Origin: Spirochaetaceae bacterium
Lineage (GTDB): Bacteria > Spirochaetota > Spirochaetia > DSM-2461
NCBI GenBank assembly: GCA_965224705.1
Contig: OZ245056.1
Span: 1,248,001-1,312,000 of the forward strand
Direction: 5' to 3'
DNA: 64,000 nt
Shown here in pieces: positions 1 through 64,000 of this stretch. Every line of letters begins with the position of its first letter. The stretch's first letter is position 1. The notes beneath the pieces are model-generated. The model worked only from the letters and a program-made list of their open reading frames with translations. It did not search any database and was not told where the DNA came from. The translations under genes and the position numbers were made by a program.

Positions 1-3000
1 GTGCAGAACGGCGGAAAATTGAAAACAAACTGACTCCTTTTTATAATGAGCATCTGATTATCTACACAGCATCTGATAACAGCCGCCAAATATGGCAGCT
101 CAAGATTCAGGAAAACAATAAACCAAAACAAATACATGAAGTACCCTGGTATCTGCATCAAGACACAGAAATATTATTCCAGCGACTGCGGAATATTTTT
201 TTTACCCTGGAGGAAGAAGAGGATATCACCATCGTTGATGTACAAAGAAGAATCAGCGAAAATTTTGCAAAAAACACCGATAAAGTGACAAAAAAGTTTT
301 ACGATGAATTCAAAATTCAGCACAGAGATTTTCTGAAATTTATCAATGGTATAGACGACAATCTCCCCAATCCAAACAACTCAAAAAAGCAGTGGTATGC
401 TTCTCTCATGCTGAACCGATTGATGTTCTGCTACTTTATTCAGAAAAAGGGATTCCTGGATCAGGATATAAACTATCTGAAAAACAAGCTGAACGAATGC
501 AGGGATTTATCAGGTTCAGATAACTTCTACGGCTTCTACAGAAGTTTTTTGCTCAGACTTTTTCATGACGGCCTGGGAAAACCAAAAGAAAAGCGTGAAG
601 ATGTACCATCAATTGATATGGGAAAAGTTCCCTATTTGAACGGAGGACTGTTTGACATACACGAACTGGAAAAGCAGTTCAAAAAGATTAACATTCCAGA
701 TGAGGCTTTTTCTAGAATTTTTTATTTTTTTGACCAGTGGAACTGGCATTTGGATACCAGAATTGAAGCCAGTGGAAAAGATATTAACCCCGATGTTCTG
801 GGGCATATTTTTGAAAAATACATCAATGCCCGTGCCGATATGGGCGCCTACTACACCAAAGAGGATATTACAGGTTACATTGGCCGGAATACCATTATTC
901 CCTTTCTCTTTGAGGAAACCCAAAGGCATTACTCTAGACCTTTCAAAAAAGGAGGGGAATTCACTGGTTTTGTCCAGGAAAGCGGCGATGCCTATATCTT
1001 TGATGCCGTAAAGAAAGCTGTCCCAAAGAGCGATATTTTCAGCGATCTACCGGAAGAAATAAAAGCCGGATTCAAGCCGGAAATGGAAAAACAGCTTGTA
1101 GCGGAATCAGAGAAACCCCATCTCTGGGAGCTGCGTAAGCCCTGGAATCGGTCAGCCCCTTCAAAAAAAGCACTGCCAACGGAAACCTGGCGGGAATTAA
1201 TTGCCCGCAGAAAACGTTGTCAGGAACTGCGGAAAAAAATCAACACCGGGCAAATTGAAAAAATCAACGATTTTATTACCTATAGCCTGGACATCTGTCA
1301 GTTTGCCCAGGACTACATTGCCAACACCGCCGATGCAAAATTTATCGGACATTTTTATCATGCTATCCAGAAAATAACTGTCCTTGACCCCACCTGCGGT
1401 TCGGGAGCTTTCCTTTTTGCCGCCTTGAATTTACTGGAACCCCTGTATGAAGAATGCATCACACGCATGGAGCAGTTTACCACAGAAGAAGAAGGTAAGC
1501 ATAAATTTTTTGAAGAAACACTAAGAGAGATTGATTCGGATAAGCACCCAAGCCTCAAATACTACATCTACAAAAGCATTATCCTTAACAACCTTTACGG
1601 TGTAGACATTATGAAAGAGGCCGCCGAAATTGCCAAGCTCCGTTTGTTTCTAAAGCTGGTAGCCACAGTAGACCCCAATCCTGCCAAAGAGAGTTATGGG
1701 CTGGAACCGCTGCCGGATATCGATTTTAACATAAAAGCAGGCAACACCCTGATTGGTTATTCTACCGAAGAAAAACTCAAAGAATCAATCGAAAAAAAAG
1801 ACGGCATGTTTGCCAAAAACAAGCTGGAAAAAATTGAAGAGGAATGCCAGCTAATAAGCCAGGCGTACCGCCGTTTTCAGGACTCCCAGCTAATCAGCGA
1901 TCAGGGAAGTAAAGACTTTGAAGAAGCCAAAACAAGCTTGAACAGAGCACTCTCCGAATTGAACCACAAACTCAATGGATATTTGTGTGCCGATTACGGT
2001 ATTCAGCAATGCGAAGAAATCGATGGAAAAGACGGCCAGTTTGAAGACCCGCAGAAAATGCGGGCCGTAACAAAAAAATATGACGATTGGCTCAAAAGCC
2101 ATCAGCCCTTTCATTGGTTTGCCGAGTTTTATCAAATTGTTGTCGCGAATGGCGGATTTGACGTGATTATTGGGAATCCGCCGTATGTGGAGTATAGTAA
2201 GGTTAAGAAGAAGTATAAAATTTCAAATTATGAAACTGAAAAATGTGGGAATTTATATGCAATGGTTTTTGAGCAATGTAGACTCTTATTATGTAAAAGT
2301 GGACACATTGGAATGATTGTTCAAAATTCAATAGCTTGTACTAAAAGGATGATTGGAGCGCAAAAACTTCTAGCAAATTACAATTTATATTATAGTCATT
2401 ATGATGATCGCCCAGCAAAATTATTTACTGGTATACATCATATGAAAGGGACAATCTTCTTAATTTCAAACAAAGGAAAAGCCAACAAGACATACTCAAC
2501 AAAATTTTATAGATGGCATGATGTATTAAGATATTCACTATTTCAATCAATAAAATATATAGAATATGATAAAAAAATATTACAAGAGGGGCATATTCCA
2601 AAATTATCAGAAAATATACATAGTACGATTACAAAGAAATACATCGGCTTGGGAAAAATCGATAAAAAAATAGAAAAACAAGGCCCTGTAATATATATAC
2701 ACAGAATAGCATCGTATTTCATTAAAGCATTACTAGAAATTCCTTATTTTTATAACGATGAGCAAGGGGTTAAGAAGTCCTCTGATTATAAGGTGTACAG
2801 CTTTAAAAGTAAAAATGAATCATATAAGTTTCTTGCATTATTTAACAGTACGTTTTTTTATATGTATTGGCATACATTTTATGATGGCTATCATTGTGGG
2901 AAGGAAAGTATAACGTTTTTTTTCTGTAGCAACTTACTGGGTAGCAATCTTAACGAGTTAGGAAAAAATATTGGAAAGGATCTAATTGCTAATTCAATCC

Positions 3001-3188
3001 GAAAAGAAACTTTATATAAATCAACCGGTAAAGTTATTTATGATGAATTTTATCCCAAAAAATCAAAACCAATCATCGACAAAATAGATACCGTTCTTGC
3101 TCAACACTATGGTTTCACCGAGGAAGAATTGGATTTCATCATCAACTACGATATAAAATACCGTATGGGAAAAGAGCTGAAGGATTAA
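1..3188 (+). CDS. Eco57I-like (type IIG/gamma-class) N6-adenine DNA methyltransferase, 5' truncated by the window edge
   Basis: The frame is open from position 3 (AERRKIENKL...) into the 285..3188 ORF. Motif I (LDPTCGSGAF) precedes motif IV (GNPPY), with a C-terminal TRD-like region. Confidence 0.85.
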   Translation, partial: AERRKIENKLTPFYNEHLIIYTASDNSRQIWQLKIQENNKPKQIHEVPWYLHQDTEILFQRLRNIFFTLEEEEDITIVDVQRRISENFAKNTDKVTKKFYDEFKIQHRDFLKFINGIDDNLPNPNNSKKQWYASLMLNRLMFCYFIQKKGFLDQDINYLKNKLNECRDLSGSDNFYGFYRSFLLRLFHDGLGKPKEKREDVPSIDMGKVPYLNGGLFDIHELEKQFKKINIPDEAFSRIFYFFDQWNWHLDTRIEASGKDINPDVLGHIFEKYINARADMGAYYTKEDITGYIGRNTIIPFLFEETQRHYSRPFKKGGEFTGFVQESGDAYIFDAVKKAVPKSDIFSDLPEEIKAGFKPEMEKQLVAESEKPHLWELRKPWNRSAPSKKALPTETWRELIARRKRCQELRKKINTGQIEKINDFITYSLDICQFAQDYIANTADAKFIGHFYHAIQKITVLDPTCGSGAFLFAALNLLEPLYEECITRMEQFTTEEEGKHKFFEETLREIDSDKHPSLKYYIYKSIILNNLYGVDIMKEAAEIAKLRLFLKLVATVDPNPAKESYGLEPLPDIDFNIKAGNTLIGYSTEEKLKESIEKKDGMFAKNKLEKIEEECQLISQAYRRFQDSQLISDQGSKDFEEAKTSLNRALSELNHKLNGYLCADYGIQQCEEIDGKDGQFEDPQKMRAVTKKYDDWLKSHQPFHWFAEFYQIVVANGGFDVIIGNPPYVEYSKVKKKYKISNYETEKCGNLYAMVFEQCRLLLCKSGHIGMIVQNSIACTKRMIGAQKLLANYNLYYSHYDDRPAKLFTGIHHMKGTIFLISNKGKANKTYSTKFYRWHDVLRYSLFQSIKYIEYDKKILQEGHIPKLSENIHSTITKKYIGLGKIDKKIEKQGPVIYIHRIASYFIKALLEIPYFYNDEQGVKKSSDYKVYSFKSKNESYKFLALFNSTFFYMYWHTFYDGYHCGKESITFFFCSNLLGSNLNELGKNIGKDLIANSIRKETLYKSTGKVIYDEFYPKKSKPIIDKIDTVLAQHYGFTEEELDFIINYDIKYRMGKELKD

Positions 3189-4346
3189 ATGAAACCAAAA
3201 TTAACAATCAATCCAAATGTTCTCAAATGGGCAAGAGAGGCTGTATCTCTATCACCGAAAGAGGTTGTATCCAAAATCAAAAGAGCCAGCTTTAACGAGG
3301 AAACACTAAACCGCCTTGAACGGGGTGAAGAGTATCCCGATTGGGTCCTGGCCGAAACTCTGGCGAAACTCTATGGCATTAATACTGCTGTTTTATACCT
3401 TCCTCATATTCCTCAAAACATACAGCCATTGAAGGACTTCAGAACCGTTTCCGAATCCTTTGGCCGGGATTCAGTTCTATTTATGAGAACCATTCAGGAA
3501 AAACAGGCATGGATGAGCAATTATAGAAAATCACAAGGATATGATGCCTATGATTTTGTTGGGAGCTTGTCGCTGATCTCTGAACTGCAGGAATTTCAGC
3601 AATTTTTTGAACGTTCCTTGAAAATAAACTTTTCTGCCTATTGGGGGAAAAAAAATCCGAGCGATCCATTAAAAGACTTCATCGCCCTAACGCAGGACTA
3701 TGGAATCAGTGTATCCCACACCTATGGAACACACGGAAAAGCCGTGCTTGATGTTGAAGAAATTCGAGGCTTTGCCATCGCCGATGCCTACGCCCCTTTT
3801 ATTTTTATCAATAGCCAGGATTCAAAAAAAGCACAAGTATTTACCTTTGTTCATGAGATCATTCATCTCTTGATAGGAGAATCCGGCGTTTCAGACGCAT
3901 CCTCAAAAAACCGGCATAGAATTGAGCGGTTCTGCAATCACATAACAGCCGATTTGTTAATGCCCCGAAGCGGCATATTGGATAGCATCTGTGATTTTTC
4001 AAGCGAGGATGGGATCCGCTGTGCTGCTGATTATTTTCAGGTGAGTATGAAGGCACTGCTCATACGGCTCAAGACCCTTGGGATTCTTTTTAATGATGAT
4101 TTCAATGCTTATTACGGTAAGGCCGGACAATTCGATGCGCCTATTACTGAAAAAGACAAAAAGAAAGATTCCGGGGGGCCCTCATGGTTCCTCATGCGGT
4201 CATTACTCAATGGAAAACCTTTTTCTCAAGCGGTTATTACAGCCTACAGCAACAACGATATTTCAACCAGAGAAATGAGTACACTTCTCCAGATAAAACA
4301 CGAGAAATTATCTAACTACATTGAAAAGGGGGCAATCTATGGATGA
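3189..4346 (+). CDS. XRE-HTH + ImmA/IrrE-family metallopeptidase
   Basis: N-terminal HTH (LKWARE...LNRLERGE) and an HExxH motif (FTFVHEIIH) followed by IERFCN. ATG directly abuts the upstream stop. Confidence 0.85.
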   Translation: MKPKLTINPNVLKWAREAVSLSPKEVVSKIKRASFNEETLNRLERGEEYPDWVLAETLAKLYGINTAVLYLPHIPQNIQPLKDFRTVSESFGRDSVLFMRTIQEKQAWMSNYRKSQGYDAYDFVGSLSLISELQEFQQFFERSLKINFSAYWGKKNPSDPLKDFIALTQDYGISVSHTYGTHGKAVLDVEEIRGFAIADAYAPFIFINSQDSKKAQVFTFVHEIIHLLIGESGVSDASSKNRHRIERFCNHITADLLMPRSGILDSICDFSSEDGIRCAADYFQVSMKALLIRLKTLGILFNDDFNAYYGKAGQFDAPITEKDKKKDSGGPSWFLMRSLLNGKPFSQAVITAYSNNDISTREMSTLLQIKHEKLSNYIEKGAIYG

Positions 4347-4791
4347 TTATTGCATGGATTCCAACTTTTTCATTGAATTTAGTAAAAGCCATCCTGTTGA
4401 CCTGTATCAAGCATTTTGGGATTTACTCAACGAGCTAATAGAAGAAAAAACCATTTTTATCCCGAAAGTCGTGTGGGATGAGATTTCAAGTAATTCCACA
4501 GTATCATCTTCTATAAATAAAACGGGAATAATACGAGACTTTACGCAGGAAACCGACACACAGATGCAAAAAATCATGCAAGACCCCACCATGCAAAATA
4601 TGATTGACAATAAAAGTCTCAAAAATGGAGCTGATCCTTTTGTTATTGCTTATGCTTTGGCCTATAATGCCACTCTGGTTGCAAACGATGGCGGCGTAAA
4701 GGAATACTGCCGCAAAAAAGAGATTAAATGCATTGGGCGTAATGATTTTTTAAGAGAGCTAAAAGTATCATTTAGCGTACAGCGGGGCTGA
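4339..4791 (+). CDS. PIN-domain protein (DUF4411-like)
   Basis: YCMDSNFFI...VWDEI...ADPFVIAYA...LVAND PIN acidic motifs; overlaps the ImmA gene by 8 bp, the usual DUF4411 context. Confidence 0.75.
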   Translation: MDDYCMDSNFFIEFSKSHPVDLYQAFWDLLNELIEEKTIFIPKVVWDEISSNSTVSSSINKTGIIRDFTQETDTQMQKIMQDPTMQNMIDNKSLKNGADPFVIAYALAYNATLVANDGGVKEYCRKKEIKCIGRNDFLRELKVSFSVQRG

Positions 4792-4795
4792 GCCT

Positions 4796-5269
4796 ATGTT
4801 CTACAGGGGAAACAGGGATTTATTAGCTCTGAATAAAACAGGTTTTCTTTGTTCCAGGAAAATCCCGGCCAATGCTGTTCTAAAGAGTTATGAATGGGCA
4901 AAGAATGCCCGAAAAGAAGGCACTTGTGTTATCTGCGGGAATCATTCGCAACTTGAAAAAGATGTCTTTCAAATCTTGTTAAAGGGAAAACAACCAATCG
5001 TTCTCTGTTTAGCAAGAACGCTTTACAGCCGTTGGGATGCAGTGATTGAAGAGTCTATTCAGAGCGGGCGGCTTCTGGTCATTTCACCGTTTGATTCATC
5101 CATAAAACGGATAAGCCGAATCACAGCAGAAAAAAGAAATCGTTTGATTATGGAACTCTCTGACGATATTGTGGTGGGTTATGTTGGCGAAGGCGGGCTG
5201 TTAGAAAAACTATTGCGCGAGAAGGTCTATACAACATTGATTGAGCACACCCCGCCAGTGCCCACTTAA
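4796..5269 (+). CDS. Short DprA/SMF-like (SLOG fold) protein
   Basis: GNRDLLAL..GFLCSRK...GNHSQLEKD...RLLVISPF...AEKRNRLIMELSD resembles the DprA Rossmann core. Confidence 0.65.
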   Translation: MFYRGNRDLLALNKTGFLCSRKIPANAVLKSYEWAKNARKEGTCVICGNHSQLEKDVFQILLKGKQPIVLCLARTLYSRWDAVIEESIQSGRLLVISPFDSSIKRISRITAEKRNRLIMELSDDIVVGYVGEGGLLEKLLREKVYTTLIEHTPPVPT

Positions 5270-5498
5270 CAGCCATATCTCCACGATCAATAGCGAACGA
5301 ACCGAAGGCAATACGAAAGCTTTTGACCGGATATCCCAGCTGTGAATCTGAAAAATTTTTTGCGTAAAGATGCCCCAATTTCGTCCACAATATTTGCTTG
5401 CTGAGGACAATCTATCAATTATTTTCATACAAACGGCCGCCGAATGGCAGTCCAAAATCTTCCAGTTTCCTTTGATTTGTGTTTTCCTTGCGATACAT
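5270..5498 (-). pseudogene. IS5-family transposase N-terminal remnant
   Basis: Manual translation after a GGAGG RBS gives MYRKENTNQRKLEDFGLPFGGRLYENN**IVLSKQILWTKLGHLYAKNFSD..GYPVKSFRIAFG. This matches the LPFGGxL..NRW start of IS5-type transposases and contains two in-frame stops. Confidence 0.65.
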
Positions 5499-5695
5499 GA
5501 TTCCTCCCTGGTGCAAGGGGGTTTGGAGATTTCGAGTTTTTTCCTTGCACTTGAGGACATTTTAGATACATTCAAGTCTTTTGAGAATATCTCCTTTGTT
5601 CAAACGCACAACATAATCTGTTTCGCGCATTATTTTCTCTCCCATTATTCTAATGATCGGCATATCCAATGTAGATTTTTAGCCTTGAAGGGATA

Positions 5696-6904
5696 CTAGT
5701 GTTAAGTTAACTTGAACATGACGGTATCATGTTGTATACTTTACCTGAACAGGAGGTTGTTATGGCAAAGTATACGATTAAACTTTCCAAAACTGAAGTT
5801 GAAGAATTGACAGCAATTATTCATAAAGGGAGGCATACATCGCAGGCCTTTCGCACTGCATATGTCCTACTAAATTGTGATAAGGGAGAGTATTCTCAGG
5901 ATACTTTTGTTAGCAATGCTGAGATTAGTAAAATATTGAGAATCGGAGATCGAACCATCGACCGGATTAAAAAGAAGTTTTTTGAAGACGGATTTGAAGG
6001 CGTATTGGAACGTCATCCTTCACTGCAAAATTACACAAAGAAAATGGATGGCGACCTGGAAGCAAAGCTTGTGGCCCTGTGCTGCAGTGAACCACCAGAA
6101 GGCTACGCTAAATGGAGTCTAAGGTTATTGGCAGATAAACTGGTGGAACTAAATTATGTCGAGAGTATTTCCCATGTTTCCGTTCGAAGAGCTTTAAAAA
6201 AAACGAACTTAAACCCTGGAAAGTAAAAGGTTGGGTAATCCCGCCAAAACAAAACAGTGAATTTGTGGCCAATATGGAGCATGTGCTGGATGTCTACAAA
6301 CGCCCCTACAACAACAAAATTCCGGTTGTCTGCATGGATGAGTCTCCAAAGCAATTGATCGAAAATGTTGCTACCCAGGCGATAAAACCGGGGAATGAGC
6401 GCAGGGTTGATTATGAATATATCCGTCATGGCATGGTTAATATATTCATGGCTAATGAACCTCTGAAAGGATCACGCATAGTGGAGGTGACGAAAACCAA
6501 AACAAAAAAGATTGGGCTCATTTCATGAAAAAGGTTTCAAAATCTTATCCCGATGCGGATAGAATCTGTATAGTAATGGATAATTTTAAAACCCACAACG
6601 CATCGGCTTTTTATGAGACTTTTGACCCCGAAGAAGCACGAATACTACGAGAACGTTTTGATTTTGTATACACTCCCAAACATGGTTCCTGGTTGAATAT
6701 GGCAGAAATTGAATTACATGTATTAAACCATCAATGCCTGAATAGGCATATACCTGAGCAAAGCAAGGTTGAAAGTGAAGTAAAAGCATGGGAGCAGACA
6801 AGAAACGCAAAAGTAGCAACGATAAACTGGCAATTTACAAATGAAAAGGCAAGGGTAAAACTAAATCGTTTGTATCCGTCATTACATGATTAACATAACA
6901 CTAG
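5696..6904 (+). mobile_element. IS630-family insertion sequence
   Basis: Imperfect 29-bp terminal inverted repeats CTAGTGTTAAGTTAACTTGAACATGACGG and CCGTCATTACATGATTAACATAACACTAG, with TA at both ends. Confidence 0.9.
5762..6893 (+). pseudogene. IS630 transposase split into three ORFs
   Basis: HTH ORF (WSLRLLADKLV), then DDE pieces (CMDE, VMDN, TPKHGSWLNMAEIE). The first break at the A8 run (~6196-6203) is the usual IS630 frameshift site; a second break at an A-run near 6505-6509 disrupts KKDWAHFMK. Confidence 0.8.
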
Positions 6905-7063
6905 GAGTCTGTCGGACTTAAGGCTCCAAGGCGATTTCTGATGATTTTTCTCCGATACAAGGCACAAAAGCGGAGCGTAGCTGGGCTGCGTGAGCATTTT
7001 GGCAACGAAGTAGCAGTGGTAAAGATCAAGCCAGAAACGGAATGGGTGTTTTTTAGAGGGCCC
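6905..7063 (+). mobile_element. MITE, hybrid-ended copy
   Basis: Starts with GAGTCTGTCGGACTT (as at 20449 and 54135), carries the GGAGCGTAGCTGGGCT core, and ends in GGGTGTTTTTTAGAGGGCCC (the end type seen at 11109 and 15460). Confidence 0.75.
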
Positions 7064-7123
7064 TTGAGATTGTAAAACATTGAAAAAGGAGTAAGAATGG
7101 CAAAGAAACAGGAGTGAGGAGCG

Positions 7124-7549
7124 ATGAAAAGAATATTCTTCGGCTTGTTTGCCGCATTGACCGTAACAGCTTACGCCGACTCATTCGGAGATATTCAGGG
7201 AGTAAAGCTTATCCGCGTTTATGATGGTGATACATTTTTCGTGAATATACCGGGAGTACACCCCCTTCTTGGCGATGAGATCGGCATCCGGGTACGGGGC
7301 ATTGACACGCCGGAAATACGGGCGAAGTGCGATGAGGAAAAAAAGATGGCTTATGAGGCCCGCCGGATGGCGGAGGATGTTCTGCACGGAGCGGCCCGCA
7401 TTGATCTTGTGGATGTGGAGCGGGGCAAGTATTTTCGGATTGTAGCCACTGTATTGGCCGACGGCGTTAGTCTGGGAACAAGCCTTATTGATGCTTCTCT
7501 TGCGGTACCCTATAACGGCAAGGGTAAGACGCACGATTGGTGTGAATAA
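7124..7549 (+). CDS. Secreted thermonuclease (SNase family)
   Basis: Signal peptide; VYDGDTF, IRVRGIDTPE and GKYFRIVA motifs. Confidence 0.9.
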   Translation: MKRIFFGLFAALTVTAYADSFGDIQGVKLIRVYDGDTFFVNIPGVHPLLGDEIGIRVRGIDTPEIRAKCDEEKKMAYEARRMAEDVLHGAARIDLVDVERGKYFRIVATVLADGVSLGTSLIDASLAVPYNGKGKTHDWCE

Positions 7550-7608
7550 AGCCATTTTTATTAATGAAAGACCTGCCCATCATCGGAAAACGGAGTGCTC
7601 CCGCAGAA

Positions 7609-8643
7609 TTACATTAGCTTTCCTATCAAGTCAGTAAAGGCATCTACCTGAGCTTCATCCGTGGCCCAGGAAGTAACCATCCGAATAACGGAATTCTGTT
7701 CATCAATGCTGTCCCATATATAGAATTCAAATTTGTCTTGCAGGGATTCAATGACGCTATTTGGCAGGACTGGAAATATCTGGTTGCTTTCTGTGGGGGT
7801 TCTAAGAATACAGCCTGCCCCAACCAGTGCGTCCGAAAGTTTCTGTGCCATCGCATTTGCATGACGAGTAAGTTCAAAAAAGAGGTTATCCGAGAATAGT
7901 TCTCGAAACTGAATGCCCAGCAGCCTTCCTTTGGCCAGAAGAGCACCGCGCTGTTTTATGTGAAAGGAAAAATCATCGGCCAGTTTTTCGTTAGGAATTA
8001 CTATGGCTTCACCCAGCAAAGCTCCCGCCTTGGTGCCGCCAATCCAAAAAATATCCGTATATTCTGAAACTTCTCCCAGGGTCAGGTCATTGACTCTTGA
8101 TGACAGGGCCACGCCTAATCTGGCTCCATCCAGTAACAGAAACAGTCCATTTGCCCTGCAAATCTCTGACAGACTTTGCAACTCTGCTCTGGTATAAACG
8201 GTGCCCGCTTCTGTTGCGTTAGAAATATAGACAAGACGGGGCCTGGCCATATGGGGGAAGTGAGCATTGTCGGCTATCGCTTTTTCGATATCACCGGAAC
8301 CTAATTTGCCGTCCTCGGAGGCTATCGTGATAATTTTATGTCCCGTAGCTTCTACTGCCCCGGTTTCTCTGACTGCAATATGTCCTGTAAACGGGGCTAT
8401 AACCGCCTCGTGCGATCGGAGAACGCTCGCAGCAATAATTATGTTGGCAAGTGTGCCGCCCGCAACAAAATGAATGGGAATATCTGGCCGACCCAGATGT
8501 CTGCGTATTAAACTTCTGGCTTGCTCAGAATACTCATCACTTCCATAGGCCGTCTGCTGCAGCAGATTTGTGCCTGTCAATGCTTCAAGAATACCTGGGT
8601 GACACCCCTCGCTATAGTCGTCTAGAAAGCTGTACTTGCACAT
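7609..8643 (-). CDS. ltaE: Low-specificity L-threonine aldolase
   Basis: FLDDYSEG, GGTLAN, LDGARL, IGGTKAG (PLP lysine) and RMVTSWAT motifs. Confidence 0.85.
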   Translation of the reverse strand: MCKYSFLDDYSEGCHPGILEALTGTNLLQQTAYGSDEYSEQARSLIRRHLGRPDIPIHFVAGGTLANIIIAASVLRSHEAVIAPFTGHIAVRETGAVEATGHKIITIASEDGKLGSGDIEKAIADNAHFPHMARPRLVYISNATEAGTVYTRAELQSLSEICRANGLFLLLDGARLGVALSSRVNDLTLGEVSEYTDIFWIGGTKAGALLGEAIVIPNEKLADDFSFHIKQRGALLAKGRLLGIQFRELFSDNLFFELTRHANAMAQKLSDALVGAGCILRTPTESNQIFPVLPNSVIESLQDKFEFYIWDSIDEQNSVIRMVTSWATDEAQVDAFTDLIGKLM

Positions 8644-8705
8644 TTTTTCCTCCTTTTTCTACAGTGTCAGCACCGATGCTGGTAGAGGAGTTAGCGTCTC
8701 TCTCA

Positions 8706-9320
8706 TCAATCACTCAACCTTAAATCTTTGTAAAACGGTACTTGTTTTATTCTCTCGTAAAAGCTTTCTCTACTGATTAAATAGATGTTAGAATTTATTT
8801 TTCCTGCTGCAGGGTAAACTTCATCGATATTTCCAATTTTTAAACCACCAACAGCTTCAATATATGGTATAGCTGCTAAATTCTGTACTGGCTTAACGAC
8901 TGTTGTGGTCAGGATGAAATCTGCTCCTTCACCAAAAGCTGTACTTGCTAACTGATATGCCAAAGAAATGGATAACCTTTTATAAGATTTCAAAAAAGCA
9001 AGCTGCTCAAAATAGGCGATATTGCTTTCTTCTAAATCCTTCAGATTAATTGTCCAGCTTGCAGTTCTTCGTTTTTCCCACAACATGCTGTTTCTAACAA
9101 TGCTGTCAGGCAATACAATACCGAAACCAACTACATTATCATTGGCAACTGCTGTCAAACATTTTCCATTTTTTATGTAAAACGTATAGGTATCAACATC
9201 TGTTCCCAGTAAAAATCCTCCGCTATTCTTATCATTTAAAGATAAAACAAGTTGGTTTTTGACTTCCACAAAATGCTGTGCATCTTTAAGAATGGATTTT
9301 CTAATCATTCGACTCATCAA
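8706..9320 (-). CDS. Hypothetical protein, possible GNAT fold
   Basis: AT-rich ORF overlapping the desaturase gene; VVGFGIV and N-x-A-A...Y..VG patterns weakly resemble GNAT. Confidence 0.5.
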   Translation of the reverse strand: MMSRMIRKSILKDAQHFVEVKNQLVLSLNDKNSGGFLLGTDVDTYTFYIKNGKCLTAVANDNVVGFGIVLPDSIVRNSMLWEKRRTASWTINLKDLEESNIAYFEQLAFLKSYKRLSISLAYQLASTAFGEGADFILTTTVVKPVQNLAAIPYIEAVGGLKIGNIDEVYPAAGKINSNIYLISRESFYERIKQVPFYKDLRLSD

Positions 9321-10239
9321 TAATTCGGGGGCCTTTTAACTGTTGGACAACAGCCTTAAAAAGGCTCCAGGTGTTTTGGTTTTTTTCTGAAAACTCTTCC
9401 GGTAAGTCCTTGCGTTTTTTCGGGAGGTCATACCATGGGATATGCGGGTACTGATGATGCGTTGCATGTTCGTTGAGATTCATTAATACCCAGGAAAAGA
9501 AAGGGGTATGATTCACAGACCGTACATTATATTTAACATGATTGCCAACAGTAGTTTTGTAGTGAAATGCGTAAATAAATAACGATAGAATCCAGGCAAA
9601 AGAGAGTAACGGATACCCTAAAGTCCATAAGTAAACATCACGCCCAAATGAAAAGTAGACAAACAAATGTAATCCCACTCCCAGAGCAAATAGCAGTATA
9701 GCCTGAAATTGATTTTTTAACGTCCAGCCATTGAATGCCGGTGAGATTTTTCTTGCTACCCTGGGAGGAATAAAAAGAAACAATACGACAGAAATTAAAG
9801 AGTGCAAGAATAACCCTCCGAAAAATATACCTAAATACCAGAGCACATAAAAACAAACAGTTTTTATCAATGTTGGATTCTTCGTTGTAAACGTATCCAA
9901 TGCCGATGTATGGTTGTCTTTCCTATTAAAACCATGGTGGAACATATGAATTTTTCGATAAATATTTATCGGTGTCATTAATGGTAAGAGTATAATACTT
10001 CCTACAACGTCATTTAACAGCTTGCTTGAAGTGAACAATTTTCTATGAGAGGCCTCGTGTCCTACAATAAAAAATCGGTAAAGCCAGAATCCCTGGAATA
10101 GAACAAGTATGGAATAAAGAAACCATTTAAAAAAAGCGTTTTCAATTTCCTGTTCATGGACGTAAACAGATAAAAAACAAACGCCGATAAAAATGAAAAT
10201 GGTTTCGAATATTAATTTTACGTTTTTAGCTGTATTCAT
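9301..10239 (-). CDS. Membrane fatty acid desaturase family protein
   Basis: Three His boxes (HEASH, HMFHH, HATHH) and several transmembrane segments. Confidence 0.85.
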   Translation of the reverse strand: MNTAKNVKLIFETIFIFIGVCFLSVYVHEQEIENAFFKWFLYSILVLFQGFWLYRFFIVGHEASHRKLFTSSKLLNDVVGSIILLPLMTPINIYRKIHMFHHGFNRKDNHTSALDTFTTKNPTLIKTVCFYVLWYLGIFFGGLFLHSLISVVLFLFIPPRVARKISPAFNGWTLKNQFQAILLFALGVGLHLFVYFSFGRDVYLWTLGYPLLSFAWILSLFIYAFHYKTTVGNHVKYNVRSVNHTPFFSWVLMNLNEHATHHQYPHIPWYDLPKKRKDLPEEFSEKNQNTWSLFKAVVQQLKGPRIIDESND

Positions 10240-10332
10240 GCTGTTAAATCCTGAGAGGTCGTATGGGGCCTATTGTAACCGACTGCTGGTTTGGGTTCAA
10301 TGGCAGGAAGGAGTGACCATGCTGACAAATCG

Positions 10333-10596
10333 CTACAGTTCACTTGATATTTGAGCCAGGGCTAAAGTCACTGCATTTTGTATGAAAGCTGCTATACCTT
10401 TCTCTTTCGCTTTTACATCTTCACTCAGTGAAATAATGTGTGGCTTGATTTCCAACGGAAGAGCTTCATCAATTCGTTCTTCAATTCGTTCATCGTCATG
10501 AGATGTTAGAAACTCAAGAAATGCTCCAATTGCCAGGACACTATCATGATAGCCGTAATGATGGACAGTAATGCAAAGCTGATACTCTTTTATGCC
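10333..10596 (-). pseudogene. Start-less gene fragment (C-terminus of an unidentified protein)
   Basis: 88-codon open frame GIKEYQLCITVHHYGYHDSVLAIGAFLEF...TLALAQISSEL* with protein-like composition and no upstream start; lies next to the 10676 repeat. Confidence 0.4.
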
Positions 10597-10675
10597 TCAG
10601 GCCAAGGTGTGGCCGCATTGCAGCAAATCCAGTGCTCAAAAAGATACACAGGTGAGTATTCCATTACCTTGAACA

Positions 10676-10710
10676 CTCTGCGCTCTCTGCGTCCTCTGCG
10701 GTTAAAAACA
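10676..10710. repeat. 35-bp dispersed repeat with three CTCTGCG iterations (copy 1)
   Basis: CTCTGCGCTCTCTGCGTCCTCTGCGGTTAAAAACA is identical to 11231..11265; a degenerate copy lies at ~27190..27215. Confidence 0.85.
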
Positions 10711-11108
10711 CGAACACTCCCCCCCACCAAACCTCCCCCAGCGGCCATTATAACACACCAGAAAACGGAGTGCATCCGCAGCGCTTCTGTTCGGTCTGCA
10801 TTCAAGGTGAATATGAAGAGTTTGGAAAAAATTGAAACGTTAAAAGAGACCGCCTGGGACGCCGACTGCCGTCCGTAAACCATGCCCAAAGGCAGGCCCA
10901 GTGTATCCGGGATAGAACTCTCCACTGCACAGGCGGTCTATTGGCAGTATCGGAGATTGACGGGGGAATGTCAATTGGTCGGATTGCAAAAAAATTGATT
11001 GGGCGGAAATTGAAGGGGAAAAGCTGGATTTCAGCTACAAAGCAGAATAAGGCGGCGGCGTTTCTGGCCGCCAGTGTGCCCGCTTTGAGCATCATAACTT
11101 CATATATG

Positions 11109-11230
11109 GGGCACCTCTAAAAAACACCCATTCCGTTTCTGGCTTGATCTTTACCACTGCCGCTGCGCTGCCAAAATGCTCACGCAGCCCAGCTGCACTC
11201 CGCTTTTATCGCCTTGTATCAGTGAAAAAT
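11109..11230 (-). mobile_element. Truncated MITE copy
   Basis: Close reverse complement of ~6945..7063; begins GGGCACCTCTAAAAAACACCCATT and is cut off by the 11231 repeat. Confidence 0.8.
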
Positions 11231-11265
11231 CTCTGCGCTCTCTGCGTCCTCTGCGGTTAAAAACA
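11231..11265. repeat. 35-bp dispersed CTCTGCG repeat (copy 2)
   Basis: Identical to 10676..10710. Confidence 0.85.
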
Positions 11266-11323
11266 TGAATAAAAACCATTGCAATAGTATGGCCATTATG
11301 GGAATATTACCTGGAGGTACTAG

Positions 11324-12679
11324 ATGAAAAAAAATACCTACCTGTTCCACTGGATTCTCGCAGGGTTCTCTGTCTTTCTTCTTTCCCCATCCTGCTCACT
11401 TTTCGGGAGTGGCAACGGAACGAATAACGGCACAGGTACCCCGGGGTCGGCTTTCGACACAGTGTCTTCATCGGCAGCGAGAATGACTGTCAGCAACGAT
11501 GGTGATCGGATAAAGGAACTGGTATCCGCCGAGAATTCCTTTGCCATCGCCCTCTATAAAGAACTGACTGCCGGAGATGAGAATTTCTTCTTCTCCCCTC
11601 ACAGCATTGTGTCCGCATTGGGAATGGCCGTCACCGGCGCGAGTGGAGATACGGCATCCCAGATGCGCTCAGCCCTTCAAACCGATGGAAAGAATAAACT
11701 CAACGACAACGGCCTTCATGCAGCCCTGAACGACATAAACCTTGGTTTGGATGACCATGCCGAAGCGACCGCCGGTCTCAATCTGAACATTGTCAATGAC
11801 GCATGGGGTCAGCAGGACTGGGCATTCAATGACTCTTATCTCGACATCCTGGCAAAGTACTACGGTGCCGGTATGAAACTCCTTGACTTCAAGACAGAGC
11901 CGGACAAGGGTAGAACCATCATCAATACGCACATCAGCGATGTTACAAACGCAAAGATTAAAAATCTCCTGCCCGAAGGGAGCATTAGCAATGCCACCCG
12001 CCTTGTCCTTACCAATGCGGTCTATTTCCTTGCCGGATGGCTCTATACCTTCGACAAGAATGCCACTGCGGAGGAGAGTTTCCATCGTCTGGATAAAACA
12101 AAAGTCCTCGTCCCACTGATGAAGCTGGGGGAAGACCGCAAGGACCTGGACAACTTGCGTTACGCCTGGAGCGATACGTACAAGACAAGGGCTCTGGAAC
12201 TTCCCTATGAGGGCGAACGCCTTGCCATGATTGTTTTCCTGCCCGATTCCGGTCAGTTCACAAACTTTGAAAATGCCATGACTCCCGAAATTCTCAATGA
12301 AATCATCGGCAATCTGACTCAAACCAGCCTGCCACCCGTCCGCCTCCCCAAATTTACCTATGAATCCCCGCCAATCTATTTGGTGGAGCCCCTTCAGGCA
12401 TTGGGCATGACGGATGCTTTCGATGCTTCAAAGGCTGACTTTTCCGGAATCGATGGAACTCAAGACCTTTACATAGCCAACATTCTCCATAAGTCCTTCA
12501 TCGCTGTCGACGAAGCCGGAACAGAGGCCGCCGCCGCAACGGCCGTAGTCGTCGATGTCACATCCTTACCAACTCACACACCCGAATTTGTGGCGGACCG
12601 GCCATTCATTTATATTATTCGCGACAGTGAAACCGGCTTGATTATCTTCATGGGGAAAGTTGCGGATCCAACCGCATAG
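11324..12679 (+). CDS. Serpin-family protease inhibitor, probable lipoprotein
   Basis: NFFFSPHSI, LTNAVYF, hinge DEAGTEAAAAT, FVADRPF and FMGKV motifs; N-terminal signal with a Cys (SPSC); GGAGG RBS. Confidence 0.92.
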   Translation: MKKNTYLFHWILAGFSVFLLSPSCSLFGSGNGTNNGTGTPGSAFDTVSSSAARMTVSNDGDRIKELVSAENSFAIALYKELTAGDENFFFSPHSIVSALGMAVTGASGDTASQMRSALQTDGKNKLNDNGLHAALNDINLGLDDHAEATAGLNLNIVNDAWGQQDWAFNDSYLDILAKYYGAGMKLLDFKTEPDKGRTIINTHISDVTNAKIKNLLPEGSISNATRLVLTNAVYFLAGWLYTFDKNATAEESFHRLDKTKVLVPLMKLGEDRKDLDNLRYAWSDTYKTRALELPYEGERLAMIVFLPDSGQFTNFENAMTPEILNEIIGNLTQTSLPPVRLPKFTYESPPIYLVEPLQALGMTDAFDASKADFSGIDGTQDLYIANILHKSFIAVDEAGTEAAAATAVVVDVTSLPTHTPEFVADRPFIYIIRDSETGLIIFMGKVADPTA

Positions 12680-12821
12680 ATCTTTCGGTCAGGATGATCC
12701 AGCGGCGGTTTTTTTGAGATTCACGATAGAAACATTCTTTATTCATATTCCCCTTATGCCTGGATGGTATATGTGAAATAATCCCCAGCGGGACAGGCTT
12801 TCGCTGGGAAAGGAGTAGAAA

Positions 12822-14252
12822 ATGTCTTCACGCTTCTCACTGATTTTTTTAGCCTTTACGTTTATGTTTGCTGCGGTCTCTGTATCGGCCCGGACTGGGG
12901 AACTACCCATCCCCCCTCTTCTGGAGTCAAAGGTGGTGGACGGTGTCCGGGTATTCAATCTCAGGGCGGATGAGGGCAGCCGGAGCTTCTTCAAGGGCGC
13001 GAAAACGCGCACCCTGGGATACAATGGGAATTATCTGGGGCCCACCATCCGGGCGAGCGAGGGTGAGCGCGTCGAAATCCGGGTGGAAAATCGTCTTGAG
13101 AATCCCACCACCGTTCATTGGCACGGCATGGACGTGCCCCCCGAAGCCGATGGCAATGTTCATCAGATGATTCCCCCCGGTAAGACCTGGTCGCCGTCCT
13201 TCACCATTCGTCAGCCAGCCGCCACCTTGTGGTATCATCCCCACTTATTCAAAACGACCGCGAAGCAGGTCTATCAGGGCCTGGCCGGTCTCTTCATTGT
13301 TGATGATGAGACTTCCGGGCGTTTGGGACTGCCCGAAGACTATGGTATAGACGACCTCCCCATCATCCTCCAGGACCGGCGTTTCGATTCATCCGGGCGC
13401 TTTTCTTTCTCGCCGAACATGCGGGATGTGATGCATGGGTATCAGGGCAATACTCTATTGGTGAACGGTGCCGTTTCCCCGGAAATGGAAGTCTCCCGGA
13501 AACCTCTGCGCCTTCGAATACTGAACGGCGGTGATTCCGCTGTGTTCCGCCTCCACTTTGAGGGCATGCCGAAGGTGTATCAAGTGGCTTCCGACGGTGG
13601 ATTCCTTGCCGCGCCTGTACCTCTGACCCATGTCGTTCTTTCTCCTTCGGAAAGGGTGGAGGTGATTCTCGATCTTGCCCAGGCTATCAGCGACACGGTT
13701 ACTCTTGTGACGGAAACTCATGACGGGCGGATTTACCGGGCACTCACCTTTCACCTTTCCGGCGCATCAGGAAGAGCCTGGAAGATACCCGCTTCTTTGA
13801 CACCGGTCGAAAGCATCCCGGTAGATCAATCAGCTCGAACACGGCATTTTCTTCTGGCCTCCGCCATGGGCGCTCGGATGACTATCAACGGCAGGGTGAT
13901 GGACATGAACCGGGTGGATCTGCGCGTGGGGCTGGGGAACACGGAGATATGGGAAATCGAAAATGGAGACGACGGCGGTCGCCGGGAAAACAGAGGAGGC
14001 ATGATGGGAGGGGGAATGATAAGCCAGCCTCATAATTTCCATGTCCACGCCGTCCGTTTTCTCATCCTGGACATCAATGGCCGCCCGCCCCCGCCGTCAC
14101 TTTCCGGGTGGAAAGACACTGTTCTTCTCTGGCCTGGCGACAAAGTGCGTATTATCGCCCGTTTTGATTCCTACCCCGGCCTCTACATGTATCATTGCCA
14201 TTTACTGGTTCATGAGGATGCGGGCATGATGGGTCAGTTTATGATTGAATGA
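12822..14252 (+). CDS. Multicopper oxidase (CueO-like)
   Basis: Copper ligands HWHG, WYHPH, HNFHVH and HCHLLVHEDAGM; N-terminal signal peptide. Confidence 0.92.
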   Translation: MSSRFSLIFLAFTFMFAAVSVSARTGELPIPPLLESKVVDGVRVFNLRADEGSRSFFKGAKTRTLGYNGNYLGPTIRASEGERVEIRVENRLENPTTVHWHGMDVPPEADGNVHQMIPPGKTWSPSFTIRQPAATLWYHPHLFKTTAKQVYQGLAGLFIVDDETSGRLGLPEDYGIDDLPIILQDRRFDSSGRFSFSPNMRDVMHGYQGNTLLVNGAVSPEMEVSRKPLRLRILNGGDSAVFRLHFEGMPKVYQVASDGGFLAAPVPLTHVVLSPSERVEVILDLAQAISDTVTLVTETHDGRIYRALTFHLSGASGRAWKIPASLTPVESIPVDQSARTRHFLLASAMGARMTINGRVMDMNRVDLRVGLGNTEIWEIENGDDGGRRENRGGMMGGGMISQPHNFHVHAVRFLILDINGRPPPPSLSGWKDTVLLWPGDKVRIIARFDSYPGLYMYHCHLLVHEDAGMMGQFMIE

Positions 14253-14314
14253 ATGCGGAGCATCATCGGCGCTGACTTTGCAAGTAAGAGCGGCATCAAC
14301 CGTTTGGAGGAAGG

Positions 14315-15484
14315 ATGAGTAGAAGGGAATCGGCGAGGGGGAGTATTACAATCGGGGCATTTGCCGCTTTCTTCATGTTCGGCTTTGTGGATAACATCAA
14401 AGGGCCTGTGATTCCAACGATACTGGAAGACTTGCAATTCACTTATTCGCAAGGGTCTGCCATATTGTTTTCGGCCTACCTCGGCTTCTTGATCGCAACC
14501 TTATTGACCGGCTATCTATCGGAAATCCGGGGAGAGAAGGCCATCCTGGTGTTTGCCGGTGTAATAATGGCTCTGGGAGCTTTCAGCTATGGGGCCATGA
14601 ATTTACCAATAATGCTGTATATCTCCAGCATGGGAATCGGCCTGGGGCTAGGGTCAATAGAAGTCGGTGCCAACAGAATCATTACCCGCATCCATCACCA
14701 GGATAAGGGAAAGTTTTTGAATCTATTGGCTTTTTTTCACGGTGTCGGTTCTATGCTCGCGCCTCTCTACGCGGGCAAACTCATAAGCTCTGGAATGAGT
14801 TGGCGGTCGGTCTACTTCATCGGCGGCGGAATTGTTTTGATTATGCCGATTTATTTCTTGATACTCAAGATTCCATTTGCCCCAACTGATGATGACAAGA
14901 AGGAAACTCTGAAAAAAAGAATAGCTGCTCTGGGCGAAAAGCGGCTTGTTCTCATCGCCTTATTGCTGCTGTTTTATGTCGCCGCCGAGATTAGCATCGC
15001 GTCCTGGATGGTTGATTTTTTGCGGAAAGAAAAAGGGTTATCCCTGGAGCTTAGTTCCCTGTTTCTGTCTTTGTATTTTGCCTTCATGACAGGCGGACGG
15101 CTTCTCGGCAGTTTCTTTGTGACTCGTATTGGATATTTCAGAGTCATGATTATCGCCGTTATTTTGTCTATCCTGACTTTGGCTGGCGGGATTTTTCTCG
15201 ATAACAGCCTGGCAATTCTTCTCTCTATAACGGGATTTTTCTACTCTATAATTTTTCCAACAGCGACTGCAATGGCTGTGGAAAAAACAAAAGCATCCAT
15301 TGGCCTTGTGTATAGTTTACTCTTTTTTTCCGCCGGGATCGGGGGGATTCTCGGGCCATGGTTCTCCGGAAATATCGCTAACGCTTTTACAATTTTCACC
15401 GGATTTTCAATGGCTATCATTTACGCGGGAGTTATGCTGATTATTCTTTTATACCTTGGGGGCACCTCTAAAAAACACAGTTAG
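14315..15484 (+). CDS. MFS transporter (FucP/TsgA-like)
   Basis: About 12 hydrophobic segments; GPVIP, FFHGVGSMLAP, YVAAE and GRLLG motifs. Confidence 0.85.
   Translation: MSRRESARGSITIGAFAAFFMFGFVDNIKGPVIPTILEDLQFTYSQGSAILFSAYLGFLIATLLTGYLSEIRGEKAILVFAGVIMALGAFSYGAMNLPIMLYISSMGIGLGLGSIEVGANRIITRIHHQDKGKFLNLLAFFHGVGSMLAPLYAGKLISSGMSWRSVYFIGGGIVLIMPIYFLILKIPFAPTDDDKKETLKKRIAALGEKRLVLIALLLLFYVAAEISIASWMVDFLRKEKGLSLELSSLFLSLYFAFMTGGRLLGSFFVTRIGYFRVMIIAVILSILTLAGGIFLDNSLAILLSITGFFYSIIFPTATAMAVEKTKASIGLVYSLLFFSAGIGGILGPWFSGNIANAFTIFTGFSMAIIYAGVMLIILLYLGGTSKKHS
15460..15478. mobile_element. Isolated MITE/IS terminal fragment
   Basis: GGGCACCTCTAAAAAACAC is identical to the start of the 11109 element and encodes the last MFS residues. 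Confidence 0.65.
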
Positions 15485-18400
15485 GATGACACTGGCGATT
15501 CTTGGACACCCTGTTCCAGCTGTTCAACAACCGACCGGACATATTTAAGTATCATTCGATCCCGAAGTTGTTCTTCCTGGGTATACAGCAAAGGAGTTTC
15601 AACCTTGCCGGGGCCTGCCTGCAAGTCGCCGAAATGATCTTTCCATTCGCATTCATTCAGCACCAAAGGATGCATGCCGTAGTACTCGCCGGACTTTTCC
15701 TTCTTTTTCCTGGTTTCCCTGGCCACATTTACTTCCTTCACACAATAGTCAGTACCCAGGAAGCGGCGGCTTACAAGAAACAGCACGGCATCGGCTGATC
15801 GGATTTCCTGCTCCAGCCGTGGATCCCACTTTTCACCGTTTTTCAGTTTCCAATCCCCATAATACTCAAAGAACACCGCTCCCGGTATCCGCTGCAACTG
15901 ATCAAGGCTCTGGATAACGATATCAAGGATTTCCTCCTCTTCTTTCTTATAGGCCACAAACAATTTTTTCTTTCGGCCTTTTGCCGGTATGGGGAGAATG
16001 TCTTGCCTGTCCGTCGGCCGCGTCATTTCGCCGGACCGTGTATAGTTTTTAATTCCGGCTCTTTCCAGGGTTTCCGCAATGCTCTGCAGAACCGGATCAA
16101 GAAAATCCTGAACGGCCATGCCGCCCTGGTTTTTTGTCTGAACTTCTATGGTGCCCTGCTGCCCGAATTCCCCCCTCCCAGGTTAAAGCTAATCTGGATG
16201 AGATTGCCCTTGATCATCAGGCCCTCCCCGCAGCGAAAATAGAATACCTCATCCCTCCAGGTGGAGCCGACATTGGCCAACCAGTTATTCACTACCCCCC
16301 GGTGCAGAAACGGGCATCTGAACTGGACCGTGCTCGTTTCACCGTCGTAATTATCAAACATGTTGCGCCACTGGCGGTTGCGTGCATCGCAGAGTTCGGG
16401 AAGGATGTACGCTTTTTCGTAAAATGGGGTGTTTTTGGGTGTTGTCTCGAACGCGGCGGCGCAGGATACCATCATGGTCAGGAAAAGCTTATGCTCGTCT
16501 TCCGTGTTATCGGGCCAGACTTCTTTGGCCATAAAGGCGTAGAATTTTCCGTTGTCTTTCCTTATCAGTGTGATCCATGTTTTCTTTCTGTCAAACAGTG
16601 CGTAGACGGCGTCGAGCATCCACTGCTGATCCAGGATAATCTGCCCCCTGAACAGATCCGGTTGATAAAACAGCTCCCCGCTGCCGTGCAGGTATTGCAG
16701 AAGCGTGTCGGGGGCCGGGCACTGCGCCTCTTTCTTGAATTGATCTTTGTCCAATAGCTTTTCGTTCTTTCGGCGTTCATTGAGTCTCTCAATAACCTTC
16801 GGCCATGCCTTTGGCAGGGGATATTTTCTTCTCTCTGATGCCCTTTGCAATTTGAGACGGATATCCTCTGTGGTGTATTTCAAATTCGTCCTGTCATTGA
16901 AGGCATTGGGAACTGTCACCTTGTCCAGGGCCGTCTCGTTATCCAGCATCCGCTTGGCCTGATCCCAGGGATCGGGCTGTTTGGACGGCGCGGGGGCAAT
17001 CTCCACGGGCAGAATCCGTGCGTTGGGGGAAGCGGTTTTCGCCATGTCCAGCCAGTAGGCCAGAGATTTGTTTTCCCATTCCCAGCCCTTTCCGTCTGCC
17101 TGTTTTTCAGGCTCGTCCCGCCGGTAGCAGAGAAGGATGCCATCAACGGATTTCATAAACAGATGATGGGTGGCCAGGTAGAGGTCCTGTCCGCCAAAGT
17201 CCCAGAATTTTATGGCGATGCCTTCCACGTTAATGCGGCGAATGACGATGCCATGGGTGGATTCCTCATCTTCCTGCAGCTTTTCGCCATTCAATGCCTT
17301 CAGCAGTGTGGTTTTTCCTGTTCTCCCGTTGCCCAGAACCAGCCATTTCCTTATCCTGTTCTCCACTTCTCCCTTTGCTAGTTCCTCAAAGTAGTCATTG
17401 GCGGCGGGGATGCAGTTGTCCAAAAAACTATCTCCAAGCAACTCCAGAGGGAAGTCACTCAGGGGATTGCCATGCAAGCGTAGATCATCGAGTTTCAACA
17501 GGAAGCGCGGGAAGTCTTGTATGCCGCAACCGTGGAAATTCGCTGTAACAAGTGAATCCAGCCCCTCCAGGGCCCTCAGGTCGGACAGGTTTTTGCAATT
17601 TGAAGCATGAAGTACCTCCAGGGTCTGCAGTTTCTGAAGAACGTTCAGGGTCTTCAGGTGGGGATTCCCGCCTAAGCTGATTTTCCTGATGGCGGTCAGC
17701 CCCTCCAGGATCCTCAGGTCGGACAGGTTTTTACAGCTCCAAGCATCAAGTTCCTCCAGGGTGTTCAGTTTCTGAAGAACGTTCAGGGTCTTCAGGTGGG
17801 GATTCCCGCCTAAGCTGATTTTCCTGATGGCGGTCAGCCCCTCCAAAGCCCTCAGGTCGGACAGGTTTTCACAGTCTGAAACATCAAGTTCCTCCAGTGC
17901 CTGCATTTTCTGAAGCCCGTTCAGGTTTTCCAGTCGGGGATTCCTCTTTGAGTTGATTTTCCTGATGGCGGTCAGCCCTTCCAGGGCCCTCAGGTCGGAT
18001 AGGTTTTCACAGCCTGAAACATCAAGTTCCTCCAGTGCCTGCATTTTCTGAAGCCCGTTCAGAGTCTTCAGGTGGGGATTGTCGCTTAAGATGATTTTCC
18101 TGATGGCGGTCAGCCCCTCCAGGGCCCTCAGGTCGGACAGGTTTTCACAGTCTGAAACATCAAGTTCCTCCAGTGCCTGCATTTTCTGAAGCCCGTTCAG
18201 AGTCTTCAGGTGGGGATTGTAGCGTAAGATGATTTTCCTGATGGCGGTCAGCCCCTCCAGGGCCCTCAGGTCGGACAGGTCTTCACCGAATAAAACATCA
18301 AGTTCCTCCAGTGCCTGCATTTTCTGAAGCCCGTTCAGGTTTTCCAGTCGGGGATTGTCGCGTAAGATGATTTTCCTGATGGCGGTCAACCCCTCCAGGG

Positions 18401-19710
18401 CCCTCAGGTCGGAGAAGTTTTCACAGCCTGAAACATCAAGTTCCTCCAGTGCCTGCATTTTCTGAAGCCCGTTCAGGTTTTCCAGTCGGGGATTGTCGCG
18501 TAAGATGATTTTCCTGATGGCGGTCAACCCCTCCAGGGCCCTCAGGTCGGATAGGTTTTCACAGTCTGAAACATTAAGTTCCTCCAGGGTCTGCAGTTTC
18601 TGAAGTAGGTTCAGGGTCTTCTGCCGGGGATTCTTGCTTAATCTGATTTTTCTGATGGTGGTCAGACCCCCCTAGGGCCCTCAGGTCGGAGAGGTTTTCA
18701 CAGCCTGAAACATCAATTTCCTCCAGGCCCTGCAGTTTCTGAAGAACGTTCAGGGTCTTCAGGTGAGGATTGCGGTATAAGTCAATTTTCCTGATGCTGG
18801 ACAACCCCTCCAGGGCTCTTAGGTCGGAGAGGTTCTCACAGCCTGAAACATCAATTTCCTCCAGGGCCTGCATTTTCTGAAGCCCGTTCAGGTTTTTCAG
18901 TCGGGGGTTCCCGCGTAAGATGATTTTCCTGATGGCGGTCAGCCCCTCCAGGGCCCTCAGGTCGGACAGGTTTTCACAGTCTGAAGCATCAAGTTCCTCC
19001 AGGGCCTGCATTTTCTGAAGCCCGTTCAGGTTTTTCAGTCGGGGGTTCCCGTGTAAGCTGATTTTCCTGATGGCGGTCAACCCCTCCAGGGCCCTCAGAT
19101 CGGAGAGGTTTTTACAGCCTGAAACATCAAGTTTCTCCAGTGCCTGCATTTTCTGAAGCACATTAAGGGTTTTCAGTCGGTGATTGTAGCTTAAGTTAAT
19201 TTCCCTGATGCTGGTCAACCCCTCCAGGGCCCTCAGATCGGAGAGGTTTTTACAGCCTGAAACATCAAGTTCCTCCAGGGTCTGTAGTTTCTGAAGCCCG
19301 TTCAGGTTTTTCAGTCGGGGGTTCCCTCGTAAGATGATTTTCCTGATGGCGGTCAGATCCCCCAGGGCACGCAGGTCGGAAAAGCTCTTCAGATTGCCGT
19401 TCCCTGTTATGGCCAGAGTTTTAAGCCGCTGAAGCCCTCCCAGCGCATCGAAATCGCCGAAGTTTCCGCATCCATACAGTCCCAATTCCTCCAATGCCGG
19501 GAGGTTTCCCAGTCTTTCAATAGAGGATAATAGGTGATTGTTGTGAATGATCAACCGCTTAAGATGTGTCAGTCCATTGATTTCGTCTGGAAACCGCTCG
19601 AAATGTAGATCCTCCAGCTCCAGCGATTCATTCCGTCCATCGCGACAGTGGATAATCGCTTTGCGGGCCCTTTCAAAATCCGCCTTTCTTCTATCGCCTG
19701 TATAGGTCAT
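15481..19710 (-). pseudogene. LRR-Roc-COR-TIR (Roco) protein, ~1400 aa, with two frameshifts
   Basis: LRR ORF 18574..19710; LRR-Roc-COR ORF 16146..18527 (P-loop GNGRTGKTT, G3 DFGGQ, COR LHGSGELFY/IILDQQW); TIR ORF 15481..16119 (LFVAY...ADAVLFLVSRRFLGTDYCVKE). The frames join through C6 tracts at 18667-18672 and 16170-16175. Confidence 0.85.
17560..19385 (-). repeat. Tandem array of 14 anchored 138-bp (46-aa, two-LRR) units
   Basis: A CTCAGGTCGG-type anchor recurs at 17575, 17713, 17851, 17989, 18127, 18265, 18403, 18541, 18680, 18818, 18956, 19094, 19232 and 19370. Spacing is 138 bp except one 139-bp interval, which is the frameshift. Confidence 0.93.
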
Positions 19711-20259
19711 GCCGTCATGTCCATGCTAAACGCCGTCTCCCTTTGCTTGATGGCGCTATTCTATCGGAAAACAGAAGGCTTTTCAATGGAATGACTATCC
19801 CCATATAACTCCCCCCGTCTACCGGTTTCAAAGAATGAAATCAGAAAAAGCTGAGCGCTAATATGCCATAACGGAAAAATGTCAACAGCGGAGCAAAAGT
19901 TCTGGAATTTTGCGGTTTCAAACTCCCGCTTTTGGGTAGAATTAAACAGAATCAACGATTTTCTAACCAGTCTTCATCCGGGATGAATCGCGATTACCTC
20001 CATCAGATAAGCCCTATTTCGCCGTTTCATGATGTCAGCATGTCGAGATCCGCCCAGGGATCCCTGCTGGAGGACGATTCTCAATTTGCTGGCCGGGCCA
20101 GCCGGAACCCGATTGAGAGATTGCTATCGCCAGGGCTGAAGTGGCTGCCGTTCCGATAGACCCGGGTCGAGCCCGAAGACGGCCCAAAATGTTCACCATG
20201 TAGAAAACAACCTGACACAGACCTGAACGCAACTCCAAAATCATGCTATCCTGTAAACG

Positions 20260-20931
20260 AGGAAATTCATCCGAGAATACAAAAAGTATTTCACCGAGAC
20301 ATGTCCCGGGCACTTCATCGGCAACTATGGGATGTACAAAACTCACACCATCAACATTGAAGCCATCCGATTATCGGGACCTGACGGAGTCTTTCTATCC
20401 GAATTCTGTCGGAATATTGACCGCTTATCCGGCCAGGCTGAAATCAAGGAGTCTGTCGGACTTTAAGGCTTCGAGGCGATTTTTGATGATTTTTTCCTGA
20501 TGCAAGGCGACAAAAACGGAGCGTAGCTGGGCTACGTGAGTATTTTGGCAACGCAGCAGCAGGGAAAAAGGGCAAAAATCGAGCCGTGAGGCGTAAGTCC
20601 GACAGACTCCAAGGAGTCCGGTTTCCCCAAACAGATTATTGACAAACTGCTTAAGGGCATTATAAGGAGAACAATATGGTACCTGTTGCCGATGTAACGG
20701 AGCTGATGAGACCTCAACTTGAAAAGGCCTGGGATGACGGAATAGAAAAGGGCAAAAAAGAAGGCGAAAAAAAAAGCCATAGCCCAAACAGCCAGGCGCT
20801 TAAAGGCCGCCGGAGCCGACATGGAACTCATCATCAAGACCACCGGCCTGAGCGAAGAAGAGATCCAGAAACTCAAACAGGAACAAATCTCCCCCATTGA
20901 TAGCCCCACTACAGAAAACCGCTCAGATTAA
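20260..20931 (+). pseudogene. Degraded gene with an Rpn-like C-terminus, interrupted by a MITE
   Basis: The frame ..GQAEIK|ESGFPKQ.. reads through once the MITE is removed. The tail EKAWDDGIEKGKKEGEK../..ARRLKAAGADMELIIKTTGLSEEEIQKL is broken at an A-run near 20767-20775. Confidence 0.6.
20449..20609 (+). mobile_element. 161-bp MITE with 4-bp target duplication
   Basis: TIRs GAGTCTGTCGGACTT and AAGTCCGACAGACTC flanked by CAAG direct repeats; 2 mismatches to the 54135 copy. Confidence 0.92.
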
Positions 20932-21009
20932 AATATCTCGGAATTTCACTTGCTCTTTTTGTGTTCTCCATGCAAGATTAGGTTAAACTACATGAATAAG
21001 GAGAGATCT

Positions 21010-22629
21010 ATGAAAAAACTACTCTTGCTATTATCTGTTCTCGCTTTGTCCGCAAGTATGGTATTCGGTGGCGGCGATAATGACAAAGGCCCCGCCCCTG
21101 ACGGTGACAAAGCTCCCGCCCCTGTCGAAGACAGCAGAATGGGGGGCGTGCTTGTATTCGCCCGTTCCGGCGACTCGGTGGGACTCGACCCCGCCCGGGA
21201 AACAGACGGCGAGTCCTTCTACGCGACACATCAAATCTTTGACACGCTCGTGGAGTTCAAGACAGGCACGACAGAAGTCGTTCCGGCACTGGCCACCAGT
21301 TGGGATGTCGCTCCCGATGGCCTCACCTATACATTTCATCTTCGGAAAGGCATTAAATTCCACGATGGCACGGCTTTCAACGCGGACGCTGTGGTATTTT
21401 CCTACATGCGTCAGCTTGATGAGAACAATGAGTATTACAAATACGGGCCGTGGAAATACTGGGGCAGCATGGATATGAGCAACATCATCAGTGCCATTAC
21501 CCCTATCGACGACTATACCGTCGAGTTCAAGCTCCTGAAGGTTGAAGCGCCGTTCATCGCGAACCTGGCCATGGACTTTGCCGGCATCGTCTCCCCGACG
21601 GCGTACAAGGCCGATCCTGAAGGCTTCTCTTCCAACCCGGTGGGAACCGGGCCCTTCAAGTTCATCAGTTGGACCAAGGATTCGGATATCGTCCTGGAGA
21701 GAAACGAAGACTACTGGGAGCCGGTTTATCTGGATCGACTCATTCTCAAAGTCATCCCGGACGCGACGGCACGCTGGCTGGCGCTCCAAAAAGGTGAAGT
21801 GGATCTTATCGACTTCCCCGCCGCCGATGATTTTCCAGCGATGAGGGAAAATCCTGATATTCAGTTGATCCAGCAGCCCGGTCTCAACGTCGGCTACCTG
21901 GCCCTCAACACGGAGAAGAAGCCCTATGACGACAAGCGTGTCCGTCAAGCCATGAACTACGCCATCAACAGGGATGAAATTATCGATGCGGTTTACGGCA
22001 ACGCCGGTCAGCCGGCGAAGAATCCCATTCCGCCGACGATGTGGTCTTACAATGATGATATCACCCCCTATCCTTACGATGTTGACACAGCCAGGGATCT
22101 TCTGGCGGAAGCGGGTTATTCCGATGGGTTCGAAACTGAAATCTGGGCCATGCCCGTTGCCCGTCCGTACAATCCTGATGCCCGTAAGATCGCCGAGATA
22201 ATGCAGGCTCAACTGGCAAAGATTAACGTAGAAGTGGAAATCATTTCCTACGAATGGGGCACGTACCTGGACAGAACCGATAATGGCGAACATCAAGCCG
22301 CCATGCTAGGCTGGACCGGGGACAACGGAGACCCGGACAATTTTCTCTTCACCCTTCTTTCCATCCCCGCTGCGGAGAAGCCTGCCATGAATATCGCCTT
22401 CTGGGAAAACGAAGATTTCAACAACCTCGTGGTTGAAGCCAAGGAAACCGCCGATTCGGCAAAGCGTACCAGCCTTTACCGGCAGGCCCAGGAAATCTTC
22501 CACGAAGAGGCTCCGTGGGTGACCATCGCTCATTCGATTGTTACTCTGCCCGCCAAAAAAACGGTTCGGGATTTTCTTATTTCGCCAACGGGAACCCGTG
22601 TATTCAAACAGGTCTGGCTTGAGAAATAA
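21010..22629 (+). CDS. dppA: Dipeptide/oligopeptide ABC transporter substrate-binding protein
   Basis: SBP family 5 motifs (LATSWDV, FHDGT, PVGTGPFKF, RPYNPDA, GWTGDNGDPDNF); AAGGAG RBS before ATG 21010. Confidence 0.9.
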   Translation: MKKLLLLLSVLALSASMVFGGGDNDKGPAPDGDKAPAPVEDSRMGGVLVFARSGDSVGLDPARETDGESFYATHQIFDTLVEFKTGTTEVVPALATSWDVAPDGLTYTFHLRKGIKFHDGTAFNADAVVFSYMRQLDENNEYYKYGPWKYWGSMDMSNIISAITPIDDYTVEFKLLKVEAPFIANLAMDFAGIVSPTAYKADPEGFSSNPVGTGPFKFISWTKDSDIVLERNEDYWEPVYLDRLILKVIPDATARWLALQKGEVDLIDFPAADDFPAMRENPDIQLIQQPGLNVGYLALNTEKKPYDDKRVRQAMNYAINRDEIIDAVYGNAGQPAKNPIPPTMWSYNDDITPYPYDVDTARDLLAEAGYSDGFETEIWAMPVARPYNPDARKIAEIMQAQLAKINVEVEIISYEWGTYLDRTDNGEHQAAMLGWTGDNGDPDNFLFTLLSIPAAEKPAMNIAFWENEDFNNLVVEAKETADSAKRTSLYRQAQEIFHEEAPWVTIAHSIVTLPAKKTVRDFLISPTGTRVFKQVWLEK

Positions 22630-22700
22630 AGCTGTTTGATAATTTTTTGATGACAAACCGGCTTGCTCCTCTCGGGGAGTGAGTCGGTTGAAGACAATTT

Positions 22701-23717
22701 ATGCTGAAATTCGCCCTGAAAAGATTGACACTGCTGGTACCGACTCTGCTCGGGGTTGTTACGCTGGTTTTCTTCATGATCGCCCTCTCACCCGGCGATC
22801 CGGCGCGTGTCATGTTGGGCGAGAGGGCAAGCGCCGAACAATTGGCCAGGTTGAGAGAGGAACTTGGCCTGGATCAGCCTCTTGGAAAGCAATACTTCCT
22901 CTATCTCGGACGTATCGTCCGGGGTGACCTGGGCAAGTCCATTCTCACCCAGCAGAGGGTTACGGAGGAACTTCGTCAACGGCTTCCGGCCACGATTGAA
23001 CTGGCCATTACCGCCACCATCTTCGCTTCAATACTTGGCATCGTGTTGGGAGTGGCTGCGGCGAGGAAGAGAAACTCCTGGGTGGATTATTCCACCATGA
23101 CCGGCGCCCTTGTCGGTGTTTCGATGCCGGTTTTTTGGCTCGCCCTGGTTCTTATTATGGTGTTTTCGATTGCTCTGGACTGGCTTCCTACCGGAGGACG
23201 GATGGATGTCAGGCTTTATTTCACCCCCATCACGCATTTCTACCTCTTAGACGGCATGATTCTCTGGCTCCGGGGAGAAGGAGGACAGGTGTTTCTCAAC
23301 GCTCTGAAACATCTCATCCTGCCTACCGTCGCTCTGGGAACCATCCCCCTGGCCATCATCGCCAGGACAACCCGGAGTTCCATGCTTGAGGTTCTCAAAC
23401 AGGACTATGTCAAAACCGCCAGGGCGGCGGGTGTGCCTGAAGGCCGGGTTATATACCGCTATGCCTTGAGGAACGCGCTCTTGCCGGTGATTACCGTCAT
23501 CGGAATCCAATTCGGCCTTCTGCTTTCAGGGGCCATCCTTACCGAAACCATCTTCGCCTGGCCGGGGATAGGAAAATGGATTTACCATTCCATCAGCGCC
23601 CGTGATTTCCCGGCAGTCCAGGGAGGAATACTCTTTATCAGCTTCTTCTTTGTGATGATCAACCTGGCGGTCGATCTGCTGTATTCGGTCATCAACCCGC
23701 GGATCAGGCTGAAGTGA
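22701..23717 (+). CDS. dppB: Peptide ABC transporter permease
   Basis: PGDPA, GDLGKS, TRSSMLEVL..DYVKTARA and ETIFAWPGIG motifs. Confidence 0.92.
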   Translation: MLKFALKRLTLLVPTLLGVVTLVFFMIALSPGDPARVMLGERASAEQLARLREELGLDQPLGKQYFLYLGRIVRGDLGKSILTQQRVTEELRQRLPATIELAITATIFASILGIVLGVAAARKRNSWVDYSTMTGALVGVSMPVFWLALVLIMVFSIALDWLPTGGRMDVRLYFTPITHFYLLDGMILWLRGEGGQVFLNALKHLILPTVALGTIPLAIIARTTRSSMLEVLKQDYVKTARAAGVPEGRVIYRYALRNALLPVITVIGIQFGLLLSGAILTETIFAWPGIGKWIYHSISARDFPAVQGGILFISFFFVMINLAVDLLYSVINPRIRLK

Positions 23718-23726
23718 GGCTGTGAT

Positions 23727-24599
23727 ATGAGAGAGCGAAACACGATTCCCGCCGAGCCGGGATTCTGGGCTGAATCCTGGCACCAACTCACCCGAAACCG
23801 CGCCGCCATGGCGGGTCTCATCATCGTTACCGGCTTCGCGCTTCTGGCCGTTTTCGCCCCGCTTCTGGCCCCCCACGACCCCCTGGAGCAGACGATTTCC
23901 GCCCGAATGACGGCGCCGTTCAATGGCGCCTACATTCTCGGCACCGACGATCTGGGGAGGGATATGCTTTCCCGCATTATTTACGGCGGCCGAATCTCCC
24001 TCATCATCGGGGTTGTCTCCGTTGGGATAAGTTTACTGCTGGGAATCACGCTGGGTGTCATCGCCGGTTATTTCGGCGGCTGGCAGGACAAGGTGATCAT
24101 GCGGATTATCGACATCATGCTTGCTTTTCCCTACATACTCCTCACCATCGTTATTGTGGCCATACTTGGGCCCTCGCTGTTTAACGCCATGGTGGCCATC
24201 GGCATTAGCCAGATGCCCCGCTACGCCCGGGTTATCCGTGCTTCGGTACTGGCTGAACGGGAGCAGGACTATGTCATGGCCGAGCGGGCTTTGGGAACGG
24301 GCAACCTGGAATTGATGTTTCATACGATACTTCCCAATGCACTTTCGGCCACCATCGTCCAGGCCACACTGGGTGTCGGTGAAGCAATTCTGAGCTCTGC
24401 GGGTTTGAGTTTCCTGGGTCTTGGCGCCCAGCCTCCAACGCCCGAATGGGGCTTGATGATTGCCTCCAGTAAACAATTCATCACCAGTGGCTGGTGGATT
24501 GTGACCCTCCCGGGCATCGCGATTCTTCTGGCGGTTCTGGGATTCAACCTCCTGGGCGACGGCCTGCGCGATATTCTCGACCCGCGGCTGAGGGATTAG
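23727..24599 (+). CDS. dppC: Peptide ABC transporter permease
   Basis: LGTDDLGRD, LSFLGLGAQPPTPEWG and FNLLGDGLRDILDP motifs. Confidence 0.92.
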   Translation: MRERNTIPAEPGFWAESWHQLTRNRAAMAGLIIVTGFALLAVFAPLLAPHDPLEQTISARMTAPFNGAYILGTDDLGRDMLSRIIYGGRISLIIGVVSVGISLLLGITLGVIAGYFGGWQDKVIMRIIDIMLAFPYILLTIVIVAILGPSLFNAMVAIGISQMPRYARVIRASVLAEREQDYVMAERALGTGNLELMFHTILPNALSATIVQATLGVGEAILSSAGLSFLGLGAQPPTPEWGLMIASSKQFITSGWWIVTLPGIAILLAVLGFNLLGDGLRDILDPRLRD

Positions 24600-24601
24600 A
24601 T

Positions 24602-25615
24602 ATGACGGATCGCAGGGCTGAGGGAACAATCCTCGGGATGGAAAATCTCAGCGTCAGCTTCCACACCCGGCGCGGAGTTGTCCGGGCTGTGCGGAACCTG
24701 AATCTCAGGATTGAAGAGGGTGAAACCCTCGCATTGGTGGGCGAATCGGGCTGCGGGAAATCTGTGACCGCCCACGCCATCACCCGGCTGATTCCCATGC
24801 CTCCGGGTGTGATTGAAAACGGGCAGATCCGTTTCCGGGAAACCAACCTGCTCGCCCTTTCAGACAAGGAGATGCGCTCTCTCCGAGGATCGAAGATCAG
24901 TATGATTTTCCAGGAACCTATGACGAGCCTGAATCCGGTCTTCACCATCGGAACTCAGATCGCCGAGGTGTTCCTCTCCCATGAGAAGATTGGCCGGAAG
25001 GAGGCCCATGAGAGGGCCGTGGACCTATTGGACCTCGTCAAAATTTCCGATCCGGGAAAACGGGCCAAATCCTATCCCCACCAACTGTCCGGCGGAATGC
25101 GGCAGCGGGCCATGATCGCCATGGCCCTGGCATCCCCGGAGCCCGGTCTCATGATAGCCGACGAACCAACCACAGCTCTGGATGTGACAATCCAGGCCCA
25201 GGTGCTCCAGCTTCTGGGAGAGCTCAAAGACCGGGTTGGCATGGCCCTCCTCCTCATCACGCACGACATGGGTGTTGTGGCCGAAACGGCCGACAGGGTT
25301 GCCGTGATGTATGCCGGGCGCAAAGTGGAAGATGCTCCGGTCCGGGAACTCTTTGCCAGGCCCCGCCATCCGTACACGGTCGGCCTGCTGGGCTGCCAGC
25401 CATCAGCTCCGGCGAATCAGGGCGCAGTCAGGCTGACTTCAATCAGCGGTTCCGTACCAGACCTTCTTTCTATGGGAGAGGGATGTCCCTTTGCGAATCG
25501 ATGCGGGAATGCCGACGAAATCTGCCGCGAAAGCTTCCCTGAGCAATCGGATGCCGGGATGAACCACTCTTTCTGCTGCTACAACCCGGACGGCACGGGG
25601 GTTAAGAATTCATGA
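24602..25615 (+). CDS. dppD: Peptide ABC transporter ATP-binding protein
   Basis: GESGCGKS, YPHQLSGGMRQR, ADEPTTALD and a C-terminal Cys cluster; start placed at MTDRR. Confidence 0.92.
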   Translation: MTDRRAEGTILGMENLSVSFHTRRGVVRAVRNLNLRIEEGETLALVGESGCGKSVTAHAITRLIPMPPGVIENGQIRFRETNLLALSDKEMRSLRGSKISMIFQEPMTSLNPVFTIGTQIAEVFLSHEKIGRKEAHERAVDLLDLVKISDPGKRAKSYPHQLSGGMRQRAMIAMALASPEPGLMIADEPTTALDVTIQAQVLQLLGELKDRVGMALLLITHDMGVVAETADRVAVMYAGRKVEDAPVRELFARPRHPYTVGLLGCQPSAPANQGAVRLTSISGSVPDLLSMGEGCPFANRCGNADEICRESFPEQSDAGMNHSFCCYNPDGTGVKNS

Positions 25616-26607
25616 GTGCGTTGCTGTCGGCCAGGAATATCAGGAAGAACTTCCTTATTAAGGATGACCGGGGACCGGCCCAATTGCTCAAAGCCGTCGA
25701 TGACGTGTCACTGGACATCGGCCCCGGTGAAGTCGTTGGGGTTGTCGGTGAATCCGGCTGCGGTAAATCCACCCTCGGGAAAACCCTCCTCCGGCTTCAC
25801 GAGCCGGATGGCGGTACCCTTCGCTGGAAGGGTGAAGACATGGGGGCCTTCGCCGGGCAGAAACTCAAAGGGATACGGAAGTCGATGCAGATAATTTTTC
25901 AGGATCCCTTCTCGTCTCTTAACCCCCGGAAAAGAATTAAGGACATCATCGCCCAGCCGTTACGGGTTCACAAGACAGGTGATGTGCCGGAAATCAACGA
26001 ACGTGTCGAAATGGTGATGCGGGAAGTTGGCATTGATATCGCTTATGGCCGACGCTATCCGCATCAGTTTTCCGGTGGTCAGCGGCAGCGCATCGGCATT
26101 GCCCGCGCTCTGATTCTGGAGCCTGAATTCATCGTTTGTGATGAGGCCGTTAGCGCCCTGGATGTTTCCATTCAGGCCCAAATACTCAATCTCCTCCTGG
26201 ACCTCAGGGAAAGGCATAATTTCGCCAATTTGTTCATCTCCCACGACCTCTCGGTGGTGAAATTTCTCGCCCAAAGAATACTGGTGATGTATCTCGGCCG
26301 CATTGTCGAAAAGGCGCCAAAGACCGACCTCATGTCGGCGCCGCTTCATCCCTACACCCAGGCCCTGCTGGCGGCCTTTCCCGCCGCTGATCCATCAAGA
26401 CGGGACACCAGAAAGCAGATTGTTGTCGGCGATGTACCGTCACCGCAGAATCCACCGACGGGCTGCCATTTCCATCCGCGCTGTCCCATCGCGAAGGATC
26501 GGTGCCGGGAGGCTTATCCTCCCTTAGCCGAGGCTGCACCCGGTCATCAGGTGGCCTGCTGGGAGGTTCGCGAGAAATCATCCTCAAGACATGACAATCG
26601 CATCTAA
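25612..26607 (+). CDS. dppF: Peptide ABC transporter ATP-binding protein
   Basis: GESGCGKST, YPHQFSGGQRQR and GCHFHPRCP motifs. Confidence 0.92.
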   Translation: MSALLSARNIRKNFLIKDDRGPAQLLKAVDDVSLDIGPGEVVGVVGESGCGKSTLGKTLLRLHEPDGGTLRWKGEDMGAFAGQKLKGIRKSMQIIFQDPFSSLNPRKRIKDIIAQPLRVHKTGDVPEINERVEMVMREVGIDIAYGRRYPHQFSGGQRQRIGIARALILEPEFIVCDEAVSALDVSIQAQILNLLLDLRERHNFANLFISHDLSVVKFLAQRILVMYLGRIVEKAPKTDLMSAPLHPYTQALLAAFPAADPSRRDTRKQIVVGDVPSPQNPPTGCHFHPRCPIAKDRCREAYPPLAEAAPGHQVACWEVREKSSSRHDNRI

Positions 26608-26666
26608 CTCTATCCCCCCAAAACCCCCCCCTTGCATAAACACCAGAACTTCCATAATGTAAAGTC

Positions 26667-27082
26667 ATGGAAACAACCAGACCATTCGATCCGCTGTCTG
26701 ACTTGTTTGCCCGTGCCCTTCTGGGCGATGAGAAAAACACCAGCCTGCTGACGAATTTCATCAATGCATTTCTAACTCCAAAGGTTATTTGAAGGAAGAC
26801 GAGATGCCCGTGCTATTGGGAGACAACCCATATATTCAGGAGGCCCATAAACTCTACACAACATTCACTGCCGATCAAGCCATGCTTGACAGGCTGGAAG
26901 CCAAAGAGAAATGGAGAAGGGATTATCTAAGCGGCCTGGATGAATCCTGGAACGATGGCAGGGAAAAAGGTAGAGAAGAAGGCATAACGCAAACAGTCAA
27001 AGACTTCAAGGCTGCCGGAGTTTCCATTGATATCATCATCAAGGCCACCGGCCTGAGCGAAGAAGAGATCCAGAAGCTCTAA
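26667..27082 (+). pseudogene. Internally deleted Rpn-family PD-(D/E)XK nuclease; C-terminal ORF 26804..27082 intact
   Basis: N-terminus METTRPFDPLSDLFARALLGDEKNTSLLTNFINAFL jumps out of frame to the C-terminal ...GREKGREEG...KATGLSEEEIQKL; the nuclease core is missing. Confidence 0.75.
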
Positions 27083-27087
27083 CAGAA

Positions 27088-27180
27088 ACAAAGCTCCCCT
27101 GTCGAAGACAGCAGGGCGGGGGGTGTGCTTGTATTCGCCCTTCCGGCGACTCGAAGGCATAACTTCGCCAATTTGTTCAT
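27088..27180 (+). repeat. Composite fragment duplicated from dppA and dppF
   Basis: 27088..27153 resembles 21107..21177 (dppA 5' region); 27154..27180 resembles 26211..26237 (dppF). Confidence 0.85.
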
Positions 27181-27251
27181 TAATTGCCCTGAACACTCTC
27201 TCTGCGGTCAAAAACCATGGATAAGGCTTTCACTGTGTTTCAGTGGAATCT

Positions 27252-27830
27252 TCAGTGAGAGAAATAGTCCGGTTCCTGTCCTTCCTCCCATTTGATGTTA
27301 CACCCAACACTGGGTTTCTGGTCTTCGGAGACCGGGGTGTTGTTGAGAATCGCATCAACGGCCGAACTCAAATCCGCTCCGGTGATTGGTTGATTATTGC
27401 CGGGGCGGGCCTCATCGAACTGCCCCCTGTAGACAAGTTGATGCTGGGCATCGAAAAGGAAGAAATCGGGAGTACAGGTGGCCTTGTAGGTTTTGGCGGT
27501 ATTCTGGCTGGCATCATGGAGGTAGGGCACGAGAATGCCGTATCGGCGGATGAAATCCGGCATCCTGTCAGGCCCATCCTCCGGATGTGAGATTGAACTG
27601 TTAGAATTAATCAGCACGACACCCAGACCTTTTTCCGTATATTTCGCTGTGAGTTCGCCAAGTTTTTCTCCGATGTATTGGACAAAGGGACAGTGATTGC
27701 AGATGAACGCAACCAGAAGAGGCTGGTCTATGAAATCTCTGCGCGATACAGTCTTCCCCTCACAATCGGGGAGGGCAAAATCAGGGGCTGAGGTACCCAG
27801 GGGGTTCATTGCGGATGGTGTTACCGACAT
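27252..27830 (-). CDS. Thioredoxin-fold AhpC/TSA family protein
   Basis: APDFALP, FICNHCPFV, CTPDFFLFD, YRGQFD and SVGCNIKW motifs; AGGAGG RBS before ATG 27830. Confidence 0.9.
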   Translation of the reverse strand: MSVTPSAMNPLGTSAPDFALPDCEGKTVSRRDFIDQPLLVAFICNHCPFVQYIGEKLGELTAKYTEKGLGVVLINSNSSISHPEDGPDRMPDFIRRYGILVPYLHDASQNTAKTYKATCTPDFFLFDAQHQLVYRGQFDEARPGNNQPITGADLSSAVDAILNNTPVSEDQKPSVGCNIKWEEGQEPDYFSH

Positions 27831-27875
27831 ATTGCCTCCTATGGCAAGATAGCAGTTTTGTCCCCATGAGGCAAG

Positions 27876-27901
27876 GAGTCTGTCGGACTTTAAGACTCCA
27901 G
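27876..27901 (+). mobile_element. MITE left-end fragment
   Basis: CAAG followed by GAGTCTGTCGGACTTTAAGACTCCAG, with no core or right end. Confidence 0.75.
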
Positions 27902-28127
27902 GGAGGATGGTGGGTCCTGAATGCACAATAGGGACTAAATTGTCTTCGTTATCGGCAAGAAAGGTAAAATTCAGTGTGGGAAAAAGATTTGTATTGCTTT
28001 TTCGTTGTATAATGGTTTTATTCAATGTACCTGCTAAGATTATGGTATGCAAAAGTTGCTTTTTAAAGGGACCCTTAACAAAAACTATTGAGATGTCGAT
28101 GAAGTCTATTGTAAGGAGGAATCCTGT

Positions 28128-31100
28128 ATGACGGTTCAAAGAATTCTCGCTGCTCTTCTGGGAATATCCATTCTAATCGGATGTCCATCGCCAAATACTG
28201 AGCTAACCGATGCAGAGTTGGTGGCGGTAGCCAAGGCGGATCTGGCTATCACGTATGGGGGAAGTGATAACGCAGCCAGCGTAACTCAGGATGTAACCCT
28301 CCCAACCACCGTGGCCACCGCTTCCGGCGTAAGCATTTCATGGAGCAGTGACAACACGGCCATTGATGCCGCAACGGGAAAGGTTACACGCCCAAGCGCC
28401 TCTTCCGGTGATGCCTCAGTCACCCTGACAGCAACCATTGAAAAAGGAAGTGAATCTGACACAAAGACCTTCTCCCTTAAGGTTGAGGCAGCACCCACAG
28501 ACGCAGAGTTGGTGGCAACAGCCAAAGATGATCTGGCTGTCATTTATGGGGGAAGTGATGACGCGGCCAGCGTAACTCAGGACATAACCCTCCCAACCAC
28601 CGTGGCCTCCGCTCCCGGCGTAAGCATTTCATGGAGCAGTGACAACACGGCCATTGATGCCGCAACAGGAGTGGTTACCCGCCCGGCCAGCGGCGCTGGC
28701 AATGTTATAGTGGGACTGACAGCAGCCATTAAGAAAGGAAGCGAATCTGACTCAAAGACCTTCCCTCTCATGGTCCTAAAAGAAGGGGGAGTTCCTCCCA
28801 CAGATACAGAGTTGGTGGTGACAGCCAAGACTGATCTGGCTATCACGTATGGGGGAAGTGATAACGCAGCTAGCGTAACTCAAGATATGACCTTGCCAAC
28901 CACTGTGGCCACCGCTCCCGGTGTAAGCATTTCATGGAGCAGTAACAACCCGGCCATTGATGCCGGAACGGGAGCGGTTACCCGCCCAAGCGCCTCTTCC
29001 AATGATGCCTCGGTGACTTTGACAGCGACTATCACTAAGGGGTCCGCCACCGACACAAAGACCTTCGACCTCACCGTGCTCAAAGTAGTACCAACAGACA
29101 TCGGAACACTTGGCAGCTTCACCATTGATGTGGGTGACGCAACAGTAGAGGCAAACACTGCTGGTTCTCACAGCGTAACGGTAAATGGAAATCTCAATCC
29201 GGGAAGCGACTATACCCTGACCATAACGAGTCCTCTTACCATCACGAATACAGGAGCTATCACCATACCTAATACCTACACTTCAACAGGTACACATCAG
29301 ATAACCGTAACAGCTACCGGCCGCGGCAACTACACCGGCACGAAAACGGCAACCTTCACTTTTACGGTGGTTCTTTCAGATGCCGATGCGGTGGCTGCAG
29401 CCAAAACAGCCCTGGATATCACGGATATTACCTTTGCCTCAGGGGAAGACAAAGATAGTGTAAAGCAGGACCTAACCCTGCCGACCTCTGGCGAGGAAGC
29501 TACAACTATTGCATGGAGCAGTGACAACACGGCTATTGATGCCGCAACAGGAACGGTTACCCGCCCAAGTGCCTCTTCCAGCAGTGATGCTTCAGTGACC
29601 CTGACAGCAACTATCACCAAGGGAGCCGCCACCGCCACAAAGACCTTCGTCCTCTCCGTGATCAAAGAAGTACCAATAGACATCAGTACACTCGGCAGCT
29701 TCACCATTTCCGTTGCTAACACAACAGCAGAGACAAACACCGAGGGCTCTCACAGCGCGGCGGTAAATGGCGGTCTCACTGCGGGAAACGACTACACTCT
29801 TTCCATAACGGATCCCCTTACCATAACGAATGCAGGAGCTATCACCATACCTAATACCTACACTTCAACAGGTACACATCAGATAACCGTAACAGCTACC
29901 GGCCGCGGCAACTACACCGGCACGAAAACGGCAACCTTCACTTTTACGGTGGTTCTTTCAGATGCCGATGCGGTGGCCACAGCCAAAACAGCCCTGGATA
30001 TCACGGATATTACCTTTGCCTCAGGGGAAGACAAAGATAGTGTAAAGCAGGACCTAACCCTGCCGACCTCTGGCGATGAAGGGACAGCCATTTCATGGAG
30101 CAGTGACAACACGGCCATTGATGCCGCAACGGGAGCGGTTACCCGCCCAGACGCCTCTTCCAGTGATGCCTCGGTGACCCTGACAGCGACTATCACCAAG
30201 GGAGTTGCCACTGCCACAAAGACCTTCGTCCTCACCGTGCTCAAGGAGGAACCAATAGACATTGGAACACTCAGCAGCTTCAGCATTGATGTGGATGACA
30301 CAACAGCAAAGACAAACACCGAGAGTTCTCACAGCGTGACGGTAAATGGCAGTCTCTCTGAGGGAACCGACTACGATCTTGACATAACGGATCCTCTTAC
30401 TATCACGAATGCTGGGGTTATCACCATACCTAATACCTACACTTCAACAGGTACACTTCAGATAACCGTAACGGCTACCGGCAAAGGCAACTACTCCGGC
30501 ACGAAAGCGGCAACCTTCACCCTGACGGTGGGTTATTCAGATGCAGAGTTGGTGGCGCAAGCCAAAACAGATTTGGCTATCACTTATGCAGTAAATGATA
30601 GTGCAAGTGCCGTAACTCAGGACCTAACCTTGCCAACCACTGGCACTGGAGGGACAACTATTGCATGGAGCAGCAACAACACGGCTGTTATTACCCATGC
30701 AGGAGCGGTTACCCGCCCAAGTGCCTCTTCTAGTGATGCCTTCGTTACCCTGACAGCAACCATTACAAGTGGAAACGTATCTGACACAAAGACCTTCACT
30801 CTCACCGTGAGCAAGGAGGAACCAATAGACATCGGAACACTCGGCAGCTTCACCATTACCGTTGCCAATAAAACGGTAGAGACAAATTCTGCTTCTACGG
30901 ACACTCACTCCGTAACGATAGGAGGCGGTCTCGCTACGGTAACCGACTACACTCTTGGCATAACGTCTCCTCTTGTCATCACGGATGCAGGTGCTATTAG
31001 CATACTCCCAAATTCCTACACCTCAGTAGGTACACATACGATAACCGTAACAGCTACCGGCCGCGGCAACTACACCGGCACGAAAACGGCAACCTCACCC

Positions 31101-32572
31101 TGACGGTAGTTCTTTCAGATGCCGATGCGGTGGCAGCAGCCAAAACAGCCCTGACTACCGCGGATATTACCTTTACCACAGGTGAAGATGCAAGTAAAGT
31201 AATTCAGGACATAACCTTGTCGGCCGCTGGCACTGACGGTACATCTATTACATGGGCCAGTAACAACGCGGCTATTGCCGTAGCAGGAACGGTTGGAACG
31301 GTTACCCGCCCAGACGCCTCTTCCGGTGATGCCACAGTGACCCTGACAGCGACTATCACCAAGGGATCCGCCACCGACACAAAGGCCTTCGTCCTCACCG
31401 TGCTCAAGGAGGAACCAATAGACATCGGAACACTCGGCAGCTTCACCATTTCCGTTGCTAACAAAACAGCAGAGACAAGCACCGAGGGCTCTCACAGCGT
31501 GACGGTAAATGGCGGTCTCAGTTCGGGAACCGACTACACCCTTTCCATAACGGATCCCCTTACTATCACGAATGCAGGGGTTATCACCATACCTAATACC
31601 TACACTTCAACAGGTACACATCAGATAACCGTAACGGCTACCGGCAAAGGCAACTACCTCGGCACAAAAACGGCAATCTTCACCCTTACGGTAGTTCTTT
31701 CAGATGCCGATGCGGTGGCTGCAGCCAAAGCAGCTCTGGATATAACCTACGGGGGAAGTGATAACGCAGGAAGCGTAACTCAGGACCTAACCTTGCCGAC
31801 CTCTGGCGATGAAGGGACAGCTATTTCATGGAGCAGCGACAACACGGCCATTGTTGCCGCAACGGGAGCGGTTTCCCGTCCAAGCGCCTCTTCCAGTGAC
31901 GCCGTGGTGACCCTGACAGCGACTATCACCAAGGGAACCGCCACCGACACAAAGACCTTCGTCCTCACCGTTGTTAAGCTGAAAACAGAAGCCGATATGT
32001 TCAGCTACGTCGATGCCGCAGACGGGGCGGTAACCCTTAATACTGAGCTATCTGCCCACGGAATAACGGTCACCGGAGGAAGTCCCAGTAATATAAAAAA
32101 AGTTTTCGGTGATGTATTTACCGACCCCAAAGACGAACAGGCTTCTTTGGAACTGGCTCTAATACACTTTCAGACTGCCCCCAGAAATGTGGGAGGACAT
32201 TGGGGGATTGATGATGCCAACAATGGTGATGGGATCTTCCTGAGCTATACATTTAGCACGCCGGTAAGTGTTGCCTCCGTTTTCTTATCTCCACGAAATG
32301 ATGAGGGTGGTAAATGGAGGGAAAGGGTGAACCCGGTGAGCATAGCACTATATGATACTAACGGCACAGAACTGGGGAGATTCAATCGAGCCCACACCGA
32401 TCCTAATAACGCGTGGGACTGGGTAACGCCCACCAGTAACTATAAAGGATATCAGACTACCCTGTTAACTCCGATAGAGGGGGTACACACATTGAAAGTG
32501 CTTATTGACGAAAATATTACTCCAAACAGTCCAACCCAGTTCAACTATTTCAATGTTGGGTTGGAATTTTAG
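28128..32572 (+). CDS. Large Ig-like repeat surface lipoprotein (~1480 aa), one frameshift at ~31095
   Basis: Lipobox ILIGC; 8 repeats of type LTLPT..ISWSS..VTRP..VTLTATITKG and 5 of type DIGTLGSF..TATGxGNY; unique C-terminal domain. AACCTCACC at 31091 versus AACCTTCACC in sister repeats joins the two ORFs. Confidence 0.85.
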
Positions 32573-32599
32573 CCTTGATGCAGGGGTTTTGGACATCAA

Positions 32600-32940
32600 T
32601 CTCTTGATCTGGGCTTTACCGAAAATAAAACATACTGGTTAAGCACCGAAAATGAAACAGTGTGAAGATGGCCCAGGTACTGGAAGTGCGTTTATATGGC
32701 TATTACCGTTGGATTCGCATGGGATGCCCTGACGAGAAGACGCGGGACAGGGAAATGATTGACGCTATAAGGCTTGTCCAGCAGGAAAACTCTTACAGAA
32801 CGGGTTCTCCCCGCGTGCATAAGGAACTAAAGAAAAAGGGGTATGGCATCGGTCACAACAAGGTGGCCCGCCTCATGAGTGAAAACGATTTAAGATGCCG
32901 CACTTAAAGAGCTTATATCAGAACGACCGTATCGGATCCG
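32600..32940 (+). pseudogene. IS3-family transposase fragment
   Basis: MAQVLEV..GYYRW...GSPRVHKELKKKGYGIGHNKVARLMSENDL is the OrfB N-terminal HTH; premature stop and no DDE domain. Confidence 0.8.
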
Positions 32941-33099
32941 GCAAATATGCTTAATGGAATATTGTAATTTTTCATTAAAGTTCAACTGTATTGCAAAAGA
33001 TAACACCAACCTGCTTTTTGTCAGCAGCATGGGGTTCGCCTCACTCGCCCCGTTAAAGCCTATGAGAAATAGGTGAATCGCATTCCAAAAGGTTAGCGA

Positions 33100-33226
33100 C
33101 AGGAACGGGACTGTAAAGTGATTATCGCCATCGCCGAAAAAATCCCGAACAACGTGCTCGAGGAAGATCCCAGGCTCCTCATGTGGTACGATCAGGCTGT
33201 AACACGTGTGGGGGGGGGGCGATTAA
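33100..33226 (+). pseudogene. C-terminal remnant of a DNA methylase, probably BREX type 3 PglXI-like
   Basis: Manual translation QERDCKVIIAIAEKIPNNVLEEDPRLLMWYDQAVTRVG resembles the C-terminus I recall for these methylases; not verified by search. Confidence 0.5.
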
Positions 33227-33260
33227 CTACAGATGGACACAGATTAAATGGAGAGAGAAT

Positions 33261-34667
33261 ATGTTAAAGAATTTGCGCATACAGAATTTTAAGGGGTGGA
33301 AGGATACAGCTTCTATTCGTATGGCCCCCATCTCGCTGTTTTTTGGGACCAACAGCTCAGGAAAATCCAGCATTGGACAGTTTCTGATGATGTTGAAACA
33401 AACCGTTGAATCTCCGGACCGTAAAGCTGTTTTCTATCCGGGCGGTAAGAACTCTGCTGTTCAGCTTGGTTCCTATCAGGAGATGGTCTTTCACCGTAAT
33501 CCGGAAAATAAAATCAGCTTTGAATATGATTGGTGTTTGTCTTCTTCCACTAAGTTTAAGGATCCCAACTCCGGCCAGTCATACACATATAATCAAGTTG
33601 CATTCAATGCTGAGGTTGGACCTGGAAATAAAGAGCAACACACCCGGGTAGTCGACAAATTCCAATACGAGCTAAAAGATTCAGATACTAAGAGCCTTTC
33701 TATCGGTATGGAAAGAAAAGCGGATTCAAAGGCAGAATATAAAGTTGATGCAACAGATTTTTCACTCAAACGCAATAAGGGTCGTGCCTGGTATCCCAGA
33801 GCACCTGTTCGTTTTTATGGATTTCCCGATGAAGTGGTTGCATACCACCAAAATGCTGATTTCGTTCAGAAATTGAATTTACAGCACGAAAAACTATTCC
33901 GGTCCATTTGCTATTTAGGTCCTCTACGTACAAAAGCGGAACGCTTGTATTCCTGGACCGGGATGGAACCCGAAAGTGTGGGCTATGCTGGTGAAAACAC
34001 CGTGGCGGCCATCTTAGCTGCTCGAACTCGAAGAATAAGTATGGGCTATAAAAAAGCAACAAAGCCCTTTGAACAAATCATTGCCATGAAACTAAAAGAG
34101 ATGGGCCTGATAGAGAAGTTTGAGGTTAACCCTATCTCTGAACAACGTCAGGAATATGAGGTTAAGGTTTGCACCAAAGGTTCAAGAGACTGGGTTGATT
34201 TACCCGATGTTGGTTTTGGTATTTCTCAGGTTTTGCCTGTATTGGTGCAGTGTTTCCATGCCCCGGCAAACTCCATTATTATTATGGAACAACCAGAGAT
34301 TCATCTTCATCCCAATGCGCAGTCGGCTTTGGCTGATGTAATGATTGATGTGATCAATTCCAGAGAAAATGGAAAAGACCGAAATATTCAGCTCATCATC
34401 GAGACTCATTCAGAACACTTCCTACGCAGGCTTCAGCGCAGGATCGCAGAGAATATCGTTTCTCAAGAAAAAATATCCGCCTATTTTGCCAATGTCAGCA
34501 GAACACCGGCCAAATTGGAACCATTGCAGATCGATATATTCGGAAGTATTCAAAACTGGCCGGAGAATTTTTTCGGTGATGAAATGGGTGATATTACCGG
34601 ACAGGCCAAAGCTGCCATGAAAAAACGGATGGAACAGAAATCTCAGAATACGAAGGTTTCTGAATGA
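33261..34667 (+). CDS. ABC-type/AAA ATPase with DUF3696-like C-terminus
   Basis: MLKNLRIQNFKG start, Walker A GTNSSGKS, DVGFGISQVLP, Walker B IIMEQPEIHLHP, H-loop ETHSEH and NWPENFFG tail. Confidence 0.88.
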   Translation: MLKNLRIQNFKGWKDTASIRMAPISLFFGTNSSGKSSIGQFLMMLKQTVESPDRKAVFYPGGKNSAVQLGSYQEMVFHRNPENKISFEYDWCLSSSTKFKDPNSGQSYTYNQVAFNAEVGPGNKEQHTRVVDKFQYELKDSDTKSLSIGMERKADSKAEYKVDATDFSLKRNKGRAWYPRAPVRFYGFPDEVVAYHQNADFVQKLNLQHEKLFRSICYLGPLRTKAERLYSWTGMEPESVGYAGENTVAAILAARTRRISMGYKKATKPFEQIIAMKLKEMGLIEKFEVNPISEQRQEYEVKVCTKGSRDWVDLPDVGFGISQVLPVLVQCFHAPANSIIIMEQPEIHLHPNAQSALADVMIDVINSRENGKDRNIQLIIETHSEHFLRRLQRRIAENIVSQEKISAYFANVSRTPAKLEPLQIDIFGSIQNWPENFFGDEMGDITGQAKAAMKKRMEQKSQNTKVSE

Positions 34668-35191
34668 GTTATCCGGATCTGTGTATAGTGGATACGAATG
34701 TTGCCAAAACGGCCAATCTTGCGACTCAGCCTGATCCAGAAACCAATTTTCCGGATGAGTGTATCAATGCTTGTGTTGCAGCCATTGAACATGTCATTCA
34801 AAAGAACGGTTTAGTCATTGATGCGGGAGATGAAATTTTTGATGAATATAGTCAGCAGCTTTCAATGGGCGGACAACCCGGCATAGGCGACAGTTTCATG
34901 AAGTGGGTGCATGATCATCGTTGGACTTTGCCGGAGTCTCAACGAGTTAAAATCACCAAGAATGTTGAATCATACGATGAGTTTCCTGAACATGAGGATT
35001 TAAATTCTTTCGATAAATCCGATCGCAAATTTGTGGCTGTTTCGAATGCACATTCAGGTAAACTAACTATTCTCCAGGCAACAGATAGTAAATGGTGGGG
35101 ATGGAAAGATGCGTTGATTCAATGCGGCATAGCGGTTCAATTTATATGCGAATGCTACATCCAGGCTAAATTTCAGGAGAAAATGGGATAA
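34664..35191 (+). CDS. PIN-like hypothetical protein
   Basis: CIVDTNV, FDEY, DKSDRKFVAV and ATDSKW give PIN-type acidic spacing; ATGA overlap with the ATPase. Confidence 0.65.
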   Translation: MSYPDLCIVDTNVAKTANLATQPDPETNFPDECINACVAAIEHVIQKNGLVIDAGDEIFDEYSQQLSMGGQPGIGDSFMKWVHDHRWTLPESQRVKITKNVESYDEFPEHEDLNSFDKSDRKFVAVSNAHSGKLTILQATDSKWWGWKDALIQCGIAVQFICECYIQAKFQEKMG

Positions 35192-35874
35192 TGAAAGACG
35201 ACTTCTTCAAATTCCCTTCAACACCTCATCTGGCCACACTTGAAGACGTGGAAGTCCGGGACAGCAAAGTTTTGTCCGAAGCAGAACGACTGGATTTCCT
35301 GAGACATGAAGTTGTTGTCGAAGAAAAAGTCGACGGTGCGAATCTGGGTTTATCCTTTAATTCAGAAGCTAATCTTTCCCTGCAAAACAGGGGAACTTAT
35401 TTACAAGTGTCGGGTGTGGGGCAATGGAAAAAAATGGAGCAATGGCTAAACCCTAAAATGGATGTGCTATTTGAAAGTATAACCGATCGTTTCATCCTTT
35501 TCGGCGAGTGGTGCTACGCACGGCATTCTGTTTATTACAACCGTTTACCTGACTTATTCCTGGGCTTTGACTTGTATGACAAGCAGGCTAAAAAATTTTT
35601 CTCAACTGAGAGAAGAGATAAATTATTCAAAGAAATGGGAATCTTTGGTGTCCCACAGATTGCTAAGGGCCAGTATAGCGTATCAGACATAGAAAACCTT
35701 TTAACTCAATCAAAAATTTCAGATGAACCTGCAGAAGGCTTATACCTCCGAATCGATCAAGAGAAATGGCTATTAAATAGAGCCAAGCTGGTTCGACCCT
35801 CTTTTATTCAGTCCTTAGAAGCACACTGGTCTTGTTCGGCAATCAAACCGAATCGCCTGGATTCAAATAGATGA
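35191..35874 (+). CDS. RNA ligase family nucleotidyltransferase (stand-alone adenylation domain)
   Basis: KFPSTPHL, motif I EEKVDGAN, III LFGEW, IIIa FLGFDLYD, IV EGLYLR and V RAKLV; TAATG overlap with the upstream gene. Confidence 0.85.
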   Translation: MKDDFFKFPSTPHLATLEDVEVRDSKVLSEAERLDFLRHEVVVEEKVDGANLGLSFNSEANLSLQNRGTYLQVSGVGQWKKMEQWLNPKMDVLFESITDRFILFGEWCYARHSVYYNRLPDLFLGFDLYDKQAKKFFSTERRDKLFKEMGIFGVPQIAKGQYSVSDIENLLTQSKISDEPAEGLYLRIDQEKWLLNRAKLVRPSFIQSLEAHWSCSAIKPNRLDSNR

Positions 35875-35974
35875 GAGATGCAAAGTGACTAAGTCTCAAA
35901 ACATCTGTGTTTATTCGTGTTCATCTGAAGAAAGCCGACAAGCAGGTGAATTTCACCGATGATGAGAGCAGGCA

Positions 35975-38443
35975 TTATGTTTCACGTGAAACAATATCAG
36001 GTACGACGGCTCCCTCTTCGCCTGGTTGCCGCACAATTCCGATCAATGAATCATCCTCATTAATATTCAGAATACGAACACCAAAAGCAGCCCGTCCCAT
36101 AACAGAGACCTGATCTACAGCAAATCGCAGGGCTTTCCCCTGTGCGGTTATACCGATACAACTGTCTATGTCTTTCACTGGAAGCAGGGCAACAACTTTT
36201 CCTGTCCGTTTATTCGGAGTATATGCCTTTTGCCCTCCGGTTCCTCTTCCATGAGAAAGAAATTCATCATTTCTCGTTCTTTTGCCATATCCCATTTCTG
36301 TTACAAGGAGCATCATTTCATGTTCTCGGACAGGGTAAACACCGATGATTTCATCCTCTTCTGCACATCTTATTCCCCTTACTCCTCTAGAAGCTCTTCC
36401 CATACAGCGTACAGACGATACGGGAAATCGCAACCCCTTCCCCTGGCGAGTTGCCAGAAAAAAGTCTTCCTCTCCTTTAACGAGTACGGCTTCAACAAGT
36501 CGGTCGCCCTCATCCAGATTGATGGCAATAATTCCCCTTGTACGTGCATTTCTAAAGTCGTATGTGGCCACTCTTTTAATCACACCCCTCCGAGTTGCCA
36601 TAATAAGCGTTGTCTCTTTATCAAAGCTCTCCAATGGAACCATTGCTGTAATATCTTCTTCTGGAGCAAATTCAAAAATTGTTTTCAGATGCTTTCCTCT
36701 ACTGTTTCGGGATCCTTCGGGTATCTCGAAAACCTTGATCCAGTACGCCTTGCCTTCAGAAGTGACAAAAAGAATATGTCTGTGTGTTGATGAAAGAAAA
36801 ACATGCTTGATGAAATCATCTTCCTTGAGATCACTGGTCCGGGCCCCTTTTCCGCCACGCCCCTGCTCCTTATATTCTGTTGCTGCAATTCTTTTGATAA
36901 AGCCCCGGTTCGATATAACAACAACAACATCCTCTTCTTCGATTAAATCTTCGAGATTCATCTGTAGAACTTCTTCGTGAACAATTTCCGTCTTTCTTGG
37001 TACTCCATACTTCTCTGCGATTTCCTCTGTTTCATTCTTTATTACTTTGAGGATTTTCTCCTCGCTGGCGAGGAGATCCTCCAGATAAGAAATAGTCTTC
37101 CGTACCTCTTCAAGTTCATCCAGGATTTTCTGTGCCTCAAGACTGGTCAGCTTTTGCAGGCGAAGATCAAGAATTGCCTGGGCCTGTTTCTCTGAAAACT
37201 GATACCTGCCCATAAGATTGGTGCGTGCCATAACGACGTTTTCAGACGTTTTTATTATTTCAACAATTGCATCGATGTTCTCAAGTGCTCTTTTTAAGCC
37301 GGATAGAACATGCTCCTTTTCCCTGGTTTTCGTTAAATCAAAAACACTTCGCCTTCGGACCACTTCCTGCCGATGCCTGACGAATTCGGAAAGCATCATT
37401 TTGAGATTAAGCAGCTCTGGTCTGCCATCAACAAGAGCAAGGTTATTGATACTGAAATTGACCTGGAGAGAAGTCTGAGAAAAAAGCTGGTTCATTACAA
37501 CTTTGGGACTTGCATTTCTTTTTAGCTCAATAACAATCCTTATTCCCTCTCGATCAGATTCGTCCCGTAAATCGGATATTCCATCAATTTTCCTGTCTCT
37601 GACAAGTGCCGCTATCCGCACCATCAAGGAAACCTTGTTTACCTGGTAAGGAAGCTCTGTAACGATGATGGCAAATCGATCATTCTTCATCTCCTCAAGT
37701 TCATAGCGAGCCCGAAGAACAACCTTGCCCCTGCCTGTATGGGCTGCCAGTTTGTATCCCATATCGCCATAGATCAAACCCTCTGTCGGAAAATCCGGGC
37801 CTTTTACATATCCAAGTAATTCGTTGATTGAAAGATCCGGGTTCTCAATCAAGGCCGCTATAGCTGATGAAATCTCCTTTACATTGTGGGGGGGCATATT
37901 GGTTGCCATTCCAACAGCAATGCCGCTGGCACCATTGATAAGTAGATTAGGAACGGCCGCCGGCAATACAAGTGGTTCCGTCATGGAATCATCATAGTTT
38001 GGACCGAAATCAACGGTTTCCTTCTTAATGTCTCGAAGCATGGGTTCTGCAATACTCGCCAGACGGGCTTCGGTGTATCGCATGGCCGCTGGCGGATCAC
38101 CATCGATGGATCCAAAATTTCCCTGCCCCTGAACCATTGGCACTCCAAGGGAGAAATCCTGTGCCAGTCGAACCAGTGCGTCGTAAATAGATTGATCCCC
38201 GTGAGGATGAAATTTGCCCAATACATCGCCGACAATGCGTCCACATTTCTTGTACGGCCTATCATGACGCAGACCCATTTCACTCATGGAGTAAAGGATC
38301 CGCCGATGCACAGGTTTCAGCCCATCGCGGACATCGGGTAACGCCCGGCTGACAATGACAGACATCGCATAGTTCAAATATGACTCTTTTACTTCATCCT
38401 CAATAGCAATGGGTATAACCCGGCTTTGTCCCTGTTCATTCAT
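35975..38443 (-). CDS. gyrA: DNA gyrase subunit A
   Basis: [28 protein letters not shown] and GyrA-box QGRGGKG. Confidence 0.97.
35978..35993. promoter_or_regulatory. parS centromere-like site
   Basis: Perfect palindrome TGTTTCACGTGAAACA, ~6 kb from oriC. Confidence 0.9.
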
Positions 38444-38453
38444 TGAGCAGCTC

Positions 38454-40367
<1,914 letters not shown>

Positions 40368-40442
40368 TTATCCTAAAAAGAAGACTTCCAATGCTACCAT
40401 TTATTTTTTTCAAAGTCTACTATTCATGTTCTATGGAGAGTT

Positions 40443-41831
40443 ATGATGGACAATGATTACAAGGTTTTCTGGGATGAAGCGACTCGTCAACTGTTGAAAG
40501 AGAATAAAATTAATCAGCAGGAATATGAAATGTGGTTTCTCAAAATGCTTTACACCGGTCAGGAGGGACATTCTCTTATTTTCAGCGTACCATCAAAGTT
40601 TTATCGAGATCAGGTAATATCCCGCTATCTTGTACTGGTGGAAGACCGATTATCAGAACTCTCCGGGTCGAACCTATCCTTGAAATTCGAAATAAGAAAT
40701 TCAAAAAATGATAGTTCGGACGGCGATACTGCGGAGAACCGAGTAATAAAAACCTCGTCTGCCAGGGATTCAACGGCTGATACTGATCAGGAGCGTAAGC
40801 CACACAGTCAACTCCGGGGAGATTATACATTTGATCAGTATGTTATTGGCAACAATAACTCATTTGCTGTCAGTGCAGCTCAAGCAATCAGCACTGCTCC
40901 TGGAAAGAAATACAATCCCTTCTTAATTTATGGCGGAGTTGGTCTGGGTAAAACTCATCTCATGCAGGCCATTGGCAGTCATATCCACTACTCAATGATC
41001 AAAAAAAAGGTTGTATATATTACTGCTGAAACGTTCATCAATGAATTTATTCAATCAATACAAACGAATACTCAACGTATCTTCAAGAATAAATACAGAA
41101 AAGTTGATGTTCTCCTTATCGATGATATCCACGATCTTCACGGTAAAAAAGAAACCCAGGAAGAACTCTTTCACACATTCAATGCATTGTACGATGCCAG
41201 AAAACAACTGGTATTCACCTGTGATAGACCTCCATCTGAACTCAAAAATTTCGCAAGCCGATTACAAAGCAGGTTTGATCTGGGATTGAATGTTGATCTT
41301 CAGCCTCCAAACTTTGAAACTCGATATGCAATACTGAATAAGAAACTGGAATCCATACAGGTTGATATTCCTGAGAAAGTAATCGATCTCATTGCCCGCA
41401 ATGTTACATCCAATGTTCGAGATCTTGAGGCTTCACTTACAAAGATGGCAGCTTACAGTGATCTGGTGGGTAAAAAGATTACCCTCGAGATAGCAAAACA
41501 TCAGTTAAAAGGTGTCTTCTCGGGGATTTTGAGTCCAAAAATAACCATAGATAGGGTACAAAGAGCTGTTTCTGAGTATTTTAACATTACACCTGCTGAT
41601 TTGAAATCAAAGAAACGAACAAAGCAGGTAACTTTTCCCCGACAAATCTCCATGTATATAATCAGGGAGATAACTGACTTCTCAACAACTGAAATCGGAT
41701 TAGAATTTGGTGGAAGAGATCATACGACTGTTATGCATTCCTGCCAGAGAATTGAGAATCGAATGAAGATCGACCCTACTATTGAGCCTTCAATTGCAAA
41801 CCTGATACGTACAATTAAAGAAAGTGGATAA
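40443..41831 (+). CDS. dnaA: Chromosomal replication initiator DnaA
   Basis: YNPFLIYGGVGLGKTHL, LLIDDI, QEELFHTFN and FGGRDHTTVMH motifs. Confidence 0.97.
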   Translation: MMDNDYKVFWDEATRQLLKENKINQQEYEMWFLKMLYTGQEGHSLIFSVPSKFYRDQVISRYLVLVEDRLSELSGSNLSLKFEIRNSKNDSSDGDTAENRVIKTSSARDSTADTDQERKPHSQLRGDYTFDQYVIGNNNSFAVSAAQAISTAPGKKYNPFLIYGGVGLGKTHLMQAIGSHIHYSMIKKKVVYITAETFINEFIQSIQTNTQRIFKNKYRKVDVLLIDDIHDLHGKKETQEELFHTFNALYDARKQLVFTCDRPPSELKNFASRLQSRFDLGLNVDLQPPNFETRYAILNKKLESIQVDIPEKVIDLIARNVTSNVRDLEASLTKMAAYSDLVGKKITLEIAKHQLKGVFSGILSPKITIDRVQRAVSEYFNITPADLKSKKRTKQVTFPRQISMYIIREITDFSTTEIGLEFGGRDHTTVMHSCQRIENRMKIDPTIEPSIANLIRTIKESG

Positions 41832-42055
41832 TCCGGGTATAACTCTTCATCCTGTGGATAACAGGGATAAATCTACTTTTTATACATTAATTATCCCCAC
41901 AATATCAACAAGTATTTTTCCATACAGTATAACATTTTAAATCGGTTTTTAATGTTTCCACAGCCCCTATTACTACTACTACTGATTATAAATAGATATG
42001 AGTAATGCCTGTCAATTCTTACATCAGGATGCACCACACCTTCTTATCCATACAA
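41820..42055. other. Replication origin (oriC)
   Basis: Perfect DnaA box TGTGGATAA at 41853-41861; near-matches at 41823, 41862, 41891, 41902 and 42044; box GTTTCCACA + GCCCC + TATTACTACTACTACT (DnaA-trios) at 41954-41983; AT-rich. Confidence 0.88.
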
Positions 42056-42056
42056 A

Positions 42057-42085
42057 TTGACTCTTTAATTATAATCGATTATTAT
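42057..42085 (+). promoter_or_regulatory. Putative sigma70 promoter of the RND genes
   Basis: TTGACT-17 bp-TATTAT ending 7 bp before the ATG at 42093 (possibly a leaderless transcript). Confidence 0.5.
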
Positions 42086-42092
42086 AAAACCC

Positions 42093-43178
42093 ATGTTCAA
42101 TATTAGAAAACTGAATCTCTCATTGCTGATACTGGCAGTAGTTTTAACATCCTGTTCACGTAAACCTGACAGCAATACAAACGCAACCTGGGAACCTCCT
42201 GAAGAGGGAACTCAAAGTCTTGCTGTAGAAGGTATTATGGTTAGCCGAGGATTTCTTGTTGAAAAAATTCAAAGTACTGGTGTTGTTGAAGGCATCAGGG
42301 AAGCCTGGGTTGTATCAGAGACAGAAGGTTTGATAAAAGAATTACATTTCAAACTTGGTGATTATGTAAGAAGTGATGAAGTGCTATTGGTCATTGAAAA
42401 TGATATCGCTGCGCAAAACCGTGATCTGGCCCAGGGACAATACAGGACAGCACAGTTGGAATTCCAGGCATCTGAGCAATCAAGAGAGAATGGAAGCATA
42501 TCTGAACTTCAATTCAGTCAGGTAACAGACCGGCTTCTTGCCGCAAAATCGGCGATGGTCGCAGCAGTCGATGCGTATGAGAATACCTTTCTCAAAGCTC
42601 CTTTTTCCGGAGCAGTTGCCACCAGAGGTAGTGGGCTTGATGTTGGAAACTATCTCTCCCGTGGAGTGAGGGTTGCCCGTATTGTTGATTATTCTTCTTT
42701 TCGATCTGAAATCAGTGTGGGAGAAGGGCAGATTCTGCTGATCAGGGAGGGATCGGTTGTAGAGGTAACAGGAAAGGATGGATTGACTCGAAATGGAAGA
42801 GTCAGTGCTGTATCAGCAGGCAGTGATGGAAGTACAGGGAGTTTTACGGTCGTGGTGGAGTGGGCCCCAATGGAAAACGACAGGCTTAAATCAGGTATGT
42901 CTGTGGACATTGCTATAGAGGTAAGCGGAGGAGTAGAAAAAATCATTGCTCCGGTTACGGCTGTCCGTTACCGTGGTGGTGAGAGTTTTGTTTATGTTGA
43001 TTCCAATGGTCAGGCTGAACCTCGTCTTATTGATCTTGGCAGCAGGCTGGGTGAAAGGATTGAAGTCCTCTCAGGTCTGGATGCTGGAGAAGTTATTATA
43101 ACCAGTAGACTGGCTTCAATAACACCGGGATATCCTGTTATAGCAACTGTTATAAACAGAGATGAAGGTACTGAATGA
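42093..43178 (+). CDS. RND efflux periplasmic adaptor subunit (lipoprotein)
   Basis: Lipobox LTSC; LKAPFSG, LKSGMSV and EVLSGL.AGE motifs. Confidence 0.9.
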   Translation: MFNIRKLNLSLLILAVVLTSCSRKPDSNTNATWEPPEEGTQSLAVEGIMVSRGFLVEKIQSTGVVEGIREAWVVSETEGLIKELHFKLGDYVRSDEVLLVIENDIAAQNRDLAQGQYRTAQLEFQASEQSRENGSISELQFSQVTDRLLAAKSAMVAAVDAYENTFLKAPFSGAVATRGSGLDVGNYLSRGVRVARIVDYSSFRSEISVGEGQILLIREGSVVEVTGKDGLTRNGRVSAVSAGSDGSTGSFTVVVEWAPMENDRLKSGMSVDIAIEVSGGVEKIIAPVTAVRYRGGESFVYVDSNGQAEPRLIDLGSRLGERIEVLSGLDAGEVIITSRLASITPGYPVIATVINRDEGTE

Positions 43179-46100
43179 AAATAGGTCAGTTTTCAGTTAA
43201 AAATCCAGTTCTCATCAATATTATTATGTTTGCATTACTCGTTATGGGAACTATTACCCTTTTTAGAATTCCCAAGGAATTGTTTGCTGAAGTACCGTTT
43301 TATTTTGTTGTAATACAGGTTCCCTGGCCAGGTGTATCAGCCCAGGAAGTGGAGCAGCAACTGACGATTCCAATAGAAAATGAAATGCAGGGCCTGGATG
43401 ATCTGGATTCTGTTACCTCCTTCAGTACTGAAGGTATTTCCATCGTCAGTGTTCGATTTAATGATGGTATAAGCAGGAATCGTTTCGATAAGCTTACAAC
43501 GGATGTGAATAATCGGTTTTCGAAGGTTTCCCTGCCGGATGATACAATAGATCCTTCTGTCGATACATTTTCCTCCAATGACTTTGCTCCTGTTATTGAA
43601 ATAATTCTTTCTGGAAACGTCGGTTATGAAGAACTAGTTAAAACAGCAGAAGTGCTTGAAAGTCCATTGCTTCGAATACCGGAAGTCGATGATATAGATC
43701 TTATCGGTGTTAGAGACAGGCAAATTGTTCTTTCAACAGACCGGGCGGCCCTTGAATCACGGAGTATTTCCCTGAATGAAATGCTTCAGGCCATCAAGTC
43801 GCGCAATGTCAATGTTCCAGGAGGAACATTGAAAACGAATACTCGAAATTATCTTGTGCGTACCATGGGTGAGATAGATGAAATTGAAGACTTCGGCGAT
43901 GTCGTTATCCGCCGAACAGCGGATATCAATGGTTCAGTCAGGGTCAGGGATGTTGCAGAAGTCATGGATGAGTATGATCCGGATGGATCTCAAGTTCGTT
44001 TCGATGGCGATACCGCTGTTATGCTCAGAGTAATAAAGATCCCCAGTGGGGGTTCTATAAGAATTATAGAATCTGTAAAAGAAGTGATGAATGAATGGGA
44101 TGACAGAATTCCCAATGATATAAAAGTGAGTTATCTCAATGACTCATCGGTTTATATTAAATCCAGCATGAAAATACTGCTGATTAATGCCTTGATTGGA
44201 TTGATCTTTCTTATTGTGATTCTGCTCATTTTCATTGGATTCAGGAATGCAATAATCACAGCACTGGGTATTCCTGTCACATTTGCTATTACATTGATCA
44301 TCCTGGAACTGACGGGTCAAACTTTTAATACGAACACTCTTTTCGGCATGATTCTTGTTTTAGGACTTGTTGTGGATCATGCTATTGTCATCATTGAGAA
44401 CAGTTTTCGTTTTCGTCAATTGAATCTCAATCGACATGATGCGGCAATAAGGGGAACCAACCAGGTAGCCATACCGGTTATTGCAGCCACAGCAACCACA
44501 GTTGCGGCGTTTCTTCCACTCATGATACTGCCGGGAGTAATGGGGAAGTTTTTAAGGGTAATTCCATTCACGGTAACCATCGCACTTGTCGCTTCTACAG
44601 CGGAAGCTCTTCTGTTTTTACCATCGCATTATGCTGATTGGCCCGAAGGCCGGAAGACAAAACTGGAAGGAAAAATATTCAAAGCATTCCGTTCCCGATT
44701 TCGCCGCCTTTCAGCCAAAACATACAGATGGAAAAAACTGACGGTACTGCTTACAATTCTTTTCATGTTTGCATCTTTTGGATTGATTCCTTTACTTCAG
44801 CAGGATTTATTCAGTGATGAAGATATTGCCACGTTTTATGTAGATTGCACAATGTCCCCGGGTACACCCATCCATAAAACCAATCAGGTTATCAGCAAGT
44901 TTGAGGAAAGACTTCTCCCGTTAGTTGGGAATGGGGAAGTAAAGGCCATTACAACATCCGTGGGTTTCATGGCGGGAGAAACAGGAAACTCAGAGGGGGC
45001 TTCCGTTGCCCAGATTTCAGTGTTCCTTGTTGAAAAAGACCAGGGAAGGGAGCGTTCCGTTTCCACGATTCTTGCCGAGGTAGAAGAATTAACGAATGAT
45101 ATACTGGGGCCGGAAAAAGTTCTTTACAGAAAAATCAATAGCGGACCACCAACAGATCCCCCTGTGTCGTTCAGAATCTTCGGTAACAGCTATGATGATC
45201 TTCTGGTTGTAGCGGATCGCATACGAAGTGAACTGGCTGAGGAAGAAGAAATTTTTAACATCCAGGACAATTATGAGATGGGCTCCCAGGAAATGGTAAT
45301 CCAGGTGAATGAGGAAAGGGCCACATCATTTGGACTATCAGTTTCATCCGTCGGGCAGTATATCCGCTCCTCAGTGGAAGAAATTAAGGCGACAACTTTC
45401 TTTAAAGACAACGAAACAATAGATGTAATCGTCAGATTTTCTGATGCAGGAAACTATGATCCCAGTTTTTTGAGCCAGTCAAGAATCATCTCCCCAAAGG
45501 GTATAGCCGTTCCTTTATCTGCGGTTGCAGAAGTGATAAGCGGGGATTCACTTGCTTCAATCAAGCGTTTCGATGGGCGCCGCGAAATAACTGTTACAGC
45601 GGATGCGTATTCTAAAAGAAACGTTCCCTCCATCAACGAGCGGGTAAAGGAGATCTGGTCAGCAGAGTATTCCAGCCGCTACCCAGATGTCGAATTAACC
45701 GTTGGCGGAGAATTCGCAGAATTCAACAATCTTCTGATCAAAATCGCCCGATTATTTCTGGTTGGTATCTTCCTGATATATATCATCCTTGGTACTCAGT
45801 TCAGGAGCTATTTACAGCCATTTCTTATTATGTTCTCTGTTCCGCTGGCATTTTCAGGAGTTGTAATCTATCTCACAGTAACAGGAACTTTGTTCAGTAT
45901 TCCGGTTCTCTATGCCGGTGTGGCACTGGCTGGAATTGCTGTCAATGACGCCATTGTTTTAATCAGCTTCATCAATGAGAAACGCCGAGAAGGCCTATCG
46001 GTTAAGGATGCAGTTCTGGACGCAGCAGAAACCCGTTTTCGCCCGATTCTGTTGACCAGTCTCACTACAATCGCCGGACTGGCTCCAACAGCATTTGGAA

Positions 46101-46261
46101 TCGGCGGAAAATCTATTTCATGGGGCCCCATGGCAGGAACAATAGTATTCGGACTGATTTTTTCAACTCTGGCAACCCTGGTCTTTATACCGGCATTTTA
46201 CGGAATGCTGTTTGATCGAAGTTCAAAGAAAAAGGTAGAATCAATTGAAACAACAGCGTAA
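43175..46261 (+). CDS. RND efflux permease (AcrB family)
   Basis: 1028 aa; PGVSAQEVE, GLVVDHAIVIIEN, GIAVNDAIVLI and RFRPILLTSLTT motifs. Confidence 0.93.
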   Translation: MKIGQFSVKNPVLINIIMFALLVMGTITLFRIPKELFAEVPFYFVVIQVPWPGVSAQEVEQQLTIPIENEMQGLDDLDSVTSFSTEGISIVSVRFNDGISRNRFDKLTTDVNNRFSKVSLPDDTIDPSVDTFSSNDFAPVIEIILSGNVGYEELVKTAEVLESPLLRIPEVDDIDLIGVRDRQIVLSTDRAALESRSISLNEMLQAIKSRNVNVPGGTLKTNTRNYLVRTMGEIDEIEDFGDVVIRRTADINGSVRVRDVAEVMDEYDPDGSQVRFDGDTAVMLRVIKIPSGGSIRIIESVKEVMNEWDDRIPNDIKVSYLNDSSVYIKSSMKILLINALIGLIFLIVILLIFIGFRNAIITALGIPVTFAITLIILELTGQTFNTNTLFGMILVLGLVVDHAIVIIENSFRFRQLNLNRHDAAIRGTNQVAIPVIAATATTVAAFLPLMILPGVMGKFLRVIPFTVTIALVASTAEALLFLPSHYADWPEGRKTKLEGKIFKAFRSRFRRLSAKTYRWKKLTVLLTILFMFASFGLIPLLQQDLFSDEDIATFYVDCTMSPGTPIHKTNQVISKFEERLLPLVGNGEVKAITTSVGFMAGETGNSEGASVAQISVFLVEKDQGRERSVSTILAEVEELTNDILGPEKVLYRKINSGPPTDPPVSFRIFGNSYDDLLVVADRIRSELAEEEEIFNIQDNYEMGSQEMVIQVNEERATSFGLSVSSVGQYIRSSVEEIKATTFFKDNETIDVIVRFSDAGNYDPSFLSQSRIISPKGIAVPLSAVAEVISGDSLASIKRFDGRREITVTADAYSKRNVPSINERVKEIWSAEYSSRYPDVELTVGGEFAEFNNLLIKIARLFLVGIFLIYIILGTQFRSYLQPFLIMFSVPLAFSGVVIYLTVTGTLFSIPVLYAGVALAGIAVNDAIVLISFINEKRREGLSVKDAVLDAAETRFRPILLTSLTTIAGLAPTAFGIGGKSISWGPMAGTIVFGLIFSTLATLVFIPAFYGMLFDRSSKKKVESIETTA

Positions 46262-47024
46262 CAGTCGACATTATCGAATATGGCCAGTATTTTTGATTTT
46301 TTTCCCCATTTTTGAAGTCTTTGCCCATGATACTCCAGCGGTGGATTTATCAGATACTGATCAGATAGCAGTTGAAACCGGAATGGCTCTTTTTGAGCGG
46401 GCCAGTAATGAGGTCTGGGCGAACAATGCCCCTCTTGAGAGCACGATGACTCTTCTTGATCATGCGGAAGAGAGCTTTTCTGCTCTAAGAGACAATGCTG
46501 CGAAAAATTACTTTCTTGCTCAGGTGGAAATCTATCGAGGGAGGATCACCTATATAACGTCAACGAAATCAAGGGCCCGCCCATATTTTTCGAGGGCGAT
46601 GGAGCTGGCCGAGGAATCTGTCAATGAAAGGGAGAGTTCTGACGGCTACAGGGTTCTTGCCTCGGCCGGGGCTTCCTGGATGTCAACAAAAGGCCTGGCA
46701 GGTATAATGGAGATGAGCCAGAAAGTAAAGGAGTGGTCGGATACAGCCCTGGAAATCGATCCTCGAAATGCCCTGGCAGCGGTAATCAATGCCCAGGGAC
46801 TTATCCATGCGCCCAGATTTGCAGGCGGAGATCCAGAAGAGGCCATACGCCGATTATCCATTCAACTCAGGCGGCAGGATCTCTCTGATATTGAACGATT
46901 TCAAACCCTTCTGGGATTAGCCCAGGCCCACAAAAAACTTCGACAGAACGAAGATTTTCTTTTGCGATGTAATGATGCCAGACTGATTTTCCCTGAGAAT
47001 CGTATGCTGAAAGCCTGTAAGTAG
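46245..47024 (+). CDS. Exported helical (TPR-like) hypothetical protein
   Basis: Signal-like N-terminus and ALEIDPRNA TPR-like pattern; overlaps the RND permease end. Confidence 0.6.
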   Translation: MKQQRNSRHYRIWPVFLIFFPIFEVFAHDTPAVDLSDTDQIAVETGMALFERASNEVWANNAPLESTMTLLDHAEESFSALRDNAAKNYFLAQVEIYRGRITYITSTKSRARPYFSRAMELAEESVNERESSDGYRVLASAGASWMSTKGLAGIMEMSQKVKEWSDTALEIDPRNALAAVINAQGLIHAPRFAGGDPEEAIRRLSIQLRRQDLSDIERFQTLLGLAQAHKKLRQNEDFLLRCNDARLIFPENRMLKACK

Positions 47025-47094
47025 AATTGAGTGTCCGAAAGCCTGTAGAGATGAAATGAAGAGACCGCCTCTACAGATGATGGTGAAAGAGAGA

Positions 47095-48597
47095 CTAATC
47101 CGGCAGTCTATCACTCACTTCTGTTATATCTCTTAAATCCTCCGCTGTTTTTTTGCTTATTTCATCTTTTGATATCCGCCAGGTCCAGTTTCCATGAGAT
47201 GTTCCAGGTGTATTGAATCGAGCGTCACTTCCCAGACCTGAAATGTCCTGTATGGGTATTACAGCCAGATTTGCAGCAGATTTCATTGCCGCGAGTACGA
47301 TGGCTTTTGCAAATTCCCTGCTGCTGATATCAGAAGACAGCTTCAAGTACTTTTGTGCGGTTAATCTATTGGACTCGGAAGTAGAATCATACCATCCGGC
47401 ACAGGTGTCATTGTCATGAGTTCCTGTGTACACAATACAGTTCTGGGTGTAGAGATGGGGAAGGTAGTTGTTTTCTTCGGATGAATCAAAGGCGAATTGG
47501 AGAACTTTCATGCCGGGAAAGTCAAATTCCTTCATCAGTGCAGTGACGTCTTCGGTAATTATGCCCAGGTCTTCAGCGATGATGGGAGGAGTTCCAAGGA
47601 CATCTCTAACATGTTGAAAGAGTTTTTGTCCCGGGGATGGAATCCACGTACCATTAACGGCGGTTTGTTCTCCGCAGGGGATGGCCCAACAGGCAGCAAA
47701 ACCCCGAAAATGGTCGATTCTTAAAACATCGTATTGTTCCAGTTTGTTTTTTAAGACTGATATCCACCAGGAAAAATTGTTTTCTTCCATAGTTTCCCAG
47801 TTGTACAGGGGATTGCCCCACCGCTGACCTGTTGCACTGAAATAGTCTGGCGGTACTCCGGAGACAAGGGTTGGACTTCTGTTTTGATCAAGAAGGAAGA
47901 GTTCTGGCCGGGACCAGCAGTCAGAAGAGTCACTGGATACAAAGATGGGCTGGTCACCAATGATTTTTATTCCCCTGCTGGAAGCCGCTTTTTTAATTGT
48001 CTTCCACTGCTTATCGAAGATATACTGTATAAAGGAATGATATTCAACAGAAGGGGAAAGTTTTTCCCTCATGGAATCGATGGCTGATGGTTCTTTGAAC
48101 CTGAGTGATTCTGGCCATTGATCCCATGGCTGTCCACCCTGGTTCGTTTTGATGGCCATAAACAGGCAGTAGTCATCAAGCCAGGAGGCATTTTTCTCCC
48201 GGAAGCATTTAAAATCAGCGGACTCTACTACTTCGCTGGACTGCTGCCAGGCCTTGTAAAGAATCGCTGCTTTCAATGGGATGAGTTTTCCATAGTCAAC
48301 CCTCCCCGGCGGAAATCTGGAAAGAGAAACCAGGTCATTTTTTTCCAGAAGTCCCAGCTCAATGAGATTTTCAAGGTCGATAAGATTTGGATTTCCGGCA
48401 AAGGCACTGAAACCCTGATATGGAGAGTCTCCATATCCTGTTGGAACAAGAGGACAGATTTGCCAGTAGCTTTGTCCGGCTTCCTGGAGCCAATCCAGGA
48501 ATACATGGGCTTGTTTACCAAGTGTTCCTATACCAGACTGACCCGGAAGGGCTGTGGGATGAAGGAGAATGCCACTTCTGCGAGGGAAATTGCTCAT
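47095..48597 (-). CDS. malQ: 4-alpha-glucanotransferase (GH77)
   Basis: SGILLHPT, GVPPDYFS, RIDHFRGF, IIAEDLG and YTGTHDN motifs. Confidence 0.95.
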   Translation of the reverse strand: MSNFPRRSGILLHPTALPGQSGIGTLGKQAHVFLDWLQEAGQSYWQICPLVPTGYGDSPYQGFSAFAGNPNLIDLENLIELGLLEKNDLVSLSRFPPGRVDYGKLIPLKAAILYKAWQQSSEVVESADFKCFREKNASWLDDYCLFMAIKTNQGGQPWDQWPESLRFKEPSAIDSMREKLSPSVEYHSFIQYIFDKQWKTIKKAASSRGIKIIGDQPIFVSSDSSDCWSRPELFLLDQNRSPTLVSGVPPDYFSATGQRWGNPLYNWETMEENNFSWWISVLKNKLEQYDVLRIDHFRGFAACWAIPCGEQTAVNGTWIPSPGQKLFQHVRDVLGTPPIIAEDLGIITEDVTALMKEFDFPGMKVLQFAFDSSEENNYLPHLYTQNCIVYTGTHDNDTCAGWYDSTSESNRLTAQKYLKLSSDISSREFAKAIVLAAMKSAANLAVIPIQDISGLGSDARFNTPGTSHGNWTWRISKDEISKKTAEDLRDITEVSDRLPD

Positions 48598-49148
48598 AGT
48601 GTCTGCTCTTCCAATCTGGAGACAGTATCGGAAAAGATCTCAAAATTCGATTCAGAGAAGAATACTAACGTAATCTTTTCAGGTAGATGATGTTTGAGAA
48701 TCCAATCTGTTAGAACAGACCAGACGACTGCTGCCGCTTTGTCATGGGGGTAGCCATACACACCTGTGGAAATTGAAGGAAAGGCCAGCGTTTTCATACC
48801 CGTTTCGGCTGCCTTTTCAAGAGAGTTTCGATAGGCATCGGCCAGAAGTTTATCCTCGCCTTTCTTTCCTCCAGACCATACCGGCCCAACAGTATGAATG
48901 ACATATCGACAGGGCAGGTTTCCGGAACCAGTTACAACGGCCTGACCGACAGGGAGCCCCGCACGCAGTGTTGAGTTCCTCAATTTGCGGCATTCATCCA
49001 GTATGGCTGAACCGCCCGCACGATGAATGGCACCATCCACCCCTCCTCCCCCCAGAAGGGAGGAATTGGCAGCATTAACAATGCCATCCCCCTGAAAAAC
49101 TGTTATATCACTTATCAAAGCTTCCAATCGCCCATCATACCATTTCAT
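48594..49148 (-). CDS. Macrodomain O-acetyl-ADP-ribose deacetylase (YmdB-like)
   Basis: IVNAANSSLLGGGGVDGAIH, IHTVGPVW and FPSISTGVYGYP motifs. Confidence 0.93.
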   Translation of the reverse strand: MKWYDGRLEALISDITVFQGDGIVNAANSSLLGGGGVDGAIHRAGGSAILDECRKLRNSTLRAGLPVGQAVVTGSGNLPCRYVIHTVGPVWSGGKKGEDKLLADAYRNSLEKAAETGMKTLAFPSISTGVYGYPHDKAAAVVWSVLTDWILKHHLPEKITLVFFSESNFEIFSDTVSRLEEQTL

Positions 49149-49229
49149 AAGACATTACTCCTGAAAGATACTGACATGAAAATGGATATTGATCCATTCA
49201 GAGAATCATGATAAATTGTTTTTATCTCT

Positions 49230-49303
49230 GGGGGGTTAGCTCAGTTGGCTAGAGCGGTTGGTTCGCAATCAACAGGTCGTCGGTTCGAATCCGATATCCT
49301 CCA
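49230..49303 (+). tRNA. tRNA-Ala (CGC)
   Basis: Cloverleaf with G3:U70 pair, anticodon loop TT-CGC-AA and T-loop TTCGAAT; CCA not encoded. Confidence 0.93.
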
Positions 49304-49397
49304 ATTTGGAAAGTTGTCCATGACAACAAGTCATCCCTTTCACATTGCTGGTTGCTCCCATGTTTGTTTGCACAGCTGATTGAATTGACCGTGACAG

Positions 49398-50243
49398 ATG
49401 AAGGAAGCAGATCAGATGCAGGAAAACGATAGCCCATTACTATTACAGGAAATCAGCCGCTACATATATGAACAAAGTGGAATTTATTTTTCAGATCTGA
49501 ATATGGTTCTTTTAAAAAGTAAACTGAAAGAACGCTTAAAGATCTTGAACAACGAAACAGTAGCGGCGTATCTTGACCGATTACAGACGGATAATGAAGA
49601 ATTAATAGACTTTCTGGATGCGATTACAACGAATCTTACCAGCTTTTTCAGAAATACAGGCCATTACAAGACATTTGTACAATATGTTATTCCCAAACTG
49701 ATTGAGCAGAAGCCCCTGTCACACAGCTATCATGTAAGGCTGTGGAGTGCCGGTTGTTCTACAGGGGAAGAATCCTATACAAGTGCCATGGTTCTCCAGG
49801 AACATCTGCCAGCCCACTGGACATTTGATGTGATTGCCTCTGACCTCAGCCTGAAATCGCTGGAAATAGCGCAAAATGGATTCTATCCTGAATCGAAATT
49901 GAAAAAAGTGCCTGAAAACTACCGTGAGAAATACTTTGTTCACCATGATGAAGGCTGTGCCGTGAAGGATTTCATCAAAAAGAAGGTAACATTTGATTAC
50001 CATAACCTGAACTTTGAATCAGGATATCGAAACTTTGATGTCGTATTCTGCCGCAATGTATTAATCTACTTTGACAATAACTCTCAGAGAAATCTGATCA
50101 ACCATATATGGAAGACAATGTCAGATCTTTCTTACCTGTTTATAGGACATTCTGAATCGTTATTCGGAATGGATACATCGTTTGAGTACATTGAAACTGA
50201 TAACGGATGTTTGTACAAAAAAATTGTCCCTGAGGAGAATTGA
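49398..50243 (+). CDS. cheR: Chemotaxis methyltransferase CheR
   Basis: TTNLTSFFR, WSAGCSTGEE, FCRNVLIYF and IGHSES motifs. Confidence 0.95.
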   Translation: MKEADQMQENDSPLLLQEISRYIYEQSGIYFSDLNMVLLKSKLKERLKILNNETVAAYLDRLQTDNEELIDFLDAITTNLTSFFRNTGHYKTFVQYVIPKLIEQKPLSHSYHVRLWSAGCSTGEESYTSAMVLQEHLPAHWTFDVIASDLSLKSLEIAQNGFYPESKLKKVPENYREKYFVHHDEGCAVKDFIKKKVTFDYHNLNFESGYRNFDVVFCRNVLIYFDNNSQRNLINHIWKTMSDLSYLFIGHSESLFGMDTSFEYIETDNGCLYKKIVPEEN

Positions 50244-51377
50244 GTGAATTCTATAAAAGTACTCATCGTTGATGACTCTGCATTGATGCGGGGAATTATT
50301 GTAAAAATGCTGGAAAAAGATAAGGCAATCACTGTTTCCGCCGTGGCAACAAATGGCATGCATGCACTGCGAAAAATGCAATACCACTCTCCAGATGTCA
50401 TAATACTTGATCTGGAGATGCCGGAACTTGACGGTATTGGATTTCTAAAGGAAAGAAAGAAACGCAATTGGAACATCCCGGTCATAATCCTTTCTTCGCT
50501 GGCAAAAAGAGGGGCTGCAATCACCATTGAGGCCCTGGCCCTTGGCGCATCAGATTTTGTAACAAAACCAGCAGGTACAAAGCCGAATGAAATAAAAGCA
50601 ACTGAGACAATACTCCTTGATATGGTAAAAGCATTGGGTAAAACGTACAGAAGGAAGCAAATTGATTCAGGCCATTCCTCAAGTCTTATGGATAAGGAAG
50701 AAGAGGGAAATCAAGACCAGGGAACCGCCTCCTACCCTCAATGGCCTGCATTGAAGCCCATCACGCCATTTGGAACTCCAAGAATAATTGTTATCGGAAT
50801 CTCTACTGGAGGACCTGATGCACTCAGACAGCTTTTCAGTCGTATTTCACCTGATATCACGGTTCCGATTGTTGTTGTACAGCACATGCCGGCAGGTTTT
50901 ACTCATGAGTTTGCTAAAAGTCTTGACAGTATATGCCCCTTGAGAGTGAAAGAAGCTGAAAGCGGCGATCTCCTCAAAGCAGGCAGAGTTCTGATTGCTC
51001 CTGGTAATAAGCATATTATTGTTGAGAACCGTTCCCTTGGTACTATTGTACGAACAGAGGGCGGTGAAAAAAGAAATGGTCACAAGCCGTCGGTTGGTAT
51101 CTTGTTTGATTCCGTTGCCAAAACATTCGGGAATGCAGCCATCGCCGTCATTATGACCGGTATGGGTATAGATGGTTCCAGGGAAATTGGAAACATATAT
51201 GCGGAAGGTGGTATGACCATAGCCCAGGACGAAAAAAGCTCAGTTGTTTATGGGATGCCGATGGCAGCAGTCGCCCATGGATACATCTCCAGGGTAGAAA
51301 ACCTGGAAGGTATTATCAATGTGGTGAATGAACTGTGCAAATGCTCGCCTGACTCTCCTCGCTCCAGCCATCTATGA
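50244..51377 (+). CDS. cheB: Chemotaxis methylesterase CheB
   Basis: Receiver domain (VDDS, DLEMP) plus GISTGGP, VQHMP and MTGMGIDG motifs. Confidence 0.95.
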   Translation: MNSIKVLIVDDSALMRGIIVKMLEKDKAITVSAVATNGMHALRKMQYHSPDVIILDLEMPELDGIGFLKERKKRNWNIPVIILSSLAKRGAAITIEALALGASDFVTKPAGTKPNEIKATETILLDMVKALGKTYRRKQIDSGHSSSLMDKEEEGNQDQGTASYPQWPALKPITPFGTPRIIVIGISTGGPDALRQLFSRISPDITVPIVVVQHMPAGFTHEFAKSLDSICPLRVKEAESGDLLKAGRVLIAPGNKHIIVENRSLGTIVRTEGGEKRNGHKPSVGILFDSVAKTFGNAAIAVIMTGMGIDGSREIGNIYAEGGMTIAQDEKSSVVYGMPMAAVAHGYISRVENLEGIINVVNELCKCSPDSPRSSHL

Positions 51378-51452
51378 GTACCTGAAAACAGCAAATTAAT
51401 GACGAAATTTCCGCCTGCCTGCGTGCAGTATACAGGCAGGCAAAAGCGAGTA

Positions 51453-51481
51453 TTGACAAATCATTGTTTGATCTGTATGCT
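51453..51481 (+). promoter_or_regulatory. Putative sigma70 promoter
   Basis: TTGACA-17 bp-TATGCT upstream of the GGAGG RBS of the ABC ATPase gene. Confidence 0.7.
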
Positions 51482-51514
51482 GTAACCATAAAATAAAGCC
51501 CTTAGAAGGGAGGT

Positions 51515-52621
51515 ATGCTTATGGCAGAAGTGAATTTAAAGGATATCACCAAAATCTATGATGGTGGAATCAAAGCAGTCGACAAAGCCAACATTGATAT
51601 CAAAGATCAGGAATTTGTCGTTCTCGTCGGACCCTCAGGTTGTGGTAAATCTACAACTCTTCGGATGATTGCCGGTTTGGAAGATATTTCCGATGGCGAA
51701 TTACTTATAGACGGTAAATTGATGAATGATGAGGCCCCGAAAGACAGGGATATCGCCATGGTTTTCCAGAACTATGCACTCTACCCTCACATGTCCGTCT
51801 ATGAAAACATGGCATTTGGCTTGCGTATCCGCAAATTCCCAAAAGCAGAAATTGATGCTCGTGTAAAAGAAGCCGCTCAGATTCTTGACATTGAAGAACT
51901 CCTTGAGCGTAAACCGAAAGCACTCTCTGGCGGCCAGAGACAGCGTGTTGCGGTTGGGCGGGCCATTGTTCGAAAACCCAAGGTTTTTCTCTTTGATGAA
52001 CCTCTTTCCAATCTGGATGCCAAGCTTCGAGTGCAGATGAGGGCTGAAATCTCTTCACTGCATACACGACTGGAAGCAACCATGGTGTATGTAACCCATG
52101 ATCAAATTGAAGCTATGACGATGGGAGACAAAATTGTCGTGATGAAAAGCGGACTGATTCAGCAAATTGGGTCGCCATTAGAACTGTACAACAAGCCTGT
52201 CAATCGATTTGTTGCAGGATTCATGGGAACTCCCCCGATGAATATTGGAGTTGCGGACATCGTTGAAGAAAATGGAAAGATTATGGCCAAAGAAGAAGGA
52301 ATGGTTGTGGTCTTCCCAAAGAGCAGGCATGAATTGCTCAAACCCTATGTAGGAAAAAGAATTCTGCTGGGAGTCCGGTCAGAAGATCTCACTTTCACTA
52401 AGAAACCGACGGAAAACAATCTACGGGCATCAGTCACCGTAATTGAACCCCTTGGAAATGAAACGCATCTTTACCTGAATACGAAAGAGAATCAGTATAT
52501 TGCCCGGGCTCTTCCAGAGAATGAGTTCAACGTTGGGGATGAAGTGGATTTCACCCCCAGCATAGACAAGGTACATCTGTTTGATTACGAGACAGAGATG
52601 TCTCTTCTTCACTCCGAGTAG
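51515..52621 (+). CDS. Sugar ABC transporter ATPase (MsmX/MalK/UgpC type)
   Basis: GPSGCGKST, VFQNYALYPH, LSGGQRQR, DEPLSNLDA and a TOBE-like tail. Confidence 0.93.
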   Translation: MLMAEVNLKDITKIYDGGIKAVDKANIDIKDQEFVVLVGPSGCGKSTTLRMIAGLEDISDGELLIDGKLMNDEAPKDRDIAMVFQNYALYPHMSVYENMAFGLRIRKFPKAEIDARVKEAAQILDIEELLERKPKALSGGQRQRVAVGRAIVRKPKVFLFDEPLSNLDAKLRVQMRAEISSLHTRLEATMVYVTHDQIEAMTMGDKIVVMKSGLIQQIGSPLELYNKPVNRFVAGFMGTPPMNIGVADIVEENGKIMAKEEGMVVVFPKSRHELLKPYVGKRILLGVRSEDLTFTKKPTENNLRASVTVIEPLGNETHLYLNTKENQYIARALPENEFNVGDEVDFTPSIDKVHLFDYETEMSLLHSE

Positions 52622-52636
52622 AGTTTCTCGTTTTAC

Positions 52637-52710
52637 TACGCCCAAGAGGATTCGAACCTCTGACCCTCGGCTTAGAAGGCCGATGCTCTATCCAGCTGAG
52701 CTATGGGCGC
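52637..52710 (-). tRNA. tRNA-Arg (TCT)
   Basis: Reverse complement GCGCCCATAGCTCAGCTGGATAGAGCA-TCGGC-CTTCTAA-GCCGA...GGTTCGAATCC...TGGGCGTA. Confidence 0.93.
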
Positions 52711-52746
52711 TCAAAGCAGTCATTCTATAAAAATACCCTGGAAGTG

Positions 52747-54120
52747 TTAAGATCCGGAGAAGATGGAAATGGGACATCCTGCCAACTTATTCAGTGAGCT
52801 ATCAACAACCCTGCGCCGTTTATTCATCTCAGCGGCTATTTCTTCCATTCCGGATCGGGCAATATCCAGACGAAGATTTCCCGGCGTACCGGTACTTGTT
52901 CTCTCGGCAATAGCGGCGGTCGGATTCTTCCCGGCAAATTTCTCAGGGTGAGTTCCCACCTCCAGATAGGCTTCACGAAAGCTCATTCCCTTTGCAGCCA
53001 GGGCTATTGCCGCATCAGTGGCAAAAATACTCCGGTCAAACGATTCCAGTAATCGGCTGGAATTCACCTGGAGGTTTCTCATTGTTAAACCAGACACTTC
53101 CAGCATATCCAGAACTGTATCAACGGAGCTCAATGTGGGGCCTTTCGTTTCCTGATAATCGCGGTTATATCCTGAAGGAAGGGAGCGGACAATGTTTTTT
53201 ACCTGGGTTGACCAGGCCCCTATTGAAGCGGCTTTAGCACGCATGATTTCTAATCCGTCAGGATTACGCTTTTGAGGCATGATGGATGACCCGGTGCAAA
53301 GATCGGGGGGAAGAGTAAACCAGCCAAATTCAGGCATGGAGAAAAGAATGATATCCGCAGCCAGTTTTGAAAGGGTAAGGGCAATCTGTTCTGTGCCATC
53401 AATCAACCGGGATTCAAACTTCCCCCGGCAAAGACCACTATATGCCGCATTGTTCTGCACTCTGGCAAAACCCAGCAGTGACGCTGTCATTTCCCGATTC
53501 AGGGGTAATGGAACACCGTAACCCGCTCCCGTACCCAGTGGGCACTGGTTGAAATAACTGTAGCTGACGGCAATTCCTCGAACATCATCCAGAAGTTGTT
53601 CCGCAAATCCTCCTGCCCAGAGGCCCACAGTAGAAGGCATGGCCGGCTGCATATGTGTTCGGCCGGGCATCGGTATGCCCTTATTCTTTTCGGCAAAGTC
53701 TAAAAGGTCTGCAACAATCCGGGTCCCTGTTTCTACGAGATGGAAGATGGCCGAACGCATCCATATACGCATGGCCGTGAGAGCCTGATCATTTCGGCTT
53801 CGTCCAAGGTGAATACGGTTTCCAGGATCGCCAACAAGTCTGACTAAACGGTTTTCCAGGGCCGTATGGCCATCCTCATCGGAGGCCTTGATATCGAATC
53901 GATTCTCCTCATTTTCTTTTAGAACATACCGCAACCCTTTTCTCAGTGCCCTGGCCTCTGAGGATGTGAGAAGGGTAATAGATTCCAGCATAATGACATG
54001 AGCTAAACTGCCCATTATATCCGCTGGAATCAGCCGTGCATCAAGGATGTAATCATTACCAACGGTGAATTCTTCCAGCAGGGGATTCAATCCATCTCCT
54101 TTCGACCATAGTTTGCTCAT
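52747..54120 (-). CDS. argH: Argininosuccinate lyase
   Basis: HLGRSRNDQ, MPGRTHMQPA, TGSSIMPQKRNPD and GYNRDYQETK motifs. Confidence 0.93.
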   Translation of the reverse strand: MSKLWSKGDGLNPLLEEFTVGNDYILDARLIPADIMGSLAHVIMLESITLLTSSEARALRKGLRYVLKENEENRFDIKASDEDGHTALENRLVRLVGDPGNRIHLGRSRNDQALTAMRIWMRSAIFHLVETGTRIVADLLDFAEKNKGIPMPGRTHMQPAMPSTVGLWAGGFAEQLLDDVRGIAVSYSYFNQCPLGTGAGYGVPLPLNREMTASLLGFARVQNNAAYSGLCRGKFESRLIDGTEQIALTLSKLAADIILFSMPEFGWFTLPPDLCTGSSIMPQKRNPDGLEIMRAKAASIGAWSTQVKNIVRSLPSGYNRDYQETKGPTLSSVDTVLDMLEVSGLTMRNLQVNSSRLLESFDRSIFATDAAIALAAKGMSFREAYLEVGTHPEKFAGKNPTAAIAERTSTGTPGNLRLDIARSGMEEIAAEMNKRRRVVDSSLNKLAGCPISIFSGS

Positions 54121-54134
54121 TGAGTTCCTCCTAG

Positions 54135-54295
54135 GAGTCTGTCGGACTTACGCCTCACGGCTCGATTTTTGCCCTTTTTCCCTGCTGCTGCGTTGCCAAA
54201 ATACTCACGTAGCCCAGCTACGCTCCGTTTTTGTCGCCTTGCATCAGGCAAAAATCATCAAAAATCGCCTCGAAGTCTTAAAGTCCGACAGACTC
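54135..54295 (-). mobile_element. 161-bp MITE with 4-bp target duplication
   Basis: Same TIRs as the 20449 copy in inverted orientation, flanked by CTAG direct repeats. Confidence 0.92.
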
Positions 54296-54502
54296 CTAGG
54301 GACAGTATAGACATCTGGGAAGGATCGGTATCAAGGTCAGTTTCGCCATTAATCTCTAAAATACTGTTCTTTCAAGAGGTTCTGTCTGCGTGAAATGGTG
54401 AATAACCGCCGGAATCAGTACACATCCTTCTTTTTTTTCATATTTGCTTTATTCTGCTATTGCATAAAACCGAAAAGAGAAGTATCACCTGGAAATCAGA
54501 AA

Positions 54503-56035
54503 ATGCATACCATCACGGATGACGAATTCAGGCCATTAATCAAACCCCATCTCAAGGATTTCATATCCCTTTATTCAGCAATAACTCAGATGAAACCCAG
54601 GGATATACCCAGACCTCTCATTGGCCGACTGCTGCTTGAAGCATCAAAATGCGAAGAAATGCTTGATGCTTATGGAGCAATAAGAAACAAAAAATGGTCG
54701 CCGATTCGTATAGCCGTGGCAACGGCAAAATCTTTCAGCCGGGTTATCTACAATCTTTTTCATCTTCTAAGGACCTTGCCTCAGTATAAGCTCATCAACA
54801 TTGAAAGTTCATTTGCCGCATCCACAGAGAAAACCCTGGAAACCCTACTCAGTTCCATTGCTATCAATGCGGAGTGCTTTATGAGAGTGGCAGGTAAACT
54901 GCAGCTCACAGAGGATCTCTGGCCCATTGAGCATTATGGATTTCAGGATGTGACAATTCGGGGGCGGCTGAAGGCCAATCAACAGAGAAGAATTGTACAG
55001 AATCCAAAAGAAACGGCAATGTATCTGGCAACAAACATGCTCAAACTAGTTGAAAAAAGCAGCTGGCTGAATGTTTATAAAACGATGGAATCCAACAAGT
55101 ATCATGCCAGTATACCGGATGTGATAAGCGAGGAAAAACTCCGTCTGCTGGCCAATAATTTTCACAGCCTGCAATCTCTCTATGACACGTATCTTTCAGG
55201 ATCTGATATTGCAGAAAAGGATGAGAAGCTTCCTGGGATTCGAGGGAATATCTCAGTTGTGTTTCATTTGCTCGATACGGCCGTAACTCTTATTCACTTC
55301 TATGAGCGGCATGCATTAAGAAATTGGAACAGAAAGCTGCGTACTCCACTTTCCAATTCAGAACTGCTGGAAATTATTATCAGCTACTTTGTTAAAAACG
55401 CTATTCAGTTCATTTCTTCAGAGCAGAGTCTTTGTCAGGATATACTGAGAACATATTCCATTCAAAGTGAAATCAAGACGCCAATTCCCAGTTATAGGGG
55501 GTTTCATGTGCGGCCATCGACCCTCATTTCAAAAATTGTTACTCACTATGGCAGTGATGTTAAGATGATTCTGGAGACCAAGGAGTATGATGCTTCAATG
55601 CCGCTGGAATTATTCCGGGCAAACGAAGTACTCAACAAGCGTAAGCGGGATACCATTGTTCGGTATGTTATGGAACATACTCTTCTTGAAAATGAAGAGG
55701 ATGCGATATTTGATAAAACTCAAATGAAGCACTCTTTGAGAATGATTTTCTTTGATATGTTGAAGAAGCAGAGAATTATGAATTATAATAGCAATTTCAC
55801 CTTTGAGGATATAGATCCCTATGAAGATGAAACACTTGCAGAATTTGTTAAACGTGTGATCACCCGTTATTTAGCTGCTGGCAACATTGATATCATCAGC
55901 AATGATGAGGTTGTTTTCCAGGGTGATTTGCGTGTATTGGAAGACATCAAGATTTTTGCTGAAAGTGGATATGGTGAAGACAAGTTTGGAAACAATACAG
56001 TTCTGCCGGAACAGTTGTCCTACTTGAAACGGTAG
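54503..56035 (+). CDS. Large protein with a C-terminal HPr-like domain
   Basis: GFHVRPSTLISKIVTHYGSDVKM..YDAS resembles the HPr His15 region; start uncertain (54395 or 54503). Confidence 0.65.
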   Translation: MHTITDDEFRPLIKPHLKDFISLYSAITQMKPRDIPRPLIGRLLLEASKCEEMLDAYGAIRNKKWSPIRIAVATAKSFSRVIYNLFHLLRTLPQYKLINIESSFAASTEKTLETLLSSIAINAECFMRVAGKLQLTEDLWPIEHYGFQDVTIRGRLKANQQRRIVQNPKETAMYLATNMLKLVEKSSWLNVYKTMESNKYHASIPDVISEEKLRLLANNFHSLQSLYDTYLSGSDIAEKDEKLPGIRGNISVVFHLLDTAVTLIHFYERHALRNWNRKLRTPLSNSELLEIIISYFVKNAIQFISSEQSLCQDILRTYSIQSEIKTPIPSYRGFHVRPSTLISKIVTHYGSDVKMILETKEYDASMPLELFRANEVLNKRKRDTIVRYVMEHTLLENEEDAIFDKTQMKHSLRMIFFDMLKKQRIMNYNSNFTFEDIDPYEDETLAEFVKRVITRYLAAGNIDIISNDEVVFQGDLRVLEDIKIFAESGYGEDKFGNNTVLPEQLSYLKR

Positions 56036-56089
56036 CAGGATACCAACATACAATTAATTAATCGAATAAAGACTTTTTACGGAGGATAT

Positions 56090-56710
56090 ATGGAAGCAAT
56101 ATGCCTGGATCTTGAAGGAGTGCTTGTTCCAGAAATCTGGATTGCCGTGGCCTGTAAGAAACAACTGGATGAACTCAAACTCACAACGAGAGACATAGAC
56201 AACTATGATGACTTGATGAATCACAGGCTGAACATACTCCACAGGGAAGGAATACTTCTTGATGACATTCTGGAAATTATCAACGGCCTGGAGCCGCTGG
56301 ATGGTGCACTGAGATTCACGGCAGAACTGCGATCTGAAACCCAACTCATCATACTGTCGGATACATTTGAGCAATTTGCTGCCCCTCTGTTAAAAAAACT
56401 TGATCGGCCCAGCCTGTTCTGCAATACACTTGAGATCGACAAAAATGGGCGGATCGTCGGATACAAGCTCCGGCAGCAGGATGGTAAACGCAGGGCTGTT
56501 GAGGCCTTCCGGAGCATGGGGCTTCGTGTTTTTGCTGCCGGGGATTCCTACAACGATGTATCCATGCTTCAAGCCGCTCACACCGGGATGTTTTTTCGAG
56601 CACCGAAATCAATCAGAGAGCAGTACCCTCAATTCCTCGGCACGGATAGTTATGAGGAACTCCTGGCAGGAATCCGGAAATTCTGTCGGTCAAAGCCCGA
56701 AACTGAGTGA
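56090..56710 (+). CDS. thrH: Phosphoserine phosphatase/homoserine phosphotransferase
   Basis: CLDLEGVLVPEIW, ILSDTF and AAGDSYND motifs. Confidence 0.92.
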   Translation: MEAICLDLEGVLVPEIWIAVACKKQLDELKLTTRDIDNYDDLMNHRLNILHREGILLDDILEIINGLEPLDGALRFTAELRSETQLIILSDTFEQFAAPLLKKLDRPSLFCNTLEIDKNGRIVGYKLRQQDGKRRAVEAFRSMGLRVFAAGDSYNDVSMLQAAHTGMFFRAPKSIREQYPQFLGTDSYEELLAGIRKFCRSKPETE

Positions 56711-56821
56711 ATCAGGGATTTCGGCACGATAGTCAAGGAACATCAAGAAGAGATTTTCGCCTGCCTGCTGCAGGCAGATCGATAAAGGCCGTGATTGCCT
56801 TCCGATTCATAACCCGGAAAA

Positions 56822-58387
56822 TCAGATTGAGAATCTGCCCTGCCTGGCCAGGTAGAGAGCTATCATCCGGGCAGAAACGGTTCGGCTGGATTCAGATGAG
56901 ATATAGCAGGGGATTTCCGGGAAATCAGTGAACTCATAGGAACTCCGAAGTCCCACCACGACCAGTTTATCCCGAACATCACGAGCCATTGTGTGCACCA
57001 TGCGGTGTTGAGCTATTTTGTCGAAGTCTTCACCCGGCAATGGATAGTCTTCTGTAACCAGGAGAATCCGGTCGAAGCGGGAAGTATCCGGCGGTTCTTC
57101 GCAGGCATGGATTTGAACGTTTGGGAAATAGGTTCCTAATTCCCGGGCAAAAGAATCAAAGGCTGGCTCTTTCTGATTCGGTCCAATACCCCGCCTGTTG
57201 ATAAGACGGTTGTAGGACTTTCGCGGTGCGGCACTGACAACAGCCATCCGCATATCGCTGGAAAGAGGAAGGAGATTCATCCTGTTTCGCAGGACCCGGA
57301 TAGCTGCAAATGCCGCACTCTCAGCGATTTCCTGTTTCCCCTGATCAGAGAAAATTGCCGTGGGGTTTTTGAATCTTTCCTGCTTGAATTTGAAGATTCT
57401 TGACAGTCTTTCATGGATAATGTTCAGGGAAATACGATTGTTTCTAACAGCTTCAATGATACTCTCAATGGAAGCGATCTGTTTGTCCAGATAGTCTTCG
57501 GAGTGTTCGTAGTGTTCCTCTGAGAGCATTATAAGGTCTGCCCCGGCTTCCAGAGCTTTCAAGGTGGCCTCCGCCGGTGAATAGTTTTTCCGCATGGCTC
57601 CCATATTCATGCTGTCTGTGATGATCAGCCCGGTGAATCCCATCTGGTTACGAAGTAAATCGGTAAGGATTGTTTTAGACAGAGTCGCGGGATTACAGGA
57701 GTCAAGCTGGGGGAAGAGAATATGACTTGTCATGATCATGTCCACACCGGCATCTATGGCAGCCTGAAACGGTAGAAGCTCATTCTCTTTCAATTCCTCT
57801 ATGGACTTGTCTACGACGGGAATATCCCTATGGGTATCGTCCTGGGTGTCTCCATGCCCTGGGAAGTGCTTGGCTGTGGCTATTCCCCCATGATCTTTGA
57901 TTCCACGAACGGCGTGTTCGACATGGTGCCCCACCGCCTGAGGGTCTGTCCCGAAGGAGCGGGTTCCTATGATGGGGTTATTGGGATTGAGATTCACATC
58001 GGCACAGGGACCAAGAATGGTCTGATAACCCACCGCTCCCATCTCTTCTGCAAATACTCCGTACATCCTATAGGTTCGCCCAGGATCATCACCAACACCC
58101 AGAGCCAGGTTTCCCGGTCCGGTCACGGAATTCGGCACCAGAACTCCCCAGGCACCTTCCTGGTCCACTCCCAACAAAAGAGGAACTCGTGCTGCTTCTT
58201 GAAGAGCGGTACTCAGTCTACGTGCTCCTTCAAAGGTTTCAGCATTATCCTGGCTTATGTAACAGCCTCCTATTTGATACTTCTGTATCAGGGGGACAAT
58301 TTTTTCCGGGTCATCACCGGGAAATGCAAGTATGAAAAGTTGTCCAACTTTCTGGGAAAGGGGAAGATCCTGCCAGGGTTCCATCAT
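56822..58387 (-). CDS. GH3 glycoside hydrolase (NagZ-like)
   Basis: VDQEG, KHFPGHGDTQDDTH and ITDSMNM motifs. Confidence 0.88.
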   Translation of the reverse strand: MMEPWQDLPLSQKVGQLFILAFPGDDPEKIVPLIQKYQIGGCYISQDNAETFEGARRLSTALQEAARVPLLLGVDQEGAWGVLVPNSVTGPGNLALGVGDDPGRTYRMYGVFAEEMGAVGYQTILGPCADVNLNPNNPIIGTRSFGTDPQAVGHHVEHAVRGIKDHGGIATAKHFPGHGDTQDDTHRDIPVVDKSIEELKENELLPFQAAIDAGVDMIMTSHILFPQLDSCNPATLSKTILTDLLRNQMGFTGLIITDSMNMGAMRKNYSPAEATLKALEAGADLIMLSEEHYEHSEDYLDKQIASIESIIEAVRNNRISLNIIHERLSRIFKFKQERFKNPTAIFSDQGKQEIAESAAFAAIRVLRNRMNLLPLSSDMRMAVVSAAPRKSYNRLINRRGIGPNQKEPAFDSFARELGTYFPNVQIHACEEPPDTSRFDRILLVTEDYPLPGEDFDKIAQHRMVHTMARDVRDKLVVVGLRSSYEFTDFPEIPCYISSESSRTVSARMIALYLARQGRFSI

Positions 58388-59361
58388 CGACCACTCCTTT
58401 GTCCGCTCTTCATCATGATGGTGACTGAAAGGATGATGATAACACCGCGGAAGATGAGTTGACTATCGGGTTTGAGATTCATAAGCACCAGGCCCGTATT
58501 GATCATGCCCATGAGAAGGGCCCCCACAACGGAACCTAGAATCCTGCCCTTTCCGCCAAAAAGACTGGTGCCGCCGATAATGACGGCCGAAATCACCACC
58601 ATTAGATCATTTTCTCCCAGCGTATACCGGGCCCCCTGGAGCCGTCCGGCATAGAGGATGCCGGAGAACGAGGCCAGAACAGCGTTAAGTATGAAAACCT
58701 TCAGTTTCACACGCTTAACTTGAATGCCGGAATAGATCGCCGATACGCCGTTGCCTCCTGTAGCCAGAACTTCTCTACCAAAGGGAGTTCTATTGAGCAA
58801 AAGGAATCCAAATCCTGTCACGATCAGGGTCCAGAGGAAAAGAATCGGCACCACTCCCAGATCCCCTCCGCCGAAGATGAAGGCGAAAACGTCATTGTCG
58901 ATTGGTATGGACTGGAGTTGAGTGACCCATCGCGCAGTTCCGGTTACTATACCCATCATTCCCAGAGTCACCAGAAAACTGGGAATCCCCACATAGCCAA
59001 CAAATACTCCGTTTATCCCCCCCACCAGGAGTCCTACCAGCAATCCAACTGAAACAGCCAGGAATACACTCTGAGTCCCGCGAAGTGCCAGGGCCGTCAA
59101 CACGGCAGAAAGTGCGACGGTCGATCCGAAGGAAAGATCAATTTCTGCGGATGAAAGAACAAAGGTCATACCAACCGACATAATGGCAATCATCGCTGTC
59201 TGACGAGCAATATTCATAAGATTCTGGGGCTTTAGAAACCCCCTGCCGGAAAGTGTCACTGCAAAAAGTATAAAAATCCCCGCAAAAACAAAATAGATAA
59301 CAAATTCACTCCATTCAATTCTCTGACGCCGACTTAACTCCTGCTGCATAGCCCCTCCCAA
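58384..59361 (-). CDS. Ribose-type sugar ABC permease
   Basis: EIDLSFGS, IPSFLVTLG and VIIGGTSLFGGKG motifs. Confidence 0.9.
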   Translation of the reverse strand: MGGAMQQELSRRQRIEWSEFVIYFVFAGIFILFAVTLSGRGFLKPQNLMNIARQTAMIAIMSVGMTFVLSSAEIDLSFGSTVALSAVLTALALRGTQSVFLAVSVGLLVGLLVGGINGVFVGYVGIPSFLVTLGMMGIVTGTARWVTQLQSIPIDNDVFAFIFGGGDLGVVPILFLWTLIVTGFGFLLLNRTPFGREVLATGGNGVSAIYSGIQVKRVKLKVFILNAVLASFSGILYAGRLQGARYTLGENDLMVVISAVIIGGTSLFGGKGRILGSVVGALLMGMINTGLVLMNLKPDSQLIFRGVIIILSVTIMMKSGQRSGR

Positions 59362-59365
59362 ACGC

Positions 59366-60862
59366 CTACTGAACTGCTTCCAGAAGCTGATTTTCCGATA
59401 GAGCCGTATCCGACAATTCCTGTACTATCTTCCCTTTTTTCACGATATAAGTCCTATCACAAAAACTTGCGATCTCCTTGAACTCCGAAGAGACAAATAC
59501 GGCTCCATGACCTTTTGTTACATAATCTCTCACCAGAGCCATTATCTCCGCCTTTGAATGTATATCAATCCCAAAAGTCGGATCGTCCAGCAGAATAATC
59601 GATGAGTTGGCAGCAAGACACTTTGCAATAACAACCTTCTGTTGATTTCCCCCCGAGAGGAAACGCACGATCTGGTGTCCTCCGGTGGCTTTTATCTGAA
59701 ACTTCTCAATGTATGCTTCAGAAATGCTCTGCTCTTTCTTGAAGTCGAGGAATCCCCGGGAGCATATTCTTTTCAGAATTGAAACCACCATGTTGCAGCG
59801 GATGCTGAAATCCAGAACCAGTCCCTGGAGTCTGCGTTCTTCAGGCACCAGACTTATCCCGCAAGCGATTGCATGATGGGGAGAACGAATCCATTGTTCT
59901 TCCCCCTTAATAAGAATTCTTCCGCCCGTCACAGAATCTATTCCATAAATGGCCCGGAGAATTTCCGTCCGCCCACTTCCCAGCAGTCCCGCAAGTCCCA
60001 CGACTTCCCCTGGGTTCACAACGAGGCTGACATCGTGGATGTGCCGGGTAGAAACCTTATCCAGGACAAGAAGCGGCTGGGCATCGGAGGACCGATGGCT
60101 GTGTGTCCATTCGCTCCGCTTTTCATCCCTCCCAAGCATACCCGACACTATTTCGCTTATGGATGTTTCCCCGGTATTTTTTGTAAAGATGTATTTTCCG
60201 TTTCTCAGTATCGTTACCCGGTCACAGATTTTTATGATGTCTTCCAGGTAATGAGTTATGTATATGATGGCAATGCCCTTTTTGCGAAGTTCCCTCACCG
60301 CTTGAAAGAGCACTTCAATCTCGATATTGGAGAGAGAGGCTGTTGGTTCGTCAAGAATAAGGATTTTTGGATTCCTTGAGATGGCCTTGGCTATTTCAAC
60401 GATCTGACACTCCCCCATGCTGAGGCGATCAACCATAGTTGAGGGGGGAATTGACCCAACACCCAGTGCTGCAAGAAGTTCGGCAGCCCTTTCAATTTCC
60501 CCCTTCTCGTCGATAAGTCCAAAACTTTTACAGGGTTGGTAGGACAGGAAGATGTTTTTCGCTACCGTCAGAGTTCCTACAAGACTCAGATCCTGGTAAA
60601 CCATCGCCACACCCTGATCAAAAGCCTCCTGGGGGGAGAAACTATTCAGGAACGGGTTTCCATAGAAGCTCATGGTACCGGTGTCCGGTTGATAGACACC
60701 GGTAATTATTTTCATAAGGGTCGATTTTCCCGCACCGTTGGCACCGACAATACCGTGGACTTCTCCCGGCTCCAGCTGGAACTCGACATCCTCAAGAACC
60801 TGAACTCCGCTGAACGAAATCCCGATTCCCTGCATTGTCAGGGCGGGAGCAGACACGCCCAT
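59366..60862 (-). CDS. Ribose-type sugar ABC ATPase (two NBDs)
   Basis: GANGAGKST, LDEPT, GLLGSGRTE and LSGGNQQKV motifs. Confidence 0.92.
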   Translation of the reverse strand: MGVSAPALTMQGIGISFSGVQVLEDVEFQLEPGEVHGIVGANGAGKSTLMKIITGVYQPDTGTMSFYGNPFLNSFSPQEAFDQGVAMVYQDLSLVGTLTVAKNIFLSYQPCKSFGLIDEKGEIERAAELLAALGVGSIPPSTMVDRLSMGECQIVEIAKAISRNPKILILDEPTASLSNIEIEVLFQAVRELRKKGIAIIYITHYLEDIIKICDRVTILRNGKYIFTKNTGETSISEIVSGMLGRDEKRSEWTHSHRSSDAQPLLVLDKVSTRHIHDVSLVVNPGEVVGLAGLLGSGRTEILRAIYGIDSVTGGRILIKGEEQWIRSPHHAIACGISLVPEERRLQGLVLDFSIRCNMVVSILKRICSRGFLDFKKEQSISEAYIEKFQIKATGGHQIVRFLSGGNQQKVVIAKCLAANSSIILLDDPTFGIDIHSKAEIMALVRDYVTKGHGAVFVSSEFKEIASFCDRTYIVKKGKIVQELSDTALSENQLLEAVQ

Positions 60863-60863
60863 A

Positions 60864-61964
60864 TCAGCGATTAAGGGCCCTGTCTACTTCTTCCGGCAAT
60901 GGCCGTCTCAAAGATTCCTGCCACTTCGTTTTGAGATTCTCTCTGGTAACCGATGTGGCCGGCACCGTAACAAAGGGCGGCGTTTTCTGATCCAGGGCAT
61001 CCAGGGCTCCTATTTTGGCGGCCGTAGCACCTAACTCGTAAGGGAGATCCGCAACGGTTCCAACCAGATTGCCATTTTTTGCCATATCAAGGGCGTTCGT
61101 CTCACCAAGATCCATCGTGAAAACCATGAGATCTGATCGATTAGAAGAACGGGCGGCTGCGATAACACCCTCAGCGATTTGATCCCAGGGAGCATAAATC
61201 GCCTGTACTTCGGGATGCTGGGTCAGTATTGCAGAAGCAATCGTCTCTCCATCCGAGGGATTGGCGATACCTGTTTCCTTAAGAATTTCAATGCCGGGGT
61301 ACTTACTTCTTAACACCGTTGCCACAGCCTGATCCCGCTGGTTCGTCACATAGTAATCGGCATCGTGATACAGCAGTGCGACCTTGCCCCGGCCATTCAT
61401 TTTGGAGTTCATAAGGTCAGCCACAAGTTTACCCATGCCAAAGAGATCGTCCGTCACCACAGAAGCGTAGTCCTGGCCATGAACAAAGTCCTTGGGCAGG
61501 TTGCTGATAAGAACGATACTTGTCCCCGACTCTATCACCGGGCGAAGAGCCGCCGCACCCGAGACGGCATCAACAATGAGCGTAACAATGATATCGACTT
61601 CTAAAACGGCGGCTGATTCGATGTCGGAACGCTGCTGATTTGCGTCAAAACCCGCTTCCGTCACCAGGACAACCTCAATACCCAGATCCTCAAAAGTTTC
61701 ACGAGCCCCCATGGTGAGAGAATTCGTGAAGTCGGCACTAACGTGCATGAGGATGGCGGCCTTCAGGCCCATCCCTCTCACCTTCGTCTTTTGGTCATCG
61801 GAAAGTACAATTGTGTCATATGAAACGGGTTTGTTCCCAGCCGGGCCGATGGTGCTCAAGACGGCTTCCGGTGCGGCTTCCGTATCCACATCCGGCTGAG
61901 GCCCTGCGATTATCGGCATCCCGACAATACATAAAACCAATCCAACTAATACAAGATTTTTCAT
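60864..61964 (-). CDS. Sugar ABC substrate-binding protein
   Basis: Signal peptide, periplasmic binding protein type I pattern, AGGAGG RBS, and first position in the ABC operon. Confidence 0.85.
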   Translation of the reverse strand: MKNLVLVGLVLCIVGMPIIAGPQPDVDTEAAPEAVLSTIGPAGNKPVSYDTIVLSDDQKTKVRGMGLKAAILMHVSADFTNSLTMGARETFEDLGIEVVLVTEAGFDANQQRSDIESAAVLEVDIIVTLIVDAVSGAAALRPVIESGTSIVLISNLPKDFVHGQDYASVVTDDLFGMGKLVADLMNSKMNGRGKVALLYHDADYYVTNQRDQAVATVLRSKYPGIEILKETGIANPSDGETIASAILTQHPEVQAIYAPWDQIAEGVIAAARSSNRSDLMVFTMDLGETNALDMAKNGNLVGTVADLPYELGATAAKIGALDALDQKTPPFVTVPATSVTRENLKTKWQESLRRPLPEEVDRALNR

Positions 61965-62217
61965 CTTTCTCCTCCTAAAATATTCTTACCCTGTATTCGA
62001 CATAAAAAATACCGGGAGTCCCAACCGGATGGAGCCTCCGTTTCAACCGATATTTTTTAGATTCATAAAACTCTGATTTCATCTTGACTTCCGGCATGTA
62101 TTCAGAATGTGCCACTGAATTCTCTTCCCTGGATTTTTAATCCAGCTAAACAGTTTCATAAAGGTTGCACAATAGTGAATTCTTGTCAAGAGAAGGACAC
62201 AAAGTCAGTAATGAGTG

Positions 62218-63054
62218 TTATACCCGCCGTCGTTTTTTAATACGACCTCTCTGTAACCGGACAATGACAGTGCAGATGAGAAACATTATGGACAGAGCCA
62301 GAACAATGGTTGGCCCGGATGCCATGTCAGCATAGAAGGACGCATAGAAACCAGTCAGTGTTGCCAGAACAGCCATCAATAGCGACAGACCAATGATTGT
62401 CGTCAATCTCCGTGAAATCAATGATGCTGCCGCTCCCGGGGTTACAAGGAGGGCAAGAACAAGAACCACTCCCACTGTTTGAATGGCTGCTACAGTTGTA
62501 AGAGCCAGTAAGCCGAGAATGAGATAGCGTACCAGTTCCGGTGATAAACCGATTGACATTGCATAGGTCGGGTCGAAGGATGCGGCTGTGATTTCCTTAT
62601 GGCACAGTAACAGTGTTCCGGTCACTGTAAGTGTCACAGCTCCCATAAGAAGGAGATCCCTGGCTGATATACCCAGGATGTTGCCGAATAAAATGTGACG
62701 GAGATCGCTGAAAGTAGCGATACGTCCCAGCAGGAGCAAGCCAAGGGCGAAGAAACCTGCAAAAACCACTCCGATAGCAGCATCCTCATTCAGTTTCCCC
62801 TGCCGGGCGATGAATCCAATGCCAAGCACTGCCAGGGTCGCCGCTGTTAATGCTCCCCAGAACAAACTGATGCCCAGCACATAAGCAAGAACGATGCCCG
62901 GAAGCACAGCGTGAGAGAGAGCATCTCCCATGTAAGACATGCCTCGCCAGACTACAAACGCACTGAGAGAGGCACATGCAAGGGCCACCAGTAAGCCGCC
63001 AGCCAGACCACGCAGGAGAAGGGTTCCCTTCAAAGGTTCAATTAAGAATTCCAT
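62218..63054 (-). CDS. Mn/Zn/Fe ABC permease
   Basis: GDALSHAVLPG, ILFGNIL and QTVGVVLV motifs. Confidence 0.92.
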   Translation of the reverse strand: MEFLIEPLKGTLLLRGLAGGLLVALACASLSAFVVWRGMSYMGDALSHAVLPGIVLAYVLGISLFWGALTAATLAVLGIGFIARQGKLNEDAAIGVVFAGFFALGLLLLGRIATFSDLRHILFGNILGISARDLLLMGAVTLTVTGTLLLCHKEITAASFDPTYAMSIGLSPELVRYLILGLLALTTVAAIQTVGVVLVLALLVTPGAAASLISRRLTTIIGLSLLMAVLATLTGFYASFYADMASGPTIVLALSIMFLICTVIVRLQRGRIKKRRRV

Positions 63055-63854
63055 GGATGATAGTTTTTGTGGAATTCAAAGCCATAGGCTCTGGCAATGG
63101 TTTCGGGTGTGAGTACCTGGCCGGGTGTACCGTCGGCAATAATACGCTTATCCAGAAAAACGGCCCGGGTGAAATGGTTCGGAAGGACTCCCAGGTCGTG
63201 AGTAGAGACAATCACGGCCTTACCCTGAATTGTAAGCCGTTCCAGAGTGTGGTAAATGAGCTCCTGTGTGGAGATGTCCACGTGGTTCAGCGGCTCATCC
63301 AGCAGAAGAAGGTCGGCGTCATGGGCCAGTGTTCGGGCCAGCATAACTCTCTGCTGCTCCCCCCCCGACAATTGACCAACCTGTCTGTTAACCAGATGCA
63401 TGATGCCCATGGCCTCAAGAGCAGAATCGACAGCTGTCTCATCCTCAGGGCGGGGGTTTTTGAACCAGCCAAGATGAACGTAGCGGCCCATCATAACAAC
63501 CTGTCTGACACTGACTGGAAACTTCCAGTCCACCCTGGATCGCTGAGGAACCATCGCCACTCTGTGCAGACAATCGGCGGCAGGATGACCATAGACACTG
63601 ATTAAGCCCTTAAATTGTTTCTCAATACCTGGAATAAGATTCAGAATTGTTGACTTGCCCGCACCATTCGGCCCCACAAGAGCAACTCTTTCACCAGGCT
63701 GGACAACAAAGTCGATTTGCTCCAGAGCATCCTCATCGGCTGCTGGGTAGCGGAAGCTTACACCTCTGCATTCCAGGGCTGGACTGTGGGGTTGTGTGGG
63801 TAGATCACACTGACCGCCATAGAAAAATCGGGGTAGTGCCACTTCAAGAACCAT
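63042..63854 (-). CDS. Mn/Zn/Fe ABC ATPase
   Basis: GPNGAGKST, VPQR..VDW.FP, LSGGEQQR and LDEP motifs. Confidence 0.92.
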   Translation of the reverse strand: MVLEVALPRFFYGGQCDLPTQPHSPALECRGVSFRYPAADEDALEQIDFVVQPGERVALVGPNGAGKSTILNLIPGIEKQFKGLISVYGHPAADCLHRVAMVPQRSRVDWKFPVSVRQVVMMGRYVHLGWFKNPRPEDETAVDSALEAMGIMHLVNRQVGQLSGGEQQRVMLARTLAHDADLLLLDEPLNHVDISTQELIYHTLERLTIQGKAVIVSTHDLGVLPNHFTRAVFLDKRIIADGTPGQVLTPETIARAYGFEFHKNYHPWNS

Positions 63855-64000
63855 CTCCAGTACCCGAAACCCCAGGGGTCAGTGCCTCAACAATGAGTTC
63901 GGTGTTATAGAGCATCAGATCCAGGTAGTCATCTCCCCTCTCTCCCTCATGGGCCAGGGCACCGGTGTTCAGGATAACCACAGAAAGATTTTGTGTATCA
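63844..64000 (-). CDS. Metal ABC substrate-binding protein (TroA/ZnuA type), C-terminal fragment at the window edge
   Basis: Manual translation ...LNTGALAHEGERGDDYLDLMLYNTELIVEAL...* overlaps the ATPase start. Confidence 0.75.
   Translation of the reverse strand, partial: DTQNLSVVILNTGALAHEGERGDDYLDLMLYNTELIVEALTPGVSGTGDGS

Follow-up and report, generated by a model that had tools for sequence, protein, structure and literature searches.

The closest described relative of the locus reported here is HEC-03 (Hma-embedded candidate 03), a two-gene system which, according to the preprint that introduced it, protects E. coli against phage only when both genes are present and is toxic on induction. 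The protection described in that preprint concerns a single representative in E. coli, the PIN protein is compared by the authors to the VapC ribonucleases, and the word 'ligase' is absent from the main text (Payne et al., bioRxiv 10.1101/2024.01.29.577857). The cassette that we describe was found in a 64,000-nucleotide window of contig OZ245056.1 from a Spirochaetaceae bacterium. Like HEC-03, it encodes in one operon a predicted ABC ATPase with a DUF3696 tail and a VapC-like PIN protein. It differs from the published two-gene form by an additional, translationally coupled gene for a putative RNA ligase, and the PIN proteins of the two-gene loci are devoid of the C-terminal K[FY]xxK[FM]G helix.

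The Menshen system (NsnABC) also combines a DUF3696-tailed ABC ATPase, NsnB, which our ATPase resembles, with a PIN-like partner, and in the AlphaFold 3 models of the Menshen paper the NsnB tail contacts the PIN-like domain. The PIN-like domain of NsnC, however, is described there as having lost its acidic residues, and is thus inactive, and as being fused to a C-terminal BECR nuclease, whereas the PIN protein of the cassette retains these residues and stands alone. Menshen has no ligase, the word having 0 occurrences in its paper, and no NsnA (ParB/DUF262) gene lies beside the cassette, whose upstream side holds nothing but an IS3 HTH_21 fragment and some frames without a recognised family.

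The PARIS (AriA/AriB), Septu, Gabija and OLD-type pairs likewise join an OLD-type ABC ATPase to a nuclease effector, PARIS being reported to cleave tRNA, but their effectors are Toprim or HNH proteins rather than PIN proteins and they include no repair enzyme. The acidic active-site residues of the VapC-like PIN recall the VapBC type II toxin–antitoxin systems, although the gene directly upstream codes for a 468-aa ABC ATPase and not for a small DNA-binding VapB antitoxin. PrrC is a tRNA (anticodon) nuclease regulated by an ABC ATPase, and its cuts are rejoined by Pnkp and Rnl1 of phage T4. The cassette may similarly pair an ABC-ATPase-regulated nuclease with an RNA ligase acting on its cuts, but the T4 ligase is phage-owned and defeats the defence, whereas here the ligase is encoded in the defence operon and phage-borne copies exist too. 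Finally, HARP is a PIN-like protein-only RNase P, and the HARP–Rnl3 pairs show a genetic linkage between an RNase of the PIN superfamily and an RNA ligase related to PF09414. As reported for these, the PIN protein belongs to the PF09745 family and its partner is an Rnl3 of full length; the two genes are in most cases divergent, no ATPase accompanies them, and the role is RNA processing in extremophiles (mBio 2025), whereas the cassette family resides in mobile defence loci.

Results

The three genes occupy positions 33261–35874 of the window and are intact and co-oriented, as the preliminary description of this DNA had it (Table 1). They are translationally coupled: the ATPase and PIN genes share the 4 bases ATGA (TCTGAATGAGT), and the PIN and ligase genes overlap in TAATG (GGATAATGAAA). 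Since a stop/start overlap is present in 145/147 of the related PIN–ligase junctions, the arrangement is not a product of chance. As to the surroundings, the IS3 remnant and gyrA noted earlier were both recovered by profile, while the methylase fragments were not, no methylase family being matched in the three frames of 32893–33264. A search of 32400–36200 against Rfam gave no match, and the promoter-like and terminator-like sites at the locus showed no excess over shuffled controls. Parts of all three genes recur at 95–100% identity on six short contigs, which come from four metatranscriptome runs within a single study and one of which spans the ATPase–PIN junction; because DNA carry-over is possible, these contigs are no proof of transcription.

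Table 1. Cassette genes and flanking features, in positions of the window
Feature	Positions	Strand or orientation	Remarks
ABC ATPase (predicted)	33261-34667	+	468 aa from an ATG behind a GGAGAG ribosome-binding site
PIN-fold nuclease (predicted)	34664-35191	+	175 aa; start overlaps ATPase stop (ATGA)
ATP-dependent RNA-ligase-family nucleotidyltransferase (predicted)	35191-35874	+	227 aa; start overlaps PIN stop (TAATG)
gyrA	35975-38443	convergent to cassette	TIGR01063, 1141 bits; then gyrB, dnaA
IS3-type HTH_21 fragment	32662-32907		upstream of cassette; Pfam match 1.3e-13

The first protein consists of an AAA_15/AAA_21 core (Pfam matches 2.9e-28 and 9.7e-19) with a C-terminal DUF3696 helix (PF12476, 4.3e-07, residues 402–445). 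Its Walker A motif reads GTNSSGKSS (K35) and its Walker B motif IIIMEQPE, with motif conservation in 93 relatives. Residues 1–461 align to positions 1–457 of the 458 of the PADLOC profile PDLC04148 'HEC-03B' at 9.7e-128; the NsnB profile is matched at 6e-59, and the AriA and GajA profiles partially. The PIN protein matches PDLC04147 'HEC-03A' at 1.3e-30. Because both HEC-03 profiles match and HEC-03 was validated in E. coli in the preprint, the ATPase–PIN pair is to be assigned to this already known system, in agreement with the original proposal of a defence pair made of an ABC ATPase and a nuclease. The same assignment half removes the claim that the trio is an unnamed one: two of its genes belong to a system for which defence in E. 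coli has been demonstrated. For the ligase, PADLOC has no profile. The cassette is a three-gene variant of HEC-03, and its new part is the conserved RNA ligase. Our literature search found no link between a ligase and HEC-03; Burroughs & Aravind 2016 and Krishnan et al. 2020, which lay outside that search, may describe such a linkage.

The middle protein is a single domain, for which a Pfam search returned no family. Its AF2 model (pLDDT 93.4) gave nothing significant in Foldseek against the PDB (best E 0.28), and an exhaustive aligner then produced clear PIN matches, the top ones all being PIN/VapC proteins: 5sv2 (VapC21, Z 9.2), 6a7v (Z 9.1) and 4chg (Z 9.0). All of 31 sequences share the acidic residues D10, E61, D117, D120 and D141. 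This structure prediction upholds the PIN fold suggested at the outset and indicates a PIN protein with its acidic residues kept. The C-terminal K[FY]xxK[FM]G helix occurs only in the clades that have a third gene.

The third protein matches Pfam PF09414 RNA_ligase at 9.1e-30, its 104.5 bits exceeding the gathering score of 27, and two PHROG RNA ligase families at 8.4e-23 and 1.2e-10. The KxDG lysine pointed out in the preliminary description is K46 in EEKVDGAN, and it is followed by FGEW (104–107), EGLYLR (182–187) and RAKLVR (197–202). Motifs I (KxDGxN), III, IIIa, IV and V do not vary across 31 sequences, the residues concerned being K46, D48, G49, N51, F104–W107, F126–D127, E182–G183, R187 and K199. 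The ligase profile weakly matches the Rnl3 nucleotidyltransferase domain (8uce at 3.3e-05, Pab1020 at 2.7e-04), aligning only to about residues 72–257 of the solved Rnl3 chains, and the score of the protein against TIGR01209 (Rnl3) is 17.2 bits, below the cut-off of 136.9. With 227 aa against ~380 aa in Rnl3, it does without the N-terminal domain and the C-terminal dimerisation domain that flank the nucleotidyltransferase core there. The AF2 model of the ligase is poor (pLDDT 43). Judged by its motifs, the third protein is a predicted minimal ATP-dependent nucleotidyltransferase of the RNA ligase family with all the covalent-nucleotidyltransferase motifs intact.

The neighbourhood survey agrees with the expectation that the ligase accompanies the ATPase–PIN pair elsewhere. 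In the clade of the window, the ligase gene immediately follows the PIN gene in 74/79 assessable genome loci and in 72/76 assessable metagenome loci, that is, in ~95% of the assessable loci, which come from 15 named phyla and one archaeon. It was also present in 5/6 of the inspected plasmid relatives, which are more distant, their PIN identity being only 34–37%. Reciprocally, among 400 scored genomes all the strong ligase-profile matches (5/5) adjoin a PIN match. The pairwise identities of PIN and ligase proteins are correlated (r = 0.80), a value as high as this being reached in 0/2000 permutations. The ligase gene is co-inherited with the PIN gene across the 15 named phyla.

Within the clade of the window, the ligase is lost or decayed in L021, L039, L044, L004 and L016, the ATPase and PIN being intact there, and in the closest relative the ligase copy is cut at residue 166. 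The two-gene loci (n = 6) form one clade of the ATPase tree (support 99), and it is these loci that reach the top scores with the PADLOC PIN profile; the locus of the window lies outside it, in a separate clade of 36 rows (support 100). The three members of the two-gene clade in the sampled genomes have no ligase elsewhere in the genome. Since a whole two-gene clade works without it, the ligase is dispensable. In some loci an HNH_2 nuclease follows the ligase or takes its place, which suggests that the third slot is able to hold a second effector. A search for PIN–ligase fusions yielded one 336-aa protein, in which the reading frame of a truncated PIN continues into the ligase; we regard this fusion as a one-off and set it aside as evidence.

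Stand-alone copies of the ligase were found on large viral contigs. The copy on the 85-kb viral contig L119 nests among the ligases of the system and is 75% identical to the ligase of a plasmid-borne system, and the stand-alone ligase L118 also falls inside the system-ligase clade. In cultured phages, only distant relatives (<=27% identical) were found.

Discussion

Our tentative reading, to which we give a little less than even weight, is that in this three-gene variant of HEC-03 the ATPase is predicted to hold the PIN RNase and let it go, and the ligase likely reseals the breaks, which would limit self-damage and allow recovery. Of the two roles put forward for the ligase in the preliminary description, resealing of RNA and adenylation of ends, it is thus the first that we favour, on indirect evidence. 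A phage cue would make the ATPase free or activate the PIN protein, which would then cut RNA of the translation apparatus; the contact between the two proteins is predicted by analogy with the NsnB DUF3696 tail and its PIN-like domain. Metal-dependent PIN nucleases leave 5′-phosphate and 3′-OH ends, and we assume the same of this one. An ATP-dependent ligase would join such ends without prior end healing, and because the assumed ends are those that it can join directly, the enzyme might both mop up leaky cleavage and undo the arrest after a failed infection. The stand-alone copies on viral contigs fit a repair role, and, according to a review section, phage RNA ligases counteract the RNases of the host. 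Against resealing speak the repeated loss of a dispensable ligase from loci with intact ATPase and PIN and the HNH_2 proteins in its slot, which suggest a place for a second effector; a repair enzyme in an abortive system also seems, at first sight, self-defeating. The reading may be carried further to a self-resetting arrest, in which the PIN RNase stops translation, the co-translated ligase restitches the same RNA, and phages have captured the ligase as a counter-defence against PIN-type immunity; this fuller version we consider possible but rather doubtful.

The opposite role, that of a co-effector locking in the damage, would have the ligase circularise or mis-join the fragments or leave 5′-adenylated ends, so that phage repair enzymes and tRNAs could no longer restore translation. 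Among solved proteins the ligase comes nearest to Rnl3 enzymes; according to an mBio opinion paper these circularise RNA, and one of them is reported there to be strong at adenylation and weak at ligation; the catalytic motifs of our ligase are all kept, and the HNH_2 nuclease that may occupy the third slot is an effector-type protein. We nevertheless hold this role to be unlikely. An enzyme expected to harm translation makes the close stand-alone copies on phage contigs hard to explain, and two-gene HEC-03, as reported in its preprint, defends without any ligase. The same two-gene form, which exists and works, is what would speak for the ligase gene standing beside the pair by chance, functionally unconnected to it. 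That idea is contradicted by the linkage and overlap counts given above, including the reciprocal result in the 400 scored genomes, and stands against the co-divergence of PIN and ligase and the retention of the ligase at 34–37% PIN identity; we find it hardly credible.

The tight translational coupling of the ligase to the PIN gene, and a C-terminal PIN helix confined to the clades with a third gene, could also be expected of an antitoxin-like regulator that binds or AMPylates the PIN or the ATPase instead of joining RNA, comparable to MNT acting on HEPN toxins. A toxin–antitoxin reading was indeed raised for the PIN–ligase pair in the HARP–Rnl3 paper (mBio 2025). As the ligase has repeatedly been lost while the PIN remained intact, it is not an obligate antidote. 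No ligase-type lysine adenylyltransferase is known to AMPylate other proteins, and we regard such a regulator as quite improbable. More improbable still is a system acting on DNA, in which the PIN-like nuclease would act as flap nucleases do, nicking or trimming DNA, and the ligase would seal host nicks. The PIN-like superfamily does include DNA nucleases, the annotation 'DNA ligase' is at times given to members of PF09414 (the solved chains 8uce and 3qwu are so named), and the family name of the HNH_2 partners denotes a DNA nuclease. The top structural matches of the PIN model, however, are VapC RNases and not FEN or Mut7-type PINs, VapC ribonucleases being also what the HEC-03 authors compare their PIN protein to, and profile comparison places the ligase closest to Rnl3-family RNA ligases such as Pab1020 and 5d1o.

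The third gene currently escapes annotation tools for which HEC-03 is a two-gene system. Defence by cleavage of tRNA or other RNA is commonly regarded as suicidal, and RNA ligases are known as a phage answer to it, as in the case of T4 Rnl1 against PrrC; here the host's own defence system has a ligase among its fixed components. If the resealing reading holds, the cassette would supply a minimal RNA ligase of 227 aa and a natural pair of nuclease and ligase whose ends match, and the question whether RNA-cleaving immunity is abortive or reversible would become directly testable with three small genes. A ligase that reverses the PIN cuts would provide an RNA-targeting immune response with a built-in reset.

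Results

The three genes follow one another in the same direction on the + strand, and both overlaps claimed for them in the preliminary description are present: the ATPase-PIN junction reads CTGAATGAGT, with four bases common to ATG and TGA, and the PIN-ligase junction reads GGATAATGAAA, with one base common to TAA and ATG. Since gyrA is followed downstream by gyrB and then by a divergent dnaA, the cassette stands about 4.6 kb from dnaA. Its G+C content (41-43%) is near that of gyrA/gyrB and below that of the upstream surface-protein gene. Decayed IS3 and methylase fragments had been proposed upstream; the former was recovered as an orphan IS3-type fragment, but 32893-33264, read in three frames, yielded no trace of a methylase. 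No Rfam family matched at the cassette (32400-36200), and promoter-like or terminator-like sites were in no excess there over shuffled controls. Each of the three genes is matched in part, at 95-100% identity, by short metatranscriptome contigs (four runs of one study), one of which bridges the ATPase-PIN junction; these matches show no more than that the sequences occur in RNA libraries.

Ten consecutive G residues (33210-33219) are found about 40 bases 5' of the ATPase start codon, and length variation in this homopolymer could switch expression. Further upstream, two long ORFs at 28128-32572 (991 and 480 aa) are built from nearly identical repeat units in which T, A, S and D are abundant; they may belong to a single surface-protein gene, interrupted by a frame change near 31100.

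Coordinates of the cassette, its neighbours and the HNH_2 genes of homologous loci (window positions unless a locus handle, L, precedes them)
Feature	Position	Strand or orientation	Remarks
ATPase gene	33261-34667	+	468 aa, counted from ATG behind GGAGAG
Middle (PIN) gene	34664-35191	+	175 aa
Ligase gene	35191-35874	+	227 aa
gyrA	downstream of cassette	convergent	TIGR01063, 1141 bits
Orphan IS3-type HTH_21 fragment	32662-32907		81 aa; between large repeat-protein gene and cassette
HNH_2 (PF13391)	L083:4526-5281		replaces ligase, Acinetobacter soli plasmid
HNH_2 (PF13391)	L096:2709-3468		after ligase
HNH_2 (PF13391)	L116:744-1499		after ligase
HNH_2 (PF13391) remnant	L110:1079-1480		after ligase
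HNH_2 (PF13391), split form	L011:2501-3249		upstream

The ATPase matches the Pfam families AAA_15 (2.9e-28) and AAA_21 (9.7e-19) and, at its C-terminus, DUF3696 (4.3e-07, residues 402-445). Walker A (GTNSSGKSS) and the H-loop (ETHSEH) are kept. In place of the usual Walker B form hhhhDEPE, IIIME (residues 339-343, 34275-34289) is followed by Q344, and hhhhEQPExHLHP is the form of 92 of 93 full-length relatives, among them the two-gene HEC-03 loci; the remaining one has EEPE. The glutamine occupies what we take to be the position of the catalytic glutamate of a normal ABC ATPase, which suggests an ATP-bound switch with slow hydrolysis rather than a fast hydrolase. In PADLOC the protein also matches NsnB of Menshen (6e-59). 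The AlphaFold 3 models in the Menshen paper have the PIN-like N-domain of NsnC clamped by two DUF3696 tails, and by analogy the present ATPase would probably grip its PIN protein in this manner.

For the middle protein no Pfam family matched, and Foldseek with its AF2 model (built from 18 relatives, pLDDT 93.4) returned nothing significant. With an exhaustive structural aligner the highest ranks all went to PIN proteins (VapC21, Z 9.2, rmsd 3.2, 124 aligned; VapC11, Z 9.1; VapC15, Z 9.0), followed lower down by FitB, Nob1 and HARP, so that the PIN-like assignment made earlier holds. Five residues, D10 (in DTNV), E61, D117, D120 and D141, do not vary among 31 sequences, which extend down to 29% identity, and the usual PIN acidic set is thus present. 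A C-terminal helix, K[FY]xxK[FM]G (35146-35188), occurs in all clades with a third gene, is missing from the six two-gene loci and might serve for docking.

The ligase scores 104.5 bits against PF09414 (9.1e-30; cut-off 27) and matches phage RNA-ligase PHROGs. Over 31 sequences EEKxDGAN with K46, QNRG, FGEW, GFD, EG..R and R.K.V are invariant, as is an N-terminal P.T.H segment. Against the PDB the family profile found solely Rnl3-type ligases, at weak scores (8uce 3.3e-05, 3qwu 1.4e-04, Pab1020 2.7e-04, 5d1o 0.03). Because these chains align over the nucleotidyltransferase domain alone and the TIGR01209 score is far under its cut-off, the protein is a minimal ligase core lacking the Rnl3 flanking domains. 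Its AF2 model (pLDDT 43) was unusable.

The co-occurrence of the trio in other genomes was confirmed by two scans with the PIN protein, both built on peptide patterns from the clade to which the window belongs; the fractions obtained accordingly describe that clade. Among 80 genome loci (58-79% identity; 15 named phyla and one archaeon) tblastn placed the ligase directly 3' of the PIN gene in 74 of 79 assessable loci, with three of the 74 truncated where the contig stops; L034 was left out because its contig ends too early. L004 and L016 retain only remnants, and L021, L039 and L044 have no ligase. Among 80 further metagenome loci, some possibly from the same organisms, the linkage is 72/76 (62 full ligases, 10 cut by a contig end, one partial and three without; four not assessable). 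A plasmid scan gave 12 records with a PIN relative at 34-37% identity. Six were inspected: plasmids of Tistrella, Aeromonas salmonicida, A. veronii, Azotobacter and Rhodococcus are annotated with an ATPase, a hypothetical protein and an 'RNA ligase family protein' (all three of these five ligases that were checked belong to PF09414), and that of Acinetobacter soli has an HNH_2 endonuclease at the ligase position. The same nuclease recurs, as ligase substitute or fourth gene, at the loci listed in the table.

Stop-start overlaps join PIN and ligase at 145 of 147 junctions (134 four-base) and ATPase and PIN at 145 of 154 (131 four-base). Pairwise identities of PIN and ligase correlate over 31 loci (r = 0.80) and inside the close clade (r = 0.64); in either comparison none of 2000 permutations reached the observed value. 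The third gene of the operon, the ligase, is conserved and is co-inherited with PIN; that it is a chance neighbour is highly improbable.

In 401-genome samples, the HEC-03 PIN profile matched nine genomes from the class of G001 (the Motiliproteus genome carrying L038) and seven from the window's own phylum. The ligase is present (tblastn) in seven of these loci (L091, L092, L093, L095, L101, L096 and the window), two genomes (G415, G502) have decayed copies, and the L094 contig ends too early for a call. Six loci (L088, L089, L090, L097, L098, L099) have two genes only (tblastn); they give the highest PADLOC PIN profile scores (115-206 bits vs 104 for the window) and form one clade (support 99) in the ATPase tree, a quick search on 49 of 93 full-length rows with 44 close ligase-bearing rows left out. 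The window falls in a 36-row clade (support 100) that includes nested losses, and other ligase-bearing lineages (an Aeromonas/Azotobacter group, Tistrella, and Rhodococcus with L096) lie elsewhere; as the tree is unrooted, one early gain followed by losses is not separable from other histories. Reciprocally, all five strong ligase-profile matches (E < 1e-99) in the same class sample abut a PIN match, the four weaker ones comprising a fragment beside an HNH gene and members of other PF09414 subfamilies. In that sample the three genomes with a two-gene locus gave no ligase match elsewhere in a profile search.

Within the window's clade the ligase has been lost or has decayed while ATPase and PIN stay intact. 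The two nearest relatives carry damaged ligases and the window's copy is intact: in the closest (PIN 92% identical) the ligase P0137 ends at residue 166, short of motifs IV and V, and in L004 (5537-5671) residues 4-48 are left, with PD-(D/E)XK and PglZ (BREX) genes downstream.

Discussion

The trio had been regarded as an unnamed system. For the ATPase-PIN pair this does not stand, since the pair is already known as HEC-03: the ATPase matches PADLOC-DB profile 'HEC-03B' over its full length (9.7e-128) and the PIN protein matches 'HEC-03A' (1.3e-30), the lettering being reversed in the paper, where HEC-03A is the ATPase and HEC-03B the PIN protein. According to the preprint (Payne et al., bioRxiv 10.1101/2024.01.29.577857), this ABC ATPase and PIN protein are embedded in Hma systems, lower phage plaquing in E. 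coli, require both genes for defence and are toxic with IPTG; the word 'ligase' has zero occurrences in its main text. The claim survives for the three-gene form, which is absent from PADLOC-DB v2, the ligase matching none of 5027 profiles. The literature searched, incomplete for comparative genomics, contains no RNA ligase link to HEC-03 or DUF3696 ATPases, and the 'ligase' mentions followed up in it are reference-list entries on PrrC and T4. We therefore regard the cassette as a new three-gene version of a known pair. The nearest printed parallel in the sources available to us is the HARP-Rnl3 linkage, which differs in its families and setting.

The identities of the three genes, their operon coupling and their co-inheritance are observed; their joint function we propose tentatively. 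An ATPase oligomer would clamp PIN through its DUF3696 tails until a phage cue shifts the nucleotide state and PIN, freed or activated, cleaves RNA of the translation machinery. The ligase, produced in step with PIN, would reseal leaky cuts in uninfected cells and restore RNA once the phage has failed. The ends left by metal-dependent PIN nucleases are 5'-phosphate and 3'-OH, and ATP-dependent ligases join these without kinase or phosphatase; the operon has no such healing enzyme. We rate this whole mechanism, an ATPase-held PIN RNase with a resealing ligase, at a little short of an even chance. The ligase is dispensable, to judge from its losses in the window's clade and from the defence reported for the two-gene clade in the HEC-03 preprint; hence it is no obligate antidote.

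Simple repair has to be weighed against a ligase that locks the damage in as a co-effector, which we consider unlikely. Such a role would accord with the recurrence of the HNH_2 nuclease in or after the ligase position and with the behaviour of Rnl3 enzymes, which circularise RNA and one of which reportedly adenylates more than it ligates (mBio 2025). A damage-adding enzyme would be of no gain to phages, yet viral ligase copies exist. The viral-contig scan with the ligase yielded 16 loci, of which three hold the whole trio and one starts with ligase and HNH; in seven more (L118-L124, contigs of 80-508 kb) the ligase stands amid small co-oriented phage-type genes, with no ATPase or PIN inside 4 kb. 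A careful ligase tree places L119 within the system ligases beside the Aeromonas plasmid copy (75% identity, support 100/97) and L118 inside the system clade (97/94), with L120-L124 outside. Some reading not considered here is rather unlikely, a ligase acting as a protein-level regulator is improbable, and a DNA-level role is more improbable still.

Because a phage profits from undoing RNA damage and not from adding to it, the viral copies favour the repair role, and phage RNA ligases are described in a review as undoing RNA damage. The stand-alone viral ligases are candidate counter-defence genes.
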